A stretch of DNA of 64,000 nucleotides from sequence record NC_054912.1, one strand, 5' to 3'. The translations under genes were made by a program, and so were the position numbers. The notes beneath the pieces were generated by a model. It was not told the origin of the DNA, made no database searches, and saw nothing but the letters and a program-made list of their open reading frames with translations. This stretch comes from Escherichia phage vB_EcoM_F1. Shown here in pieces: positions 1 through 64,000 of this stretch. Positions within the stretch are counted from its first letter, which is position 1; each line of letters opens with the position of its first letter.

Positions 1-191
1 ATTAGCCGTGCATTAGGAGCAGTGCACAAAACTTTGCATCCTTTGAATACGCCTTTTTGCAATTTGTATTGCTTGGGATAAAATTCGCTCAAAATGTTAT
101 TATTTGCTAAAATTTCAAAATGATTCACCAATTTATTTTTAATAGTTTTTGGTGAAAAATAAAGATATTCGAAAAGCTGTGTGTCTGTCAT
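1..191 (-). CDS. hypothetical protein, N-terminal part only (gene runs off window start)
   Basis: ATG at 191-189 overlapping the stop of the upstream gene (ATGA); frame stays open to position 1; begins MTDTQLFEYLYFSPKTIKNK. Confidence 0.4.
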   Translation of the reverse strand, partial: MTDTQLFEYLYFSPKTIKNKLVNHFEILANNNILSEFYPKQYKLQKGVFKGCKVLCTAPNARL

Positions 192-730
192 CATTGCATT
201 CCGATTACGAAAAACTGTGGACGAGTAATACCACCAATACAACATTTAATATTACAGCAGCAGTGTACAGTGTCAATATGGACACTATAAATCTTATCCA
301 TATCAGGAGATTTGACAGGCTCATCAATTATATACAAAATTCGCGAAAGCGATAAACCTCTGAACTTGCTTCCTTTATTACCGATAAAACTGCGCACAGA
401 ATCAGTAAATAAACGAAAACGTATATCATCATTAGAATAACGCGAAAATTCCTTTTTGATGCTATTTGCAGAAATTTTAGCGTAAGCTGAAGTATTAGAA
501 AGAACAATAACTGTTCCACCGTCATACAACCAATTAGCGGCAAAATTAGTTACTGCAGTTGATTTACCGGATTGACGTCCACCATCTAGTCGAAGTGTGC
601 AATACTGCTTAAGTAAGTCTTCAAATGGTGGGATATAATCGTTTTTACAAATTTCTTCTACTCTAGCATCAGAATGGTGTGTAAAAGCATTCATCAGGGA
701 TAGATAAGGACCAGTTAAAAATGTTCTCAT
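191..730 (-). CDS. hypothetical protein with Walker A-like (GGRQSGKST) and Walker B-like (LYIIDEP) motifs; possible small P-loop NTPase
   Basis: 179 aa ORF with ATG start; P-loop motifs read from translation; odd Cys-rich C-terminus. Confidence 0.45.
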   Translation of the reverse strand: MRTFLTGPYLSLMNAFTHHSDARVEEICKNDYIPPFEDLLKQYCTLRLDGGRQSGKSTAVTNFAANWLYDGGTVIVLSNTSAYAKISANSIKKEFSRYSNDDIRFRLFTDSVRSFIGNKGSKFRGLSLSRILYIIDEPVKSPDMDKIYSVHIDTVHCCCNIKCCIGGITRPQFFVIGMQ

Positions 731-882
731 TTCTTCTCTCTAAGTTTGGGCCATTCCGTGGCGCATGAATTGTCCATTTCTGTATTTACCCATTACCGCA
801 CTTGGGCTCGACCTTATTACAGGTTGGCGGGAATCCCTCACAAAATCATGAGGTCCAGGTTGTTCCCATATTTCTTATTTGC

Positions 883-1356
883 TTATTTGAATGATTTAAC
901 GTACTGAATAGAACCTTTACTATTCACGAAAGCGATTTTACCATTTTTATTATACATGGTAGCAGTACGCTGATATCCATAAGTTTGCTTACCAGATTGA
1001 TAACCAACTAATGCGAAATTATCTTCACCCATTTTATTCTGTTTAGCGCGAATGCGTTCATGACCATGTGCCATAAGAACCTTAGCATCACCCGTTGCAA
1101 TGGATCTACGAGTTTTTTCATCTTCAACTGTATTAACAAAGTCGTCAAATGAATCAAATTTAGCATGAGATTTATTATACAGTTTTCCATCTACTGCATA
1201 ATTATATCCTTGTACATCCATCTCAACTTCTGTACCATCATCCAATACAGCAGTGATTTTCTGTCCTTTTTTAAATTTCAAAAGATCAGTAAAAGATTCA
1301 GCAATAATTTGAGAATTAATAGCTGCTTCAGTAATAAATTCTTGATATGTTTTCAT
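883..1356 (-). CDS. internal-protein-like head protein with capsid-targeting-sequence-like N-terminus
   Basis: N-terminus MKTYQEFITEAA matches T4 internal protein CTS pattern; position next to lysozyme e as for T4 ipIII; 157 aa (T4 IPIII is longer). Confidence 0.6.
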   Translation of the reverse strand: MKTYQEFITEAAINSQIIAESFTDLLKFKKGQKITAVLDDGTEVEMDVQGYNYAVDGKLYNKSHAKFDSFDDFVNTVEDEKTRRSIATGDAKVLMAHGHERIRAKQNKMGEDNFALVGYQSGKQTYGYQRTATMYNKNGKIAFVNSKGSIQYVKSFK

Positions 1357-1393
1357 GTGTTTCCTTTAAATATTTTAATTAGTAACTGTGAAT

Positions 1394-1423
1394 ATACTAT
1401 CACAGTTTTAGGAGAAAGTAAAC
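1394..1423 (-). promoter_or_regulatory. early-type promoter (-35 GTTTAC, 18 nt spacer, -10 TAGTAT) overlapping a stem-loop, upstream of the IP-like gene
   Basis: minus-strand GTTTAC at 1423-1418 and TAGTAT at 1399-1394; inverted repeat aactgtga/tcacagtt 1384-1407. Confidence 0.45.
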
Positions 1424-1427
1424 AACT

Positions 1428-1958
<531 letters not shown>

Positions 1959-2414
1959 TTAAAAGAGGTTGTTCATTATTCGGTAAAGTGAAGGACCCAT
2001 CACATATTGCCACTGAGTACGAGGAATAAGAGCAAAAGCATCCATCTCTGGAATCATAACGCCATCTTTATTTTCAAAATAAGACTCGCAATGGCAATTT
2101 CTAAACATCTCATGCTCTACTGGAATCGTATAATAAAATAACTGTAAGTCTTTATTACTAGAATATTTAAATACACCTAGGTCTTCTAGAAGGTCTGGAT
2201 TATAATTGCTAAAACCGGTCTCTTCTAAGCATTCTCTTCGTGCTGCATCTAGTGCACTTAAATCAGAGTTTTCTACACGGCCCTTTGGAATATCCCAACG
2301 ATGTGCCATCATTCCAGGCTTACGAGAACCAGTAACCCGACCCATAAATAAATCTTTATCTTCTGTCATAAAGATAATACCAGCTGATAGTGTTTTCATT
2401 TTAATTTCCTGCAT
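1959..2414 (-). CDS. nudE: Nudix hydrolase (NudE/e.1-like)
   Basis: Nudix box GRVENSDLSALDAARRECLEETG; 151 aa; alternative start at second ATG (2399) has a better RBS. Confidence 0.85.
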   Translation of the reverse strand: MQEIKMKTLSAGIIFMTEDKDLFMGRVTGSRKPGMMAHRWDIPKGRVENSDLSALDAARRECLEETGFSNYNPDLLEDLGVFKYSSNKDLQLFYYTIPVEHEMFRNCHCESYFENKDGVMIPEMDAFALIPRTQWQYVMGPSLYRIMNNLF

Positions 2415-2587
2415 TCAGTGATAAAGTTATTTAAATTTTGAGTATATTTCTTTTCATCAAAAATCTTTTGCTGTCTGCGTAACCGCCATGGCATTTCAAT
2501 GAACATACGCCATATTCCTGATAATACTGCTGCTGTAAAAATATTAACAAGTATGGTTAAAAGAACCCAATCTCCTATTCTGTCCAT
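2396..2587 (-). CDS. small membrane protein (one N-terminal TM helix), unknown function
   Basis: 63 aa ORF, ATG start, hydrophobic segment WVLLTILVNIFTAAVLSGIW; C-terminus ECRKLK encoded by the downstream gene junction. Confidence 0.5.
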   Translation of the reverse strand: MDRIGDWVLLTILVNIFTAAVLSGIWRMFIEMPWRLRRQQKIFDEKKYTQNLNNFITECRKLK

Positions 2588-2883
2588 TGGATTTTTATAA
2601 AAAAGTAAAATACGAACGATGATATAGGAAGACTAATGATATACCACAGAAGAACCTTCTTATCTGTGAACCATTCAGCATTCGTTAACTTAGCGCGACC
2701 GTTTTGAATACATACGAACTTATCATCTGTTACAGTAAATGGCTTAGCTGCTTGATACCCCATTCTAAACTCCCTAATTAATCGTTTCTTTGTATCTTCA
2801 GAACAGCCGCTCCAGTCAACTCTATCAACTGAAATGCCATCGTCCCCATCATCTAAATCATACCAGCGAGTTTTTAAAATCAT
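2575..2883 (-). CDS. hypothetical protein with C-terminal TM helix
   Basis: 102 aa ORF, ATG start overlapping upstream stop (ATGA). Confidence 0.5.
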   Translation of the reverse strand: MILKTRWYDLDDGDDGISVDRVDWSGCSEDTKKRLIREFRMGYQAAKPFTVTDDKFVCIQNGRAKLTNAEWFTDKKVLLWYIISLPISSFVFYFFIKIQWTE

Positions 2884-3242
2884 TTAATTTTCCTACAATC
2901 ACTCACAAACTCTTCCATTGATTCTTTTTCAATATAAGACATATAGCTATTATATTCCTTTAATTGTATTTTGTAATCCTTTTTTCTTTGCCAATTTATT
3001 TTAAAATTATCATAATGAAAATATAACATGGTACCAAAGAATGAAAATAATGAAATTGCTATAGTATAATGAAGTTCACTCCAAACTTCTATTATATTTA
3101 CTGTGCCGTCAATGTTTAAAATAAGACAGTCAATTAACAATCCAAAAAGACTACCCGCAAGAGCTGCAGCCAACGCCACAGCAAAAATTAAAAATGACTC
3201 AGGAAACGAATATTTGACTTTATTTAGTTTTGGCTTTTGCAT
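2880..3242 (-). CDS. small membrane protein (two predicted TM helices), unknown function
   Basis: 120 aa ORF, ATG start; hydrophobic stretches; C-terminus DCRKIK from conserved junction. Confidence 0.5.
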   Translation of the reverse strand: MQKPKLNKVKYSFPESFLIFAVALAAALAGSLFGLLIDCLILNIDGTVNIIEVWSELHYTIAISLFSFFGTMLYFHYDNFKINWQRKKDYKIQLKEYNSYMSYIEKESMEEFVSDCRKIK

Positions 3243-3616
3243 CGTGATTCCTTAACAAATTTCATAATTTCATCAAATTCATACGCAGCAAGTTTAAGCT
3301 GATGTTCCTTTTTAATCTTTTTACACTGTGCTTTCCAATCACGTACGCGTTTACGATAATGCCTTCCTTGATACCAGTATCCTACCCAATTTACAGGTAC
3401 TAATAAAAGTGGAACTATTAATGGAAGAATTAGCGTTGCTCCAAATATTACACCAGATTCAATATCAGTCATAACATCTATAACTATTCCGGCAATCAGC
3501 AGAATCACAAATGATACAGCTACCACAGGACCTATTAACACATCAGTAGAAATTATCTGACGCTTTAATTCATACTTCAACGGTTTACTTGGAAGGTATA
3601 GTGATGGTTTTGACAT
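3224..3616 (-). CDS. small membrane protein (two predicted TM helices), unknown function
   Basis: track ORF starts at TTG 3637; first ATG at 3616 preceded by AAGGAA RBS; hydrophobic stretches. Confidence 0.5.
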   Translation of the reverse strand: MSKPSLYLPSKPLKYELKRQIISTDVLIGPVVAVSFVILLIAGIVIDVMTDIESGVIFGATLILPLIVPLLLVPVNWVGYWYQGRHYRKRVRDWKAQCKKIKKEHQLKLAAYEFDEIMKFVKESRCKSQN

Positions 3617-4193
3617 ATTCTCTACATTCCTTAACAAATTTTTCTAGTAATAAATCGCTTTCAAAATTGGGATTTTCTACGAATTTATCAAAAAGATCAT
3701 CAACAATAGTTAAGATATTCTTTTTGCTAAGAATACGTTTATTTTCATGCTTCGTTTCAGAGTCAACTATAAGAGTAAAGAAATATTTCTTTCCCTGAAA
3801 TTTTACCGTAGTATCAATATAAAATAAATTTGACTTTTGTAAATTACGTTTAAACCATGCGTCACTTAAACTATAAACACCGAGATAATCAAAATCGTCA
3901 TTTAAATAACAAACTGTCCATTCAGGAGAAATGAAATCAGTAAATTCAACATCAAAATCACATGTTAATGAATGAATTGATTCAATACTGTTAATAAGTA
4001 TTCCAGGACGTATTAAAGACTTTTTACCTCTGGAAAATCTTCCAGAAAGACTTTCATTAGTTTCATATGAAGAACCCCAATAATAATTACGCCCTTCTGC
4101 CATACGTTTAAGAGCATTTAATAATTGGTCTGGAACATCAACTTGTCTTTGGAACTCTTCAAACATTGAATTGAAATCATTTTGCATTCTCAT
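3585..4193 (-). CDS. hypothetical protein
   Basis: 202 aa ORF, ATG start with GGAG RBS after a GC hairpin. Confidence 0.55.
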   Translation of the reverse strand: MRMQNDFNSMFEEFQRQVDVPDQLLNALKRMAEGRNYYWGSSYETNESLSGRFSRGKKSLIRPGILINSIESIHSLTCDFDVEFTDFISPEWTVCYLNDDFDYLGVYSLSDAWFKRNLQKSNLFYIDTTVKFQGKKYFFTLIVDSETKHENKRILSKKNILTIVDDLFDKFVENPNFESDLLLEKFVKECREYVKTITIPSK

Positions 4194-4214
4194 TTCTATT
4201 TACTCCAAGTAATA

Positions 4215-4228
4215 GGGGCCGAAGCCCC
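4215..4228 (-). other. GC-rich stem-loop (ggggc-cgaa-gcccc)
   Basis: inverted repeat read directly; near-identical 24-mer recurs at 45675-45698. Confidence 0.5.
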
Positions 4229-4234
4229 TTATCA

Positions 4235-4828
4235 TTATTTCAGAGAATTAATGTATTCCTGAACATCGGCAGAGGTAGTTTCAACCCCAGAAATATTACC
4301 ATTAAAGGTTTCAACTCGAGCAAGGGTATCTTCAATATCAACCTTAGTCAGTGCTGCAATTTCAACTACATCATCGGCAGTACTAATTCCAAGGGCATTT
4401 GCCGCACGAGTTTCACGGATATATTCCAATTTAACTGCAAGCTCTTGACGAGCATCATCTAACTCAACTACTTTCTTGGCGATTTCAATTCGCATTTCAG
4501 CATAACCGTCAGCCTTAGTAGTCAACTGCTCAGCTGTTCGACGATATAGTAAACCGAGTTTAGCATGCATTGTTACATCTTGACCTTCGGAAAGAAGTTT
4601 ACGAATTTCACGCTCTTTTGATTCAGCCTGTCGATTCTTTTCGACAATAAGTTCACGAATACGTTTTTCTTCGTTAATAGATTTAACAGAAGCAGTTTTT
4701 AGATCTTTAATTTTATCAAGTAGTTTTGCTGCTGCAGCAGTATACTGTTCTTCAACAGATAGATTTTTAGCCATAGCAGAACCAAGTTTAGTGCGAATAA
4801 ACTCAACAATTTTCTTCAGTGTGTTCAT
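4235..4828 (-). CDS. coiled-coil protein, PspA/IM30-like candidate
   Basis: 197 aa, all-helical composition, N-terminal amphipathic segment [15 protein letters not shown] resembling the PspA N-terminus; own early promoter. Confidence 0.55.
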
Positions 4829-4870
4829 AGTATTTCCTTAGGTTGATTAAAAATTAAAATCTGTGGAAGA

Positions 4871-4900
4871 ATTATATCATGCTATTTAAGAGATGTAAAC
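4871..4900 (-). promoter_or_regulatory. early-type promoter GTTTAC-N18-TATAAT for the coiled-coil gene
   Basis: minus-strand GTTTAC 4900-4895, TATAAT 4876-4871. Confidence 0.5.
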
Positions 4901-5402
4901 TATTTTTAATTTTACAAATTCGTTCAGCTTCTTCAACAGCGGCGGCGATAATGCTTTTAGCTATAGGAGTACTAATACTAGTAGCTTTTACACTTAACAC
5001 GATTTCTTTATCTTTACCAGGCCAACCCCACGATTTTTCACCATGAGTGCCTTTAATTACAGCAGACACCTCAAGTGAGCATCCATTATCACATGTTTTT
5101 ACATTAACAACCCAAGGATCACTTTTCTCAACCGGTTTATCAAACGGTTTATCCCAGTAAATATTAAGAGTACGTGGGACATCAAATTTAGCAGGGCAAA
5201 TCTTAACCGTAAGACCTTCGCTTTCTAGCCAATTAATAAGAGGGCGTTCATACATGCGGCGATGTGGGCTTTGAACTCGACAAGCTTTGTACCCATTGCT
5301 TGCGGCTTCACTAAGCTCTTCTAATACCTGCTTTTGCATTATTGATAAGATACCATCAAAAGATTTTTCGGAAGTTTCATTCAGTTCGGTATAAAGAGAC
5401 AT
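4872..5402 (-). CDS. hypothetical protein
   Basis: track ORF begins at TTG 5417; first ATG at 5402 with GAGGAAA RBS; 176 aa from ATG. Confidence 0.5.
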   Translation of the reverse strand: MSLYTELNETSEKSFDGILSIMQKQVLEELSEAASNGYKACRVQSPHRRMYERPLINWLESEGLTVKICPAKFDVPRTLNIYWDKPFDKPVEKSDPWVVNVKTCDNGCSLEVSAVIKGTHGEKSWGWPGKDKEIVLSVKATSISTPIAKSIIAAAVEEAERICKIKNSLHLLNSMI

Positions 5403-5428
5403 AACAGTTTTCCTCAAATTATAGGCTC

Positions 5429-5458
5429 ATAATATCTCAATCATGAGCCTATGTAAAC
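5429..5458 (-). promoter_or_regulatory. early-type promoter plus stem-loop cassette (GTTTAC-N18-TATTAT)
   Basis: GTTTAC 5458-5453; 10 bp inverted repeat ataggctcat/atgagcctat 5421-5452. Confidence 0.45.
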
Positions 5459-5722
5459 TTATTTCATATTATTGAAATATTCTTCTGCGATTTCATCGTT
5501 ATCATGGTAAACTTTAGAAGACAGTTTAACATAACCTTCAGCAGTGAACATATTAATCACAACCTTTACAGTATACCACTGTCCGTCTTCATTACCCATT
5601 ACTGCGTAAGTTTCAAACATCGGATGGTCAGGACCGATAACTTTAATATCATTCACTGTACGACCAAAATCTTCTGAAACGCATTTCATAAAGAAGTTGA
5701 ACAGTTCGCCGTAATTATCCAT
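5459..5722 (-). CDS. hypothetical protein
   Basis: ORF 5459-5776; the first ATG lies inside the predicted promoter -10, so the ATG at 5722 with GGAGA RBS is the likelier start. Confidence 0.45.
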   Translation of the reverse strand: MDNYGELFNFFMKCVSEDFGRTVNDIKVIGPDHPMFETYAVMGNEDGQWYTVKVVINMFTAEGYVKLSSKVYHDNDEIAEEYFNNMK

Positions 5723-5766
5723 TTCATTCTCCAAGTTGTTTTTCTGTATCAGTAGTTGATAGTTGT

Positions 5767-5796
5767 ATAGTACCATGGAAGAACAGGGATGTAAAC
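5767..5796 (-). promoter_or_regulatory. early-type promoter GTTTAC-N18-TACTAT
   Basis: minus GTTTAC 5796-5791 preceded by TTTCACAAA, -10 TACTAT 5772-5767. Confidence 0.45.
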
Positions 5797-5924
5797 CATT
5801 TTGTGAAAAAAATTTTTAAAAGTTTTAGGGAATTCTAGGGAGGGATGGGCAATTAAAGGATAGGATAATATATTATAAAGGGTATAAACTAAATGATGCC
5901 TAGAGAGGTCCAGAAAGGCCTAGA

Positions 5925-5959
5925 TACCAAAAAGCCCCAACCTTTCGGCTAGGGCTAAG
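5925..5959 (-). repeat. 35 nt direct repeat copy 1 (terminator cassette)
   Basis: taccaaaaagccccaacctttcggctagggctaag; second copy at 6484-6518 with 3 mismatches. Confidence 0.8.
5928..5956 (-). terminator. rho-independent terminator hairpin with GAAA tetraloop and T-run (minus strand)
   Basis: stem agcccc...ggggct 5933-5956 with A-run 5928-5932 on plus; directly after the stop of ORF 5964-6437. Confidence 0.6.
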
Positions 5960-5963
5960 AATG

Positions 5964-6437
5964 TTATTTGATTTGTTTAGCAGACCAAATGCGGTCTTTA
6001 ATAATTTTTTGGATGTCTTCAACATACTCAAGAGAGTGAGCATGTGGGTTATCTTTGAAACTATAAGCACGAGCTAGTTTTTGGCCTTCAGTTTTGATTA
6101 CTAAAAGCTCTTTAAGGATAGCTTCATATTTGGAGATAATTCCTTTAACAATATTTTTCTCTTGTGCGACTTTAGGATCTGCTTTAGGAGCAGGTTTACC
6201 CGAAGCCTTTGCAAAAGCAGCGCCAGTAGCAACTAAACTTTTCCAGGCCATACTAACTGCATTTCCCGTAAATCCTTCCGCTTTCATGTCGCGTGCGAAC
6301 TGGAATCGTGATTCATCAGAAGCATCTTTGTAAGAATATTTACCCGCTGCAATGGCTGCTTTTGCGACAGCTTGAATTTCGGTGCTAGATGCTTCATTTA
6401 ACACCGCTTCATTTAAAAATTGAGTATATGATTTCAT
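5964..6437 (-). CDS. internal-protein-like protein with capsid-targeting-sequence-like N-terminus
   Basis: 157 aa; N-terminus MKSYTQFLNEAV resembles T4 IP CTS; Ala/Lys-rich; late promoter upstream; flanked by repeated terminators. Confidence 0.6.
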   Translation of the reverse strand: MKSYTQFLNEAVLNEASSTEIQAVAKAAIAAGKYSYKDASDESRFQFARDMKAEGFTGNAVSMAWKSLVATGAAFAKASGKPAPKADPKVAQEKNIVKGIISKYEAILKELLVIKTEGQKLARAYSFKDNPHAHSLEYVEDIQKIIKDRIWSAKQIK

Positions 6438-6477
6438 CTTATTTCCTGTTTTAATTCGTGGATTTAATATACTACTA

Positions 6478-6485
6478 TATTTATA
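6478..6485 (-). promoter_or_regulatory. T4 late-promoter box TATAAATA upstream of the IP-like gene
   Basis: minus-strand TATAAATA directly after the terminator T-run, then AGGAAA RBS and ATG at 6437. Confidence 0.55.
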
Positions 6486-6518
6486 CCAAAAAGCCCCAAC
6501 CTTTCGGTCGGGGCTAAG
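6484..6518 (-). repeat. 35 nt direct repeat copy 2 (terminator cassette)
   Basis: taccaaaaagccccaacctttcggtcggggctaag. Confidence 0.8.
6487..6515 (-). terminator. rho-independent terminator ending the tRNA / stable-RNA transcription unit
   Basis: hairpin 6492-6515 plus T-run on minus strand. Confidence 0.6.
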
Positions 6519-6824
6519 CCTTGCGGCAACCTTGTCGGGGTTCCACCTGCTAAGGCAAGTGTTTGTACGAAACGCCGGGATTCGAACCCGGTTATTAAGC
6601 AGTTGACGCTACTCAATATTTTTAAAAGGCCATATCTCGACCATATCCGAACGTTCCGTCAAAAACGCTACTCGGCTTATGGCAAAGATATTTCCTCGAA
6701 TCGATAATTCGGTGCGCCGTTTCTGCTGTGATGTAAGAGGGCATCAATAAACGCAAAGATTATTAACGCAATTCCTTACTCAGGGAACATCAGTCCGACG
6801 ACTTACCGGTAGCGACCCGGTTTC
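6516..6824 (-). ncRNA. putative small stable RNA gene(s), position of T4 rnaC/rnaD (species 1/2 RNAs)
   Basis: about 310 bp with no ORF of 60 aa or more in any frame in a dense genome; tRNA-like T-arm ccgggTTCGAATcccgg at 6578-6592; between tRNA-Arg and a terminator. Confidence 0.3.
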
Positions 6825-7175
6825 TTAATATTCTTTTAAAGAATCAATATATTCACGGCGTTTACGCCACAAATCAATTGCTTCATACGCGGATTCAGCA
6901 TTTCGAATTGGTCGGCATTTATGTAAAGACTTATGATTTTGATATTTTGTAGATAATGGAATTTTATCTAAAAGGTCTTTACGTTCAAAGTATTCGTAAC
7001 CATCTAAGCCAAATGAACGATTTTTGAGAAATTGCCAATGACCAAATTCGTTTTGAATATAAATATAATCCGCATGTTGATAAAGTAAATTAATTTCACG
7101 AAATGAGATATGTTTTTCATATTCATTGAAGTAAAATGTTAAATCATGAACTACTAAATAAACATTACCTTTCAT
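6825..7175 (-). CDS. hypothetical protein
   Basis: track ORF extends to 7223 into tRNA-Arg; ATG at 7175 with GAGGAAA RBS gives a 116 aa product without overlap. Confidence 0.45.
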   Translation of the reverse strand: MKGNVYLVVHDLTFYFNEYEKHISFREINLLYQHADYIYIQNEFGHWQFLKNRSFGLDGYEYFERKDLLDKIPLSTKYQNHKSLHKCRPIRNAESAYEAIDLWRKRREYIDSLKEY

Positions 7176-7193
7176 ATTTTCCTCACTTATAAT

Positions 7194-7270
<77 letters not shown>

Positions 7271-7273
7271 TAA

Positions 7274-7939
7274 TTAAAATTTCATTTTTCGACCTTTAAA
7301 CCATCCTTCTGGAATTGGGTCAGTTTTCTTAATACGTTTAGAAACTTTTTCATCTAATGAATGAATCCACATCATACCAAATTGGGAATTCTTTTCACCT
7401 TTCTGGTGATTATTTTTAGCGTGAATTTCTTTCATTTTATTAATAGTTTCAAGAGTATGATGCTTATTTAAAAATCTGCTATTATTTAAAAATTTTTCCC
7501 TGTATTCAGGAGTTGACCACAAGCGTTTAAATACATTTGAACCATGTTTACGATATTTTTCTTGAAGTAAAATATCATTTTTAAAACGTGACTTAAACGA
7601 TTTAGCTCCTTTTAAACTAGCGTCTTTCTTCTGGTTTAGCATCTCAGGAATATTTATATGATCCCATCCGCCTTCACCGCCAAGTTTTAAATTATACACA
7701 TCTGGTCTATTTAAAAACTCTTCTGTGACAATATTTTTCTCGGCTTCAAGCATAGATTCTTTATCATCAAAATATTCTAATATTTCTTTAGAAAAATTTT
7801 CTATACCATACCTGTCTTGGGCTCTTTTTAATAATTTACCAGAACCCATATATCCATCATCTAAATTTTCGGTAGAATGCACACCAATATAAATTTTATT
7901 ATTAATTTTATTTGTTATTTTATAAGTGTAATGGAACAT
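7274..7939 (-). CDS. segB: GIY-YIG homing endonuclease (SegB-like) within the tRNA cluster
   Basis: 221 aa; N-terminal GIY-YIG module YKITNKINNKIYIGVH..DGYMGSG; same size and position as T4 segB. Confidence 0.85.
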   Translation of the reverse strand: MFHYTYKITNKINNKIYIGVHSTENLDDGYMGSGKLLKRAQDRYGIENFSKEILEYFDDKESMLEAEKNIVTEEFLNRPDVYNLKLGGEGGWDHINIPEMLNQKKDASLKGAKSFKSRFKNDILLQEKYRKHGSNVFKRLWSTPEYREKFLNNSRFLNKHHTLETINKMKEIHAKNNHQKGEKNSQFGMMWIHSLDEKVSKRIKKTDPIPEGWFKGRKMKF

Positions 7940-7980
7940 AAATATCTCCTATTTCTAAGAGTATTTATGTTCCCAAAATA

Positions 7981-8052
7981 TGGCCCTGGGTGGAATTGAA
8001 CCACCATCTGGCGATTATGAGTCGCTTGCTTGAACCTTCCAGCTACAGGGCC
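7981..8052 (-). tRNA. tRNA with anticodon CAU (T4 tRNA-Ile position; Met not excluded)
   Basis: manual fold: acceptor GGCCCUG/CAGGGCC, anticodon loop CU-CAU-AA, T-arm GGUGG-UUCAAUU-CCACC; no encoded CCA. Confidence 0.7.
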
Positions 8053-8053
8053 T

Positions 8054-8129
8054 TGGTGCTGATTGACGGAATCGAACCGCCGACATCCTCATTACAAGTG
8101 AGGTGCTCTACCTACTGAGCTAAATCAGC
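8054..8129 (-). tRNA. tRNA-Thr (anticodon UGU)
   Basis: acceptor GCUGAUU/AAUCAGC, D-arm GCUC-AGUAGGUA-GAGC, anticodon loop CU-UGU-AA, T-loop UUCGAUU, encoded CCA. Confidence 0.85.
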
Positions 8130-8136
8130 GAAATTA

Positions 8137-8223
8137 CGGAGGCGATAGGATTTGAACCTATGAGTCGCCGGAGCGACTGCCGGTTTTCAAGACCGGTGCA
8201 TTAAACCACTCTGCCACGCCTCC
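8137..8223 (-). tRNA. tRNA-Ser (anticodon UGA), long variable arm
   Basis: acceptor GGAGGCG/CGCCUCC, anticodon loop CU-UGA-AA, long variable arm, T-loop UUCAAAU; no encoded CCA; 2 nt after tRNA-Pro. Confidence 0.8.
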
Positions 8224-8225
8224 AG

Positions 8226-8299
8226 TCTCCGCGGCAGGATTTGAACCTACGACATTCTGCTCCCAAAGCAGACGCTCTACCAAACTGAGCTACACGGAG
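8226..8299 (-). tRNA. tRNA-Pro (anticodon UGG)
   Basis: acceptor CUCCGUG/CGCGGAG, D-arm GCUC..GAGC, anticodon loop UU-UGG-GA, T-loop UUCAAAU; no encoded CCA. Confidence 0.8.
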
Positions 8300-8309
8300 T
8301 AAATTAAAT

Positions 8310-8383
<74 letters not shown>

Positions 8384-8388
8384 AAATT

Positions 8389-8475
8389 TGGTGCGAGAAG
8401 TGGGACTCGAACCCACAAGGAAATCATTCCGCAGCATTTTAAGTGCTGTGCCTTTACCAATTTGACCATTCTCGC
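8389..8475 (-). tRNA. tRNA-Leu (anticodon UAA), long variable arm
   Basis: acceptor GCGAGAA/UUCUCGC, anticodon loop CU-UAA-AA, long variable arm, T-loop UUCGAGU, encoded CCA. Confidence 0.8.
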
Positions 8476-8476
8476 G

Positions 8477-8549
8477 CTGGGAATAAAGGACTCGAACCTT
8501 TGCATCCTGGAATCAAAATCCAGTGCCTTACCAACTTGGCTAATTCCCA
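8477..8549 (-). tRNA. tRNA-Gln (anticodon UUG)
   Basis: acceptor UGGGAAU/AUUCCCA, D-arm GCCA..GGC, anticodon loop UU-UUG-AU, T-loop UUCGAGU; discriminator G, no CCA. Confidence 0.75.
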
Positions 8550-8618
8550 ATTATTAACAAAGGCTCTTAAGCAAGAACCCTTGATGATAGAGGGTATTAA
8601 TCAGTGCGATATAAGTTA

Positions 8619-8643
8619 ATAATAACAAATAATTCTTAAAGCA
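8619..8643 (-). promoter_or_regulatory. middle-type promoter (MotA box TGCTTTA plus -10 TATTAT) upstream of the tRNA cluster
   Basis: minus-strand ataTGCTTTA at 8637-8643, 12 nt spacer, TATTAT at 8624-8619. Confidence 0.4.
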
Positions 8644-8646
8644 TAT

Positions 8647-8934
8647 TTACCATTTATGATGATACATACTTACGATGCATTCAAGACCCAAAGGATTCTT
8701 GAAAATATCATATTCAAGAGGACCTTTTTCTGTTTCAATAAAGAAATCAAAATTTACTGTATTAAATTTACGGTCTTCCTTTACTAATTTAACCTGAGAA
8801 GATGAACGGTCAATGTAAACCTTTTCAACTTCAAAACACGTTAAAATGCCATAATCATCAATCAAGGCTTTGGCTGCTTCTTGATCATATTTATATCCAT
8901 TTTCAACGGATGATACTTTCGCATAAAGAATCAT
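8647..8934 (-). CDS. hypothetical protein
   Basis: 95 aa ORF with ATG start. Confidence 0.5.
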   Translation of the reverse strand: MILYAKVSSVENGYKYDQEAAKALIDDYGILTCFEVEKVYIDRSSSQVKLVKEDRKFNTVNFDFFIETEKGPLEYDIFKNPLGLECIVSMYHHKW

Positions 8935-8936
8935 TA

Positions 8937-9317
8937 TCAGCCTTCATCAACAATAGTATGAGTGTGGGCATTTACAATTTGCCACCAATCAAAGCGATTA
9001 GAACCATACATCGGTTTGTTTTCATTTTCTTTGATAATATCACGGAGTTCATCTTCGGTAGCGGCTTTCGCGATTAAATCAGCATATCCACCACGAGGAT
9101 AATAATTATCACCTGCAAAAAGTAAAAAGTTTGGTTTAATATTATTAAACTCTTCAAGAGTAATAACTGTTCCACCAGGTTGAACAATATCTACATAACT
9201 ATATCCTAATTTTTGAGCAGCATCTACTGCTTCAAGCAGGGTATCATGAGCCCATCCAATTTGGCAATCTGGCTTTTCAGATGGATTAGCCTGATAATCC
9301 GCGTACACTTTATACAT
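8937..9317 (-). CDS. hypothetical protein
   Basis: track ORF starts at GTG 9326; ATG at 9317 has AAGGTG RBS. Confidence 0.5.
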   Translation of the reverse strand: MYKVYADYQANPSEKPDCQIGWAHDTLLEAVDAAQKLGYSYVDIVQPGGTVITLEEFNNIKPNFLLFAGDNYYPRGGYADLIAKAATEDELRDIIKENENKPMYGSNRFDWWQIVNAHTHTIVDEG

Positions 9318-9318
9318 T

Positions 9319-9504
9319 CTATTCACCTTTAGAAATTTTATCCATAACGATAGCGATTAAACCAACTAAAAATGCTACTACAAGTGAAAAAACATTTTCT
9401 GCTGTAGTTAATAATCCGCATATAAATCCAACAAACATTGAAAAACTAAAAGCGGAAGCAGAAATTGCAATAGCAACATTTCGAATTAATTCACAACGTT
9501 TCAT
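9319..9504 (-). CDS. small membrane protein (two TM helices)
   Basis: 61 aa, ATG start, hydrophobic; preceded by a promoter/stem-loop cassette. Confidence 0.5.
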   Translation of the reverse strand: MKRCELIRNVAIAISASAFSFSMFVGFICGLLTTAENVFSLVVAFLVGLIAIVMDKISKGE

Positions 9505-9575
9505 TTTATTCTCCTCAGTAGTTGATAGGGTAATAGTATCACAACTAAAACCCTATGTAAACAACTTTGTGAAAA
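9505..9575 (-). promoter_or_regulatory. early promoter plus stem-loop cassette, copy A (GTTTAC-N18-TACTAT)
   Basis: TTTCACAAAGTTGTTTACAT on minus strand; GTTTAC 9562-9557; TACTAT 9538-9533; stem atagggt/accctat; about 45 nt shared with copy B. Confidence 0.5.
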
Positions 9576-9579
9576 TTTA

Positions 9580-9870
9580 TTACAAAAGATTTTTTGCAAT
9601 AATTTTAAGCTGAGCTACTGAAATATGCTTGGCTTTAAACAAAGCAGTTTCTTCAGCAGGGGAGATAACGATTGTAGCACCATCTTTCTTAGCGGACCAT
9701 CCATCACCCAGGTAAACAGTACCTTTGACTTCTTCGCCATCAACCAGACTAATCATTGGTTTACCTTCTCGTCCTTTATTTGCTTTAATAACTTCAGAAG
9801 TAAGAGTAGCTTCGGTAATAGTAGAAACCGGGGTAGTTGTAGTAGAAGTAAATTCTTTAAATGTTTTCAT
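9580..9870 (-). CDS. internal protein I-like head protein with CTS-like N-terminus
   Basis: 96 aa; N-terminus MKTFKEFTSTT..ITE; size and position (between tRNAs and 57B) as for T4 ipI; sequence diverged. Confidence 0.6.
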   Translation of the reverse strand: MKTFKEFTSTTTTPVSTITEATLTSEVIKANKGREGKPMISLVDGEEVKGTVYLGDGWSAKKDGATIVISPAEETALFKAKHISVAQLKIIAKNLL

Positions 9871-9942
9871 TTTATTTTCCTAATTAATTTTGATGAGGTA
9901 ATAGTATCACTACCTCATCAGCATGTAAACAACTTTGTGAAA

Positions 9943-9945
<3 letters not shown>
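9871..9945 (-). promoter_or_regulatory. early promoter plus stem-loop cassette, copy B (GTTTAC-N18-TACTAT)
   Basis: GTTTAC 9930-9925; TACTAT 9906-9901 inside the loop of 9 bp stem gatgaggta/tacctcatc. Confidence 0.5.
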
Positions 9946-10639
<694 letters not shown>

Positions 10640-10640
<1 letters not shown>

Positions 10641-11365
10641 TATAGTACCTTTAGTGTATTTTTAATTTTAGAAAAAAGTTCTTCAAGAGAACCATCGTTT
10701 GTAATTACTAAATCGCCATCACGAATTGGCAATCCAGCTTCTGTAATATGTGTATCATTGGATTTTTGACCAGGACGAACTACATGAATTACTGTAGCAC
10801 CCATCGCCCTAGCCGCATCCATTTCATGATCTTGACGAGTATCAGGAACGATATAATAATCATAACCTGAGTTAAATTTATCAAGATAATCTAAAGCAAA
10901 TAATTTTACCCAGTACATGCGATCGAAGTTATTAACAATCAAATCCGTACCTAGGGCTTGCATCAGACGACGGACTGACCATTGATCTTCAATATTATTT
11001 ATAACGTCAATAATCTTGTTAAATGCTACGGAATTAACTGATTCTTGTCCTTCGTCATCAAAAACAAACACACCTTTAATTGGGCTTTTACCATTAAGAT
11101 AGCAAAATGCTTGTTCCATAATCGTGATTACTTCTGATTTAGTCAGATTTAAATTAGTCTCACGATCATAGTCAATTCCTTCAAACTCTTTACGAGTTAA
11201 GCAAGGATAGTAAGTGTTTTCTGCAAATACGCCCCATGCATAAGCCAATGCATCCTTAATAGGACCAGCAAGTTGGTATTTAACTGCAGAATAATTGCTC
11301 ATGATAAAATCAGCAGTAGTATCTTTTCCACTACGCTTTACACCGCTTAAAAAGACTAGTTTCAT
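10640..11365 (-). CDS. 1: deoxynucleoside monophosphate kinase gp1
   Basis: 241 aa; N-terminal P-loop LSGVKRSGKDT; T4 gene order. Confidence 0.9.
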
Positions 11366-11414
11366 GTGTTTCTCCTCAAATTTAATTAAGATTATAACAC
11401 ATAAAACTGAAGCA

Positions 11415-11945
11415 TTAAACTTCTGCTATAATTTTACCATCTTTTTCTACTTGAAAATACGTATAAGGAATCGTTGCTGTACATACTAAAGCCGGGTCTG
11501 AATCTTCTGTGTAGCTAAATTCTACTTCAGACAGGTCAGAAACCCAAGGCTTATAAAAATTTATTGACATCACGATTTCAGTTTTGCTATTATCTAAGAT
11601 GTAAAGCGTAATGTACTCAGGACCTGTTTTTTGGGCAGTATTTTCACCTGTAAGATAGTTGCTAGTTCCTAGCATCCATTCATACATTCCTATCCACGAC
11701 TTAAGTTCTTCATCAACTATAAATCTCACAATGAGTGGATCGTACTCAAATGTAACTCCTGGACGCTGTGCTCGGCCTAGTCCAAACGGCCCAGTCACGG
11801 TATCAGTAACAGGTATTCTAATTCCTGGAATAGGAACTGACTGAGCATTTAAAGTAAAAGCAGATGTAGTATTACTATGTGGTATTGATACTACAAAGTT
11901 AGTTGTATTTGCTTGGTTAAAAATTTGTTGCAGAGCTTGCGACAT
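11415..11945 (-). CDS. 3: tail tube terminator / sheath stabiliser gp3
   Basis: track ORF starts at TTG 12026; ATG at 11945 gives 176 aa, the T4 gp3 size. Confidence 0.85.
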   Translation of the reverse strand: MSQALQQIFNQANTTNFVVSIPHSNTTSAFTLNAQSVPIPGIRIPVTDTVTGPFGLGRAQRPGVTFEYDPLIVRFIVDEELKSWIGMYEWMLGTSNYLTGENTAQKTGPEYITLYILDNSKTEIVMSINFYKPWVSDLSEVEFSYTEDSDPALVCTATIPYTYFQVEKDGKIIAEV

Positions 11946-12051
11946 ATATTCCTCATAATGCTTTATAACTGTTGGTGGTATAATGGGTCTAAGTCCCTTC
12001 CATTCAATTCCATTTAGAACAAACAACAGAAAAGAATGGAAGATAATAGAA

Positions 12052-12876
12052 TTAGATATTTGACCAGACTTTGTTTGCAGAGAAACGTTTTCCTTTTGAA
12101 ACGAACTGCTGAAGTGGCATCAACACAACGTTCGCCCAGTCTTTCGGGGCGATTTCAACAAGGCTACCCATAATATTACCAGGTATATATGCCTTAATCA
12201 TTTGGTCTGCACCCCTAAATCCTTTCACTTGACTCCAATCAATTTTTAATTTCGTTTTATTAGTAATAGTAGGTGTATTTGCATATTGCTTTAAAAGCTC
12301 TTCTAGGAATTGCTGACGAGCTTTAGGTGGAATATAGTGCAAGTTTAATCCGTACATTAAATTATGCTTACCTAAACCAAGGTAAATTATCAAAGGAAAT
12401 TTATCCCAGTAAGGAAGAGTTTCCTTGTGTTTAGCATCATAAGCAAAAGCATATATTCGTCCCGGCTGCGGGCGAACAACTTTATGTCCTTTTACTTGCT
12501 TAATAGTTTCAGCAAACCACTTTCTGGTTTTATTATTAATTGCTGCGCCTTCATTACGAATTTTATCACGCAATGTTTGTCTGAATGAATTTATCATAAG
12601 CAATTGTCTTTCTTGCTTATTGAGTTTATTCATCGGTTTTGATTCAAGCTTTTGAATCTTTTCAGCCGTTTTAATTCCTGAAGCATATTTTGACATTGCT
12701 GAAGTAAACGTAGAGTATTTGATTCCTCTTTCTTCAGCAAATTGCTTTCCTGTCATTCCTTTTGCTTTGGCCTTTTTATATTCAAGACCTATCTGAATCC
12801 ATTTCTTTTCGTTTAATGATTGCTTAACCTTTGGAACTTGGGGAGTGCTTTCATTAATTATTTGAAAAATAGCCAT
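12052..12876 (-). CDS. 2: DNA end protector protein gp2
   Basis: 274 aa, size and order as T4 gp2. Confidence 0.85.
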
Positions 12877-13328
12877 TATGCCCCCTTAAAGCCAAGAGCT
12901 CGTAATCCATCTTCTGTTAAAATTCTAAATTTTATTCCACGCTTTTCAGCTAAAGATTGTGCTGCTTTCCATTTGTCGGTGTTAACAGACCAGGTATAAA
13001 TTTCATTCATAAATCTTTTCTTCGCTGCGGTTGTTAGATGCGCCGGTTTAACTGGTGGTTGTGTTTCTTTTTTAGGTTTTATTTCAATAAAAAATTCTTG
13101 TCCAGAAGAATCTTTCATCCAAATATCCATGAAGTATCTACGTTTTTTCCCTTCTGCATTACAAAAATAAGGAATTACTGCTGTTTCACTACCCCATGCA
13201 ATAATTTCTGGATTTTTATCTAACCATTCAAAAAAGAATTTTTCCCAATTTGATCTATACGTAATTTTTTTAGGGTCACCTCTATACTTTGATATATTTT
13301 TAGGAACCCATTTTCCAGAATATGCCAT
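12876..13328 (-). CDS. 4: head completion protein gp4
   Basis: 150 aa, size and order as T4 gp4; ATGA overlap with gene 2. Confidence 0.85.
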
Positions 13329-13339
13329 TGGATTCTCCT

Positions 13340-13362
13340 TATAAATAGATAATATATTTATA
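13340..13362. promoter_or_regulatory. divergent late promoters: TATAAATA on plus (13340-13347, gene 53) and on minus (13355-13362, gene 4)
   Basis: exact TATAAATA boxes read on both strands in the 4/53 intergenic region. Confidence 0.65.
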
Positions 13363-13375
13363 AACAGGAGGGCCC

Positions 13376-13966
13376 ATGCTCTTTACATTTTTTGATCCGA
13401 TTGAATATGCGGCCAAAACGGTGAATAAAAACGCGCCGACTATTCCTATGACAGATATTTTTAGAAACTATAAAGACTATTTTAAACGCGCTCTTGCGGG
13501 ATACCGCTTACGTACTTATTATATCAAAGGTTCACCACGCCCGGAAGAATTAGCAAATACTATATATGGAAATCCACAGTTGTATTGGGTTTTATTGATG
13601 TGTAATGATAATTATGACCCGTATTATGGATGGATTACTTCACAAGAAGCAGCTTATCAAGCATCTATACAAAAATACAAAAATGTAGGTGGAGACCAAA
13701 TAGTATATCATGTGAATGAGAACGGTGAAAAATTTTATAATTTAATATCATACGATGATAATCCATATGTTTGGTATGATAAAGGTGATAAAGCTAGAAA
13801 ATATCCTCAATATGAAGGAGCACTTGCTGCTGTTAATACGTATGAAGATGCTGTTCTTGAAAATGAAAAACTTCGTCAAATAAAAATAATAGCAAAATCA
13901 GACATTAATTCATTTATGAACGACCTTATACGTATAATGGAGAAATCTTATGGAAATGATAAGTAA
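13376..13966 (+). CDS. 53: baseplate wedge protein gp53
   Basis: 196 aa, AGGAGG RBS, T4 order. Confidence 0.85.
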   Translation: MLFTFFDPIEYAAKTVNKNAPTIPMTDIFRNYKDYFKRALAGYRLRTYYIKGSPRPEELANTIYGNPQLYWVLLMCNDNYDPYYGWITSQEAAYQASIQKYKNVGGDQIVYHVNENGEKFYNLISYDDNPYVWYDKGDKARKYPQYEGALAAVNTYEDAVLENEKLRQIKIIAKSDINSFMNDLIRIMEKSYGNDK

Positions 13967-15677
13967 TAACCTTAATTGGTTTGTTGGTGTTGTTGAAGAT
14001 AGAATGGACCCATTAAAATTAGGTCGTGTTCGTGTTCGTGTGGTTGGTCTGCATCCACCTCAAAGAGCACAAGGCGATGTAATGGGTATTCCAACTGAAA
14101 AATTACCATGGATGTCAGTTATTCAACCTATAACTTCTGCAGCAATGTCTGGAATTGGAGGTTCTGTTACTGGACCGGTAGAAGGAACTAGAGTTTATGG
14201 TCATTTTTTAGACAAATGGAAAACTAACGGAATTGTCCTTGGCACGTATGGTGGAATAGTTCGCGAAAAACCGAATAGACTTGAAGGATTTTCTGACCCA
14301 ACTGGGCAATATCCTAGACGTTTAGGAAATGATACTAATGTATTAAACCAAGGCGGAGAAGTAGGATATGATTCGTCTTCTAATATTATCCAAGATAGTA
14401 ACTTAGACACTGCAATAAATCCCGATGATAGACCACTATCAGAGATTCCAACCGATGATAATCCAAATATGTCAATGGCTGAAATGCTTCGCCGTGATGA
14501 AGGATTAAGATTAAAAGTTTATTGGGATACCGAAGGATATCCGACAATTGGTATTGGTCATCTTATCATGAAGCAGCCAGTTCGTGATATGGCTCAAATT
14601 AATAAAGTTTTATCAAAACAAGTTGGTCGTGAAATTACTGGAAACCCAGGTTCTATTACGATGGAAGAGGCGACGACTTTATTTGAACGTGATTTGGCTG
14701 ATATGCAACGGGACATTAAATCACATTCTAAAGTAGGACCAGTCTGGCAAGCTGTCAACCGTTCTCGTCAAATGGCGTTAGAAAATATGGCATTTCAGAT
14801 GGGTGTTGGTGGTGTAGCTAAATTTAACACAATGTTAACTGCTATGTTAGCAGGAGATTGGGAAAAAGCGTATAAAGCCGGTCGTGATTCATTATGGTAT
14901 CAACAAACAAAAGGCCGTGCATCCCGTGTTACCATGATTATTCTTACGGGAAATTTAGAATCATATGGCGTTGAAGTGAAAACCCCAGCTAGGTCTCTAT
15001 CAGCAATGGCTGCTACTGTAGCTAAATCTTCTGACCCTGCTGACCCTCCTATTCCAAATGACTCGAGAATTTTATTCAAAGAACCAGTTTCTTCATATAA
15101 AGGTGAATATCCTTATGTGCATACAATGGAAACTGAAAGTGGACATATTCAGGAATTTGATGATACCCCTGGGCAAGAACGATACAGATTAGTTCATCCA
15201 ACTGGAACTTATGAAGAAGTATCACCGTCAGGAAGAAGAACAAGAAAAACTGTTGATAATTTGTATGATATAACCAACGCTGATGGTAATTTTTTGGTAG
15301 CCGGTGATAAAAAGACTAACGTCGGTGGATCAGAAATTTATTACAACATGGATAATCGTCTTCACCAGATAGATGGAAGCAATACAATATTTGTACGTGG
15401 CGACGAAACGAAAACTGTTGAAGGCAATGGAACTATCCTAGTTAAAGGTAATGTTACTATTGTAGTTGAAGGTAATGCTGACATTACAGTTAAAGGAGAT
15501 GCTACCACTTTAGTTGAAGGAAATCAAACTAACACAGTAAATGGAAATCTTTCTTGGAAAGTTGCTGGGACAGTTGATTGGGACGTTGGTGGTGATTGGA
15601 CAGAAAAAATGGCATCTATGAGTTCTATTTCATCTGGTCAATACACAATTGATGGATCGAGGATTGACATTGGCTAA
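13950..15677 (+). CDS. 5: baseplate central spike and tail lysozyme gp5
   Basis: 575 aa; internal lysozyme domain paralogous to e (MLRRDEGLRLKVYWDTEGYPTIGIGHL); C-terminal beta-helix repeats VEGNxT..VKGN. Confidence 0.95.
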   Translation: MEMISNNLNWFVGVVEDRMDPLKLGRVRVRVVGLHPPQRAQGDVMGIPTEKLPWMSVIQPITSAAMSGIGGSVTGPVEGTRVYGHFLDKWKTNGIVLGTYGGIVREKPNRLEGFSDPTGQYPRRLGNDTNVLNQGGEVGYDSSSNIIQDSNLDTAINPDDRPLSEIPTDDNPNMSMAEMLRRDEGLRLKVYWDTEGYPTIGIGHLIMKQPVRDMAQINKVLSKQVGREITGNPGSITMEEATTLFERDLADMQRDIKSHSKVGPVWQAVNRSRQMALENMAFQMGVGGVAKFNTMLTAMLAGDWEKAYKAGRDSLWYQQTKGRASRVTMIILTGNLESYGVEVKTPARSLSAMAATVAKSSDPADPPIPNDSRILFKEPVSSYKGEYPYVHTMETESGHIQEFDDTPGQERYRLVHPTGTYEEVSPSGRRTRKTVDNLYDITNADGNFLVAGDKKTNVGGSEIYYNMDNRLHQIDGSNTIFVRGDETKTVEGNGTILVKGNVTIVVEGNADITVKGDATTLVEGNQTNTVNGNLSWKVAGTVDWDVGGDWTEKMASMSSISSGQYTIDGSRIDIG

Positions 15678-15711
15678 TATACTTCCAATGAGCGCTGATT
15701 TAGGAGAATCC

Positions 15712-16206
15712 ATGGAAGGTTCTTCTATCGACGTCACCTTTACCGCTCAATTAGAAACAGGTGAAACGTTAGTATCTATAAATATAACTAGTTACGAAGA
15801 AACTCCTGGGGTTTTAGTAGAAGAAAATCGCTTATACGGAACATATGAATCTGTGTTTGGATTTGGAAATGACGCGTTGAAATATCGTTTAGGCGATGAA
15901 TTTAAAACTGCTGCTTCATGGGAAGAACTTCCTACTGATTCTGATACTCAGTTGTATTTATGGAAAGCTCCTCAAAACCTCCAGAAGACATTCACTTACG
16001 AAGTAACATTAATATATGACTACCAAGAACAAAGTGAATCTGGAGGTTCTGGCAGTAATTCTAGGTCATCTTCTGATACTACTGAACCGACAGATCCTCC
16101 TGCTCCAGTAAGAAAAACTCTCGTTAAAAATTATACTAAAACTATAGTTGGAAATTGGAGTCGTTGGGCTAATAAATTAAGAAGCTATGTGTATGAGAGG
16201 TCATAG
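15712..16206 (+). CDS. hypothetical protein between gp5 and the PAAR protein (T4 5.1-like position)
   Basis: track ORF starts at TTG 15649 inside gene 5; ATG at 15712 has AGGAGA RBS. Confidence 0.55.
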
Positions 16207-16500
16207 ATGTCAGGATTAAGTTATGATAAGTGTGTTACTGCCGGCCATGAAGCATGGCCTCCAACAGTTGTGAATGCTACACAAAGTAAAGTATTCACTG
16301 GAGGAATTGCTGTTCTCGTAGCAGGTGATCCAATTACAGAACATACAGAAATTAAAAAGCCATATGAAACACATGGCGGAGTGACACAACCTAGAACTTC
16401 TAAGGTATATGTCACTGGAAAGAAAGCGGTTCAAATGGCTGATCCAATATCATGCGGTGATACTGTGGCTCAGGCATCATCTAAAGTATTCATTAAATAG
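16207..16500 (+). CDS. 5.4: PAAR-repeat spike tip protein gp5.4
   Basis: 97 aa, begins [17 protein letters not shown]; immediately downstream of the gp5 region. Confidence 0.85.
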
Positions 16501-16508
16501 GATTTAAA

Positions 16509-18491
16509 ATGGCAAATACCCCTGTAAATTATCAATTAACAAGAACAGCAAATGCTATTCCCGAGATATTCGTCGGGGGTACGTTTGCTGAAATAAAACA
16601 AAACCTCATTGAATGGCTTAATGGCCAAAATGAATTTTTGGATTATGATTTTGAAGGCTCAAGATTAAACGTTCTGTGTGACCTTTTGGCTTATAATACG
16701 CTGTACATTCAACAGTTTGGTAATGCTGCTGTGTATGAAAGCTTTATGCGTACTGCTAACTTACGAAGTTCAGTTGTTCAAGCTGCACAAGATAACGGAT
16801 ATTTACCTACTTCAAAATCCGCTGCGCAGACCGAAATTATGTTAACATGCACCGACGCATTGAATAGGAATTACATTACTATTCCTCGCGGAACTCGCTT
16901 TTTAGCATATGCAAAAGATACTTCTGTTAATCCATATAACTTCGTTTCTACCGAAGACGTTATTGCTATTCGTGATAAAAATAACCAATATTTTCCGCGT
17001 TTAAAATTGGCCCAGGGACGTATAGTAAGAACTGAAATCATTTATGATAAATTAACACCTATTATCATTTATGATAAAAATATTGATAGAAACCAGGTTA
17101 AATTATACGTTGATGGAGCAGAATGGATTAACTGGACAAGAAAGTCAATGGTTCATGCTGGTTCTACATCGACAATTTACTACATGCGTGAAACTATTGA
17201 TGGAAATACTGAATTCTATTTTGGTGAAGGTGAAATTTCTGTTAATGCTTCTGAAGGAGCTTTGACCGCTAATTATATCGGAGGTCTTAAACCTACTCAG
17301 AACTCTACGATTGTTATTGAGTACATCAGTACTAATGGTGCTGACGCGAACGGAGCAGTCGGATTTTCATACGCAGATACATTAACAAATATAACTGTCA
17401 TCAATATTAATGAAAATCCAAACGATGACCCAGATTTTGTTGGGGCAGATGGCGGCGGTGATCCAGAAGATATTGAGCGTATCCGCGAATTGGGTACTAT
17501 TAAACGCGAAACCCAGCAACGCTGCGTAACTGCAACTGACTATGATACATTCGTTTCAGAAAGATTTGGTTCTATTATTCAAGCAGTTCAGACTTTCACT
17601 GATTCTACTAAACCTGGTTATGCATTTATTGCTGCTAAACCTAAATCAGGTCTGTATTTAACTACTGTACAGCGCGAAGATATTAAAAATTATCTCAAAG
17701 ACTATAATTTAGCTCCTATTACGCCATCAATTATTTCTCCTAATTATCTTTTTATTAAGACTAATTTAAAAGTCACATATGCTTTAAATAAACTGCAAGA
17801 ATCCGAACAGTGGCTCGAAGGTCAAATAATTGATAAAATTGATCGTTATTATACCGAAGATGTAGAAATTTTTAACTCGTCTTTCGCTAAATCTAAGATG
17901 TTAACTTATGTAGATGATGCAGATCATTCTATCATTGGTTCATCAGCGACAATTCAAATTGTTCGTGAAGTACAAAACTTCTATAAAACGCCTGAAGCAG
18001 GTATTAAATACAATAATCAAATAAAAGATCGTTCTATGGAATCTAATACGTTTTCATTTAATTCTGGACGAAAGGTTGTAAATCCTGATACTGGTTTAGA
18101 AGAAGATGTATTATATGACGTTCGTATAGTATCAACAGACCGAGATTCTAAAGGAATTGGTAAAGTTATTATTGGTCCATTTGCTTCCGGCGATGTTACA
18201 GAAAATGAAAACATTCAGCCGTATACAGGCAACGATTTTAACAAATTAGCAAATTCTGATGGACGCGACAAATACTATGTTATCGGTGAAATAAATTATC
18301 CGGCTGACATGATTTATTGGAATATCGCTAAAATTAATTTAACATCTGAAAAATTTGAAGTTCAAACTATTGAATTATATTCTGACCCAACCGATGATGT
18401 TATCTTTACTCGCGATGGTTCACTGATTGTATTTGAAAATGACTTACGTCCACAATACTTAACTATCGATTTGGAGCCTATATCACAATGA
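16509..18491 (+). CDS. 6: baseplate wedge protein gp6
   Basis: 660 aa, T4 size and order. Confidence 0.9.
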   Translation: MANTPVNYQLTRTANAIPEIFVGGTFAEIKQNLIEWLNGQNEFLDYDFEGSRLNVLCDLLAYNTLYIQQFGNAAVYESFMRTANLRSSVVQAAQDNGYLPTSKSAAQTEIMLTCTDALNRNYITIPRGTRFLAYAKDTSVNPYNFVSTEDVIAIRDKNNQYFPRLKLAQGRIVRTEIIYDKLTPIIIYDKNIDRNQVKLYVDGAEWINWTRKSMVHAGSTSTIYYMRETIDGNTEFYFGEGEISVNASEGALTANYIGGLKPTQNSTIVIEYISTNGADANGAVGFSYADTLTNITVININENPNDDPDFVGADGGGDPEDIERIRELGTIKRETQQRCVTATDYDTFVSERFGSIIQAVQTFTDSTKPGYAFIAAKPKSGLYLTTVQREDIKNYLKDYNLAPITPSIISPNYLFIKTNLKVTYALNKLQESEQWLEGQIIDKIDRYYTEDVEIFNSSFAKSKMLTYVDDADHSIIGSSATIQIVREVQNFYKTPEAGIKYNNQIKDRSMESNTFSFNSGRKVVNPDTGLEEDVLYDVRIVSTDRDSKGIGKVIIGPFASGDVTENENIQPYTGNDFNKLANSDGRDKYYVIGEINYPADMIYWNIAKINLTSEKFEVQTIELYSDPTDDVIFTRDGSLIVFENDLRPQYLTIDLEPISQ

Positions 18492-21400
18492 CAGTAAAAG
18501 CACCTTCAGTCACTAGTCTCAGAATTTCCAAGTTATCCGCAAATCAGGTGCAAGTACGCTGGGATGACGTTGGTGCTAATTTCTACTATTTTGTAGAAAT
18601 CGCTGAGACCAAAACAGACTCGGGGGAAAATCTCCCGAGTGATCAATATCGTTGGATTAATTTAGGGTATACAGCAAATAATAGTTTCTTTTTTGATGAT
18701 GCTGATCCACTGACATCATATGTTATTAGAGTAGCTACGGCGGCTCAAGATTTTGAGCAGTCTGACTGGATTTATACCGAAGAGTTTGAAACTTTTGCTA
18801 CGAATGCTTACACATTTCAAAACATGATTGAAATGCAATTAGCCAATAAATTCATTCAGGAAAAATTTACTCTTAACAATTCTAATTATGTCAATTTTAA
18901 TAATGACACTATAATGGCTGCATTGATGAATGAATCGTTTCAATTCAGCCCATCATATGCTGATGTCTCATCAATCAGTAATTTTATTATTGGCGAAAAT
19001 GAGTATCATGAAATACAAGGTTCTATTCAGCAAGTGTGTAAGGATATTAACCGAGTTTATTTGATGGAATCAGAAGGAATTTTGTACCTCTTTGAGCGCT
19101 ATCAACCTGTGGTTAAAGTATCTAATGATAAAGGACAAACCTGGAAAGCTGTAAAGCTCTTCAATGACCGCGTAGGATATCCTTTATCTAAGACAGTATA
19201 TTACCAATCTGCAAACACAACATACGTTCTAGGATACGACAAGATTTTCTATGGCCGTAAATCGACTGACGTTAGATGGTCAGCTGATGATGTCAGATTT
19301 AGTTCACAGGATATAACATTCGCTAAACTTGGTGACCAATTGCATCTAGGATTTGATGTAGAAATTTTTGCCACTTATGCGACTTTACCAGCGAATGTAT
19401 ACCGCATTGCAGAAGCTATTACTTGCACCGATGATTACATTTACGTTGTCGCCAGAGACAAAGTTAGATACATAAAAACGAGTAATGCACCTATAGATTC
19501 TGATCCATTATCTCCAACATATTCGGAAAGACTTTTTGAACCTGATACAATGACTATAACTGGAAATCCTAAAGCAGTATGCTATAAAATGGATTCTATT
19601 GGTGATAAAGTTTTTGCTCTTATTATTGGAGAAGTTGAAACATTAAATGCTAATCCTAGAACATCAAAAATAATTGATTCTGCTGATAAAGGAATATATG
19701 TTTTAAATCATGACACGAAAACATGGAAAAGAGTTTTTGGCAACACTGAAGAAGAAAGAAGACGTATTCAACCTGGATATGCGAATATGTCAACTGATGG
19801 TAAATTAGTTTCTCTGTCTTCGAGTAATTTTAAATTTTTAAGTGATAACGTTGTTAATGACCCTGAAACTGCAGCGAAATATCAGTTAATCGGTGCTGTT
19901 AAATATGAATTTCCTCGTGAATGGCTAGCCGATAAGCATTATCATATGATGGCATTTATAGCAGATGAAAAATCTGATTGGGAAACTTTTACGCCTCAAC
20001 CGATGAAATATTATGCAGAACCATTCTTTAACTGGTCTAAAAAATCTAACACACGTTGTTGGATAAACAACTCTGACAGAGCTGTAGTAGTTTATGCTGA
20101 TTTAAAATACACTAAAGTTATAGAAAATATTCCGGAAACATCGCCAGATAGATTAGTTCATGAATACTGGGATGATGGTGATTGTACTATAGTAATGCCA
20201 AATGTTAAATTCACTGGATTTAAAAAATACGCATCAGGAATGCTTTTCTATAAAGCCTCTGGTGAAATAATTTCTTACTATGATTTTAACTATCGTGTGA
20301 GAGATACAGTAGAAATTATTTGGAAGCCAACTGAAGTATTTTTAAAAGCATTTTTACAAAACCAAGAGCATGAGACTCCTTGGTCACCAGAAGAAGAGCG
20401 TGGACTAGCTGACCCTGATTTAAGACCATTGATTGGCACAATGATGCCTGATTCTTATTTGTTGCAGGATTCGAATTTTGAGGCATTTTGCGAAGCATAT
20501 ATTCAGTATCTTTCTGATGGATATGGAACTCAGTATAACAATTTACGAAATTTAATTCGTAATCAGTATCCACGAGAAGAGCATGCATGGGAATATTTGT
20601 GGTCAGAGATATATAAAAGAAACATTTATTTAAATGCTGACAAACGTGATGCTGTTGCAAGATTTTTTGAATCACGTAGCTACGATTTTTATTCTACTAA
20701 AGGAATTGAAGCATCATACAAATTTCTTTTTAAAGTTCTTTATAATGAAGAAGTTGAAATTGAAATTGAATCTGGGGCTGGTACTGAATATGACATAATC
20801 GTTCAATCTGATTCTTTGACTGAAGACTTAGTAGGACAAACGATTTATACGGCAACAGGAAGATGTAATGTTACTTATATAGAAAGAAGTTATTCTAATG
20901 GTAAATTGCAATGGACCGTAACTATTCATAATCTTTTGGGACGATTAATTGCTGGCCAAGAAGTTAAAGCAGAAAGACTTCCTAGTTTTGAAGGCGAAAT
21001 TATTCGTGGGGTTAAAGGAAAGGATTTGCTTCAAAACAATATAGACTATATTAATAGAAGTAGATCATACTATGTAATGAAAATTAAATCCAATTTACCT
21101 TCTTCCCGCTGGAAATCTGACGTTATTCGTTTTGTTCATCCAGTAGGATTTGGATTTATAGCAATTACCCTTTTAACAATGTTTATTAATGTTGGTTTAA
21201 CTCTTAAACATACAGAGACTATAATTAATAAATACAAAAACTATAAATGGGATTCTGGATTGCCTACTGAATATGCCGATAGAATAGCTAAATTGACTCC
21301 AACTGGTGAAATTGAGCATGATTCAGTAACAGGCGAAGCAATTTATGAGCCTGGCCCAATGGCTGGTGTAGAATATCCTCTTCCTGATGACTATAATGCT

Positions 21401-21586
21401 GAAAATAATAATTCAATATTTCAAGGTCAATTGCCGTCTGAACGACGTAAATTAATGAGTCCTTTATTTGATGCATCTGGAACAACATTTGCGCAATTTA
21501 GAGATTTAGTTAATAAACGTCTAAAAGATAATATAGGAAATCCAAGAGACCCTGAAAATCCAACACAGGTTAAAATAGATGAATGA
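18488..21586 (+). CDS. 7: baseplate wedge protein gp7
   Basis: 1032 aa, T4 size and order. Confidence 0.9.
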   Translation: MTVKAPSVTSLRISKLSANQVQVRWDDVGANFYYFVEIAETKTDSGENLPSDQYRWINLGYTANNSFFFDDADPLTSYVIRVATAAQDFEQSDWIYTEEFETFATNAYTFQNMIEMQLANKFIQEKFTLNNSNYVNFNNDTIMAALMNESFQFSPSYADVSSISNFIIGENEYHEIQGSIQQVCKDINRVYLMESEGILYLFERYQPVVKVSNDKGQTWKAVKLFNDRVGYPLSKTVYYQSANTTYVLGYDKIFYGRKSTDVRWSADDVRFSSQDITFAKLGDQLHLGFDVEIFATYATLPANVYRIAEAITCTDDYIYVVARDKVRYIKTSNAPIDSDPLSPTYSERLFEPDTMTITGNPKAVCYKMDSIGDKVFALIIGEVETLNANPRTSKIIDSADKGIYVLNHDTKTWKRVFGNTEEERRRIQPGYANMSTDGKLVSLSSSNFKFLSDNVVNDPETAAKYQLIGAVKYEFPREWLADKHYHMMAFIADEKSDWETFTPQPMKYYAEPFFNWSKKSNTRCWINNSDRAVVVYADLKYTKVIENIPETSPDRLVHEYWDDGDCTIVMPNVKFTGFKKYASGMLFYKASGEIISYYDFNYRVRDTVEIIWKPTEVFLKAFLQNQEHETPWSPEEERGLADPDLRPLIGTMMPDSYLLQDSNFEAFCEAYIQYLSDGYGTQYNNLRNLIRNQYPREEHAWEYLWSEIYKRNIYLNADKRDAVARFFESRSYDFYSTKGIEASYKFLFKVLYNEEVEIEIESGAGTEYDIIVQSDSLTEDLVGQTIYTATGRCNVTYIERSYSNGKLQWTVTIHNLLGRLIAGQEVKAERLPSFEGEIIRGVKGKDLLQNNIDYINRSRSYYVMKIKSNLPSSRWKSDVIRFVHPVGFGFIAITLLTMFINVGLTLKHTETIINKYKNYKWDSGLPTEYADRIAKLTPTGEIEHDSVTGEAIYEPGPMAGVEYPLPDDYNAENNNSIFQGQLPSERRKLMSPLFDASGTTFAQFRDLVNKRLKDNIGNPRDPENPTQVKIDE

Positions 21587-22583
21587 TTCAAGTGTTATCT
21601 ATCGTGCGATAGTTACTTCAAAATTTAGAACAGAAAAAATGTTGAATTTTTATAATTCAATTGGAAGTGGTCCGGATAAAAACACTATCTTTATCACATT
21701 TGGAAGATCAGAACCGTGGTCATCAAATGAAAATGAGGTGGGCTTTGCCCCACCTTATCCAACCGATTCTGTATTAGGCGTAACTGACATGTGGACGCAT
21801 ATGATGGGAACAGTAAAGGTTCTTCCATCAATGCTTGACGCAGTTATTCCTCGTCGAGATTGGGGAGATACTAGATATCCGGATCCATACACATTTAGAA
21901 TTAACGATATTGTAGTGTGTAACTCAGCTCCTTACAACGCTACTGAATCAGGCGCTGGCTGGTTAGTATATCGTTGTTTAGATGTTCCTGATACTGGAAT
22001 GTGCTCAATTGAGTCTTTAACTAATAAGGATGAATGCCTTAAGCTAGGTGGAAAATGGACTCCTTCTGTTAGGTCAATGACTCCTCCTGAAGGTCGAGGA
22101 GATGCTGAAGGAACAATTGAACCTGGGGACGGGTATGTATGGGAATATCTTTTTGAGATTCCACCCGATGTATCTATAAATAGATGCACGAATGAATATA
22201 TTGTGGTTCCTTGGCCTGAGGAATTAAAAGAAGACCCGACTAGATGGGGATATGAAGATAATCTCACTTGGCAGCAAGATGATTTTGGATTAATTTACCG
22301 GGTTAAGGCAAATACTATCCGTTTTAAAGCATATTTAGATTCAGTTTATTTTCCTGATGCTGCATTGCCAGGAAATAAAGGATTTAGACAAATATCAATA
22401 ATCACGAATCCTCTTGAAGCTAAAGCTCATCCAAATGACCCAAACGTTAAAGCTGAAAAGGATTATTATGACCCAGAAGATTTAATGAGGCATTCGGGCG
22501 AAATGATTTATATGGAAAATAGGCCACCTATTATCATGGCAATGGATCAGACAGAAGAAATCAATATTCTGTTTACATTTTAA
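21579..22583 (+). CDS. 8: baseplate wedge protein gp8
   Basis: 334 aa, T4 size and order. Confidence 0.9.
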   Translation: MNDSSVIYRAIVTSKFRTEKMLNFYNSIGSGPDKNTIFITFGRSEPWSSNENEVGFAPPYPTDSVLGVTDMWTHMMGTVKVLPSMLDAVIPRRDWGDTRYPDPYTFRINDIVVCNSAPYNATESGAGWLVYRCLDVPDTGMCSIESLTNKDECLKLGGKWTPSVRSMTPPEGRGDAEGTIEPGDGYVWEYLFEIPPDVSINRCTNEYIVVPWPEELKEDPTRWGYEDNLTWQQDDFGLIYRVKANTIRFKAYLDSVYFPDAALPGNKGFRQISIITNPLEAKAHPNDPNVKAEKDYYDPEDLMRHSGEMIYMENRPPIIMAMDQTEEINILFTF

Positions 22584-22588
22584 ATTAA

Positions 22589-22612
22589 GGGAGCCCATGG
22601 GCTCCCTTTTTC
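22589..22612 (+). terminator. rho-independent terminator after gene 8
   Basis: palindrome gggagccc-at-gggctccc followed by TTTTTC. Confidence 0.6.
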
Positions 22613-22614
22613 TT

Positions 22615-22622
22615 TATAAATA
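22615..22622 (+). promoter_or_regulatory. late promoter TATAAATA for gene 9
   Basis: exact TATAAATA 25 nt upstream of the gene 9 ATG. Confidence 0.6.
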
Positions 22623-22646
22623 CTATAAACTCATAAGGAAACCGCT

Positions 22647-23513
22647 ATGTTCATTCAAGAACCAAAGAAATTGATTGATACCGGCGAAATTGGTAACGCT
22701 TCTACTGGTGATATCTTATTCGACGGTGGTAATAAAATTAATAGTGATTTTAACGCAATTTATAATGCGTTTGGCGATCAGCGTAAAATGGCAGTAGCAA
22801 ATGGCACTGGAGCAGATGGTCAAATTATCCATGCTACTGGATATTATCAAAAGCACTCTATCGCGGAGTACGCAACTCCAGTGAAAGTTGGCACTAGACA
22901 TGATATTGATACCTCTACTGTAGGTGTTAAAGTTATTATTGAAAGAGGAGAACTTGGCGATTGTGTTGAATTCATTAACTCTAATGGATCAATATCAGTT
23001 ACTAATCCTTTAACGATTCAGGCTATTGATTCAATTAAAGGCGTTTCAGGTAATTTAGTAGTAACTAGTCCATATAGTAAAGTTACTTTACGTTGTATTT
23101 CATCTGATAATTCTACGTCGGTTTGGAATTATTCTATTGAAAGTATGTTTGGTCAAAAGGAATCACCGGCCGAAGGTACATGGAATATTTCTACATCTGG
23201 GTCAGTTGACATTCCATTGTTTCATCGTACTGAATATAACATGGCTAAATTGTTAGTTACATGCCAATCAGTAGATGGAAGAAAAATTAAAACGGCAGAA
23301 ATAAATATTCTTGTAGATACTGTTAATTCAGCGGTCATTTCTTCTGAATATGCTGTCATGCGGGTTGGAAATGAAACAGAAGAAGACGAAATCGCTAATA
23401 TTGCATTTAGTATTAAAGAAAATTATGTAACGGCAACTATAAGTTCTTCAACTGTCGGTATGAGAGCAGCAGTTAAAGTTATCGCTACGCAGAAAATCGG
23501 GGTGGCTCAATAA
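22647..23513 (+). CDS. 9: baseplate protein gp9 (long tail fibre socket)
   Basis: 288 aa, T4 size and order. Confidence 0.9.
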   Translation: MFIQEPKKLIDTGEIGNASTGDILFDGGNKINSDFNAIYNAFGDQRKMAVANGTGADGQIIHATGYYQKHSIAEYATPVKVGTRHDIDTSTVGVKVIIERGELGDCVEFINSNGSISVTNPLTIQAIDSIKGVSGNLVVTSPYSKVTLRCISSDNSTSVWNYSIESMFGQKESPAEGTWNISTSGSVDIPLFHRTEYNMAKLLVTCQSVDGRKIKTAEINILVDTVNSAVISSEYAVMRVGNETEEDEIANIAFSIKENYVTATISSSTVGMRAAVKVIATQKIGVAQ

Positions 23514-25318
23514 TGAAACAAAATATTAATATCGGTAATGTTGTTGATGATGGTACCGGTGACTACCTGCGTAAAGGTGGTATAAAAATAAATGAAAACT
23601 TTGATGAACTTTATTATGAACTTGGCGATGGAGATGTTCCATATTCAGCCGGTGCCTGGAAAACTTATAATGCTTCATCCGGTCAAACATTAAAAGCTAA
23701 GTGGGGAAAATCATACGCTATTAATACCTCTTCTGGAAGAGTAACTTTACAACTTCCTAAAGGAACTGTTAATGATTATAATAAAGTAATTAGAGCTAGG
23801 GATGTATTTGCAACATGGAACATTAATCCAGTTACTTTAGTAGCTGCTTCTGGGGATACAATTAAAGGGTCGTCATCGTCAGTTGAAATTAATATTCAAT
23901 TTAGTGATTTAGAGCTCGTTTATTGTGCTCCAGGACGTTGGGAATATGTCAAAAACAAACAAATTGACAAAATTATTAGTTCAGATATTAGTAATGTAGC
24001 ACGTAAAGAATTTTTAGTCGAAGTTCAAGGACAAACAGACTTTTTAGATGTTTTCCGTGGAACTAGCTATAATGTTAATAACATCCGAGTAAAACACCGC
24101 GGTAATGAATTATATTATGGCGATGTATTTAGTGAAAACAGTGACTTTGGCTCTCCTGGGGAAAATGAAGGAGAATTGATTCCTCTTGATGGATTTAACA
24201 TTCGATTAAGACAGCCTTGTAATATTGGTGACACCGTTCAAATTGAAACATTTATGGATGGTGTATCACAATGGAGAAGTTCATATACAAGACGCCAAAT
24301 AAAAGTATTAGATTCAAAATTAACGTCAAAAACTTCTTTAGAAGGAAGTATTTACGTTACTGATTTATCGGCGATGAAATCAATTCCATTCTCTGCATTT
24401 GGATTAATTCCTGGAGAACCTATTAATCCTAATTCTCTTGAAGTTCGTTTTAATGGAATTTTACAACAACAAGCTGGAACAGCCGGATATCCTCTGTTTT
24501 TGTGTGAAGGTGCTAATTCAGATACGCAAGCAGGATGTATATCTCTTGGCGGTGAATGGAAAGAATCGAATACAGATTATTCTATAGAATATGAAGATGG
24601 AAAACCTACCAGTCTTTTATTTGATAGAAAATTTGAATCCGGTGACATTATCGTTATAACATGGTTCAATAATGATTTAGGAACTCTTTTAGAAAAAGAT
24701 GACATCATTGAATTGACTGATGACCGTTATGTTAGCAAAGGATCATCTACCGAAGTTACTGGTGATGTAGCCTTAACAGATTTTGATAAAATCGGTTGGC
24801 CAAATGTTGAAAAAGTTGATTCTTATACTAGAACGTATAATTCAATATCATCTATTTTCGATAGCATTTATCCTGTAGGTTCAATTTATGAAAATGCTAT
24901 AAATCCAAATAATCCGGTGACTTATATGGGATTTGGTTCATGGAAATTATTTGGTAAAGGACAAGTTTTAGTAGGATGGAATGATGATGTTACGGATCCA
25001 AACTTTGCTTTAAACAATAATGATTTAGATTCTAGCGGAAATCCTTCACATACTGCAGGTGGAACAGTTGGAACAACATCAGTAACGCTTGAAAACGCAA
25101 ATCTTCCTGCAACTAAAACCGACGAAAGAGTTTTAATTGAAGACGAAAATGGATCGGTTATTATTGGAGGTTGCCAATATGACCCAGATGAAACTGGTCC
25201 TATATATACAAAATATCGTGAAGACTACGCAACAACAAACTCTTCACATACTCCTCCTGCTAATATTAGTAATATTCAACCGTCTATTACTGTATACCGT
25301 TGGATAAGGATTGCATAA
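23513..25318 (+). CDS. 10: baseplate wedge protein gp10
   Basis: 601 aa, T4 size and order. Confidence 0.9.
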
Positions 25319-25977
25319 TGAGTTTACTTAATAATAAAGCGGGAGTTATTTCCCGCTTAGCAGATTTTCTTGGTTTTAGAACTAAGAAAAATGATATTTC
25401 GGTTATGAATAATCAGCCAGTAGGCGCTGTAACAATTTCACAAATAGCAAAAGGTTTTTATGACCCAAATGTAGAATCTGCTATCAATGATGTTAGAAAT
25501 ATGGCAGAGCAACAGGTTGGAGCTGTATTAGTTAATATAAGCGGCGTATCTCCTACTGGCGTGCAACAAACAGACTATTGGTCATTTGAAGGAACTGTTA
25601 CTGATACTTCAGCCAAACCAGGTGACCCAGTTATTGTTAATATGTTTGGCATTCCTGTTAAAGCTACTAATGGAATGACTTCAATCGAATTTACCAGTGC
25701 CGTTAGAACAGCTCTGCAGGAAATGGTTGCAAAATTTATTGCAATTGATTCATTTGAAGACCATCCTACCATAGGAAATAAAATACAAGTTAAGTATTTA
25801 GATAACCAAGAACATATCTTAGAACAATACTCTGATAAAGGAATTACTTTCAAACAAGAAATAATTTCTCCTTCTAAACCTGGATACGGAACTTGGCAAT
25901 TATTAGGTGCGCAAACTGTCACGCTAGATAGTCACACACAACCTACGGTATTTTATTATTTTGAGAGAATAGCATGA
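25318..25977 (+). CDS. 11: baseplate wedge / short tail fibre attachment protein gp11
   Basis: ATG at 25318 overlaps gene 10 stop (TAATG); 219 aa as T4 gp11; track ORF began at upstream TTG. Confidence 0.9.
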
Positions 25978-27524
25978 GTAACAATACATATCAGCACGTA
26001 TCAAATGAATCAAAATATGTTAAATTCGATCCTACTGGATCGAATTTTCCTGACACTGTCACGACAGTGCAGTCTGCATTATCAAAAATAAGTAATATCG
26101 GCGTAAATGGTATTCCTGATGCAACTATGGAAGTTAAAGGAATAGCAATGATTGCGTCAGAGCAAGAGGTTTTAGATGGAACTAATAATTCTAAAATCGT
26201 TACACCCGCTACATTAGCAACAAGATTATTGTATCCAAATGCTACTGAAACTAAGTATGGTTTAACGCGCTATTCAACAAATGAAGAAACATTAGAAGGC
26301 TCAGATAATAATTCATCAATAACGCCGCAAAAACTGAAATACCATACTGACGATGTGTTCCAAAATAGATATTCGTCTGAGTCATCAAACGGGGTTATTA
26401 AAATATCATCTACACCTGCAGCTTTAGCTGGAGTTGATGATACTACGGCAATGACTCCACTGAAAACACAAAAACTTGCAATAAAATTAATTTCACAAAT
26501 AGCTCCTTCCGAAGATACTGCATCAGAATCTGTGAGAGGTGTAGTTCAATTATCTACTGTTGCGCAAACACGTCAAGGAACTCTCCGCGAAGGATATGCA
26601 ATTTCTCCGTATACATTTATGAATTCTGTTGCAACACAAGAATATAAGGGCGTTATACGTTTAGGAACACAATCGGAAATTAACAGTAATTTAGGAGATG
26701 TTGCAGTAACAGGTGAAACACTAAATGGTCGAGGAGCTACCGGTTCTATGCGTGGGGTAGTAAAATTAACGACGCAAGCCGGTATTGCCCCTGAAGGTGA
26801 TAGCTCTGGAGCATTAGCATGGAACGCAGATGTAATTAATACTCGTGGTGGACAAACTATTAATGGTTCTTTAAATTTAGACCATCTTACAGCAAACGGA
26901 ATTTGGTCGCGCGGCGGAATGTGGAAAAATGGCGATCAACCTGTTGCCACTGAAAGATATGCGTCCGAAAGAGTTCCAGTTGGAACTATTATGATGTTTG
27001 CGGGTGATTCAGCACCTCCAGGTTGGATTATGTGTCATGGTGGAACTGTGTCAGGAGACCAATATCCTGATTATAGAAACACTGTTGGAACAAGATTTGG
27101 TGGGGATTGGAATAATCCAGGGATTCCTGATATGCGAGGTCTTTTTGTTAGAGGAGCGGGCACAGGTGGTCATATTTTAAATCAGCGAGGACAAGATGGT
27201 TATGGGAAGGATAGACTTGGTGTAGGATGTGATGGAATGCATGTTGGTGGTGTTCAAGCACAACAAATGTCATACCATAAACATGCTGGTGGTTGGGGAG
27301 AATATAACAGAAGTGAAGGTCCATTTGGCGCGTCTGTTTATCAAGGATATCTTGGAACTAGAAAATATTCCGACTGGGATAACGCTTCATACTTCACCAA
27401 TGATGGATTTGAATTAGGTGGACCGAGAGATGCCCTTGGTACACTTAATCGTGAAGGATTAATTGGTTATGAAACTAGACCATGGAATATATCATTAAAC
27501 TATATTATTAAAATTCATTACTAA
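25974..27524 (+). CDS. 12: short tail fibre protein gp12
   Basis: 516 aa (T4 is about 527), order after gp11. Confidence 0.85.
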
Positions 27525-27533
27525 GGATTACAA

Positions 27534-28991
27534 ATGATTGAATTAAAAGATTTACCTTTTGTTGATAGCGTTCCTGGCGAAGGTCAGGAACGTATTTCAT
27601 GGATTAAAAATGGTGAAGAAATATTAGGAGCTAGTACTAAGTATGGAAACGATGGATCAATGAATAGACCAACTGTTTCCGTGTTTAAAAATGTCGAGGT
27701 TCTCGACGAAAATGTAGGAATTCTTAAAACAGCATTAGAAACATCCCAGGAAGATATTAAAACCATTCAGGGTATCTTAGATGTATCTGGTGATATAGAA
27801 GCTTTATCGCAAATAAGTATCAATAAAAAGGATATCACTGATCTTAAAACGCTTACGAGTGAACATACCGAAATATTAAATGGAACTAATAATACTGTCG
27901 ATAGCATTCTTGCTGACATTGGTCCATTTAATTCGCAAGCAAATTCAGTTTATAGAACGATTAGAAATGATTTGTTATGGATTAAAAGGGAATTAGGACA
28001 ATATGCTGGGCAAGACATTAATGGTCTTCCTGTTGTAGGAAATAGCAGCACGGGTATGAAGCACCGCATCATTAATAATACAGATGCTATAACTTCCCAA
28101 GGAATACGTCTAAGTGATTTGGAAGAAAAATTTATTGAATCTGATGTAGGTTCACTGACAATTGAAGTCGGAAATCTTAGACAAGAACTTGGACAAAGAC
28201 CATCTTCATTCAGTGAAAGCATATATTCACGTGTGCATAATTTAGATCAATCTCAGATTAATCTTAGTTCCGAAATTAAATCTATCAAAACTTCTATTGG
28301 ATATCCAGGAAATACTTCAATAATCACAGATGTTAACACTAATACCCAAGAAATTTCAGCTTTAAATGATGAACTAAATAAAAGCGGAGGTATTAAACAA
28401 CGATTGACTGTCATTGAAACATCAATTGGCTCAGATGATATTCCTTCTAGTATTAAAGGTCAAATTAAAGATAATACTACCTCTATTGAGTCTTTAAATG
28501 GAATTGTAGGTGAAAACACCTCGTCTGGTTTAAGAGCTAATGTTTCGTGGTTAAACCAAATTGTTGGAACTGATTCTAGCGGTGGACAACCTTCTCCTCC
28601 TGGGTCTCTTTTAAATAGAATTTCAACAGTTGAAACTTCCGTTAATAGATTGAACAATGATGTTCAAAACTTACAAGTTGAAATTGGTAATAACAATTCC
28701 GGAATTAAAGGACAAGTTGTAGCATTAAATAAATTAGTAAATGGAACAAATCCAAATGGCTCAACTGTCGAAGAACGCGGATTGACTAATTCAATAAAAG
28801 CTAATGAGACTAACATTGCTTCAATTAATCAAGAGATTCGTAGCATTAAAAGCGATGTATCTTCATTACAAAGGGATGTTCAGACTTTACAGGAAGCAGG
28901 TTATATCCCTGAAGCTCCAAAAGATGGCCAAGCTTACGTTCGTAAAGACGGCGAATGGGTACTACTTTCTACCTTTTTATCACCAGCATAA
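27534..28991 (+). CDS. wac: fibritin (whisker) Wac
   Basis: 485 aa coiled-coil with C-terminal foldon [27 protein letters not shown]. Confidence 0.95.
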
Positions 28992-28994
28992 CAT

Positions 28995-29010
28995 GGGGCC
29001 GCAAGGCCCC
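28995..29010 (+). other. GC stem-loop (ggggcc-gcaa-ggcccc) after wac
   Basis: inverted repeat read directly; no T-run. Confidence 0.4.
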
Positions 29011-29022
29011 AAAGGATTTTAA

Positions 29023-31532
<2,510 letters not shown>

Positions 31533-31573
31533 TAAATATTATAAACTAATTAAAGCCCAGATTAGGAGAAATC

Positions 31574-34711
<3,138 letters not shown>

Positions 34712-34742
34712 ATATATTAAAGCATATTAAAGAGGATTAAAA

Positions 34743-36722
34743 ATGACTTTATTATCTCCGGGCATTGAGCTCAAAGAAACTACGGTTCAAAGCACCGTGG
34801 TTAATAACTCTACTGGTACAGCAGCTTTGGCCGGTAAATTCCAGTGGGGTCCTGCTTTTCAGATTAAACAGGTTACAAATGAAGTAGATTTAGTTAATAC
34901 TTTTGGTCAACCAACCGCTGAAACTGCTGACTATTTTATGTCTGCGATGAATTTCTTGCAGTACGGAAATGACTTACGAGTAGTTCGTGCTGTTGATAGA
35001 GATACCGCTAAAAACTCATCTCCGATTGCCGGTAATATTGAATACACAATTTCTACCCCAGGTAGTAACTACGCAGTTGGAGATAAAATCACGGTCAAAT
35101 ATGTTTCAGATGCTATTGAAACTGAAGGTAAAATTACTGAAGTAGACGTAGATGGAAAAATTAAGAAAATTAATATTCCTACTGCAAAAATTATCGCTAA
35201 AGCTAAAGAAGTCGGTGAATATCCAGCACTAGGTTCTAACTGGACTGCGGAAATTTCTTCATCTTCCTCTGGTTTAGCTGCAGTAATAACTCTTGGAAAA
35301 ATTATTACTGATTCTGGTATTTTATTAGCTGAAATTGAAAATGCTGAAGCTGCTATGACAGAGGTTGGCTTTCAAGCAAATCTCGAAAAATACGGAATTC
35401 CAGGAGTAGTAGCTCTTTATCCAGGCGAATTAGGCGATAAAATTGAAATTGAAATAGTATCTAAAGCTGACTATGCAAAAGGAGCTTCTGCATTACTCCC
35501 AATTTATCCAGGTGGTGGTACTCGTGCATCTACTGCCAAAGCAGTGTTTGGATATGGACCACAAACTGATTCACAATACGCTATTATAGTTCGTCGCAAT
35601 GATGCTATTGTTCAAAGTGTTGTTCTTTCAACTAAGCGTGGTGAAAAAGATATTTACGATAGTAACATCTATATCGATGACTTTTTCGCAAAAGGTGGTT
35701 CAGAATATATTTTTGCAACTGCACAAAACTGGCCAGAAGGCTTCTCTGGAATTTTAACTCTGTCTGGTGGATTATCATCAAATGCTGAAGTATCAGCAGG
35801 AGATTTGATGGAAGCTTGGGACTTCTTTGCTGACCGTGAATCCGTTGATGTTCAACTGTTTATTGCAGGTTCTTGTGCCGGTGAATCTTTAGAAACAGCA
35901 TCTACTGTCCAAAAACACGTCGTTTCAATTGGGGATGCTCGCCAAGATTGCTTAGTATTGTGCTCTCCTCCGCGTGAAACTGTAGTTGGAATTCCTGTAA
36001 CCCGTGCTGTTGATAACTTAGTCAATTGGAGAACTGCGGTAGGTTCATACACTGATAATAACTTTAATATCAGTTCAACCTATGCAGCAATTGATGGTAA
36101 CTATAAGTATCAGTATGACAAATATAATGATGTGAATCGTTGGGTTCCATTAGCAGCTGATATTGCTGGTTTATGCGCAAGAACTGATAACGTATCTCAG
36201 ACTTGGATGTCTCCAGCGGGTTATAAGCGTGGCCAAATTTTGAACGTTATTAAACTGGCTATTGAAACTCGCCAGGCTCAGCGCGACCGTTTATACCAAG
36301 AAGCTATCAACCCGGTAACCGGTACAGGTGGTGATGGTTACGTATTGTATGGTGATAAAACAGCTACTTCTGTTCCTTCTCCGTTTGATCGTATTAACGT
36401 TCGTCGTCTGTTTAATATGTTGAAAACGAATATCGGACGTAGTTCAAAATATCGTTTGTTCGAATTAAACAACGCGTTTACTCGTTCATCATTCCGCACA
36501 GAAACTGCTCAGTACTTACAGGGAATTAAAGCTCTCGGTGGAATTTATGAATATCGTGTAGTTTGCGATACAACAAATAATACTCCATCAGTAATTGATA
36601 GAAATGAGTTTGTTGCAACATTCTACATCCAACCGGCGCGCAGTATAAATTATATCCAGCTTAACTTCGTTGCGACTGCTACTGGTGCAGATTTCGATGA
36701 GTTAACTGGTCTTGCAGGTTAA
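34743..36722 (+). CDS. 18: tail sheath protein gp18
   Basis: 659 aa, T4 size and order. Confidence 0.92.
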   Translation: MTLLSPGIELKETTVQSTVVNNSTGTAALAGKFQWGPAFQIKQVTNEVDLVNTFGQPTAETADYFMSAMNFLQYGNDLRVVRAVDRDTAKNSSPIAGNIEYTISTPGSNYAVGDKITVKYVSDAIETEGKITEVDVDGKIKKINIPTAKIIAKAKEVGEYPALGSNWTAEISSSSSGLAAVITLGKIITDSGILLAEIENAEAAMTEVGFQANLEKYGIPGVVALYPGELGDKIEIEIVSKADYAKGASALLPIYPGGGTRASTAKAVFGYGPQTDSQYAIIVRRNDAIVQSVVLSTKRGEKDIYDSNIYIDDFFAKGGSEYIFATAQNWPEGFSGILTLSGGLSSNAEVSAGDLMEAWDFFADRESVDVQLFIAGSCAGESLETASTVQKHVVSIGDARQDCLVLCSPPRETVVGIPVTRAVDNLVNWRTAVGSYTDNNFNISSTYAAIDGNYKYQYDKYNDVNRWVPLAADIAGLCARTDNVSQTWMSPAGYKRGQILNVIKLAIETRQAQRDRLYQEAINPVTGTGGDGYVLYGDKTATSVPSPFDRINVRRLFNMLKTNIGRSSKYRLFELNNAFTRSSFRTETAQYLQGIKALGGIYEYRVVCDTTNNTPSVIDRNEFVATFYIQPARSINYIQLNFVATATGADFDELTGLAG

Positions 36723-36738
36723 TACGGTGCATTCTAAA

Positions 36739-36756
36739 GGCCTGTTTCGGCAGGCC
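36739..36756 (+). other. stem-loop ggcctg-tttcgg-caggcc after gene 18
   Basis: inverted repeat; followed directly by a late promoter box. Confidence 0.4.
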
Positions 36757-36758
36757 AT

Positions 36759-36824
36759 ATAAATACACTATATCCTTAATTCTTTAATTCTATATGCCCT
36801 AGGTTAAACATAGGGATATAAATA
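36759..36824 (+). promoter_or_regulatory. two late promoter boxes TATAAATA (36759-36766 and 36817-36824) for gene 19
   Basis: exact TATAAATA twice upstream of the ATG at 36839. Confidence 0.6.
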
Positions 36825-36838
36825 CTACAGAGGCTAAT

Positions 36839-37330
36839 ATGTTTGTAGATGATGTAACACGAGCGTTTGAATCTGGTGATTTTGCTCGACCTAACTTATT
36901 TCAAGTAGAAATTTCTTATCTTGGACAAAATTTTACGTTTCAATGTAAAGCCACTGCTTTACCAGCTGGTATTGTAGAAAAAATTCCAGTCGGATTTATG
37001 AACCGTAAAATTAACGTAGCAGGCGATCGTACATTCGATGACTGGACTGTTACAGTAATGAACGATGAGGCACATGATGCTCGCCAGAAGTTCGTTGATT
37101 GGCAAAGCATTGCTGCGGGACAAGGAAACGAAATTACTGGTGGAAAACCTGCAGAGTATAAAAAGAGCGCTATCGTTCGTCAATATGCTCGTGACGCTAA
37201 AACAGTAACAAAAGAAATTGAAATTAAAGGTCTGTGGCCTACTAACGTGGGTGAACTTCAATTAGATTGGGATTCAAACAATGAAATCCAAACATTTGAA
37301 GTAACTCTTGCTCTCGATTATTGGGAATAA
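36839..37330 (+). CDS. 19: tail tube protein gp19
   Basis: 163 aa, T4 size and order. Confidence 0.92.
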   Translation: MFVDDVTRAFESGDFARPNLFQVEISYLGQNFTFQCKATALPAGIVEKIPVGFMNRKINVAGDRTFDDWTVTVMNDEAHDARQKFVDWQSIAAGQGNEITGGKPAEYKKSAIVRQYARDAKTVTKEIEIKGLWPTNVGELQLDWDSNNEIQTFEVTLALDYWE

Positions 37331-37362
37331 AATGAATGGGGAGAAATCCCCATCCTGCTTAA

Positions 37363-38987
<1,625 letters not shown>

Positions 38988-38988
<1 letters not shown>

Positions 38989-39227
38989 TGGAAGGTTTAA
39001 TTGAAGCTATTAAATCAAACGACCTCGTAGCCGCTCGTAAATTATTTGCTGAAGCCATGGCTGCAAGAACGATTGATTTAATTAAAGAAGAAAAAATCGC
39101 TATCGCTCGTAATTTCTTAATCGAAGGTGAAGAACCTGAAGACGAGGATGAAGATGATGACGAAGATAGCGATGATAAAGACGACAAAAAAGACAAAGAC
39201 TCTGACGAAGACGAGGATGATGAATAA
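38988..39227 (+). CDS. 67: prohead core protein gp67
   Basis: 79 aa with acidic C-terminus; T4 order. Confidence 0.85.
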
Positions 39228-39652
39228 TGCTTCTGATCCCTGAAACTCATGAATTAGTTCTCGAGAATGTCGAAGCACTTATTCCTGAAGCACAGGGTCG
39301 CTTTGACGAATTGTCTTCTGCTTTAAATAAAGACGATATAAATACAATTGTCGAGAATATGCTTGATGATGAAACTGATTTAGCAGTTGCATTAGCTTCT
39401 ATTAATGAAAACATGCCGTTAAATGAATTCATTGTTAAGCACGTTTCAGCTCGTGGTGAAATTACACGTACTAAAGACCGCAAAACACGTGAACGTAATG
39501 CATTTCAAACCACTGGGCTGTCTAAAGCAAAACGTAGACAAATTGCTCGTAAAGCTACCAAAACGAAGATTGCCAATCCAGCAGGTCAATCTCGTGCTCA
39601 GCGTAAGCGTAAAAAAGCTCTTAAACGCCGTAAAGCATTAGGATTAAGCTAA
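39227..39652 (+). CDS. 68: prohead core protein gp68
   Basis: 141 aa, basic C-terminus, T4 order. Confidence 0.85.
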
Positions 39653-40290
39653 TGAATGAACCCCAATTACTAATTGAAACTTGGGGTCAACCTGGCGAAA
39701 TTATTGATGGCGTACCAATGCTTGAATCTCATGATGGAAAAGACTTAGGTTTAAAACCGGGTTTATACATCGAAGGAATATTCATGCAAGCGGAAGTTGT
39801 CAATAGAAATAAACGTCTTTATCCAAAACGCATATTAGAAAAAGCGGTAAAAGACTATATTAATGAGCAAGTTTTAACTAAACAAGCTCTCGGAGAATTA
39901 AATCATCCTCCACGCGCTAATGTTGACCCGATGCAAGCCGCTATCATTATAGAAGATATGTGGTGGAAAGGAAATGACGTATACGGACGAGCTCGTGTTA
40001 TTGAAGGTGACCATGGTCCTGGAGATAAATTAGCAGCTAATATTCGTGCCGGATGGATTCCAGGAGTTTCTTCTCGTGGATTAGGTTCATTGACTGACAC
40101 AAATAAAGGTTATCGTATCGTAAACGAAGGATTCAAATTAACTGTAGGTGTTGATGCGGTATGGGGTCCAAGTGCTCCAGATGCATGGGTAACTCCTAAG
40201 GAAATTACCGAATCACAGACGGCGGAAGCCGATACAAGTGCCGATGACGCCTATATGGCTCTCGCAGAGGCCATGAAAAAAGCGTTATAA
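39652..40290 (+). CDS. 21: prohead core protease gp21
   Basis: 212 aa, T4 size and order. Confidence 0.9.
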   Translation: MNEPQLLIETWGQPGEIIDGVPMLESHDGKDLGLKPGLYIEGIFMQAEVVNRNKRLYPKRILEKAVKDYINEQVLTKQALGELNHPPRANVDPMQAAIIIEDMWWKGNDVYGRARVIEGDHGPGDKLAANIRAGWIPGVSSRGLGSLTDTNKGYRIVNEGFKLTVGVDAVWGPSAPDAWVTPKEITESQTAEADTSADDAYMALAEAMKKAL

Positions 40291-40320
40291 ATATTATTAT
40301 CTAAACAACAGGACTACAAA

Positions 40321-41130
40321 ATGCTTAAAGAACAACTGATTGCCGAAGCGCAGAAAATTGATGCTTCCGTTGCTCTTGATAGTATTTTCGAATCAGTTAA
40401 TATTTCTCCGGAAGCAAAAGAAACTTTCGGCACTGTATTCGAAGCTACCGTCAAGCAGCACGCCGTTAAATTAGCTGAATCTCATATCGCTAAAATTGCT
40501 GAAAAAGCAGAAGAAGAAGTAGAAAAAAATAAAGAAGAAGCCGAAGAAAAAGCTGAGAAGAAAATCGCTGAGCAAGCTTCTAAATTCATTGACCATCTTG
40601 CAAAAGAATGGCTCGCTGAAAATAAATTAGCAGTTGATAAAGGCATCAAAGCCGAACTGTTTGAATCCATGCTTGGTGGATTAAAAGAGCTCTTTGTTGA
40701 ACACAACGTTGTTGTTCCAGAAGAATCAGTTGATATTGTAGCTGAAATGGAAGAAGAGCTGCAAGAACATAAAGAAGAATCAGCTCGTCTGTTCGAAGAA
40801 CTCAGCATGCGCGACGCATATATCAATTATGTGCAGCGTGAAGTGGCATTGAGCGAAAGTACTAAAGATCTGACTGAGTCTCAAAAAGAAAAAGTCTCTG
40901 CTCTGGTCGAAGGTATGGATTATTCAGATGCATTCTCAAGTAAATTGAGTGCAATCGTAGAAATGGTGAAGAAATCTAATAAAGATGAAAGCACTATTAC
41001 TGAGAGTATAAATACTCCTGATACTGAAGCAGCCGGACTGAATTTCGTCACTGAAGCTGTAGAAGATAAAGCTGCACAGGGTGCAGAAGATATTGTAAGT
41101 GTATATGCGAAAGTCGCATCTCGTTTCTAA
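40321..41130 (+). CDS. 22: prohead core scaffold protein gp22
   Basis: 269 aa, acidic coiled-coil, T4 order. Confidence 0.9.
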   Translation: MLKEQLIAEAQKIDASVALDSIFESVNISPEAKETFGTVFEATVKQHAVKLAESHIAKIAEKAEEEVEKNKEEAEEKAEKKIAEQASKFIDHLAKEWLAENKLAVDKGIKAELFESMLGGLKELFVEHNVVVPEESVDIVAEMEEELQEHKEESARLFEELSMRDAYINYVQREVALSESTKDLTESQKEKVSALVEGMDYSDAFSSKLSAIVEMVKKSNKDESTITESINTPDTEAAGLNFVTEAVEDKAAQGAEDIVSVYAKVASRF

Positions 41131-41148
41131 TTTTAAAGGTTAACACAA

Positions 41149-42714
41149 ATGACTATCAAAACTAAAGCTGAACTTTTGAACAAATGGAAGCCATTACTGG
41201 AAGGTGAAGGTTTACCGGAAATTGCTAATAGCAAACAAGCGATTATCGCTAAAATCTTTGAAAACCAGGAAAAAGATTTCCAGACAGCTCCGGAATATAA
41301 AGACGAAAAAATTGCTCAGGCATTCGGTTCTTTCTTAACAGAAGCTGAAATCGGTGGTGACCACGGCTACAATGCTACCAACATCGCTGCAGGTCAGACT
41401 TCTGGCGCAGTAACTCAGATTGGCCCGGCTGTTATGGGTATGGTACGTCGTGCTATTCCTAACCTGATTGCTTTCGATATTTGTGGTGTTCAGCCGATGA
41501 ACAGCCCGACTGGCCAGGTATTCGCAATGCGCGCAGTATATGGTAAAGACCCGGTCGCTTCTGGTGCTAAAGAAGCATTCCACCCAATGTATGGTCCAGA
41601 TGCAATGTTCTCTGGTCAGGGTGCTGCTAAGAAATTCACAGCTCTGGCTGCTAGCACACAAACCACAGCAGGTGATATCTATACTCACTTCTTCCAGGAC
41701 ACTGGTACTGTGTATCTGCAAGCTTCTGCTCAAGTAACAATTAGTGCAAGCGCAACTGATGCAGCTAAATTAGATGCTGAAATTAAGAAACAAATGGAAG
41801 CTGGTGTACTGGTAGAAATCGCTGAAGGTATGGCTACTTCTATCGCTGAACTCCAGGAAAGTTTCAACGGTTCTACCGATAACCCATGGAATGAAATGGG
41901 CTTCCGTATCGATAAACAAGTTATCGAAGCTAAATCTCGTCAGTTGAAAGCTGCTTACTCTATTGAATTAGCACAAGACCTTCGCGCTGTTCACGGTATG
42001 GATGCTGATGCTGAACTGTCTGGTATTCTGGCTACCGAAATTATGCTGGAAATCAACCGCGAAGTTGTTGATTGGATTAACTACTCCGCTCAGGTTGGTA
42101 AATCTGGTATGACCCTGACTCCGGGTTCTAAAGCTGGTGTATTTGACTTCCAGGACCCAATCGATATTCGTGGTGCTCGCTGGGCAGGTGAATCCTTTAA
42201 AGCTCTGTTGTTCCAGATTGACAAAGAAGCAGTTGAAATTGCTCGTCAGACTGGTCGCGGCGAAGGTAACTTCATTATCGCTTCCCGTAACGTAGTTAAC
42301 GTTCTGGCTTCAGTTGATACCGGCATTTCTTATGCTGCACAAGGTCTGGCTACTGGCTTTAACACTGATACTACCAAGTCAGTATTTGCTGGTGTTCTGG
42401 GTGGTAAATACCGTGTATATATCGACCAGTATGCTAAACAGGATTATTTCACCGTAGGTTATAAAGGTCCGAACGAAATGGATGCTGGTATTTACTATGC
42501 TCCATATGTAGCTCTGACTCCGCTGCGTGGTTCCGATCCGAAGAACTTCCAACCGGTAATGGGATTCAAAACTCGTTACGGTATCGGTATCAACCCATTT
42601 GCAGAATCCGCTGCTCAGGCTCCGGCTTCTCGCATCCAGAGCGGTATGCCTTCTATTCTGAATAGCCTTGGTAAAAACGCTTACTTCCGCCGTGTATATG
42701 TTAAAGGTATCTAA
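41149..42714 (+). CDS. 23: major capsid protein gp23
   Basis: 521 aa, codon usage typical of highly expressed genes, T4 order. Confidence 0.95.
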   Translation: MTIKTKAELLNKWKPLLEGEGLPEIANSKQAIIAKIFENQEKDFQTAPEYKDEKIAQAFGSFLTEAEIGGDHGYNATNIAAGQTSGAVTQIGPAVMGMVRRAIPNLIAFDICGVQPMNSPTGQVFAMRAVYGKDPVASGAKEAFHPMYGPDAMFSGQGAAKKFTALAASTQTTAGDIYTHFFQDTGTVYLQASAQVTISASATDAAKLDAEIKKQMEAGVLVEIAEGMATSIAELQESFNGSTDNPWNEMGFRIDKQVIEAKSRQLKAAYSIELAQDLRAVHGMDADAELSGILATEIMLEINREVVDWINYSAQVGKSGMTLTPGSKAGVFDFQDPIDIRGARWAGESFKALLFQIDKEAVEIARQTGRGEGNFIIASRNVVNVLASVDTGISYAAQGLATGFNTDTTKSVFAGVLGGKYRVYIDQYAKQDYFTVGYKGPNEMDAGIYYAPYVALTPLRGSDPKNFQPVMGFKTRYGIGINPFAESAAQAPASRIQSGMPSILNSLGKNAYFRRVYVKGI

Positions 42715-42728
42715 TCTTTGACGATTTA

Positions 42729-42760
42729 AGGGACCTTCGGGTCCCTTTAGTTGTTTTTAT
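42729..42760 (+). terminator. terminator hairpin (agggacc-ttcg-ggtccct) plus T-rich tail after gene 23
   Basis: inverted repeat 42729-42746 followed by ttagttgttttt. Confidence 0.6.
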
Positions 42761-42762
42761 GG

Positions 42763-42770
42763 TATAAATA
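42763..42770 (+). promoter_or_regulatory. late promoter TATAAATA for gene 24
   Basis: exact box upstream of the ATG at 42798. Confidence 0.6.
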
Positions 42771-42797
42771 AATCATATAAACTGAAAGGAAAGCGCA

Positions 42798-44081
42798 ATG
42801 GCTAAAATCAACGAACTTCTGCGCGAATCAACCACAACGAATAGCAACTCAATCGGTCGCCCAAATCTCGTTGCTTTGACTCGCGCTACCACTAAATTAA
42901 TATATTCTGACATTGTAGCAACGCAAAGAACTAATCAACCTGTTGCTGCTTTTTATGGTATCAAATACCTTAACCCAGACAACGAATTTACGTTTAAAAC
43001 TGGTGCTACTTACGCTGGCGAAGCCGGATATGTAGACCGAGAACAAATCACAGAATTAACAGAAGAGTCTAAATTAACTCTCAATAAAGGCGATTTATTC
43101 AAATATAATAATATCGTTTATAAAGTATTAGAAGATACACCATTTGCTGATATTGAAGAAAGTGATTTAGAATTAGCTCTTCAGATTGCAATTGTTCTTT
43201 TAAAGGTTCGTCTATTTTCTGATGCTGCAGTAACAAGCAAATTTGAAAGCTCTGATAGCGAAATTGCGGATGCTAGATTCCAGATTAATAAATGGCAAAC
43301 CGCAGTTAAATCTCGTAAACTTAAAACTGGCATTACAGTTGAATTAGCACAAGATTTAGAAGCAAATGGATTCGATGCTCCTAATTTCTTGGAAGATTTG
43401 CTTGCAACCGAAATGGCAGATGAAATCAATAAAGATATTCTGCAGTCTTTGATTACAGTGTCAAAACGTTATAAAGTTGCAGGAATTACTGATACTGGAT
43501 TCATTGATTTGAGTTATGCATCTGCACCTGAAGCGGGTCGTTCATTATATCGAATGGTATGTGAAATGGTTTCACATATCCAAAAAGAATCAACTTATAC
43601 AGCAACGTTCTGTGTTGCTTCAGCTCGTGCTGCTGCGATTCTTGCTGCATCAGGTTGGTTAAAACATAAACCAGAAGATGATAAATATCTTTCACAAAAT
43701 GCCTACGGGTTCTTAGCTAATGGTTTACCGCTTTATTGCGATACTAACAGCCCATTAGATTATGTAATCGTTGGTGTAGTAGAAAATATCGGTGAAAAAG
43801 AAATTGTTGGATCAATTTTCTATGCTCCGTATACAGAAGGTCTCGACTTAGATGACCCTGAACATGTAGGTGCATTTAAAGTTGTTGTTGACCCAGAAAG
43901 TTTGCAGCCATCTATCGGTTTATTAGTTAGATATGCTTTATCAGCAAATCCTTACACCGTAGCAAAAGATGAAAAAGAAGCAAGAGTAATTGATGGTGGA
44001 GACATGGATAAAATGGCGGGTCGTTCAGATTTGTCTGTTTTATTAGGTGTTAAGCTACCAAAAATTATCATTGATGAATAA
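42798..44081 (+). CDS. 24: capsid vertex protein gp24
   Basis: 427 aa, paralog of gp23, T4 order; no ORF between 23 and 24. Confidence 0.92.
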   Translation: MAKINELLRESTTTNSNSIGRPNLVALTRATTKLIYSDIVATQRTNQPVAAFYGIKYLNPDNEFTFKTGATYAGEAGYVDREQITELTEESKLTLNKGDLFKYNNIVYKVLEDTPFADIEESDLELALQIAIVLLKVRLFSDAAVTSKFESSDSEIADARFQINKWQTAVKSRKLKTGITVELAQDLEANGFDAPNFLEDLLATEMADEINKDILQSLITVSKRYKVAGITDTGFIDLSYASAPEAGRSLYRMVCEMVSHIQKESTYTATFCVASARAAAILAASGWLKHKPEDDKYLSQNAYGFLANGLPLYCDTNSPLDYVIVGVVENIGEKEIVGSIFYAPYTEGLDLDDPEHVGAFKVVVDPESLQPSIGLLVRYALSANPYTVAKDEKEARVIDGGDMDKMAGRSDLSVLLGVKLPKIIIDE

Positions 44082-44086
44082 AACAA

Positions 44087-44108
44087 AGGGACCTTTCGGT
44101 CCCTTTTT
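44087..44108. terminator. bidirectional terminator hairpin (agggacc-tttc-ggtccct) between gene 24 and rnlB
   Basis: hairpin with T-run on plus and T-rich sequence on minus; convergent gene ends. Confidence 0.65.
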
Positions 44109-44110
44109 AT

Positions 44111-45115
44111 TTAACTTACCAATTCAATCCAAGCCGGACGAAGTACATCTTGTACCATTTTAACTAATTCCTTTTTAATCAAAGAAGGATTATCCGCTTG
44201 AGTTAGAGTAATACCTTCACGAGAAGTTTCTTCCAAAATATCTTGAACAGTTAGTCCCATCACCTTTCCAAAATCTTTTGGACCAATTTCGCCAATTTTA
44301 GAAATAACGTTATTTACTCGGTTCAGTGTAACGTAACAAGCTAAAATTCCCACCAATTTGTTATCAGCTTCTGATAGTTCAACTTTAGCTTTAATAGGCT
44401 TATCAGACTTTTTCTTTTCACTAAATTTGGAATTCTTGCATTTAATCGCTACACGATTTCCATTATGAAGCCAAGAAGGATAACAAGGTTTCAATACATA
44501 TCCTTCAGCGGTAAATACTTCGCCTTTTGCTTCGGCATTCCAAACGCATTTATTTGCATCAACTAATCCAGCATGGTCTACTGTAAAATTATAAGACGGA
44601 ACAACAGAATCCAAATCATTTGGAAGTTTAATAAGATCTTCAAATTTACCACGACCCAAAAGTGGAGCGATTTTAAACCCAAATGAATTACAAAACGATT
44701 CCATCATGTAATCATCAACATAAGTTACATCACCACTTTCGGTAGTGACAATAATGTCAAATACATAAAAATCTTTATCGCCATAATCAACATTCTTCTG
44801 AATGCCAGGTCCAGCGAATTCGCCAAAAACTTGATAAGTCACAACAGCTGAAGTTTCCATAATTTCTTGGACAGCTTTAATAGAATCTTCGTAATTCTTT
44901 AAAATAATTTCATAACCGAAGAAATCTTCAGCAGGAAGAATTGGTCCAGTACGTTTAGCGCAAGTTACTTTATCACGCTCAATAATCAATGAGAAATTTG
45001 TGCCGTGAATCTTTTCACGAGCTACCCATTCGCCGCCAGTCAATCCCAAGCTATAAAGTTTTTCAATAAATTTAGAGTTGTAATGATTTTCAAGACTGCT
45101 ATACTTTTTAAACAT
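44111..45115 (-). CDS. rnlB: RNA ligase 2 (RnlB)
   Basis: 334 aa, begins [16 protein letters not shown]; nucleotidyltransferase motif EKIHGTNF. Confidence 0.92.
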
Positions 45116-45124
45116 AATTAATCC

Positions 45125-45403
45125 TCAAAATGTAATTTCTAACCAATCACCATCACGCTGATCACTATTAACTTTAAAGCTGAATCCTTCTTTTCTCAGC
45201 CAATCACCAATTTCTTCAGTAATCAATTTATCGCGAGCAGTACAATAATAACTAAAATATGTTTTACCTTGTTCAGCTGCTTTATTAGCAAGTTCCGAAA
45301 AATCTTTAATAAAACACTCTAGCTTAAACTGTTTACTTTTGAATGCTTTTTCGCGTAATTGATTAGCAAAAGATTCATTTTCATAAAGATCATACTGTTC
45401 CAT
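45125..45403 (-). CDS. hypothetical protein (T4 24.2 position)
   Basis: 92 aa ORF, ATG start. Confidence 0.6.
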   Translation of the reverse strand: MEQYDLYENESFANQLREKAFKSKQFKLECFIKDFSELANKAAEQGKTYFSYYCTARDKLITEEIGDWLRKEGFSFKVNSDQRDGDWLEITF

Positions 45404-45605
45404 TTTTCACCTTTTTATTAATATGTCTTTTTCTATAGACAACTTTTTCTCGAGTTTCAAATTTATTCTTAGCAGTCATAGCTCGAGCCCATAATACAGC
45501 CACTTCTTTTGCCTGTAAGTTCAATTCACGAGCAATTTCAATGAATGACTTTCCAGACTCATGGAGAGTAAACACCACAACCTCAGTTCTCATAATCAAT
45601 CTCAT
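45390..45605 (-). CDS. hypothetical protein, possible helix-turn-helix (T4 24.3 position)
   Basis: 71 aa ORF; HTH-like segment KSFIEIARELNLQAKEV. Confidence 0.55.
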   Translation of the reverse strand: MRLIMRTEVVVFTLHESGKSFIEIARELNLQAKEVAVLWARAMTAKNKFETREKVVYRKRHINKKVKNGTV

Positions 45606-45674
45606 GTTATCGAGTTGGTGCCATTATATACATCATTTTCTGAGTGTGTTTTGTGTGCTTTCAAAATGAAGAAA

Positions 45675-45688
45675 GGGGCCGAAGCCCC
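45675..45688 (-). terminator. terminator hairpin (ggggc-cgaa-gcccc) after hoc
   Basis: hairpin followed by T-rich run on minus strand. Confidence 0.55.
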
Positions 45689-45694
45689 TTATGA

Positions 45695-46825
45695 TTATGG
45701 ATAGGTATAGATGATACCAGTTTCTAAAGCAGTTTTATGAATGATGTATCCATTACGCGATTCTTGGACATCAACTTCTGGATAGTCTTTCATCATCTTC
45801 TGAAGAGTGTAACGATGCAGGTAGTATTTACTATCTGGATCGTCAGTTTTCCAATCTTTACCTTCTTCGGTCATTTTTTGGATTTCATCCATAACCCACC
45901 AACCGCACCAGATGTAAGCTGAAGTGCGATGTGGAAGAGGATGAACATAAGGCAATTCACCTTCTGGTTCTGGAGCAACTTTATCAGTTACCTGAACTTG
46001 ACCTTCTGCTGTAATAGTTTTGCTATCATAATCAGTTGCTGTAACGACAGCAGTAACTTCAATAGTTTGACTTCCAACAGATGAGGTATCGACAGTATAC
46101 ACATTAGTCGATCCTTCTACAGGAGAAGAATCTTTCTTCCATGAATAAGTAATTTGCGCTGCTTCAGGTGCGCCAGTGACATTAGCGGTAAATGTAGCCG
46201 AAGCATCTTGCTGAACGTTAATAGAAGGAGGAGTCAATGTAACCTGTGGATTCATTGTCTTCTTATTAACTGTTAATGATACTTCATTAGAAGTAACGCT
46301 CAGTGCATCGTAATCTGTCGCGGTTACTTGGGCTACGCATTTAATTTTTTTAACTCCACTTGTAGTTGGAGTGTAATTGAATGTAGCGGAAGTTGCTTCG
46401 TCCACAGGAGAACCGTCAACGTACCACTGATATGTGGCGTTTGCGCCCGATGGCTGCGAAGCTAAAGCGGCAGTAAATTCAATAGCTGTTCCAATCACTC
46501 CAGCCGCAGGACTAGCAGGAGTTACGGCTAAGGTAGTCGTCTGTGTCTTATTTTTAACTGTGATAGTTGTTGTCGCTTCAGCCGTTTCCGGGCCTCCTTC
46601 AGAAAGTGTATTTGTTGCAACTACTTTAATAGTCTTTTGACCGGCAGGTCCTTTTAATACATAACTAAAAGTTGCTTCAGCTCCATCTTGTGGAACATCA
46701 TCTACAGTCCAAACATATGTAATAGGTCCATCTCCAGTTTGACCACTGGGTGTAGCAGTAAACTGCTGAGTCTGATCTATAACTCCAGTAGGTGTTTTAG
46801 GAGTTATATCAACTGTAAAAGCCAT
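45695..46825 (-). CDS. hoc: head outer capsid protein Hoc (Ig-like domains)
   Basis: 376 aa, Thr/Val-rich Ig-like repeat composition, T4 size and order. Confidence 0.9.
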   Translation of the reverse strand: MAFTVDITPKTPTGVIDQTQQFTATPSGQTGDGPITYVWTVDDVPQDGAEATFSYVLKGPAGQKTIKVVATNTLSEGGPETAEATTTITVKNKTQTTTLAVTPASPAAGVIGTAIEFTAALASQPSGANATYQWYVDGSPVDEATSATFNYTPTTSGVKKIKCVAQVTATDYDALSVTSNEVSLTVNKKTMNPQVTLTPPSINVQQDASATFTANVTGAPEAAQITYSWKKDSSPVEGSTNVYTVDTSSVGSQTIEVTAVVTATDYDSKTITAEGQVQVTDKVAPEPEGELPYVHPLPHRTSAYIWCGWWVMDEIQKMTEEGKDWKTDDPDSKYYLHRYTLQKMMKDYPEVDVQESRNGYIIHKTALETGIIYTYP

Positions 46826-46834
46826 AAGTTATCC

Positions 46835-47515
46835 TTATTTTAATGTTACGAAAGAAGAATTGCGTGTTTCACGAATTAAAACTGATCCATCACGATTAAT
46901 GTAATAAATTAAGCTAAATAAAGTTTGGTGTGCTGACGCATGCTCAAAACTTGTTGGGTGAGATTTCCAATCCGGAGTTTCAGCAATCCATTGATAAATC
47001 CACCAAGGAACAGTGCAGAATCCTGGATTTTTTCCAATCAGCTGAAGATTCGGACTAAAGTTTTCCGGAAGAGTAAATACAGACGGCTTTTCAGATTCAA
47101 TAATCTCAGCTACAGCCTGTTCAAATTTTTCTTCAACAAAAGGAGTATCTTCAATCAAAACATCGGTATTTTCAGGAATTTTATCCTTTTCTACTACTTC
47201 AATTTTAATGTCAGATTTAACCGGAGAATCAATCAGAAGTGCTGCTTCTGGATTGACTTCTTCATCGTCATATTTTAATCCCTCTGCGGCATCAGCAGCA
47301 TCAATTAAGTCTTTAATAGATAACCCATCAGTCTCTGGCATAGGTTCACTAGCGAGCTTCTGGAGGGCTTCTTCAATATCAGCAACGATATTATCAAAAG
47401 ATTTATTCTTTTTGACCTTTATACCAAACTGTTCAGCATATTCAGCTAATTTAGCTTTAGCTTCTTTGTTATCATCAAGAGCCTTCAGCTCTGCAATATA
47501 ATCTTTATCTATCAT
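46835..47515 (-). CDS. inh: Inh, inhibitor of prohead protease
   Basis: 226 aa, T4 size and order. Confidence 0.85.
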   Translation of the reverse strand: MIDKDYIAELKALDDNKEAKAKLAEYAEQFGIKVKKNKSFDNIVADIEEALQKLASEPMPETDGLSIKDLIDAADAAEGLKYDDEEVNPEAALLIDSPVKSDIKIEVVEKDKIPENTDVLIEDTPFVEEKFEQAVAEIIESEKPSVFTLPENFSPNLQLIGKNPGFCTVPWWIYQWIAETPDWKSHPTSFEHASAHQTLFSLIYYINRDGSVLIRETRNSSFVTLK

Positions 47516-47528
47516 AATATTTCCTCAG

Positions 47529-47536
47529 TATAAATA
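47529..47536 (+). promoter_or_regulatory. late promoter TATAAATA for uvsW
   Basis: exact box 30 nt upstream of the ATG at 47566. Confidence 0.55.
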
Positions 47537-47565
47537 TAGATATATTTATTACATGGTATTTAGAC

Positions 47566-49077
47566 ATGACTGACATTAAAGTACATTTTTATGATTTTAG
47601 TCACGTGAGAATTGATTGTGAAGAAAGTACATTTCATGAACTCCGTGATTTCTTTAGCTTTGAAGCTGATGGGTATCGTTTTAATCCGAAGTACAGATAT
47701 GGCCACTGGGATGGACGAATCCGTCTGTTAGATTATAATCGTCTTCTTCCATTCGGCTTAGTCGGGCAAATTAAAAAGTTCTGTGATAACTTTGGCTATA
47801 AAGCTTGGATTGACCCGCAAATTAACGAAAAAGAAGAATTATCAAGAAAAGATTTCGATGAATGGCTTTCTAAATTAGAAATCTATTCAGGAAATAAAAG
47901 AATTGAACCGCACTGGTATCAAAAAGATGCAGTGTTCGAAGGATTAGTTAATCGTCGTAGAATTCTTAATCTTCCAACATCCGCTGGTAAATCGTTAATT
48001 CAAGCTTTGCTTGCGCGATATTATTTGGAAAATTATGAAGGTAAAATTCTTATCATTGTTCCAACAACGGCTCTGACAACTCAGATGGCTGATGACTTCG
48101 TTGACTATCGTTTATTCAGTCATGCAATGATAAAGAAAATTGGTGGCGGAGCATCAAAAGATGATAAATATAAAAATGATGCACCAGTCGTTGTTGGTAC
48201 ATGGCAAACTGTAGTTAAACAACCGAAAGAATGGTTCTCACAGTTTGGAATGATGATGAATGATGAATGCCATCTTGCTACAGGAAAAAGTATTTCATCC
48301 ATCATATCAGGTTTAAATAACTGCATGTTCAAATTCGGTTTGTCTGGTTCATTACGTGATGGCAAAGCCAATATCATGCAGTATGTTGGAATGTTTGGTG
48401 AAATATTTAAGCCAGTAACGACTTCTAAATTAATGGAAGATGGACAAGTAACTGAGCTAAAAATTAATAGTATTTTTCTTCGCTATCCCGATGAGTTCAC
48501 TACTAAATTAAAGGGAAAAACTTATCAAGAAGAAATAAAAATTATTACTGGGCTCAGTAAAAGAAATAAATGGATCGCTAAATTAGCTATTAAGCTTGCA
48601 CAAAAAGATGAAAACGCTTTTGTCATGTTTAAACATGTATCGCACGGTAAAGCTATTTTCGATTTAATTAAAAATGAATACGATAAAGTTTATTACGTAT
48701 CAGGGGAAGTTGATACCGAAACCCGCAATATAATGAAAACCTTAGCTGAAAATGGTAAAGGAATAATTATAGTAGCGAGTTATGGTGTATTTTCTACTGG
48801 TATTTCAGTTAAAAATCTGCATCATGTTGTTTTAGCGCACGGCGTTAAATCAAAAATCATTGTATTACAAACAATCGGTCGTGTATTACGTAAGCATGGT
48901 TCTAAAACAATCGCAACTGTCTGGGACCTCATAGATGATTGCGGTGTTAAGCCAAAATCTGCTAATACTAAAAAGAAATATGTTCATTTGAACTATCTTT
49001 TAAAACACGGCATTGATCGTATTCAGCGCTACGCAGATGAAAAATTTAATTACGTAATGAAAACAGTTAATTTATAA
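47566..49077 (+). CDS. uvsW: UvsW DNA helicase
   Basis: 503 aa; begins MTDIKVHFYDFSHVRIDCEE; helicase motifs PTSAGKS and DECH. Confidence 0.92.
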   Translation: MTDIKVHFYDFSHVRIDCEESTFHELRDFFSFEADGYRFNPKYRYGHWDGRIRLLDYNRLLPFGLVGQIKKFCDNFGYKAWIDPQINEKEELSRKDFDEWLSKLEIYSGNKRIEPHWYQKDAVFEGLVNRRRILNLPTSAGKSLIQALLARYYLENYEGKILIIVPTTALTTQMADDFVDYRLFSHAMIKKIGGGASKDDKYKNDAPVVVGTWQTVVKQPKEWFSQFGMMMNDECHLATGKSISSIISGLNNCMFKFGLSGSLRDGKANIMQYVGMFGEIFKPVTTSKLMEDGQVTELKINSIFLRYPDEFTTKLKGKTYQEEIKIITGLSKRNKWIAKLAIKLAQKDENAFVMFKHVSHGKAIFDLIKNEYDKVYYVSGEVDTETRNIMKTLAENGKGIIIVASYGVFSTGISVKNLHHVVLAHGVKSKIIVLQTIGRVLRKHGSKTIATVWDLIDDCGVKPKSANTKKKYVHLNYLLKHGIDRIQRYADEKFNYVMKTVNL

Positions 49078-49089
49078 GGGCTTCGGCCC
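49078..49089 (+). other. UUCG-tetraloop stem-loop (gggc-ttcg-gccc) between uvsW and uvsW.1
   Basis: inverted repeat directly after the uvsW stop. Confidence 0.45.
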
Positions 49090-49102
49090 TTTGGAGAAAA
49101 AG

Positions 49103-49333
49103 ATGTTACTAGAATTTAAACAATTTCTTTATGAAGCTTCTATTGATGAATTTATGGGTAAAATTGCCTCTTGTCAAACATTAGAAGGTTTAGAAGAACT
49201 TGAAGCTTATTATAAGAAAAGAGTCAAAGAAACTGAATTAAAAGATACTGATGACATCTCTGTGAGAGATGCTTTGGCAGGAAAAAGAGCTGAATTAGAA
49301 GATTCAGACGATGAAGTAGAAGAAAGTTTTTAA
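49103..49333 (+). CDS. uvsW.1: small acidic protein UvsW.1
   Basis: ATG at 49103 with GGAGA RBS, 76 aa; track ORF began at upstream TTG. Confidence 0.7.
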   Translation: MLLEFKQFLYEASIDEFMGKIASCQTLEGLEELEAYYKKRVKETELKDTDDISVRDALAGKRAELEDSDDEVEESF

Positions 49334-49388
49334 ATTAAAAAAGGCCCAACCAAAAAGGAAGGGCCAAAACTATAGACTAAAGGTCACA

Positions 49389-49556
49389 CTATAGCAAAAG
49401 TTGTGTTTCATTTAATTGTTCTTCCGAACTTTCTGAAACTGGTAGTTCTTTAATGTAATTATAGCAAGGCCCAGGATGTACAGGACCTTTGTCTGTTTCA
49501 ACAACCAATGCAGAATCGATTGGAGTTTTACAGACAACACAAATCTTATCTGACAT
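49389..49556 (-). CDS. small Cys-containing ORF (55 aa), not in the ORF track
   Basis: manual translation MSDKICVVCKTPIDSALVVETDKGPVHPGPCYNYIKELPVSESSEEQLNETQLLL; fills an otherwise non-coding gap. Confidence 0.35.
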   Translation of the reverse strand: MSDKICVVCKTPIDSALVVETDKGPVHPGPCYNYIKELPVSESSEEQLNETQLLL

Positions 49557-49584
49557 GATTGTCTCCTCTGAATTATATATCTAT

Positions 49585-49809
49585 TTATACAACTCTCATA
49601 TGCATATCAATGCCCATATCTTTAGAATAAAAATATTCATCAAGATATCCGGCAAATTTTCCTTTAATATAAAGAACATCTTCACCGCACGGGTGGTCGG
49701 CCAGAATACGAATATCCTGACGCTTAAGATTATGCTTTTTCATTAAGAATTGAATTTCCGTTTCAAATTCTTCTTCATAATTAAAAGCATCATCAATGCT
49801 ATATCTCAT
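49585..49809 (-). CDS. hypothetical protein downstream of uvsY (uvsY.-1 position)
   Basis: 74 aa ORF, ATG overlapping the uvsY stop. Confidence 0.6.
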   Translation of the reverse strand: MRYSIDDAFNYEEEFETEIQFLMKKHNLKRQDIRILADHPCGEDVLYIKGKFAGYLDEYFYSKDMGIDMHMRVV

Positions 49810-50222
49810 TATTTTCCAGCCTCAAATGCTCGCATGTCTTGAATATGCTTAATAGCAAATCCACGTGATTTAATAGCATCAAGAGCTCCGCTACAGAAAT
49901 CCAATAAAATCCCCCAATACTGTAACGAGGTATCAACCTTTAAAACATCCTTATCAGCTGATAGAACTGTCTTCATTTCTGATTTCTCGTAACGATCCAT
50001 ACTAAATTCATCACCATCTCCTCGTCCCGAGTAGTAGTCTAATCTAGCTTTAAGAGCAACTTTTTTCTGTGCGTCAATTCTAAGCATTTCCTTTTTAATA
50101 CTTGAATGCTTATTAAGCCATTTACTATATAACATCACATTATTAGCTGCTTCATACTGTAATTTAGTCGAATCTATAAACACATCTTTCTTCAATTCTT
50201 CTTGAAGATCTTCTAATCTCAT
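49809..50222 (-). CDS. uvsY: UvsY recombination mediator
   Basis: 137 aa, begins MRLEDLQEELKKDVFIDSTKLQYEAANN. Confidence 0.92.
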   Translation of the reverse strand: MRLEDLQEELKKDVFIDSTKLQYEAANNVMLYSKWLNKHSSIKKEMLRIDAQKKVALKARLDYYSGRGDGDEFSMDRYEKSEMKTVLSADKDVLKVDTSLQYWGILLDFCSGALDAIKSRGFAIKHIQDMRAFEAGK

Positions 50223-50262
50223 ATTGTTCTCTATTCAATTGTTATTGGATGGACTTAGATTC

Positions 50263-50291
50263 ATTATACCACGTTTATACGTGAAGCATTA
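50263..50291 (-). promoter_or_regulatory. middle-type promoter (MotA box TGCTTCA plus -10 TATAAT) upstream of uvsY; oriF-equivalent position
   Basis: minus-strand taaTGCTTCA at 50282-50291, 13 nt spacer, TATAAT 50268-50263. Confidence 0.45.
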
Positions 50292-50687
50292 TACTCTATT
50301 ACTGGAAGCAAGTTGCAGTTTTATCTGCTCAATATCATCGGGGTTATCGATGACCGAAAAGCGTATTTCTACTATCAGAGTATAATCATCATAAACGGGT
50401 ATCACATTAACTGATAATTTATCAATACGTGGCTCATAGTTTCTTACTGCGCTTTCGATATTGCGCTCAACTGTGTCAGCAGTAAGAGGAGTCATATTTT
50501 CAAAAAGCTGGTCTGATAAATCACATCCAAATTCAGGGTCAAACGGTCTTGAACCTTTTCTTGTTGTAATAATTCCCAAAAGACTGTTTTTAATTGACCT
50601 TAATCCAAGTGATCTGGAAACATCTTTGTTCCAATCCATTTTCATTTCCGGGTCAATATCAGAATAAAGCTTATTAATATTTGCCAT
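50289..50687 (-). CDS. 25: baseplate wedge protein gp25
   Basis: 132 aa, T4 size and order. Confidence 0.9.
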   Translation of the reverse strand: MANINKLYSDIDPEMKMDWNKDVSRSLGLRSIKNSLLGIITTRKGSRPFDPEFGCDLSDQLFENMTPLTADTVERNIESAVRNYEPRIDKLSVNVIPVYDDYTLIVEIRFSVIDNPDDIEQIKLQLASSNRV

Positions 50688-51313
50688 TATAGTAACTCAA
50701 AGAACTCTTTGAGGCCTCTTATTACATGAGCATGGGTTTTTCCACACTCTGGACACTTAATTGGAACAGCCAAATAAACGGTAGGTTTTAAAAGCATATC
50801 TTTTATAGCTACAATATCTGACTCTGTGATGATAGAATATAAATCTTCTAGTTCCTTTTCATTTAAGTCTTCAACTGGAATGCTTTCCCCGTTAGCATGA
50901 ATCGTTTCTATGCATGATACTATCATGTGGGCTATATTTTTATCATCAAAAATTTTAGGGTATCGGAATTTAATTTTAATGTCACCCAGTGTATACCAGA
51001 GGTCTTCTGGTGCATCTATTTGTGTATGTAATAGATTTATATGGGTTGGTATTTCAGTTCCACAGGTGCACTTCCAGGAGTTTTCGTGATTAACTTCGCC
51101 GAGAGAATGTGCCCATAAATGAATCAGCAGTAGTTCTGATTCTTGGCGGTTTAAATCTTTTGCATTTGTGCAGTCTTTGATTAGCTTTTTAACAATTACT
51201 TCTACAGAACCATTATTTTTGGCAGTAATAAGTTCTAGATATTCTTTAAGCGTGAATGCGCGACAATTGATTATTTTAGAACCAACTCTCACATCAAATT
51301 TGTATTCATACAT
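50687..51313 (-). CDS. 26: baseplate hub protein gp26
   Basis: 208 aa, T4 size and order. Confidence 0.85.
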
Positions 51314-51334
51314 ATTTAGCTCCTTTATTTATCA

Positions 51335-51346
51335 TATTTATAAATA
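51335..51346. promoter_or_regulatory. overlapping divergent late promoter boxes (TATTTATAAATA) for genes 26 and 51
   Basis: TATAAATA readable on both strands, 51335-51342 (minus) and 51339-51346 (plus). Confidence 0.6.
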
Positions 51347-51363
51347 GAATAAAAGGAGCATCT

Positions 51364-52113
51364 ATGGCAAACATTATTCGTTGTAAATTACCAGATGGTG
51401 TTCATCGTTTTAAACCATTTACGGTAGAAGATTATCGAGATTTTTTGTTAGTTCGAAACGATATAGAACATCGGTCACCACAAGAACAAAAAGAAATAAT
51501 TACTGATTTAATTGATGATTATTTTGGAGACTATCCGAAGACTTGGCAACCATTTATATTTTTGCAGGTATTTGTAGGGTCGATAGGTAAAACTAAAGTA
51601 CCGGTCACATTTGTATGTCCAAAATGTAAAAAAGAAAAGACAGTTCCATTTGAAATATATCAAAAAGAATTAAAGGAACCTGTTTTTGATGTAGCTAATG
51701 TTAAAATTAAATTAAAGTTTCCTTCTGAGTTTTATGAAAATAAAGCAAAGATGATTACTGAAAATATTCATTCTGTTCAAGTAGATGAAATTTGGTATGA
51801 TTGGAAGGAAATTAGCGAGTCCAGTCAAATAGAACTAGTTGACGCCATCGAGATAGAAACACTAGAAAAAATTCTCGATGCAATGAATCCTATTAATTTA
51901 ACTCTACATATGTCATGCTGTAATAAGTACATTAAAAAATACACTGATATAGTAGACGTGTTTAAGCTATTAGTTAACCCAGATGAGATATTTACTTTTT
52001 ATCAAATTAATCACACACTCGTAAAAAGTAATTATAGCTTAAATTCAATAATGAAAATGATTCCTGCTGAGCGCGGATTCGTATTAAAACTGATTGAGAA
52101 GGATAAACAATAA
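51364..52113 (+). CDS. 51: baseplate hub assembly protein gp51
   Basis: 249 aa, T4 size and order. Confidence 0.88.
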
Positions 52114-53288
52114 TGAGTATGTTGCAACGCCCCGGATATCCAAATCTCAGCGTTAAATTATTTGATAGCTACGACGCTTGGAGTAATAATAGATTTGTTG
52201 AATTAGCTGCTACTATTACAACATTAACTATGCGGGATTCTCTTTATGGCCGAAATGAAGGAATGCTGCAGTTTTATGATTCTAAAAACATCCATACAAA
52301 AATGGATGGAAATGAAATAATTCAGATTTCTGTAGCTAATGCAAATGATATTAATAATGTTAAAACACGAATTTATGGATGTAAGCATTTTTCCGTGTCA
52401 GTAGATTCAAAAGGTGATAACATCATTGCTATTGAATTGGGAACTATTCATTCTATAGAAAATCTTAAATTTGGTAGACCATTTTTCCCTGATGCAGGTG
52501 AATCTATAAAAGAAATGCTTGGCGTCATTTATCAAGACCGTACATTATTAACTCCAGCGATAAATGCTATAAATGCTTATGTTCCTGATATTCCATGGAC
52601 TAGCACATTTGAAAACTATTTGTCATATGTAAGAGAAGTTGCTCTAGCTGTAGGAAGCGACAAATTTGTATTTGTATGGCAAGACATCATGGGAGTTAAC
52701 ATGATGGACTATGATATGATGATAAATCAAGAACCATATCCAATGATTGTCGGCGAGCCATCTTTAATAGGTCAATTCATCCAAGAATTAAAATATCCAT
52801 TAGCATATGATTTTGTTTGGTTGACTAAATCGAATCCTCACAAACGTGACCCAATGAAAAATGCTACTATCTATGCTCATTCATTTTTAGATTCTTCATT
52901 GCCAATGATTACTACAGGAAAGGGCGAAAACTCTATTGTAGTGTCAAGGTCAGGTGCTTATTCTGAAATGACTTATAGGAATGGATATGAAGAAGCTATT
53001 CGTCTTCAAACTATGGCACAATATGACGGTTATGCTAAATGTTCTACTGTCGGTAATTTTAACTTGACTCCTGGCGTTAAAATTATTTTTAATGATAGTA
53101 AAAACCAATTTAAAACAGAATTTTACGTTGATGAAGTTATCCATGAATTATCCAATAATAATTCAGTAACTCATCTATATATGTTCACTAATGCAACGAA
53201 ACTGGAAACAATAGACCCAGTTAAGGTTAAAAATGAATTTAAATCTGATACTACCACTGAAGAAAGTAGTTCTTCCAATAAGCAATAA
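52113..53288 (+). CDS. 27: baseplate hub protein gp27
   Basis: 391 aa, T4 size and order. Confidence 0.9.
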
Positions 53289-53766
53289 AGAAGTTTCTAT
53301 TCCTAAAATGGGTCTTAAACATTATAACATTTTAAAAGATGTTAAAGGTCCTGATGAAAATTTAAAACTTCTTATTGATTCTATTTGTCCGAATTTATCA
53401 CCGGCAGAAGTTGATTTCGTTTCTATTCATTTATTGGAATTTAATGGAAAGATTAAATCTCGTAAAGAAATAGATGGCTATACTTATGACATTAATGATG
53501 TTTATGTGTGCCAAAGATTAGAATTTCAATACCAAGGAAATACATTTTATTTTAGACCTCCTGGAAAATTTGAACAATTTTTAACGGTGAGCGATATGTT
53601 ATCTAAATGCTTGCTTAAGGTCAATGATGAAGTTAAAGAAATTAATTTTCTTGAGATGCCAGCATTCGTTTTAAAATGGGCAAATGATATTTTTACAACT
53701 TTAGCAATTCCTGGCCCTAATGGTCCAATAACTGGAATTGGCAATATTATTGGATTATTTGAATGA
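53233..53766 (+). CDS. 28: baseplate hub distal subunit gp28
   Basis: 177 aa, ATG start, overlaps the gene 27 3' end. Confidence 0.85.
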
Positions 53767-55535
53767 AAAAGCCACAAGAAATGCAAACGATGCGTAGAAA
53801 AGTTATTTCAGATAATAAACCAACACAGGAAGCGGCTAAATCCGCTTCTAATACTTTATCTGGACTTAATGATATATCTACGAAATTGGATGATGCTCAA
53901 GCTGCTTCTGAATTAATAGCTCAAACTGTCGAAGAAAAATCGAATGAAATAATTGGAGCAATTGATAACGTAGAAAGCGCAGTGAGTGATACTACTGCCG
54001 GTTCTGAGTTAATTGCTGAAACTGTCGAAATTGGCAACAATATTAATAAAGAAATTGGTGAATCACTCGGAAGCAAATTAGATAAATTAACGAGTTTATT
54101 AGAACAAAAAATTCAGACAGCTGGAATTCAACAGACTGGGACTAGTTTAGCCACAGTTGAAAGCGCTATTCCTGTTAAAGTCGTTGAGGATGATACTGCT
54201 GAATCTGTGGGTCCTTTATTACCAGCTCCCGAAGCAGTTAATAATGATCCTGACGCTGATTTTTTCCCTACCCCTCAACCAGTTGAACCCAAACAAGAAT
54301 CACCAGAAGAAAAACAGAAAAAAGAAGCATTTAACTTAAAATTATCTCAAGCTTTAGATAAATTAACAAAGACAGTTGATTTTGGATTTAAGAAATCCAT
54401 TTCAATTACTGATAAAATATCAAGCATGCTATTTAAGTACACCGTCAGTGCTGCTATTGAAGCTGCTAAAATGACTGCAATGATATTGGCTGTTGTTGTT
54501 GGAATAGACCTGTTGATGGTTCACTTTAAATATTGGTCAGATAAATTTTCGCAGGCTTGGGATTTGTTTAGTACAGACTTTACTAAATTCTCTAGCGAAA
54601 CCGGAACATGGGGTCCTTTATTACAGAGCATCTTTAGTTCTATTGATGAAATTAAAAAGTTCTGGGAAGCGGGAGATTGGGGTGGATTAACAGTAGCTAT
54701 TGTTGAAGGGCTTGGAAAGGTTCTTTTTAATTTAGGTGAACTTATTCAGCTTGGAATGGCTAAATTATCTGCTGCAATTCTTCGAGTCATTCCTGGCATG
54801 AAGGATACTGCTGATGAAGTAGAAGGAAGAGCACTAGAAAATTTCCAAAATTCTACTGGAGCATCTCTCAATAAAGAAGACCAGGAAAAAGTTGCAAATT
54901 ATCAAGATAAACGAATGAATGGAGACCTTGGTCCGATAGCAAAAGGATTAGATAAAATTGCTAATTGGAAAACTCGTGCATCTAATTGGATTCGTGGGGT
55001 TGATAATAAAGAAGCACTGACTACCGACGAAGAACGTGCAGCAGAAGAAGAAAAATTAAAGCAACTTTCACCTGAAGAAAGAAAAAATGCTTTAATGAAG
55101 GCTAATGAAGCCCGTGCCGCAATGATTCGCTTTGAAAAATATGCTGATTCAGCTGATATGAGTAAAGACTCAACGGTTAAATCAGTTGAATCTGCCTATG
55201 AAGACCTTAAAAAACGGATGGATGACCCGGATTTAAACAATTCACCGGCAGTTAAAAAAGAACTTGCTGCTAGATTTTCTAAAATTGATGCTACTTATCA
55301 AGAGCTCAAGAAAAATCAGCCTAATGCCAAACCTGAAACTTCTGCTAAATCGCCAGAAGCGAAACAGGTCCAGGTTATTGAAAAGAACAAAGCACAGCAA
55401 GCTCCTGTTCAGCAAGCATCTCCTTCAATCAATAATACTAATAATGTTATTAAGAAAAATACTGTCGTTCATAATATGACACCTGTCACAAGCACAACTG
55501 CTCCTGGTGTATTTGATGCGACTGGAGTTAATTAA
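53763..55535 (+). CDS. 29: tail length tape-measure / baseplate hub protein gp29
   Basis: 590 aa, T4 size and order. Confidence 0.9.
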   Translation: MKKPQEMQTMRRKVISDNKPTQEAAKSASNTLSGLNDISTKLDDAQAASELIAQTVEEKSNEIIGAIDNVESAVSDTTAGSELIAETVEIGNNINKEIGESLGSKLDKLTSLLEQKIQTAGIQQTGTSLATVESAIPVKVVEDDTAESVGPLLPAPEAVNNDPDADFFPTPQPVEPKQESPEEKQKKEAFNLKLSQALDKLTKTVDFGFKKSISITDKISSMLFKYTVSAAIEAAKMTAMILAVVVGIDLLMVHFKYWSDKFSQAWDLFSTDFTKFSSETGTWGPLLQSIFSSIDEIKKFWEAGDWGGLTVAIVEGLGKVLFNLGELIQLGMAKLSAAILRVIPGMKDTADEVEGRALENFQNSTGASLNKEDQEKVANYQDKRMNGDLGPIAKGLDKIANWKTRASNWIRGVDNKEALTTDEERAAEEEKLKQLSPEERKNALMKANEARAAMIRFEKYADSADMSKDSTVKSVESAYEDLKKRMDDPDLNNSPAVKKELAARFSKIDATYQELKKNQPNAKPETSAKSPEAKQVQVIEKNKAQQAPVQQASPSINNTNNVIKKNTVVHNMTPVTSTTAPGVFDATGVN

Positions 55536-55543
55536 GGAATAAT

Positions 55544-56638
55544 ATGGCAATTGTTAAAGAAATAACTACTGATTTAATTAAAAAGTCCGGTGAGAAAATT
55601 TCAGCCGGACAGAGCACTAAATCAGAAGTAGTAACTAAAACATACACTGCCCAGTTTCCAACTGGGCGTGCTAGTGGTAATGACACTACAGGGGACTTCC
55701 AGGTAACAGATCTATATAAGAATGGATTATTATTTACTGCATACAATATGTCATCTAGGGATTCTGGAAGTCTTAGATCGATGAGATCTAACTACTCTTC
55801 TGCGTCTTCGGGTATTTTGAGTACAGCTAAAAACACTATTAGTAGTACAGTATCAAAACTATCAAATGGATTAATATCAAATAATAATTCAGGAACAATA
55901 AGTAAAGCTCCTGTCGCAAACATTCTTTTACCGAGATCTAAATCTGATGTTGATACATCAACACATAGATTTAATGATGTTCAAGAAAGCCTTATCAGTA
56001 GAGGCGGAGGTACTGCTACTGGTGTGCTAAGTAATATTGCTTCAACCGCAGTATTTGGGGCACTGGAAAGTATAACACAAGGTATAATGGCTGATAATAA
56101 TGAACAGATTTATACGACAGCCAGAAGTATGTATGGTGGTGCTGAAAATAGAACTAAAGTGTTTACATGGGATTTGACTCCACGTTCAACAGAAGATTTA
56201 ATGGCTATTATTAATATCTATCAATATTTTAACTATCTTTCTTATGGTGAAACAGGTAAATCTCAATACGCTGCTGAAATAAAGGGGTATTTAGATGATT
56301 GGTATCGTTCTACGTTAATTGAACCTTTATCTCCGGAAGACGCAGCTAAAAATAAAACATTATTTGAGAAAATGACAGCAAGTTTAACGAACGTTCTTGT
56401 AGTTTCAAACCCGACAGTTTGGATGGTGAAAAACTTTGGTGCAACATCTAAGTTTGATGGAAAAACGGAAATATTTGGTCCATGCCAAATACAGAGCATT
56501 AGATTTGATAAAACACCTAATGGTAACTTTAACGGATTAGCTATTGCTCCAAACCTCCCTAGTACATTTACTCTCGAGATTACTATGAGAGAAATTATCA
56601 CGTTAAACCGTGCTTCTTTATATGCGGGGACTTTTTAA
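55544..56638 (+). CDS. 48: baseplate tail-tube junction protein gp48
   Basis: 364 aa, T4 size and order. Confidence 0.9.
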   Translation: MAIVKEITTDLIKKSGEKISAGQSTKSEVVTKTYTAQFPTGRASGNDTTGDFQVTDLYKNGLLFTAYNMSSRDSGSLRSMRSNYSSASSGILSTAKNTISSTVSKLSNGLISNNNSGTISKAPVANILLPRSKSDVDTSTHRFNDVQESLISRGGGTATGVLSNIASTAVFGALESITQGIMADNNEQIYTTARSMYGGAENRTKVFTWDLTPRSTEDLMAIINIYQYFNYLSYGETGKSQYAAEIKGYLDDWYRSTLIEPLSPEDAAKNKTLFEKMTASLTNVLVVSNPTVWMVKNFGATSKFDGKTEIFGPCQIQSIRFDKTPNGNFNGLAIAPNLPSTFTLEITMREIITLNRASLYAGTF

Positions 56639-57561
56639 TGTATTCTTTAGAGGAATTTAATAATCAAGCAATAAACGCAGATTTCCAACGTAATAATATG
56701 TTTAGCTGCGTTTTTGCAACAACTCCATCAACTAAAAGCTCTTCGTTGATAAGTTCAATTAGCAACTTTTCTTATAATAACTTGGGCCTAAATTCAAATT
56801 GGTTAGGATTAACTCAAGGTGATATTAATCAGGGAATTACCACGCTAATTACAGCTGGCACACAAAAACTGATAAGAAAATCAGGGGTTAGTAAATATCT
56901 TATTGGTGCCATGAGTCAACGTACTGTCCAGAGTTTATTAGGCTCATTTACAGTTGGTACATATTTAATTGACTTCTTTAACATGGCATATAACTCATCT
57001 GGATTGATGATATACTCTGTAAAAATGCCAGAGAATAGATTATCCTATGAAACTGACTGGAACTATAATTCTCCTAATATTCGTATAACTGGGAGAGAAT
57101 TAGACCCTTTGGTTATTTCATTTAGAATGGATTCAGAAGCTTGTAACTATCGTGCAATGCAAGACTGGGTTAACTCCGTTCAAGACCCAGTAACTGGATT
57201 ACGTGCTTTGCCACAAGATGTCGAGGCAGATATTCAGGTTAATCTTCATTCTCGTAATGGATTGCCTCATACTGCGGTGATGTTCACCGGATGCATTCCA
57301 ATATCAGTGAGCGCTCCTGAGTTATCATATGATGGAGATAACCAAATAACTACATTTGATGTTACTTTTGCGTATAGAGTGATGCAGGCTGGAGCAGTTG
57401 ATAGGCAAGCTGCGCTTGAATGGCTTGAATCTGCTGCTATAAATGGTATTCAAAGCGTTCTCGGAAATAGTGGAGGTGTTACTGGACTATCTAATTCGCT
57501 TTCACGACTTAGTAGACTAGGAGGAACCTCAGGAAGCATTTCAAATATTAGTATACTATGA
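56638..57561 (+). CDS. 54: baseplate tail-tube initiator gp54
   Basis: 307 aa, order after gp48. Confidence 0.88.
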   Translation: MYSLEEFNNQAINADFQRNNMFSCVFATTPSTKSSSLISSISNFSYNNLGLNSNWLGLTQGDINQGITTLITAGTQKLIRKSGVSKYLIGAMSQRTVQSLLGSFTVGTYLIDFFNMAYNSSGLMIYSVKMPENRLSYETDWNYNSPNIRITGRELDPLVISFRMDSEACNYRAMQDWVNSVQDPVTGLRALPQDVEADIQVNLHSRNGLPHTAVMFTGCIPISVSAPELSYDGDNQITTFDVTFAYRVMQAGAVDRQAALEWLESAAINGIQSVLGNSGGVTGLSNSLSRLSRLGGTSGSISNISIL

Positions 57562-57609
57562 CAGGGATTGTCAATTCGCAGAGTAAAATATTAGGAGCAA
57601 TATAACAAT

Positions 57610-57640
57610 GGGGACCTTTCGGTCCCCATATTTTTATTTA
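57610..57640. terminator. bidirectional terminator hairpin (ggggacc-tttc-ggtcccc) after gene 54
   Basis: hairpin 57610-57627 followed by ATATTTTTATTT; convergent gene ends. Confidence 0.65.
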
Positions 57641-57924
57641 CGGAATGAAATGAAAGCAGAAACTGAAGCAACTAAACTGTCTTCAATATAAACTTCAATT
57701 TTTACCGGAGCTTCTGACTCAAATTTACCTGTTACTACACCCTGAAAAATACTTTCAGTCTGTTCTGGCTTTGAAAAATTTTCAGAAGGAAAAATTCCAA
57801 ACTTTTTATCTGTTCCGAAAATTTTGATAAATTCATCATAAACTGCTTCATTAAAAGCATTATCAGCAGGAATAACGCCTTCAACTACAAGTTCTTGACC
57901 TAAAAAGCGTAAAGAAGATTTCAT
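57634..57924 (-). CDS. hypothetical protein downstream of alt
   Basis: 96 aa ORF, ATG start. Confidence 0.55.
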   Translation of the reverse strand: MKSSLRFLGQELVVEGVIPADNAFNEAVYDEFIKIFGTDKKFGIFPSENFSKPEQTESIFQGVVTGKFESEAPVKIEVYIEDSLVASVSAFISFRK

Positions 57925-57956
57925 TTTGTGTTCCTCATGTTATGTCAGTAAGACTA

Positions 57957-58336
57957 CTATAACACAACACGAGGGACTTGTAAACTACATTTTGAACTTT
58001 TTAGTACGCGTAATAGGCATGCGTCGATTTTATACTGTTTCATTGTTTGAAGAGCAGTATCAAAAACAGCATTAATGACACCAATTGGATTTCCACCCAA
58101 CTTAACTAATGATAGTTTCTCATTAACACCTATCATTACGATATGCATCATTTTGTCGCCTGGTTTAACGTTTTATTTGTATCACCGCCAGAGGTGTATG
58201 TACAAAATCTAAATCCAGGAAGCACGCTTTCTTCGCCGGCTTGAATAGCAAAAATTTGTGGTATTTTATGCTTAGGATTTAAGTTAACAACCGGCGCCGA
58301 AGCGCCGTCAAATAATTATGTAATAAGTTCCATGAT
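57957..58336 (-). pseudogene. degenerate tandem copy of the alt 5' region (premature stop and frame disruption)
   Basis: nucleotide alignment to 60000-60388; reads ATG GAA CTT ATT ACA TAA against alt ATG ATG GAA CTA ATT ACA GAA; the 64 aa track ORF aligns to alt residues about 55-115. Confidence 0.7.
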
Positions 58337-60388
58337 TTATCCTTGAACGAACTTGTAAGGCATGTTTGCAATATCTATGCAAGACGCAATAATTCCAAGA
58401 GATGATTCTACTTTCTGTTTAACATTTGATGAAACAAATGATGCAAAGTCAACTCTGTCTTCTATATCACCTGTCATTGTAACCAATTCACCAGTTTCCA
58501 TTAAATGGTCTCCGTCATAGATTACCGATTCGGTGAGTTCTTCTGTGGTCATAACTTCAGCTTGAATAAGCTTGTTGTTAGTTCTAACTGTTCCATCGTT
58601 GTAAGATGCATCAGTTATTTTATTAACTTTGACCATTAATCCACGTGGCAAAATGACTTCCATTTCATTTGAAGGCGCTAAACTTCCACCGGGTAAAACA
58701 ACATTGACCTTATCAGCCCCAGTAATAACCCATCCAATTCCAACTAAATTATCGCTAGAATTTACTAGTCCTTCATCAGTTTTATCAATAGAAACGCTTA
58801 GACGCTTTTCGTCTGGTAAAACACCTATAGATGAATCAGTCATCCAAGTACCAAAAATATTTGGATATAATGATGTTGACACAAAGTTTCTAAAATAAAA
58901 AACTCGATTTTTTACCATTGCTTCATATATTGAAGGTAACATTCGTTGTGAACGATACAAAGTAATACCTTTTGGTAATCGTTCACCATTTTTAAAGGCT
59001 GAATCTAAATTATCAATGGCTTGTTCTATTTCAGATGCTGTTAAAATACTTGTACGCTCATCTGGATTATATAATCCCAAAAGAGCATTATTCATGTCTA
59101 CATATCCTGAACCTACATATTCACGAATTCCGCGTTTTTGCGCTGGTGTGTATTTAGATGAATCTTTATTTTCGACTATAGGATGTAATGACCATCCAGC
59201 GGTAAGAGCATATCCACGTAATTCTCTTCGAATAATCTTTGTTTTTATTGCATTCCAAGAATTTTGTACTAACTCATTTGCAGCATCTTGGTTTAAATGC
59301 GAATGTCTGTTAATATTTCTTTCAAACCAAGCACCTTTATATTTTTCTAAAGTATCATCGACGATAGAAGCAATAGTTTCTAAAGTTTTTATTGAAGTAA
59401 TAGATTCTTTTCGTAATTTTTCTAAAGCTTTATTTTTTATTTCTGCATTAATAATGGATTCTTTATCTTCAGGAATTATAGAAGCTTCTCTGAATGTCAT
59501 TCCAGCTGTAACACTGCTAAGAGCATTCTCTAGTGCAAATCCTGAAGTAGAAATAACAGTTAATTCATTAGCATCAGAAATTAAAGGAGCGTCAGCAGGT
59601 TTATTTAATTCTGCTGCTGAAGCCTCAAATTTTTGAAACATCGGCGTTTCAAATCTAGAAGATTCCAACGACTGACTTTGTGCAATTGCTCTACGTGAAA
59701 TTTTAACTTTAACGATTACAGCTTGGTCAGAACGTTTATCATTTTCTTGTGCAATAGATGCTGCAATTGCCTCATTTTTAGTTACTTGAGCTCCAGTATC
59801 TTTATTGATATAAACATCACCGACCTTCGATTCAACTTTAGTAAAGAGCTCGGTACTAATTTCCGGAACTCCTGGAATGTCTTCTAGTGATACATTTTTG
59901 CGATGTATAAGAATATATGCATACTTTTTATCATAATCCCAGAGTTCCTTAAGAAGGACGTATCTGCCACCTGAACGACTACGGATAAGTCTATCAGCAA
60001 TAACTTGAATTTGTCGAGCTTGGCCAGCAGTTTTAGACTTAAGAATACGAAGCATACAAGCATCAATTTTATACTGACGCATTGTTTGCATTGCAACAGT
60101 AAAAACCGAATTGATATAATTAATTGGGCTTGGACCAAGACCTTTCAATTTAGCAATTGAACCTTTAGCAGTTAATGTAAAAGGAACAATATGCATCATT
60201 TTATCGCCCATCTTTAAATCGCGATTAGTATCACCTCCAGATGTATAGGTACATAAACGAAAGCCTGGTTGTTCAATTGCATCATCAACATGAACTGAAA
60301 AAATTTGCGGTATTTTCTTCTTTGGATTTAAGTTTGTAATTGGAAGAGTAGTATCTTCGTCAAATAATTCTGTAATTAGTTCCATCAT
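58337..60388 (-). CDS. alt: Alt ADP-ribosyltransferase (head-packaged)
   Basis: 683 aa, begins MMELITELFDEDTTLPI; late promoter upstream; T4 size and order. Confidence 0.9.
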   Translation of the reverse strand: MMELITELFDEDTTLPITNLNPKKKIPQIFSVHVDDAIEQPGFRLCTYTSGGDTNRDLKMGDKMMHIVPFTLTAKGSIAKLKGLGPSPINYINSVFTVAMQTMRQYKIDACMLRILKSKTAGQARQIQVIADRLIRSRSGGRYVLLKELWDYDKKYAYILIHRKNVSLEDIPGVPEISTELFTKVESKVGDVYINKDTGAQVTKNEAIAASIAQENDKRSDQAVIVKVKISRRAIAQSQSLESSRFETPMFQKFEASAAELNKPADAPLISDANELTVISTSGFALENALSSVTAGMTFREASIIPEDKESIINAEIKNKALEKLRKESITSIKTLETIASIVDDTLEKYKGAWFERNINRHSHLNQDAANELVQNSWNAIKTKIIRRELRGYALTAGWSLHPIVENKDSSKYTPAQKRGIREYVGSGYVDMNNALLGLYNPDERTSILTASEIEQAIDNLDSAFKNGERLPKGITLYRSQRMLPSIYEAMVKNRVFYFRNFVSTSLYPNIFGTWMTDSSIGVLPDEKRLSVSIDKTDEGLVNSSDNLVGIGWVITGADKVNVVLPGGSLAPSNEMEVILPRGLMVKVNKITDASYNDGTVRTNNKLIQAEVMTTEELTESVIYDGDHLMETGELVTMTGDIEDRVDFASFVSSNVKQKVESSLGIIASCIDIANMPYKFVQG

Positions 60389-60408
60389 ATCCTCTCTAGT
60401 GTTTATTC

Positions 60409-60416
60409 TATTTATA
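60409..60416 (-). promoter_or_regulatory. late promoter TATAAATA for alt
   Basis: minus-strand TATAAATA, then GAGAGGAT and the ATG at 60388. Confidence 0.6.
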
Positions 60417-60421
60417 AAATT

Positions 60422-60439
60422 AAAGGCCCGAAGGCCTTT
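60422..60439 (-). terminator. terminator hairpin aaaggcc-cgaa-ggccttt after the alt.1-like ORF
   Basis: inverted repeat followed by T-rich sequence on minus strand. Confidence 0.5.
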
Positions 60440-60626
60440 AATAATCTAACGGTAAGAGAGTACGATATATTTCAAACTTTGGACCTTTTTCATAGGCATC
60501 AAATGTTTCTGTGAATTTATTATAAGCATATGCATCTACAAATTCGAGAATGACTTGTGATACAGAAGTAGAAACATCTCCACCTTCTTTTTGAGCAATG
60601 ACAATTGTTTCTAAGTAAGCTTTCAT
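60438..60626 (-). CDS. hypothetical protein (T4 alt.1 position)
   Basis: 62 aa ORF, ATG start overlapping the ligase stop. Confidence 0.55.
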   Translation of the reverse strand: MKAYLETIVIAQKEGGDVSTSVSQVILEFVDAYAYNKFTETFDAYEKGPKFEIYRTLLPLDY

Positions 60627-62086
60627 AGACCAGTTACCTCATGAAAATCACCAAATACATCCTCGAATGTATTAGCTTTAGTTTTATCTTCGCGTAAACG
60701 AATCGCAATCGGAAGAAATAATTTAACGTAATCAGTGCGGCCATCAGATTTTAACCAACCGTTGCATTCGCACTCTAGAATTTTTCCAATATAATAATTT
60801 TGGTTTTCCATAATGCGAGTACGGTCAAGTTCATGTGATTTTACGCCGGCTTTATCTTTTAAGCCTGAACCAGCATTTACCTTAATTTTTCCACACTCTG
60901 ACTCAAGAATAAATCCACCTGCTTTAGTAGGGTCTTTACGGTGAGGATAAATTCCTACAATTTTTAAATCAACATCAATTACTTCTTTAAATTTATAGAG
61001 ATTTTTTGAACGAGCATTTTCCCATAATCCATCGATATTTTTGAGAATAATACCTTCAAGACCTTGGTCAATATACTTTTTATAAATTACCTTAGCTTCA
61101 TCTAGGTTATTTACTACCTGGTTTTCAATTAAAATTACTTTATCATAGCCTGATGTCATTTGTTCTAGTTTAGAAAAACGTACATCATATTTCAAACGAA
61201 ATGCAGGAAGACCGTATATTTCTACCAACGGGACATAATCCCAAACCTGAAACTTCATGCATTGAGCTTCTTTTTCAGAAATGGTTCCCTTTAAAGATTT
61301 ATTAGCGATTCCATTAGAAGTAGTACGTGATTCAGCTACTTCGGCGAATTCTTTGGCTTTACTAATTTCAGGATAAGCATCAAAAAGAAAATCTAGGCCT
61401 TCTGGCTCCTTTTTAACTTGCTCATGGTATACCAATTCGCCATCAATTAACACGCCTTCTGGATGAATCTGGCGGGCTTCAGCGGTCATTTTGATTAATT
61501 CTTCCTTAAGAAGATCTAATCCTAGATATTCATTACCAGCTCGTGATAAAAGACGAACATCATCTAATTCATCACCTCTGACTTCGGCAAAGCACCGAGC
61601 CCCATCAGCTTTTAACTGGGCAAAGGCTGGAAATTTGATATTCTTATTAATGCCTTTTTCATCATAAGAACTTGCAAGCATTTGAGGTTGTTCAGGAATT
61701 AAACCTGACCAAACTTTGTTTGCAATAGATACTGAAGCACCACATTCAAGGTCTCGCATCATCACTCGACGCAAAACTTCAACATCATCTTTTTTACCAT
61801 CGGTGATATATCCAGTTAATTCCTCAATTGCTGCATTTCCAGTCAATTTCCGAGTAGCTAATGTGAATTCAATGAAGTCAAGCATATCGGTAAGAGTCAA
61901 CATTCCAAAACTCTGGGTAGCAATACCAGGTTTAGGCCATTTCTTGATATAATACTGCAACCCACGAGAATAAGTCAGACGATATACTCGTTTAAGCAAT
62001 TCATTATCTTTATTCTTTTCAAGAATTGCTTGCTTCTGCTTAGTTGAACCAATAGATGCTATTTCGTTCAGAATTTTAAGAATCAT
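60623..62086 (-). CDS. 30: ATP-dependent DNA ligase gp30
   Basis: 487 aa, begins MILKILNEIASIGSTKQKQAILEKNKDNELLKRVYRL; adenylation motif KADGARC. Confidence 0.95.
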   Translation of the reverse strand: MILKILNEIASIGSTKQKQAILEKNKDNELLKRVYRLTYSRGLQYYIKKWPKPGIATQSFGMLTLTDMLDFIEFTLATRKLTGNAAIEELTGYITDGKKDDVEVLRRVMMRDLECGASVSIANKVWSGLIPEQPQMLASSYDEKGINKNIKFPAFAQLKADGARCFAEVRGDELDDVRLLSRAGNEYLGLDLLKEELIKMTAEARQIHPEGVLIDGELVYHEQVKKEPEGLDFLFDAYPEISKAKEFAEVAESRTTSNGIANKSLKGTISEKEAQCMKFQVWDYVPLVEIYGLPAFRLKYDVRFSKLEQMTSGYDKVILIENQVVNNLDEAKVIYKKYIDQGLEGIILKNIDGLWENARSKNLYKFKEVIDVDLKIVGIYPHRKDPTKAGGFILESECGKIKVNAGSGLKDKAGVKSHELDRTRIMENQNYYIGKILECECNGWLKSDGRTDYVKLFLPIAIRLREDKTKANTFEDVFGDFHEVTGL

Positions 62087-62352
62087 TATTCATCCTTCAG
62101 AGTTTGGTTTACAGCTCTATTATAAATCAATTCATCATTAAGCTCAGTCAAAGACTTATGATATGTGGTTCTAACTTTATTTCCTTGCATCCAGTGCTTG
62201 ATATAAATGAAACCTTGCTCTACGCATTTTTTAAAAATTCGTTCGTCTTTTTGAGCTCGGAATTCTGGATTGCATCTAAAAAATTGATTTACGTGACCGT
62301 AATCACGTGTAGTATTACCTTCATTTTCATAAATAGTATGAACAACAAACAT
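62086..62352 (-). CDS. hypothetical protein (30.1 position)
   Basis: 88 aa ORF, ATG start. Confidence 0.55.
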   Translation of the reverse strand: MFVVHTIYENEGNTTRDYGHVNQFFRCNPEFRAQKDERIFKKCVEQGFIYIKHWMQGNKVRTTYHKSLTELNDELIYNRAVNQTLKDE

Positions 62353-63191
62353 TAGAACGCTCCTTGAAAAATATTATCACCACTAGTAGGTCTATTATAC
62401 AAATACTCTATGCCACCAGGTTTAATATAGTTCCATGTCTGAAACGGATGCGTCTGATATGGATGATATAGATGATTATAAGGATTAAATCCAGGAGTTC
62501 TCCAGGTAGTGTTCCAAGGAAAAGAATCGTTTTTAATCATCTTTTCAATTACATCTTTTATAGCTTTTTCACTATCAAAACTTTCTTTATTTTCCTTTGG
62601 TGAAAAAAGCTTATTCTCTACATCGTTCCATGTATAAACTCGCTGAGCAGTTTTTGGAATATTGTCACGCTCCCCTCGAGCCATCCAATAAACAGGAACA
62701 TTTAATATTTCACTCGCGTGATCGCAGTGGTGAGCGAGATCGTCAATATAACAAATTACGTTATATTTCTCTTTTGCCTTTTTGAACAACTCTTCTTTTG
62801 AAGAATCATGACCACACATCATTACTTCTGAGAAGGCACCAGGAAAAAGAGCATTTAAATTAAATTGACGATTCAGCAGAGCGTCAATAGAATCACCCAA
62901 TGCTGTAACAGCTACAAAATTATAATCTTCTTTTAATTTGTTAATTACACACAGAGCATCTTTATATGGAGACAAGTAACGAATAAAATCTGAACGATTG
63001 TATTTTTCAATTAACTTGACGCCAAGTTCTTCGTCACAATTAAAGAGTTTACCAGGAGAAATAAATTTCTCATCTTGGATCATTTTTAAAATATGTTCTA
63101 ACGGAAGATTATATTTCTGAGCAAAATAAGGAAGGCCTGATTGCCAGCTTAAACATACTCCATCAATATCAGTTAAAATAGTAGGCTTCAT
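62352..63191 (-). CDS. HAD-superfamily hydrolase-like protein (30.2 position)
   Basis: 279 aa; N-terminal motif I ILTDIDGV (DxDG[TV]); later YIDD. Confidence 0.6.
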   Translation of the reverse strand: MKPTILTDIDGVCLSWQSGLPYFAQKYNLPLEHILKMIQDEKFISPGKLFNCDEELGVKLIEKYNRSDFIRYLSPYKDALCVINKLKEDYNFVAVTALGDSIDALLNRQFNLNALFPGAFSEVMMCGHDSSKEELFKKAKEKYNVICYIDDLAHHCDHASEILNVPVYWMARGERDNIPKTAQRVYTWNDVENKLFSPKENKESFDSEKAIKDVIEKMIKNDSFPWNTTWRTPGFNPYNHLYHPYQTHPFQTWNYIKPGGIEYLYNRPTSGDNIFQGAF

Positions 63192-63646
63192 AGAGAGTCT
63201 CTTAATAGGTTTAACACATCAATAAATTCAGCTTCGGTTAGTATTGTATCATCTTTTGTTAGACCACTAGCCATGCTGTGCTTCAAAACTTTTCCTTTCG
63301 AGGCTTGTAATGCATCACGAAAGCCCTTGTTTTGGATCGCTGCTTCAAAATATGCATTTGTGTATAATTCTTTCCACGCCGGGGAGTATCTTGAAAACGG
63401 AACTCCAAGCCAGAAGAGGGTCCCACGGTCCTGAGCTCTAGCATAAGACCTTCCAGCTTGTTGAGCGGAAAGCCCGGATAACCCAAATATACGACGTTGT
63501 TGTTCAACGTTTTTCACCTTGCATCCTTGGAGGAATCCTTCAAGACCTCCAAATTGAATACCATCCATAACGAAAGGCCATTGGGCGAAATTACTTAATG
63601 CACATGATGGCCACCTAAAATTACTTCTAATCTCTAACTCAGACAT
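63188..63646 (-). CDS. NADAR (YbiA-like, DUF1768) domain protein (30.3 position)
   Basis: ATG at 63646 (track ORF began at TTG 63652); segment LSNFAQWPFVMDGIQFGGLEGFLQGCKV closely matches the E. coli YbiA core FSNFAAWPIKVDGKTWPTSEHYFQAQKF. Confidence 0.65.
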   Translation of the reverse strand: MSELEIRSNFRWPSCALSNFAQWPFVMDGIQFGGLEGFLQGCKVKNVEQQRRIFGLSGLSAQQAGRSYARAQDRGTLFWLGVPFSRYSPAWKELYTNAYFEAAIQNKGFRDALQASKGKVLKHSMASGLTKDDTILTEAEFIDVLNLLRDSL

Positions 63647-63845
63647 TTTCAATGCTTATAATTTCAACATCAGCCCAATGACCATAGTTTGGTAGACGAA
63701 ATTCAACTGGCCAGTTAGGGTCCTTTTCTAATATAATAGACTCAACTCGTGGTTCTTCATGTTCATCAGTATATGGATTTTTATCTGTTACTTTATATGT
63801 GACCTTAATGTACTGAATTCCAAAAATCTTATTAATTATATTCAT
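63639..63845 (-). CDS. hypothetical protein
   Basis: 68 aa ORF, ATG start. Confidence 0.5.
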   Translation of the reverse strand: MNIINKIFGIQYIKVTYKVTDKNPYTDEHEEPRVESIILEKDPNWPVEFRLPNYGHWADVEIISIENV

Positions 63846-64000
63846 ACTAATTCCTTTAATCCGTAAATAGGAGATAATTCATCACCCATACGAAGGTCTT
63901 CATTTCCATCTACCCAGGAAACAATATAAGCCTCTTTTATTTGAACACCACTCCATTTAAATGGAGGTAGAACCTTAGAAATTAATCCAGGTATACCAAC
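63842..64000 (-). CDS. hypothetical protein, C-terminal part only (gene starts beyond window end)
   Basis: open frame from the window edge to a TGA at 63844-63842 overlapping the next ATG; 52 codons. Confidence 0.4.
   Translation of the reverse strand, partial: VGIPGLISKVLPPFKWSGVQIKEAYIVSWVDGNEDLRMGDELSPIYGLKELV

Follow-up and report, generated by a model that had tools for sequence, protein, structure and literature searches.

Orthologs of the T4 stable RNAs rnaD and rnaC at the end of a T4-like tRNA operon, with comparative models of their folds

Phage T4 possesses two small stable RNAs, species 1 (rnaC) and species 2 (rnaD). Species 1 RNA has a length of about 140 nt, and its 5' end is made by RNase P. 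T4 mutants with deletions in the tRNA region grow on laboratory hosts; if such deletions are indeed viable, any role of the two RNAs is conditional. Acceptor/T-arm modules that recruit tRNA enzymes are found in several other RNAs, such as the tRNA-like domain of tmRNA, the bacterial Y RNA-like YrlA, the tRNA-like structures of plant viruses, and the C4 RNAs of phages P1 and P7. The latter are phage RNAs processed by RNase P.

The functions of both T4 RNAs were given as unknown in a review of 2010 (PMC3014915) and likewise in two other papers (PMC9697503; PMC12685909). The former of these two, an omics study of 2022, listed RNAC and RNAD as late RNAs and confirmed RNAC in T4 by Northern analysis (PMC9697503). 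In an evolution study of 2025, in which a T4-like phage was adapted to a semi-permissive host, one convergent SNP, located in rnaD, was found in every line (PMC12685909). The papers covered by our full-text literature search assign no function to rnaC or rnaD.

Here, we describe the corresponding segment of a T4-like phage. It is very probable that this segment carries orthologs of T4 rnaD and rnaC, and that rnaC is a four-arm tRNA mimic, which would be released in the manner of a tRNA.

Identity and organization of the locus

The window, i.e. the whole stretch of 64,000 nucleotides analysed (from NC_054912.1), belongs to a Tequatrovirus (T4-like) phage. Bases 6440-6830 share 100% identity with Escherichia phage vB_EcoM_FN, and matches were found in 741 phage records. 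The minus strand carries every feature of the segment. These are, in gene order:

7194-7270, minus strand: tRNA-Arg
6825-7175, minus strand: 116-aa ORF (phrog_3355), between tRNA-Arg and rnaD
6711-6828, minus strand: ortholog of rnaD (species 2 RNA), 118 nt, from the BLAST match to T4
6705-6710, minus strand: spacer GAAUUA between rnaD and rnaC, 6 nt, from alignment to the T4 annotation
6566-6704, minus strand: ortholog of rnaC (species 1 RNA), 139 nt, from the BLAST match to T4 and a covariance model
6516-6565, minus strand: 3' trailer from rnaC to the terminator, 50 nt, kept in T4 and Dhakavirus
6484-6515, minus strand: intrinsic terminator of the tRNA/stable-RNA operon, stem and U tract, from the terminator scan

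A 157-aa ORF and e.8 follow the terminator. Eight tRNA genes were identified by ARAGORN at 7194-8549 on the minus strand.

The two misc_RNA features of the T4 genome (NC_000866; T4s001 and T4s002), namely rnaC at 70908-71046 (139 nt) and rnaD at 71053-71171 (119 nt), were used as BLAST queries against the window. T4 rnaC shares 97.8% identity over 139 nt with positions 6704..6566, and T4 rnaD shares 99.1% identity over 116 nt with positions 6825..6711. An earlier note on this DNA had read the segment as likely stable RNA gene(s) fitting the position of the T4 species 1 and 2 RNAs and had proposed its comparison with the T4 rnaC/rnaD region; both RNAs were indeed matched in the window, on the same strand and in the same order, which supports this reading. 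The covariance model of rnaC described below scored 155.8 bits in the window versus 156.1 bits in T4, and this was its sole match in the window. On the basis of these matches, the segment can be assigned with high confidence to orthologs of T4 rnaD and rnaC, the last two genes of the tRNA operon. The element is already known, since the species 1 and 2 RNAs are annotated in the T4 reference genome. The scan has thus rediscovered genes described in the 1970s and adds no new element.

Besides the near-identical RNAs, the window shares with T4 their strand and their order at the end of the tRNA operon, the same 6-nt spacer, the trailer, and the terminator. The differences concern the neighbours. 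Unlike in T4, the phrog_3355 ORF is located between tRNA-Arg and rnaD, so that no tRNA directly adjoins rnaD; in addition, the allele of tRNA-Arg is not that of T4, and the 157-aa ORF (phrog_2280) is inserted after the terminator. The TAA stop of the phrog_3355 ORF overlaps the first bases of rnaD; due to this upstream insertion, the first 3 nt of rnaD are unlike those in T4. The rnaD of the window is 100% identical to those of phages AR1 and RB18. The region is often mis-annotated in GenBank records, where it appears as hypothetical proteins, tRNA-Met, tRNA-OTHER, or a terminator.

The trailer includes the hairpin CACUUGC-CUUA-GCAGGUG, and its fold has a z-score of -3.5 with the terminator included. 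The terminator itself is common to T4 and the window. Its stem at 6492-6515 (minus strand) has 10 bp, seven of which are G-C pairs, with a GAAA loop and a following U tract, in line with the strong terminator predicted earlier. The placement of the segment between tRNA-Arg and this terminator proved correct on the terminator side, but on the other side the 116-aa ORF intervenes.

The T4 literature and the anatomy of the locus suggest that rnaD and rnaC would be co-transcribed with tRNA-Arg and the 116-aa ORF. The promoters may be those preceding the tRNA cluster, probably joined by the late-promoter-like TATAAATA, which is present inside segB (7651-7658, minus strand) and which fits the late accumulation of both RNAs. 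The transcript would end at the terminator stem. Our best guess, which we infer by analogy, is that rnaC is matured by the tRNA-processing machinery. Namely, the acceptor stem stacked on the T-arm would form a minihelix, which would be recognised by RNase P and by the enzymes trimming the 3' end, and rnaC would be released like a tRNA.

Fold and distribution of rnaC

Position p of the rnaC RNA corresponds to window coordinate 6705-p. The single-sequence fold of rnaC has an MFE of -50.6 kcal/mol (z = -4.1). Homologs were recovered by BLAST and pattern scans, and a covariance model, R1, was built from 17 of them. Covariation was counted in a MAFFT alignment with no structural fitting. The consensus structure is a four-arm junction made of the acceptor stem, arm II, arm III, and the T-arm:

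6697-6703, minus strand: 5' strand of the acceptor stem, positions 2-8, paired with 6568-6574 (positions 131-137)
6627-6696, minus strand: arm II, positions 9-78, a long irregular hairpin with compensatory pairs
6593-6618, minus strand: arm III, positions 87-112, a 10-bp stem in which 8 of the 10 pairs change on both sides
6575-6591, minus strand: T-arm CCGGG-UUCGAAU-CCCGG, positions 114-130, a 5-bp stem with a single match in the window

For the 44 consensus pairs, 96.5% of the alignment cells are paired, and changes on both sides occur in 25 pairs, of which 21 belong to arms II and III. None of 500 shuffles reached any of the five pairing measures, and the slid controls were paired at 38-50% only. 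The covariation shows rnaC to be a four-arm tRNA mimic. It is a mimic rather than a tRNA, and the absence of a full cloverleaf had been correctly stated in the earlier note. The same note had spotted the T-arm, which is that of rnaC. Its sequence was right and occurs exactly once in the window, but the coordinates of 6578-6592 were a few bases off and no strand was given. The chance expectation for this motif is zero, even with two mismatches allowed.

The acceptor stem comprises seven pairs, including a conserved tandem U.U (5.134 and 6.133), which is replaced by two U-A pairs in Pectobacterium phage PM2. T-evens have A-U at pair 4-135, most other genera have G-C, and PM2 has G-U. The middle pair of the T-stem changes from G-C to U-A in other genera. 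On the 3' side of the acceptor stem, U-(A/C)-C-A is present in every homolog examined. The sequence is UCCA in Marfavirus and PM2; most genera, like the window, have UACA. These four bases resemble a tRNA discriminator base followed by CCA. As to the annotated ends of T4 rnaC, U1 lies one base beyond the 7-bp acceptor stem, and the RNA stops at A139 without CCA.

Arm II is closed at its base by A9 G10 G11 with C76 C77 U78, and its apical loop UUGACG occupies positions 43-48 (window 6657-6662). Two sequence types with one shape were found for this arm, and its helices 2-6 are rich in compensatory pairs. By analogy, arm II can be viewed as a D-arm with a hairpin of about 60 nt inserted in its loop. 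The unpaired bases A12 and G74 G75 resemble A14 and G18 G19 of the tRNA D-loop; they are invariant and therefore beyond the covariation test. An A/U-rich linker (positions 79-86) leads to arm III, which can be regarded as a 10-bp analogue of the anticodon arm. Its loop, CGUCAA, is located at positions 97-102 (window 6603-6608). One unpaired A separates arm III from the T-arm.

An alternative cloverleaf, with ACGGAACG (positions 46-53) as the 5' strand of an acceptor stem paired with 131-138, was rejected. As many as 485 of 500 shuffles do as well, and the pairing breaks in most genera. This pairing underlies both the tRNA-Sec match and the 'tRNA-Met' label in phage PG7.

The loop of arm II, UUGACG, is exactly complementary to the loop of arm III, CGUCAA. 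Both loops are invariant in all genera but Marfavirus, in which they read UUGGCG and CGCCAA, a compensatory change of A-U to G-C. A 4-bp version of the loop pair is retained in PM2. The loop-loop helix is 99% paired versus 17-51% in slid controls. A kiss between the two loops, in the same molecule or in a pair of molecules, is probable, and one compensatory event in one lineage together with the invariance of both loops makes this contact plausible. Arm II has about 27 bp and arm III has 10 bp; because of this difference in length, the loops of a single molecule would meet only if it were sharply bent. Alternatively, two molecules may form a dimer, or each loop may have a ligand of its own. 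A kiss would bury the anticodon-equivalent loop of rnaC.

Members of the rnaC family occur in T4-like phages of at least nine named genera and in unclassified ones. Homologs were revealed in Tequatrovirus, Kagamiyamavirus (EcS1), Karamvirus (PG7 and others), Moonvirus, Gelderlandvirus (Proteus phage), Mosugukvirus (Pectobacterium phage PM2), Kanagawavirus (PEi20 and Kosakonia phage 305), and Marfavirus (Klebsiella phages), in Mosigvirus by a BLAST match of 96.4%, and in the unclassified phages Ursula and Erwinia COW86c. The 24 full-length homologs obtained R1 scores of 107-160 bits, with one copy per genome or genome fragment; the next-best matches were ordinary tRNAs with at most 24 bits. The length of rnaC is 138-142 nt in all homologs, even in those with a wholly different sequence of arm II. 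Outside T-evens, rnaC is mostly located inside tRNA arrays with tRNA-like spacers, as in the order tRNA-Trp, rnaC, tRNA-Gly. In three Dhakavirus loci, rnaC is absent from its usual place and rnaD is directly followed by the trailer, with no obvious replacement.

A structure-aware scan for the rnaC pattern in metagenomes retrieved T4-like contigs only. The same pattern in 185,579 bacterial and archaeal species genomes gave two GC-rich chance matches, which failed the covariance model. A covariance-model search against Rfam, as had been proposed in the earlier note, was also run; no family was found for rnaC or rnaD at the gathering score or at E values up to 10. The weak matches to sau-63, rli49, tRNA-Sec, isrK, and anti-hemB were at chance level and were rejected.

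Core and variable tip of rnaD

Position q of the rnaD RNA corresponds to window coordinate 6829-q. The predicted fold consists of a 5' hairpin and, downstream of it, a long imperfect hairpin with the closing pairing CGUCG/CGGCG. With an MFE of -32.6 kcal/mol and z = -1.6, this fold is weakly better than those of shuffles, and the interior pairing differs between models. Two elements of this RNA vary among phages:

6805-6821, minus strand: hairpin P1, ACCGG-GUCGCUA-CCGGU, positions 8-24, with a switch of the closing pair
6732-6780, minus strand: hypervariable hairpin tip, positions ~49-97, with several sequence classes

The RB3 type has G-C instead of A-U as the closing pair of P1. In Karamvirus and Marfavirus, P1 is replaced by hairpins that are unrelated to it in sequence and size and that end at the same point, directly before AAGUCGUCG. 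Tips of at least three classes were distinguished (T4/RB3, Elenatom, and JS98); they are unrelated in sequence, and each forms a hairpin. These classes cross genera, as illustrated by two Dhakavirus phages with different tips, and different tips occur in phages whose rnaC sequences are 97-100% identical. A total of 679 of 744 phage records share at least 95% identity in rnaC versus 168 of 733 in rnaD.

Positions 4-48 and 98-117 are almost invariant across 14 distinct alleles of rnaD. This core also has homologs in Marfavirus and in Karamvirus, where the homolog lies between the genes for tRNA-Asn and tRNA-Asp. The common core can be described as AAGUCGUCG ... YCCCUG ... CACAG ... CGGCGC. The possibility that rnaD is a tRNA-like RNA with a CCA end was considered and rejected. 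The Karamvirus and Marfavirus homologs do not share the CACC(A) tail of T-evens, and the 3' end of rnaD is therefore not tRNA-like. A separate conserved non-coding block of the tRNA arrays of Karamvirus and Marfavirus is absent from the window.

Possible functions and comparison with other RNAs

Our functional reading is a tentative one. We suggest that rnaC may be a non-decoding mimic engaging readers of the tRNA top half or elbow, and that rnaD may be a protein-binding RNA with a tip under diversifying selection. Processing or modification enzymes and tRNA-directed host factors would be the candidate partners of rnaC, which, judging from its shape alone, may act late in infection, either as a decoy or as a scaffold.

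A rather unlikely version, in our opinion, is that rnaC, made by T4-like phages late in infection, acts as a closed mimic occupying or diverting a host reader of tRNA shape, e.g. a tRNA-directed defence nuclease, and that rnaD is its partner-specific counterpart, with a tip that is a record of an arms race with host variants. The anticodon-equivalent loop would in this case be capped by its kiss with the hairpin inserted in the D-loop, and the host target might be a processing or modification enzyme. If true, this would provide a function for two RNAs that have been orphans for 50 years and would define a new class of RNAs, phage tRNA mimics involved in counter-defence.

We also consider it unlikely that the two RNAs are trans-acting regulators, in which the rnaD tip or the rnaC loops pair with host or phage mRNAs. 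The label 'small regulatory RNAs' was used for them without evidence (PMC9697503). The hypervariable tip of rnaD could be a changing seed sequence, and rnaC has two invariant hexamer loops, but these loops complement each other. The longest complementarity detected in the 64-kb window, on either strand, was 12 nt long, A/U-rich, and at chance level, and no blastn similarity was found in 5,426 complete E. coli genomes; short seeds escape both tests. Also, the annotated ends of the mature RNAs are upstream of the terminator, and the RNAs are devoid of a terminal U tail like that of Hfq-dependent sRNAs.

The idea that rnaC is an unusual working tRNA or an aminoacylated, tmRNA-like RNA active in translation is improbable. 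It agrees with the canonical T-loop, the 7-bp acceptor stem, and the 3' U-(A/C)-C-A, with the GenBank labels tRNA-Met (PG7), tRNA-OTHER (G9062), and tRNA-Phe (KKP_3262), and with a weak tRNA-Sec-like alignment in Rfam (16.6 bits). Neither ARAGORN nor the Rfam models of tRNA and tmRNA, however, called this RNA, and no tag ORF is present. In place of a 7-nt anticodon loop, the 10-bp stem of arm III bears a loop of 6 nt, which is probably paired.

Similarly improbable is the view that the two RNAs derive from tRNA genes in decay or arise passively during processing of the tRNA operon, that they are stable only owing to their tRNA-like ends, and that they lack any function themselves. Their location in tRNA arrays and the retention of a tRNA-type acceptor stem and T-arm would be expected in this case, as would about 50 years without a function found (PMC3014915; PMC9697503) and the absence of rnaC from its usual place in the three Dhakavirus loci without obvious replacement. 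However, arms II and III, which are dispensable for processing, are constrained, as they contain 21 of the 25 compensatory pairs, and both rnaC loops are invariant. The length of rnaC has remained fixed over at least nine genera despite the replacement of arm II. The rnaD core does not vary between T-evens, Karamvirus, and Marfavirus, and the convergent SNP acquired in rnaD during host adaptation (PMC12685909) also argues against the absence of function.

As stated in the earlier note, no ORF of at least 60 aa is present over 6438-6824; the longest one overlapping this region encodes 50 aa (6464-6616, minus strand, TTG start). Finally, it is hardly credible that the segment encodes small proteins, even though many GenBank records place a 'hypothetical protein' over rnaC or rnaD and ORFs of 34-53 aa on both strands are annotated as CDS in several phages: all these short ORFs start with TTG or GTG and never with ATG, none is conserved in other genera (no ORF of at least 25 aa survives in EcS1, PG7, or PEi20), indels of 1-3 nt are seen, and substitutions obey base-pairing rather than codon logic.

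The value of this analysis is in the comparative model, which offers direct tests of the long-standing question of function. It includes a conserved four-arm mimic with complementary loops, a family spanning at least nine genera, and an rnaD composed of a core and a hypervariable tip.

Among the known RNAs, canonical tRNAs (RF00005), including those of class II, provide one point of comparison. They share with rnaC a 7-bp acceptor stem on a 5-bp T-stem, the T-loop UUCGAAU, the four-arm junction, and the location in tRNA arrays; the 3' U-N-C-A of rnaC resembles their discriminator base and CCA. In contrast to canonical tRNAs, rnaC has no 7-nt anticodon loop; its D-arm equivalent carries a hairpin of about 60 nt, a 10-bp stem with a loop of 6 nt takes the place of the anticodon arm, its variable region is reduced to 1 nt, and its acceptor stem contains the tandem U.U. 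This RNA is missed by tRNA finders. It also differs from tmRNA in having no tag reading frame, and no tmRNA was recognized by ARAGORN or Rfam. The RNAs with tRNA-like domains share with rnaC an acceptor/T-arm module joined to a non-tRNA module. In comparison with these RNAs, rnaC matches no Rfam family even at E = 10 and has no Ro-binding stem; it displays an architecture of its own, with a possible contact between the loops of arms II and III.

Annotation of the rnaC/rnaD region

Wrong annotation of the region encoding rnaC and rnaD, the orthologs of T4 species 1 and species 2 RNAs, is widespread in the matched GenBank records. Many of these records carry 'hypothetical protein' CDSs over this region, and further labels include tRNA-Met (PG7); tRNA-OTHER (G9062); tRNA-Phe (KKP_3262); and 'terminator' (SA79RD). 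The two RNAs are annotated as such in only a few matched records, namely those of T4 and the RB series.

Other candidate RNAs in viral genomes

The tRNA arrays of Karamvirus and Marfavirus have in common a conserved non-coding block, ...AAGAUUAUAUCUGUGCACGGGUAUAUGAGAGCC..., which is located at approximately 530-667 in the Karamvirus locus L004 and downstream of the rnaD-like RNA in the Marfavirus loci L011 and L049. This block, which was not found within the 64-kb window, may represent another unannotated stable RNA. Also, in several T4-like genera, tRNA-Gln and tRNA-His are separated by an interval in which a long-range stem, AAUAUUNNUUC ... GAGUGAAUAUUGAU, is conserved and encloses 60-170 nt (loci L004, 1031-1244; L006, 1032-1245; L007, 963-1178; L003, 629-731; and L008, 988-1087). 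The stem region of these phage tRNA arrays is a candidate for a further structured RNA.

The T-arm pattern gave an off-target match, ACTCCGCTGCACGTTATTTGCAGGGTTAACCGGGTTCGATCCCCGGCGGAGTA, in two IMG/VR contigs from unrelated viruses (L024 and L027). This tRNA-like minihelix of about 50 nt lacks a D-arm and consists of an acceptor stem, a single hairpin, and a T-arm; it may be either a fragment of an attachment site or a mini tRNA-like RNA.

Gene content around the stable RNAs in comparison with T4

The following features were identified in the window:

5964-6437, minus strand, 157-aa ORF (phrog_2280) between two terminator stem-loops
6825-7175, minus strand, 116-aa ORF (phrog_3355) inserted between tRNA-Arg and rnaD
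7194-7270, minus strand, tRNA-Arg(UCU), an allele other than that of T4
7274-7939, segB, homing endonuclease, adjoining tRNA-Arg(UCU)

The phrog_2280 ORF is absent from T4. The stem-loops flanking it (6492-6515 and 5933-5956, minus strand) are near-identical, and a late-promoter-like TATAAATA (6478-6485) precedes it. Region 5933-6515 looks like a gene cassette inserted via recombination between repeated regulatory stem-loops.

In T4, tRNA-Arg and rnaD are separated by 1 nt, whereas in the window the phrog_3355 ORF lies between them, with a TAA stop codon that extends into the 5' end of rnaD. No Pfam domain was detected in this ORF. The same layout is found in AR1, RB18, Elenatom, LYE-01, ZCEC14, and Sfk20, and a phrog_3355 member adjoins the tRNA array of a Karamvirus (L004, 2329-2703).

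The tRNA-Arg genes of T4 and the window are separate alleles, which are barely alignable; the alleles of RB3 and JS98 end like that in the window, ..CUGUCUCGACCA.

Follow-up and report, generated by a model that had tools for sequence, protein, structure and literature searches.

The gene at 9580-9870 of the window (the whole stretch of DNA analysed, 64,000 nt of Escherichia phage vB_EcoM_F1, NC_054912.1) occupies the position at which T4 carries ipI, and it lies between two copies of an element that combines a promoter with an inverted repeat. This arrangement raises the question of whether the gene is a diverged, hypervariable anti-restriction allele, as the original prediction had proposed, and whether the flanking elements take part in the exchange of accessory genes among related phages. 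Our analysis indicates that this is very probably a canonical ipI locus in the T4 configuration, with the repeated early-promoter/hairpin elements serving as cassette crossover points.

The genomic setting is that of T4. In a megablast search of GenBank phages, the region 9300-10100 gave a 100% match to Escherichia phage vB_EcoM_FN (FN; MZ170041, Tequatrovirus) and matched 825 phage records, 239 of which covered at least 80% of the query. A 700-nt stretch around ipI, with the intergenic DNA and both elements included, is 97% identical to T4, and T4 itself carries both elements in nearly the same form. Every gene in this part of the window is on the - strand, and the gene order in the direction of transcription (gene 3, gene 1 encoding dNMP kinase, 57A, 57B, ipI, trna.4, trna.3, trna.2 and the tRNA cluster) is the same in T4. 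The predicted ipI position, between 57B/acb1 and trna.4, is accordingly the T4 position. Within the tRNA cluster, an ORF of 221 aa at 7274-7939 on the - strand encodes a homing endonuclease of the GIY-YIG type; it stands at the T4 segB position and has equal length (666 nt).

The product of ORF 9580-9870 is identical to T4 IpI (NP_049749) at 92 of 96 residues (96%). The Pfam model PF11634 (IPI_T4) matched residues 21-96 across the whole mature domain (model positions 1-76 of 76; E 1.3e-51), with a score of 172.9 bits against a curated cut-off of 25, and the ORF belongs to PHROG 4363, 'internal virion protein'. In PDB 2JUB, the solved chain of mature IPI*, 73 of 76 residues are identical, and the chain begins with ATLTSE, which corresponds to residue 21 of the ORF product. 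Directly before this sequence, the propeptide MKTFKEFTSTTTTPVSTITE ends in the (I/L)-x-E motif of the prohead protease, a cleavage site predicted from the sequence; the capsid-targeting-like N-terminus proposed originally, which starts MKTFKEF and ends ITE, was thus borne out by the 2JUB mature start right after it. Relative to T4, the propeptide contains one additional Thr (a 3-nt insertion in the alignment), and the mature part carries the substitutions I28V, A65V and H67Q. Because of the T4 identity, the IPI_T4 match and the agreement with 2JUB, ORF 9580-9870 is canonical T4 ipI and no diverged or novel allele.

The original prediction had described the remainder of the ORF as diverged from IPI, an impression that the actual IPI sequence does not bear out. 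A diverged, hypervariable allele in the ipI slot would agree with the polymorphism of the locus as a whole among T-even phages. However, the 96% identity to T4 IpI leaves three conservative changes in the 76 mature residues, and the mature domain, present in 290 phage records, is at least 90% identical in 278 of them (tblastn). Direct comparison with T4 IpI, Pfam and PDB led us to reject the idea, which we consider scarcely credible. The I28V/A65V/H67Q variant itself recurs at an identity of at least 99% in 26 phage records (tblastn). Judging from these alignments, the variable feature is which ip cassettes the locus contains, rather than the ipI sequence. In T4, the IPI propeptide directs the protein into the prohead core, and the prohead protease cleaves after ...ITE. 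The 76-aa product, IPI*, is injected together with the DNA and inhibits the type IV restriction enzyme GmrS/GmrD, which attacks glucosyl-hmC DNA, as established for T4 in work by Black and colleagues, among others. GmrSD of CT596 is specifically inhibited by T4 Ip1, and according to a 2025 paper, T4 Ip1, Ip2 and Ip3 each block a different GmrSD subtype (PMC12373910).

Table. Features of the ipI locus, its conserved neighbours and three further promoter sites in the window.
Feature	Position	Strand	Details	Basis
57B (anti-CBASS Acb1)	9943-10398	-	conserved neighbour upstream of the cassette site	Pfam PF23474 Acb1, E 2.6e-60
Repeat block TTTCACAAAGTTGTTTACAT, ipI-proximal element	9923-9942	-	contains the -35	exact 20-mer
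Predicted ipI early promoter (sigma-70/T4-early type)	9901-9929	-	-35 TTTACA 9924-9929; 17-nt spacer; TG 9908-9909; -10 TACTAT 9901-9906	promoter scan, pattern search
Inverted repeat TGATGAGGTA / TACCTCATCA around the ipI -10	9891-9920	-	arms 9911-9920/9891-9900	10 bp, perfect
ipI CDS	9580-9870	-	96 aa with propeptide; stop 9580-9582	ORF list, T4 IpI alignment, PF11634, PHROG 4363
N-terminal propeptide / capsid-targeting sequence	9811-9870	-		2JUB mature start, T4 alignment
Mature IPI* (76 aa)	9583-9810	-		T4 IpI and 2JUB comparison
Repeat block TTTCACAAAGTTGTTTACAT, trna.4-proximal element	9555-9574	-		exact 20-mer
Predicted trna.4 early promoter	9533-9561	-	-35 TTTACA 9556-9561; TG 9540-9541; -10 TACTAT 9533-9538	promoter scan, pattern search
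Inverted repeat ATAGGGTTTTAGT / ACTATTACCCTAT around the trna.4 -10	9525-9556	-	arms 9544-9556/9525-9537	13 nt, 85%
trna.4 (61-aa predicted membrane protein)	9319-9504	-	conserved neighbour downstream of the cassette site	PHROG 1692, T4 annotation
Further site	1394-1423		hairpin across -10; then internal-protein gene	z -2.9
Further site	5429-5458		hairpin across -10; then ORF of unknown function	z -4.85
Further site	5767-5796		promoter, no hairpin	z +0.58

The gene is flanked by a direct repeat of 61 nt (9522-9582 and 9890-9950), 79% identical and 368 bp apart. Alignment of the elements revealed similarity beyond chance: the 20-mer TTTCACAAAGTTGTTTACAT occurs in exactly two copies in the 64-kb window, against 0.01 expected, together with one copy bearing two mismatches at 5789-5808, and the two ipI-flanking copies also share an exact 14-mer, far beyond the window-wide consensus. 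The promoter pattern GTTTAC-N15-TGNTANNNT (GTTTAC-N15-TG-N-TA-NNN-T) was found at 6 sites in 64 kb, all on the - strand, where 0.02 were expected. Both flanking sites were called by the promoter scan and show TTTACA-17-TACTAT with an extended -10 TG; as read from the sequence, an A/T-rich stretch lies upstream of each, and the downstream gene's SD and start codon stand at the 3' end. Each element comprises the A/T-rich stretch, the block TTTCACAAAGTTGTTTACA with the -35, a 17-nt spacer, TG-n-TACTAT as the -10, the inverted repeat, the SD and the ATG, and each would act as the early promoter of its downstream gene, ipI and then trna.4. The record of phage SA21RB lists T4 early promoters at the homologous sites, with predicted terminators that overlap them. 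In a T4 time course, the RNAs of ipI and trna.4 fell into the 'early' class and those of 57B and 57A, farther upstream, into the 'middle' class (supplement of PMC9697503), which fits a transcription unit beginning between 57B and ipI. We infer that transcription starts near 9894 for ipI and near 9526 for trna.4 on the - strand, and that both promoters fire early.

Comparison among relatives revealed how the content of this interval changes. The states between 57B and trna.4 were surveyed in a spread sample of 839 records matching 9250-10450, from which representatives were compared, and eight Tequatrovirus loci were used for the detailed comparison of elements. The interval contains ipI in FN and T4, ip5 in ime09, ipI with a 77-aa ip gene in KMB42 and RB14, ipV with ipVI in PST and HP3, and the series ip5, ipI, 57B fragment, ip5, ipI and ip8 in CM8; slur02 and bov10K1 have no ip gene. 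The element precedes every ip gene in all eight Tequatrovirus loci. The interval in slur02 and bov10K1 is exactly 368 bp shorter than in FN (833 versus 1201), a shortfall equal to the repeat spacing. In slur02, there is a single chimeric element, whose left side is the 57B-proximal flank and whose right side has the trna.4-type stem and leader, as expected for the product of a crossover in the shared 20-mer. Chimeras of stem and leader occur elsewhere as well, for example at CM8 ipI, which combines the ATAGGGT stem with the ipI leader. In ungapped comparisons, homology with FN from the 57B side spans the element, the SD and about seven propeptide codons, reaching to about 9850; it returns at 9574 in ime09 and slur02, and in the -10 region, at about 9529-9538, in PST and HP3. 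Insertions, deletions and replacements between relatives (the slur02 deletion and the ip5, ipV/ipVI and ipI-plus-ip arrays) end in the elements.

The architecture of 57B, element, ip gene, element and trna.4-like gene was also found in Mosigvirus, Dhakavirus and Jiaodavirus, but the elements are divergent, or have no clear hairpin, in Mosigvirus and at one of the two Jiaodavirus junctions (the Jiaodavirus one being without a clear hairpin), a point that counts against the favoured explanation. The megablast matches to Klebsiella and Raoultella Jiaodavirus phages cover only about 100 nt (9473-9574, comprising the trna.4 element, the leader and the first 10 codons) at about 92% identity, and the neighbouring genes in Jiaodavirus are too diverged for megablast detection. 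Between Tequatrovirus and Mosigvirus, the DNA of mature ipI is 85-92% identical, the neighbours are about 75% identical and the elements are least similar (53-68%), with the identity step falling inside the ipI gene. A recent transfer of ipI between these two genera was considered and set aside because purifying selection accounts for the data equally well. In Shigella phage CM8 (NC_054939, 1500-3401), the ip array is duplicated along with the 57B fragment, which represents either a true tandem duplication via the repeated elements or an assembly artefact.

The extent to which these repeats differ from ordinary promoters bears on the main rival explanation. Seven promoter sites aligned from the window are invariant only at GTTTAC and the -10. 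A scan of IMG/VR with the 16-mer CACAAAGTTGTTTACA returned 96 loci, mostly promoter consensus before unrelated genes or chance matches; the block is accordingly part of a general early-promoter consensus. Since much of the similarity is this T4-early-promoter consensus, whose signature CACAAAGTTGTTTACA...TGATACTAT...CTATCAA also stands before numerous unrelated genes of T4-like contigs, the repeats do not have to be 'mobile' elements themselves. The flanking repeats could thus be two strong T4 early promoters that match one long consensus, with recombination between them incidental and no dedicated shuffling mechanism, and T4 has been reported to recombine at very short homologies (PMC9391042). 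However, the exact 20-mer and 14-mer shared by the ipI-flanking copies go beyond the window consensus, and the endpoints of deletions and replacements lie in the elements. We therefore regard incidental recombination as a possible but rather unlikely account. It overlaps the favoured explanation of repeated elements as crossover points and differs only over selection for a shuffling role.

Both elements contain stable inverted repeats. The ipI-element RNA folds at -17.4 kcal/mol (z -6.45) and the trna.4-element RNA at -13.7 kcal/mol (z -3.59), so that, together with the 61-nt repeat, the proposed flanking of ipI by two copies of promoter plus inverted repeat was upheld. In each copy, the promoter spacer contains the 5' arm, while the 3' arm starts directly after the -10, and the arms are wholly different between the two window copies (CTGATGAGGTA versus ATAGGGT). 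In other genera, the two arms change together, as GGGTT/AACCC in Jiaodavirus and GGGCT/AGCCC and GGCCT/AGGCC in Dhakavirus, and also as GGTCT/AGACC; the Mosigvirus stem has 12 bp (GATAGGACTAT.../...ATAGTCCTATC). Because the 5' arm occurs in two registers and no single consensus structure can be written, a permutation test was chosen, based on 72 distinct promoter-containing elements of T4-like contigs that share TGATACTAT-NNNN-CTATCAA, with NNNN permuted among elements (2000 permutations). In 31 of the 72 elements, the 4 nt that follow the -10 had their exact reverse complement in the spacer, compared with 9.8 +/- 2.7 after permutation (maximum 19), a difference that gives no formal probability, as the 72 sequences are related to each other, while the compensatory pattern is clear. 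Additionally, the natural variant of the ipI stem in KMB42, ime09 and PST, TACCTCATCA to TATCTCATCA, forms a G-U rather than an A-C pair on the sense strand. Given that the arms covary and the natural variants keep G-U on the sense strand, selection appears to maintain the pairing, most simply in sense RNA. The same data bear on whether a dimeric DNA-binding regulator of early promoters uses the inverted repeat as its operator, which a palindrome-like sequence centred on the -10 could suggest. Arms that are entirely unlike in the two window copies argue against such an operator, and compensatory arm changes across genera, with the 5' arm in two registers, fit nucleic-acid pairing and not a sequence-specific protein site; we consider an operator very improbable.

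What the hairpins do is less easily settled. They might be rho-independent terminators that insulate the transcription of each cassette. This would agree with the WebGeSTer and TransTermHP terminator calls at both sites in phage SA21RB, with the different T4 temporal classes of 57B and ipI RNAs (PMC9697503), and with the RB49 PeSL stem-loop, which cut lacZ expression to about the same degree as rrnB T1 (PMC2839356). Nevertheless, the terminator scan called neither the hairpin at 9891-9920 nor that at 9525-9556, and the tails after the stems, AAAATTAATT and CAACTACTGA, contain no T/U-run of the kind that defines an intrinsic terminator. In addition, Arbiol et al. 2010 termed the stem-loops of T-even IP loci weaker and AT-rich (PMC2839356). 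On the - strand upstream of ipI, there is a single late-promoter motif, at 10996-11003, inside gene 1 and 1.1 kb distant; any late ipI RNA from this motif must pass the hairpin at 9891-9920, which speaks against strong termination. With no U-run and a negative terminator scan, classical intrinsic termination is doubtful, and identification of either hairpin as an intrinsic terminator was rejected on these grounds; insulation by termination in the broader sense remains a tentative reading to which we assign a minor share of the probability. A search with Rfam covariance models over 5800-10500 (E <= 0.1) returned tRNAs only and no family at the elements. If transcription begins about 7 nt after the -10, both arms precede the start, and the hairpin would be possible only in read-through RNA or single-stranded DNA. 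Because the U-run is missing and the late-promoter motif lies beyond the hairpin, the most likely role of the hairpin would be to attenuate or end-stabilise the upstream transcript in read-through RNA, rather than to terminate it fully.

The original prediction also pointed to similar elements at three other sites in the window. Two of them, at 1394-1423 and 5429-5458, combine promoter and hairpin as claimed; the third, at 5767-5796, proved to be a promoter only, although its block TTTCACAAA and leader TATCAACTACTGA also occur in the trna.4 element. A second internal-protein locus lies just downstream of the lysozyme gene e (1428-1922), with an ip gene of 157 aa (MKTYQEFITEA...) at 883-1356 on the - strand, which follows the early promoter and hairpin of site 1394-1423. 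Its product is 100% identical to PST ipIV and is not among T4 Ip1-3; from this comparison, the true difference from T4 in injected proteins appears to lie at 883-1356 and not at ipI. Another ORF of 157 aa, at 5964-6437 on the - strand, belongs to PHROG 2280, of unknown function, and its start, MKSYTQFLNE followed by A, resembles a capsid-targeting propeptide with an L-x-E site. A late-promoter motif, TATAAATA, stands just upstream at 6478-6485, and the ORF is bracketed by near-identical canonical terminator hairpins at about 6488-6514 and 5927-5956 (GCCCCGACC-GAAA-GGTTGGGGC and GCCCTAGCC-GAAA-GGTTGGGGC, each followed by T5). The ORF may belong to a cassette bounded by terminators and encode an internal protein that has gone unrecognised. 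Furthermore, in a subclass of T4-like early promoters from IMG/VR (for example, with N4 = AGAC and the leader CTATCAACTACAGGAG), the spacer arm CTCCTGTAG does not pair with the nucleotides directly behind the -10 but with CTACAGGAG farther downstream, which includes the Shine-Dalgarno sequence GGAG. In this subclass, the ribosome site would be sequestered in read-through RNA and free in the promoter's own transcripts. The T4 genes e, soc and 49 have the same SD-sequestering arrangement, with late promoters.

Taken as crossover points, the repeated elements offer a simple route for cassette exchange. Elements with their leader and propeptide codons recur as direct repeats and are thus usable for crossover; we infer that ordinary T4 homologous recombination at the repeated element, the leader and the first propeptide codons would delete, insert and swap ip genes. 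A more active mechanism is also conceivable, in which the inverted repeat would be a structure-specific recombination site, functionally attC-like, which the phage machinery for recombination or replication would recognise when single-stranded and which would actively drive the exchange of ip cassettes. Such a role is suggested by arms that covary in at least four T4-like genera while keeping their place directly behind the -10, entirely ahead of the predicted start, with the 5' arm in two registers. It was raised by the PeSL authors as speculation only (PMC2839356, PMC4122927), and we consider it improbable, though if true, it would mean that exchange goes beyond passive homology.

As a discovery, the locus carries little weight, given that textbooks or published work on T4 already cover the gene, what it does, its structure and the flanking elements, and that our comparison reproduces the published picture. 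Its value is as a clear illustration of the exchange of injected anti-restriction proteins among T-even phages, with empty, single-cassette and multi-cassette states bounded by the same element. Moreover, the covariation of hairpin arms across genera provides a concrete handle on stem-loop function.

Comparison with known systems places the locus more precisely. T4 IpI (NP_049749, PF11634, 2JUB) is alike in gene, position between 57B and trna.4, propeptide, cleavage site and flanking DNA; it differs in having no extra Thr in the propeptide and in carrying I28, A65 and H67 instead of V28, V65 and Q67. Both elements fit the T4 early promoter class in their extended -10 TG and A-rich upstream region, according to the consensus of Liebig and Ruger 1989 as cited in PMC9391042, and the SA21RB record quotes this consensus as GTTTAC(N14)gtggTAttaT. 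Unlike some early promoters in the window (4871, 5767), both add a covarying inverted repeat across the -10.

The resemblance to PeSL cassettes that shuffle accessory genes, which the original prediction had noted, holds, since presence, absence and replacement among relatives are bounded by the elements, and it had already been published. Arbiol et al. 2010 described the PeSLs of RB49 and phi1 as a strong early promoter plus a stem-loop, mostly located between the -35 and -10 or overlapping the -10; promoter activity was demonstrated, and mini-circles formed by recombination between neighbouring PeSLs (PMC2839356). As summarised there, Repoila et al. 1994 found PeSL-like sequences at two variable T-even IP loci, consisting of T4 early promoters with weaker, AT-rich stem-loops, which may explain IP shuffling (PMC2839356). 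Comeau et al. 2014 added T4/PST, restated the point on IP loci and gave the T4/PST PeSL consensus TTTACW-N17-TAYWAT (PMC4122927), which both ipI-flanking promoters fit. The ipI elements share with PeSLs the order of A/T-rich stretch, -35, 17 nt, -10 and stem-loop overlapping the -10, followed by SD and ATG; in both cases, small non-essential genes are flanked, and indels between relatives end inside. The ipI-element stems are AT-richer than the G-run/C-run stems of RB49 and phi1, and promoter activity, terminator activity and mini-circles were demonstrated for the RB49/phi1 PeSLs rather than for the ipI-flanking copies. According to Arbiol et al. 2010, the IP-locus elements are analogues and not homologues of the RB49 PeSLs. 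A further likeness, by analogy only, is to integron attC cassettes. Although no integrase and no dedicated site-specific recombination are known for the ipI locus, and each of its cassettes has its own promoter, in both systems small ORFs form an array with imperfect inverted repeats between them, the repeats are conserved in structure rather than in sequence, and cassettes are gained and lost at these sites.

Follow-up and report, generated by a model that had tools for sequence, protein, structure and literature searches.

What is the degenerate, alt-like segment that lies directly behind the alt gene of Escherichia phage vB_EcoM_F1, and which event produced it? The segment is located in the window, by which we mean the whole stretch of 64,000 nucleotides analysed here (sequence record NC_054912.1). 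A first-pass annotation, made from the letters alone, described it as a degenerate tandem copy of the 5′ end of alt. We consider it highly probable that the segment is instead a unitary pseudogene, namely the stump left by another alt-like gene, which was full-length and was once located in tandem after alt.

Gene organization of the alt locus

The region is 100% identical to the corresponding region of Escherichia phage vB_EcoM_FN, a Tequatrovirus, and 97% identical to that of T4. The genes on the minus strand are arranged in the order 30 (ligase), alt.1, alt (58337–60388), the segment in question and an ORF of 96 aa (57634–57924). Genes 54, 48 and 29 are located on the plus strand and converge on the minus-strand alt cluster. 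The two intact genes that enclose the segment are the following.

58337..60388, minus strand: alt, encoding the head-packaged ADP-ribosyltransferase; ORF of 683 aa from the first ATG, annotated start at the second ATG (60385)
57634..57924, minus strand: alt.-3 (DUF5498, 96 aa), intact; PF17602, E 5e-64; outside the duplication

In profile searches the alt product matches Pfam PF03496 with an E value of 3e-34 and PHROG 802 with an E value of 3.7e-263. The PF03496 catalytic domain corresponds to Alt residues 375–615. The window alt is 97% identical to T4 alt, and in T4 as well as in the source record the alt CDS is annotated from the second ATG, with a length of 2049 bp. Comparison with the alt gene of phage RB27 gave a less uniform picture along the gene. 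Identity is 96% over the first ~880 nt and ~79% over the last ~1.2 kb, and no nucleotide match to RB27 alt was detectable for the central part of the window gene (59158–59571, minus strand). Because the centre has no RB27 match and the two ends differ in identity in this way, the working alt gene itself appears to be mosaic among Tequatroviruses.

One idea considered was that alt.-3 might be the distal end of an alt copy that had been deleted in part. This was rejected: the best E value of BLASTP of the alt.-3 product against Alt was 0.058, and the protein belongs to the separate family DUF5498. Mutants of T4 with a C-terminal extension of Alt.-3 have been reported to escape the CmdTAC defence by blocking CmdA degradation (Vassallo et al. 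2024, PMC11618068).

Homology of the segment to alt and its counterpart in T4

Local alignment of positions 57940–58345 with positions 59950–60400 (both minus strand) gave 231 identical columns out of 344 (67%). The alignment score of 112 is far above the values obtained with 200 shuffles (20.2 ± 2.2, maximum 29), which confirms the homology to the alt 5′ end that had been claimed for this segment. The homologous part covers 58333..57996 on the minus strand and is thus shorter than the 380–390 bp initially assigned to it. The similarity ends at ~57996, equivalent to ~348 bp in the undeleted paralogue described below, and the last ~40 bp of the interval noted at first (57995–57957) consist of the 3′ tail and stop codon of the lost paralogue, followed by intergenic and promoter sequence. 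The loss of a start methionine, also ascribed to the segment, turned out to be an artefact of ORF calling: alt is annotated from its second ATG, and both copies begin with MELIT.

The first-pass annotation had suggested a comparison with the small ORFs downstream of T4 alt. This comparison identified the segment as the counterpart of the annotated T4 pair alt.-1/alt.-2 (NP_049810 and NP_049809; PHROG 23015 and 15247), which had gone unrecognised. Like the T4 pair, the segment is located between alt and alt.-3, directly 3′ of the former and 5′ of the latter on the same strand, and the gene order is that of T4 and of the source record. The nucleotide identity between the window stump and alt.-1/alt.-2 is ~97%, and the deletion junction and a −1 frameshift are common to both. 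The identity to T4 is 97.2% over 2.86 kb, and a four-way alignment of stump alleles has a mean column identity of 98%. The T4 proteins match the Alt family profile PHROG 802 in consecutive portions: Alt.-1 covers positions 2–60 (E 3.7e-18) and Alt.-2 positions 64–120 (E 8.2e-20). No match to PF03496 was found in either of them in a Pfam profile search.

Both T4 ORFs are open (61 and 67 aa), whereas in the window alt.-1 is closed by a TAA at codon 6, and the counterpart of alt.-2 has 64 aa instead of 67 as the result of a 9-bp in-frame deletion. The window locus is orthologous to T4 alt.-1/alt.-2 and further decayed. The following ORF is what is left of the pair.

57957..58151, minus strand: residual ORF of 64 aa, counterpart of T4 alt.-2; annotated as "hypothetical protein" in the source record; T4 alt.-2 matches PHROG 15247

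The core of the homology has been on record for about two decades. The T4 RefSeq record traces alt.-1 and alt.-2 jointly to an old duplication of the initial portion of alt that acquired a stop codon, and Nolan et al. 2006 (PMC1524935) count the pair among the paralogous duplicates of neighbouring genes. No description of a deletion origin was found in the literature searched on Alt paralogues, the coverage of which is incomplete. The reading of the segment as a deletion remnant is a small refinement of this earlier knowledge.

A complete second alt gene in related phages

In phage RB27, 3 nt separate alt (697 aa) from a second Alt-like gene (685 aa), behind which alt.-3 is located. The second gene encodes an Alt-like ADP-ribosyltransferase (YP_009102398; named "alt.-2" in the RB27 record) and is flanked by alt and alt.-3 exactly as the window stump is. 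The RB27 gene is full-length, whereas the stump has lost 1,699 bp from the centre, and with them all of the PF03496 domain, and therefore cannot encode the enzyme. The RB27 product retains the motifs "YRGQ", "FVSTS" and "EAEVILPRG" of an R-S-E ADP-ribosyltransferase. Since these motifs are kept, the full paralogue looks functional, and the ancestor of the stump would have been a working gene and not an extended stump.

Protein identity between the two RB27 paralogues is 41% overall; it rises to ~60% in the first 120 residues and to ~75% in residues 121–240. These values imply that the duplication is old and that it comprised the full length of the gene. Between the stump and the alt gene of the same genome, the N-terminal ~117 codons are homologous, with 67% identity at the DNA level. 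The window alt is an old paralogue of the stump and not the source of a recent copy.

The distribution of the two forms was assessed with the conceptual peptide joined from T4 alt.-1 and alt.-2. In a tblastn search with this peptide, the close relatives split into two groups. In about 70 records the match extends over all 128 residues, at ≥95% identity. About 400 records match residues 1–116 in one piece, at ~92–93% identity, inside an annotated Alt-like ADP-ribosyltransferase gene; the additional match elsewhere in these records is alt itself. The two forms were also counted with nucleotide probes. For the intact left breakpoint, represented by a 111-nt probe, 381 records show full coverage and 89 show coverage of half the probe. 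The junction of the stump, represented by a 71-nt probe, is fully covered in 88 phage records; for an 801-nt probe that reaches from the alt 3′ end across the stump to alt.-3, the count is 89. The probe counts agree with each other: about 88 records contain the stump and about 381 contain an intact second gene.

More distant T4-like phages, namely AnYang (NC_055782), Bp7 (HQ829472) and SP18 (NC_014595), have two to three separate matches to the Alt N-terminus per genome, and the gene names used in these phages include alt′ and alta. Multi-copy alt arrays appear to be widespread beyond Tequatrovirus.

The deletion junction

Two alignments between the window and RB27 define the stump at both of its ends. 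Positions 58336–57996 of the window align to RB27 L005:5001–5348, which are the first 348 nt of the second gene. Positions 58004–57600 align to RB27 L005:7039–7443 at 97.5% identity, and this match comprises the last 20 nt of the gene, the intergenic region and alt.-3. The features at the junction are the following.

57996..58333, minus strand: 5′ stump of the second alt paralogue (alt.-1 and most of alt.-2), equivalent to nt 1–348 of the RB27 second gene
57996..58004, minus strand: deletion junction, one copy of the 9-bp direct repeat CTAAAAAGT; overlap of the two RB27 matches
57985..57995, minus strand: last 11 nt of the lost paralogue, with its original stop codon TAG at 57987–57985; identical to the RB27 end ...TTCAAAATGTAG; now out of frame

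In the intact RB27 paralogue CTAAAAAGT occurs twice, at L005:5340–5348 and at L005:7039–7047, and the two copies are 1,699 bp apart. As the length of 1,699 bp is not divisible by three, the reading of the stump continues past the old TAG to a new stop at 57959–57957, which adds the tail CSLQVPRVVL. When the second gene of RB27 was deleted in silico at the repeat, the resulting translation of 128 aa was the same as that of the stump ORF of phage FL44, and the DNA of the two differed only by 5 synonymous changes. The uninterrupted ORF of FL44 represents the stump in its undecayed state. The conceptual peptide of T4 alt.-1 and alt.-2 is ~92–93% identical to the 5′ end of the intact paralogues. 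As expected of a pseudogene, an intact orthologue is present at the same locus in relatives, and both ends of the gene are kept at a definable junction. With respect to the ADP-ribosyltransferase itself, the N-terminal homology is present in the stump, and the catalytic domain lies in the deleted segment.

We propose the following course of events. An old tandem duplication would have given rise to two complete alt genes. In one T4-like lineage, a deletion of 1,699 bp between the CTAAAAAGT repeats would then have removed codons ~117–682 of the second gene. Replication slippage or microhomology-mediated illegitimate recombination is expected to leave such a pattern, and the deletion probably arose in one of these two ways. 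The first 348 bp and the last 20 bp would thereby have been joined in different reading frames, with the promoter region of alt.-3 left untouched. The stump may subsequently have spread by recombination among Tequatroviruses, gathering disabling mutations on the way. The window stump bears three such later mutations: the TAA at codon 6, a −1 frameshift and a private 9-bp deletion. On the grounds of gene coherence, the event is taken to have been a deletion and not an insertion.

The observation made in the first-pass annotation is thus confirmed, and its interpretation as a footprint of tandem duplication or illegitimate recombination is supported in part. The segment is indeed homologous to the alt 5′ end, degenerate and no longer coding, and illegitimate recombination was involved in its history. 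It is not the product of a duplication limited to the 5′ end, and illegitimate recombination would have made the deletion, not the duplication.

Decay of the stump

The lesions were scored in 16 stump alleles taken from individually sampled, annotated GenBank records, with RB27 as the reference. The GenBank records were sampled in place of IMG/VR, where an exact 26-mer search returned only 3 loci. The following lesions were found.

58316..58318, minus strand: premature stop TAA at codon 6 (E6*); 11/16 alleles; GAA in T4, e11/2, FL44 and RB27
58171..58174, minus strand: −1 frameshift through a 1-base deletion in an A-run (del1@160 relative to RB27); 12/16 alleles
58100..58101, minus strand: site of a 9-bp in-frame deletion; 1/16 alleles, in the window phage only
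Position 278: second −1 frameshift, which truncates alt.-2; 1/16 alleles, in 235Ecol030PP

The premature stop and the break of the reading frame had both been anticipated from the letters, and both are present. The former is the TAA at 58318–58316, at which T4 and e11/2 have GAA, and the latter is the loss of a single base in the A-run at 58174–58171. The frameshift at position 160 splits the stump into alt.-1 and alt.-2 in the manner of T4 and is absent in SG1, FL12, fPS-90 and FL44. The bases lost at 58100..58101 read CTTAAAAAC in T4, e11/2 and SG1 and CTTAGAAAC in RB27; most of the relatives are 9 bp longer than the window phage because of this deletion.

All four possible combinations of the two common lesions are found. 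Neither is present in FL44; the TAA alone is present in SG1, FL12 and fPS-90 and the frameshift alone in T4, e11/2 and T4_ev151, and the window phage combines both. These combinations point to recombination within ~145 bp of the stump or to recurrent mutation. In addition, the annotated alt genes located next to the stumps vary in length (2049, 2088 and 2094 bp). Taken together with the combinations of lesions, this suggests that recombination took place among stump-bearing phages after a single deletion event.

Each allele differs from RB27 by 5–13 synonymous and 0–5 non-synonymous changes. On its face, the mostly synonymous pattern could suggest constraint. The differences are shared among alleles in blocks and look like standing variation inherited from the intact genes, and the counts pool changes from before and after the deletion. 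Since the differences are apparently inherited, the substitution pattern was set aside as a test of constraint and was counted neither way. The disabling mutations, that is E6*, the two different −1 frameshifts and the 9-bp deletion, are unevenly spread over the 16 alleles. Independent lesions in different lineages indicate relaxed constraint, and the stump is most likely non-functional.

Transcription signals around the stump

The following signals were identified around the stump.

60409..60416, minus strand: T4 late-promoter motif TATAAATA, upstream of alt
57956..57984, minus strand: promoter-like site of the sigma-70/T4 early type, (G)TTTACA-17-TATAGT; 10/12 consensus positions, extended TG
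57608..57629, either strand: bidirectional terminator hairpin between alt.-3 and gene 54; −18.3 kcal/mol, z −4.2

A late promoter inside the stump was ruled out, as the only TATAAATA between 57500 and 60700 is the one upstream of alt. The early-type site is located before alt.-3, just after the old stop codon of the paralogue, and overlaps the end of the residual alt.-2 ORF. In phage Lutter, a promoter is annotated at the position equivalent to 57956–57984. The site is likely to act as the promoter of alt.-3 and would have been spared by the deletion. The hairpin at 57608–57629 is the first strong terminator downstream of alt, and terminators are annotated there in phage e11/2. The terminator scan revealed no convincing terminator between alt and this hairpin. 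The arrangement of these signals suggests that the stump is passively transcribed on late read-through RNA from alt and that alt.-3 keeps its own promoter.

Another hairpin, AAAGGCC-UUCG-GGCCUUU, is located at 60422–60439 (minus strand) between alt.1 and the late promoter of alt. Terminators are annotated at the equivalent position in e11/2, and the simple terminator scan did not report this hairpin.

Alternative explanations

It might be argued that the stump encodes functional small proteins, either Alt.-2 or an N-terminal-domain protein of 128 aa as in FL44, which would compete with Alt or assist it in prohead targeting. The N-termini of T4 head-packaged proteins carry targeting and cleavage signals. 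The stump begins with MELITELFD, the N-terminus common to both Alt paralogues, its ORF of 64 aa persists with an ATG start, and the ORF of 128 aa is uninterrupted in FL44. Among the 12 sampled alleles with the frameshift, 11 still have an open alt.-2 reading frame. Against such a function stand the disabling lesions described above, which differ between lineages: E6* in 11/16 alleles, the frameshift in 12/16, the truncation in 235Ecol030PP and the 9-bp deletion. No strong Shine-Dalgarno sequence was seen by eye before the ATG of alt.-2, and the only profiles matched are the PHROGs of the stump itself and the Alt family. Furthermore, the full-length gene occupies the place of the stump in ~381 relatives, and phage ECML-134 has neither the stump nor a separate second gene. 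We regard a function of this kind as improbable.

A more specific proposal is that the stump has been retained, in about a fifth of the Tequatrovirus genomes with second-alt sequence, for one of two uses. An N-terminal-domain-only product (the FL44-type ORF of 128 aa or the T4-type Alt.-2) could modulate the loading of Alt into the prohead, or the diverged alt 5′ sequence of the stump, ~340 bp in length, could serve as a gene-conversion donor that diversifies the targeting end of alt. This is very unlikely in our view.

The origin proposed in the earlier descriptions, a partial tandem duplication in which only the first ~350–390 bp of alt were copied downstream and then decayed, would account for what is visible in this genome, where the stump is homologous to the alt 5′ end only. 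It also agrees with the wording of the T4 RefSeq record and with the treatment of alt.-1/alt.-2 as paralogous duplications of alt by Nolan et al. 2006 (PMC1524935). However, the stump is ~92–93% identical at the protein level to the 5′ end of a complete second gene present at this locus in ~381 genomes and only ~60% identical (67% at the DNA level) to the adjacent alt. Its 3′ end consists of the last 20 nt of that paralogue, the stop codon and the downstream intergenic region, and the junction falls on a 9-bp repeat that is found at both sites in the intact gene. A partial duplication is thus highly unlikely, and the stump is better regarded as the remnant of a complete gene.

That the segment persists as an RNA element, with the hairpin CGGCGC-UUCG-GCGCCG (58307–58292) serving as a terminator or 3′ stabiliser of alt mRNA, can hardly be credited: the 6-bp G+C stem with its UUCG tetraloop is present in the minimum-free-energy and centroid folds and is invariant in four aligned stump alleles, but the same sequence is located inside the coding region of the intact paralogues (RB27 encodes DGASAP there, and an exact-match pattern search recovered RB27-like loci), and the fold has a z-score of only −1.4. 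As an intrinsic terminator the hairpin was ruled out, being coding in the intact paralogues, not followed by a U-tract and not called by the terminator scan.

Structural states of the tandem alt array

In addition to the two-gene form of RB27 and the stump of the window, a further form is present in ECML-134 (NC_025449, L007:5001–7061). In this phage alt is a single-copy gene, the stump is absent, and the flanking genes are those of the window. Its alt gene is chimeric: the first ~450 nt are 97–100% identical to RB27 alt, and from ~nt 500 onwards the sequence is 93–100% identical to the second alt gene of RB27. This implies that the chimera was probably formed by an unequal homologous crossover between the tandem paralogues at ~nt 450–500. 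The crossover would have left ECML-134 with one intact hybrid gene, whereas the microhomology deletion would have left the window phage with a dead stump. At least three structural states of the tandem alt array can thus be distinguished by sequence comparison: two genes, one gene with a stump, and one chimeric gene.

In records such as OP870145, PQ615101, LR597660 and NC_054936, ORFs of the stump are annotated as "ADP-ribosyltransferase" or "NAD(+)--arginine ADP-ribosyltransferase". The catalytic domain is lacking in the stump, and these labels are an annotation error that propagates by similarity. A pseudogene annotation would suit the pair alt.-1/alt.-2 better than two entries called "hypothetical protein" or the name "ADP-ribosyltransferase".

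To the earlier description of the pair, the present analysis adds the origin by deletion from a complete paralogue, the exact junction, the record counts (~88 versus ~381) and the lineage-specific lesions. Beyond a tidier annotation, the significance of these additions is small. They mean that T4 is without an injected effector paralogue that is encoded by most of its close relatives, and caution is advisable when the biology of Alt is generalised from T4 to therapeutic T4-like phages.

Follow-up and report, generated by a model that had tools for sequence, protein, structure and literature searches.

The protein gp30.3 of bacteriophage T4 was renamed AdfN, "anti-DarT factor NADAR", by Johannesman et al. 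[quoted passage not shown] In the same work, purified AdfN stripped ADP-ribose from DarT1-modified DNA in vitro, and the protein was impaired by the exchanges E36A and K43A as well as by loss of the C-terminal helix. RB69 carries a natural frameshift which removes the last 15 residues together with the activity, and this phage is sensitive to DarTG1 (PMC11825919). T4 gp30.3 hydrolyses guanosine-ADPr, not thymidine-ADPr (Toxins 2024, PMC11125620). According to the same study, the residue in the last strand is His in phage NADARs, Glu in YbiA and Asp in the NADARs linked to DarT1. Because AdfN of T4 fails to rescue uninfected E. coli from DarT1 and barely helps the phages T5 or Bas25 (PMC11825919), the picture of a free enzyme that cleans DNA is incomplete, and the findings suggest a T-even-specific factor or context for the full activity of AdfN.

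A transposon screen of T4 on DarTG1 hosts, available as a preprint (bioRxiv 10.1101/2025.11.20.689424), gave gene 30.3 as the top hit. In its supplementary table the mean of the 30.3 insertions falls from 261.0 to 0.7 on DarTG1 (log2FC -7.25, adjusted p 0), and on hosts without DarTG1 the gene is dispensable, with 27 of 28 TA sites hit. Insertions in nudE, alt, modA/modB and adfA (61.2) are neutral on DarTG1 in these data. All values from this preprint used here refer to passages of the main text and to T4 rows of the HIDEN-SEQ table, the DarTG1 sheet of which was assigned from the order of the sheets and the main text, not from its header.

The window analyzed in this work is a stretch of 64,000 nucleotides from Escherichia phage vB_EcoM_F1 (NC_054912.1). 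In a nucleotide comparison, positions 62000-64000 showed 100% identity with Escherichia phage vB_EcoM_FN and 95-99% identity with about 400 other Tequatroviruses. Based on the T4 annotation and tblastn, the final 6 kb of the window are composed of co-directional minus-strand genes which match those of bacteriophage T4 gene for gene and are transcribed in the order 30.4, 30.3, 30.2, 30.1, ligase, alt.1 and alt (Table 1). Along the string from 30.4 to alt.1 the neighboring genes overlap by 8, 4, 1, 1, and 4 nt, respectively. The overlap of 30.3 and 30.2 has the sequence ATGA, gene 30.1 shares a single nucleotide with each of its flanking genes, and alt.1 and alt are separated by a 49-nt gap with a GC-rich hairpin and a T-run. 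Both open reading frames described in an earlier sequence-only reading of this DNA, those of 30.3 and 30.2, exist with the boundaries given in Table 1; their location on the minus strand had not been mentioned there. That reading had also placed the two genes downstream of DNA ligase and in one operon with it. The tightly packed gene string agrees with the latter, but since the string is transcribed on the minus strand, 30.3 and 30.2 lie upstream of the ligase gene, and "downstream" holds in plus-strand coordinates alone. Scans for promoter and terminator consensus sequences between 58 and 64 kb performed no better than with shuffled sequence and were uninformative on operon boundaries. The scan also failed to pick up the obvious hairpin after alt.1.

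Table 1. Genes of the adfN-ligase string in the window of vB_EcoM_F1, in order of transcription.
Gene	Position	Strand	Start/stop	Length (aa)	Assignment and basis
30.4	63639..63845	-		68	phrog_2042; T4 annotation
30.3 (adfN)	63188..63646	-	ATG/TGA	152	putative NADAR-fold DNA ADP-ribosylglycohydrolase
30.2	62352..63191	-	ATG/TAA	279	HAD-superfamily phosphatase-like
30.1	62086..62352	-		88	DUF3045, PF11243 (E 4e-64); between 30.2 and ligase
30	60623..62086	-		487	ATP-dependent DNA ligase, PF01068 (E 1.2e-32); 99% identical to T4
alt.1	60438..60626	-			T4 gene order
alt	58337..60388	-			T4 gene order

The product of gene 30.3 matches the Pfam family PF08010 (Phage_30_3) with an E-value of 4e-70 and is identical to T4 gp30.3 in 150 of 152 residues, with equal length and the same start. 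The two proteins differ at S60 (A60 in T4) and M125 (I125 in T4), neither of which is a catalytic position. The sequence-only reading had regarded a stretch of the protein as a close match to the core of E. coli YbiA; this stretch, LSNFAQWPFVMDGIQFGGLEGFLQGCKV, begins at residue 17. A profile built from an alignment of 63 homologs of gp30.3 indeed matched YbiA (2b3w) with an E-value of 0.0056, and the match spans the LSNFA...EGFLQ..K motif, that is, the very stretch quoted earlier. The YbiA string given in the sequence-only reading also proved correct in the alignment with 2b3w. The closeness was overstated, as only 11 of the 28 residues in the motif stretch are identical, and "close match" is too strong an expression because both the single-sequence search and the Pfam NADAR model miss the link to YbiA. 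Searched as a single sequence against the PDB sequences, gp30.3 yielded chance matches alone (E ~1), and the NADAR profile search proposed in the sequence-only reading turned out negative, with no match of the Pfam model PF08719 to gp30.3 even at E ≤ 10. No match to gp30.3 was obtained in NCBIfam either. One homolog (P0083) carries precomputed matches to both PF08719 and PF08010. The similarity of gp30.3 to YbiA is remote, and its membership in the NADAR superfamily rests on the profile match, the fold and the literature, not on the threshold of a curated HMM.

The AlphaFold2 (AF2) model of gp30.3 reached a pLDDT of 93 and a pTM of 0.88. In a Foldseek comparison of this model with the PDB, the best three structures were YbiA (2b3w), the NADAR-ADPr complex from Phytophthora (PnNADAR, 8bau) and the DarT1-associated NADAR from Geobacter lovleyi (8bat), all of them with a probability of at least 0.99; no significant fold match was found in the PDB beyond these three. 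For YbiA the E-value was 3.2e-5 and the TM-score 0.67. In PnNADAR, the Glu and the Lys of the E-x-x-x-Q-x-x-K motif contact ADP-ribose. Within the 63 homologs used to determine conservation (34-87% identity), E36 and H123 of gp30.3 are invariant and K43 is conserved in at least 90%. In the profile alignment E36 and K43 correspond to the respective residues of SEHYFQAQK in YbiA; the NADAR catalytic residues, on which the sequence-only reading had made its proposal depend, are thus present. H123 is located at the end of the modeled strand 120-122, which is the last strand. The C terminus is intact (...LLRDSL*, 152 aa), and a helix comprising residues 138-151 is modeled with high confidence.

Taken together, we consider it highly probable that the ORF 63646..63188 encodes the Tequatrovirus ortholog of AdfN with its function against DarTG1, and that the neighboring gp30.2 is a HAD protein and not a partner of AdfN. 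Identity, fold, residues and synteny of gp30.3 are established in the present analysis, and by analogy the vB_EcoM_F1 allele would behave like T4 AdfN with regard to guanine-ADPr activity and DarTG1 resistance. In the published mechanism, which has the best support, the DarT1 of the host ADP-ribosylates guanines in the phage DNA, leading to a block of replication. AdfN, a stand-alone ADP-ribosylglycohydrolase with NADAR fold produced early in infection, then cuts the N-glycosidic bond between ribose and guanine (ribose-N2-guanine), whereby free ADP-ribose is released and the base restored. The (S/L)EGFLQ..K motif contributes the conserved Glu36 and Lys43 to catalysis, and the last beta-strand contributes His123, which is specific to the phage proteins. 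AdfN in this way acts as an "orphan antitoxin" mimicking DarG1.

The proposal that a phage NADAR serves as counter-defense by removing ADP-ribose from DarT-modified guanine has been borne out experimentally for T4 AdfN; the anti-DarTG1 function of gp30.3/AdfN is hence already known and published for a protein with 99% identity. The function deduced from the raw sequence had experimental proof only from 2024-2025, which indicates that the reasoning was sound. The annotation lags behind: among 1,509 GenBank records with a relative of 30.3, 36 of the 40 phage records listed designate the gene product as "hypothetical protein" or "Phage protein". That the function of AdfN is known despite such uninformative labels is a practical point for annotation.

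The neighboring gp30.2, which is 98% identical to its T4 counterpart, had been proposed to be a HAD-type hydrolase on account of the motif ILTDIDGV, which begins at residue 5. The assignment to the HAD proteins was confirmed by the conservation of four motifs, the AF2 fold, and the Foldseek and family matches. Residues D8, D10 and G11 of motif I, K132 of motif III and D150-D151 of motif IV do not vary among 38 homologs, and T96 of motif II is nearly invariant. The AF2 model, with a pLDDT above 90 over residues 1-190, displays a Rossmannoid HAD core; the HAD part (residues ~1-200) includes a C1 helical cap formed by helices within residues 16-65 and is followed by an extra C-terminal tail of about 80 aa, which is rich in aromatic residues and Pro and predicted to be disordered from about 228 to 279. 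The structure which Foldseek ranked first for the model was the mouse 5'(3')-deoxyribonucleotidase 2jao (E 2.5e-8). The matches that come next are likewise HAD proteins, and the best 50 of the 122 PDB matches with E ≤ 1e-3 all belong to the HAD superfamily. The family profile of gp30.2 likewise matches cdN 2jao (E 0.012), with the context DxDGVxxx(W/F)xSGL common to both. While gp30.2 itself had no Pfam match at E ≤ 10 and none in NCBIfam, and its single-sequence search against the PDB sequences gave chance matches alone (E ~1), 10 of the 38 homologs match PF00702 (best E 3.5e-4) and five weakly match PF06941, NT5C (best E 1.2e-4). A literature search on gp30.2 retrieved neither a functional study nor a published assay. 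In T4 the gene is non-essential, with 72 of 72 sites hit, and the ligase essential; insertions into 30.2 are neutral in minimal medium (-0.10) (10.1101/2025.11.20.689424), and as far as the T4 transposon data go, gp30.2 has a phenotype neither on DarTG1 nor in minimal medium. As judged from the model and the family profile, gp30.2 is a bona fide HAD-fold protein, a probable phosphomonoesterase, which most resembles the C1-capped 5'(3')-deoxyribonucleotidases. It probably acts on a small substrate, for which we infer the nucleotide-type class.

Comparison of 80 viral loci with a 30.2 gene revealed the ligase gene within 8 kb in 75 and within 600 bp in 68 of them, and a synteny of alt, ligase and 30.2 was widespread. 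A 30.3 homolog was found within 8 kb in 37 of these loci and directly adjacent in 19. Conversely, only 25 out of 80 loci with a 30.3-type NADAR have 30.2 nearby (≤8 kb), and in several T4-like genomes the 30.3-type NADAR is located about 55 kb from 30.2 (e.g., loci L028 and L098 on one contig). Gene 30.2 is therefore a conserved neighbor of the ligase gene in T4-like phages and tracks ligase rather than 30.3.

These data bear on the idea that AdfN and gp30.2 form a functional pair, in which gp30.2 either processes the product of the NADAR protein, as had been suggested in the sequence-only reading, or represents the T-even helper. The ATGA overlap of the two genes and their adjacency in Tequatrovirus, Mosigvirus-like genomes and some T4-like phages that are only distantly related (direct neighbors in 19 of the 80 loci, within 8 kb in 37) would suit such a pair, yet across the 80 loci 30.2 follows ligase and not 30.3, the NADAR gene is about 55 kb away in many T4-like genomes, and in other phages most 30.3-type NADARs lack a 30.2 gene in the flanking 8 kb. 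Both genes are near-universal in T4-like phages, with relatives of 30.3 in 1509 and of 30.2 in 1438 GenBank records and with similar host spectra; this co-occurrence at the genome level is uninformative, because both are quasi-core genes in one virus family. ADP-ribose is a pyrophosphate diester without a phosphomonoester and for this reason not a direct substrate of a HAD phosphatase. AdfN requires a T-even factor for full activity, but the T4 transposon data largely refute the assignment of this role to gp30.2: insertions into 30.2 (71 TA sites) are neutral on DarTG1, with a log2FC of -0.12 (p 0.61) compared to -7.25 for 30.3 (10.1101/2025.11.20.689424). With synteny, T4 30.2 insertions and ADP-ribose chemistry all against it, we regard the processing of the NADAR product by gp30.2, and a functional pair in general, as very improbable; gp30.2 as the missing AdfN cofactor was rejected on the basis of the synteny and the T4 transposon data. 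The only other significant DarTG1 hit among the T4 table rows examined was gene 30.4, the insertions of which are partly depleted (log2FC -1.79, adjusted p 0.014; 10.1101/2025.11.20.689424). Gene 30.4 lies directly upstream of adfN, and the two genes share 8 nt, which include the stop of 30.4 and the start of adfN; the depletion is most simply explained if the insertions act on adfN through polarity or translational coupling. We rank this explanation as more likely than gp30.4 being the T-even factor. A role of gp30.4 as that factor seems unlikely. Separately, gp30.2 would be a ligase-linked quasi-core nucleotidase of T4-like phages.

For gp30.2 the proximity to the ligase gene allows for a further explanation, namely a DNA-end 3'-phosphatase which readies nicks for the adjacent ligase in the manner of the HAD domain of PNKP. 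This function is suggested above all by the linkage to ligase, with a distance of at most 600 bp in 68 of the 80 loci, to which a weak PHROG match of gp30.2 to the polynucleotide-kinase family phrog_415 (E 0.0021) can be added. However, the model of gp30.2 has a C1 cap, and such caps normally enclose small substrates; 5'(3')-deoxyribonucleotidases come out best in both the fold and the profile comparison, T4 already encodes PseT, and, in the T4 transposon data, 30.2 is non-essential (72 of 72 sites hit) as opposed to the essential ligase. A DNA-end phosphatase thus appears rather unlikely, and because of the cap domain and the best fold matches we favor, with moderate confidence, a phosphatase for small-molecule (deoxy)nucleotides over one that would treat 3' ends of DNA on behalf of ligase. 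For gp30.3, in turn, a main function in the ADP-ribose chemistry of the phage's ADP-ribosyltransferases Alt, ModA and ModB, or in the degradation of small ADPr-derived immune signals, has to be considered. From comparative genomics it was proposed that phage NADARs are expressed early, along with the ARTs, and that soluble derivatives of ADPr may be their preferred substrates (PMC9503650). The alt gene belongs to the same gene string, within the widespread alt-ligase-30.2 synteny, although alt is absent from the vicinity of many 30.3-type genes. The published experiments demonstrated de-ADP-ribosylation of DNA and an essentiality of 30.3 that is conditional and specific for DarTG1. According to the T4 transposon data, 30.3 is dispensable without DarTG1 (27 of 28 TA sites hit), and on DarTG1 hosts insertions into alt, modA or modB behave neutrally. 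A main function of this kind is accordingly extremely improbable, and an AdfN directed against DarT1-modified DNA remains the preferred reading for gp30.3.

Among known systems, gp30.2 resembles the deoxyribonucleotidases cdN and mdN (NT5C, PF06941; 2jao, 2i7d, 1q92), with which it has in common the Rossmannoid HAD core with the C1 helical cap and a motif I of the form DxDGV with an aromatic residue and SGL after it. The identity between gp30.2 and these enzymes amounts to 13-19%, and gp30.2 differs from them in that it passes no Pfam threshold and possesses the extra tail. E. coli YbiA (2b3w) is the best structural match of gp30.3 and has the SNFA..W/HP..DG...E..FQ..K motif in common with it; overall identity is about 17%, and YbiA carries a Glu at the position of His123. 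Proteins of the YbiA type have been linked to a riboflavin-intermediate N-glycosidase and to housekeeping roles.

For the DarT1-associated NADAR antitoxins, Schuller et al. (Mol Cell, 2023) are reportedly the source. These DarG1-type NADARs, e.g., the one from Geobacter lovleyi (8bat), have the NADAR/YbiA fold in common with gp30.3 and catalyze the glycohydrolysis of guanine-ADPr, as published for T4 gp30.3. Unlike them, gp30.3 is a stand-alone protein with no linked DarT, has a His instead of an Asp in the last strand and is devoid of the N-terminal extension; T4 AdfN also differs from DarG1 in showing no antitoxin action in uninfected E. coli. The T4 AdfN itself is like vB_EcoM_F1 gp30.3 in E36, K43 and the intact C-terminal helix, and only the two conservative substitutions, S60 for A60 and M125 for I125, distinguish the proteins. 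The order 30.4-30.3-30.2-30.1-30-alt.1-alt, the flanking genes and the overlaps are the same in T4 and in vB_EcoM_F1.

The gene directly upstream of adfN (gene 30.3, whose T4 orthologue encodes the NADAR enzyme AdfN acting against DarTG1 defence) is gene 30.4, which overlaps the start of adfN by 8 nt. In the published transposon screen of T4, insertions in 30.4 were significantly depleted on the DarTG1 host (log2FC -1.79, adj p 0.014), and among the parts of the T4 table examined it was, besides 30.3, the only gene with a significant depletion. This depletion could reflect a polar effect or a role of 30.4 as a candidate helper of AdfN. The coordinates of this gene and of the further features discussed here are listed in the following table.

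Features of the region from gene 30.4 to alt and beyond
Feature	Position	Strand	Description
Gene 30.4 ORF	63639-63845	-	68 aa, phrog_2042
Putative ORF within adfN	63283-63507	-	74 aa, other frame; counterpart of T4 annotation 30.3'
gp30.2 tail	62352-62600	-	residues about 200-279; predicted disordered; aromatic/Pro/Asn-rich
Hairpin	60415-60439	-	perfect, AAAGGCC-TTCG-GGCCTTT, then T-run; between alt.1 and alt
64-aa ORF	57957-58151	-	similar to Alt residues about 64-125 (MMHIV...QYKIDAC.LR.LKS)

The association of the NADAR gene with the 30.2 block is not maintained throughout the family. In several T4-like phages a 30.3-type NADAR gene, whose product is about 40% identical, is located ~55 kb away from the 30.2-ligase-alt block instead of adjoining it, as seen for seven pairs of viral loci, the two members of each pair sharing a contig (L028/L098, L029/L147, L030/L121, L048/L159, L055/L102, L056/L115, and L069/L109). 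It follows from this distance that the NADAR gene has moved or was separately acquired within the family.

The HAD-fold protein gp30.2 ends in the short motif G-(I/T)-E-Y-(L/W)-x-x-(R/Q)-P-T, which is also found C-terminally in many long-form homologues and looks like a docking peptide. About half of the gp30.2 family, with members of ~200 aa, lack the tail completely.

Relatives of gp30.3 and gp30.2 occur in 1,509 and 1,438 phage records in GenBank, respectively. Although the function of AdfN is published, 36 of the 40 records listed for 30.3 give the features beneath the match no other label than “hypothetical protein” or “Phage protein”. In NCBI, one homologue of gp30.2 (P0180, 216 aa) carries the name “DNA ligase”, probably an annotation slip from the adjoining gene. 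A discrepancy also concerns the “T4 phage NADAR (gp30.3)” construct, given as residues 1-208 in the methods of PMC11125620 (Toxins 2024), whereas T4 gp30.3 and the ORF described here both comprise 152 aa. Since some gp30.3 homologues reach 201 aa (P0032, P0033), a longer relative may have been used in that study; alternatively, the numbering may include tags.

The only sizeable intergenic gap in the gene string from 30.4 to alt is the one of 49 nt between alt.1 and alt. The hairpin lies directly 3' of the alt.1 stop codon and, together with its T-run, resembles an intrinsic terminator or an RNA-processing signal; it was absent from the output of a consensus scan for promoters and terminators (58-64 kb). 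Two of the small ORFs have counterparts in T4: 30.3' is labeled there as “internal translation in a different reading frame”, and the 64-aa ORF corresponds to alt.-1/alt.-2, a partial alt duplication in the T4 annotation.
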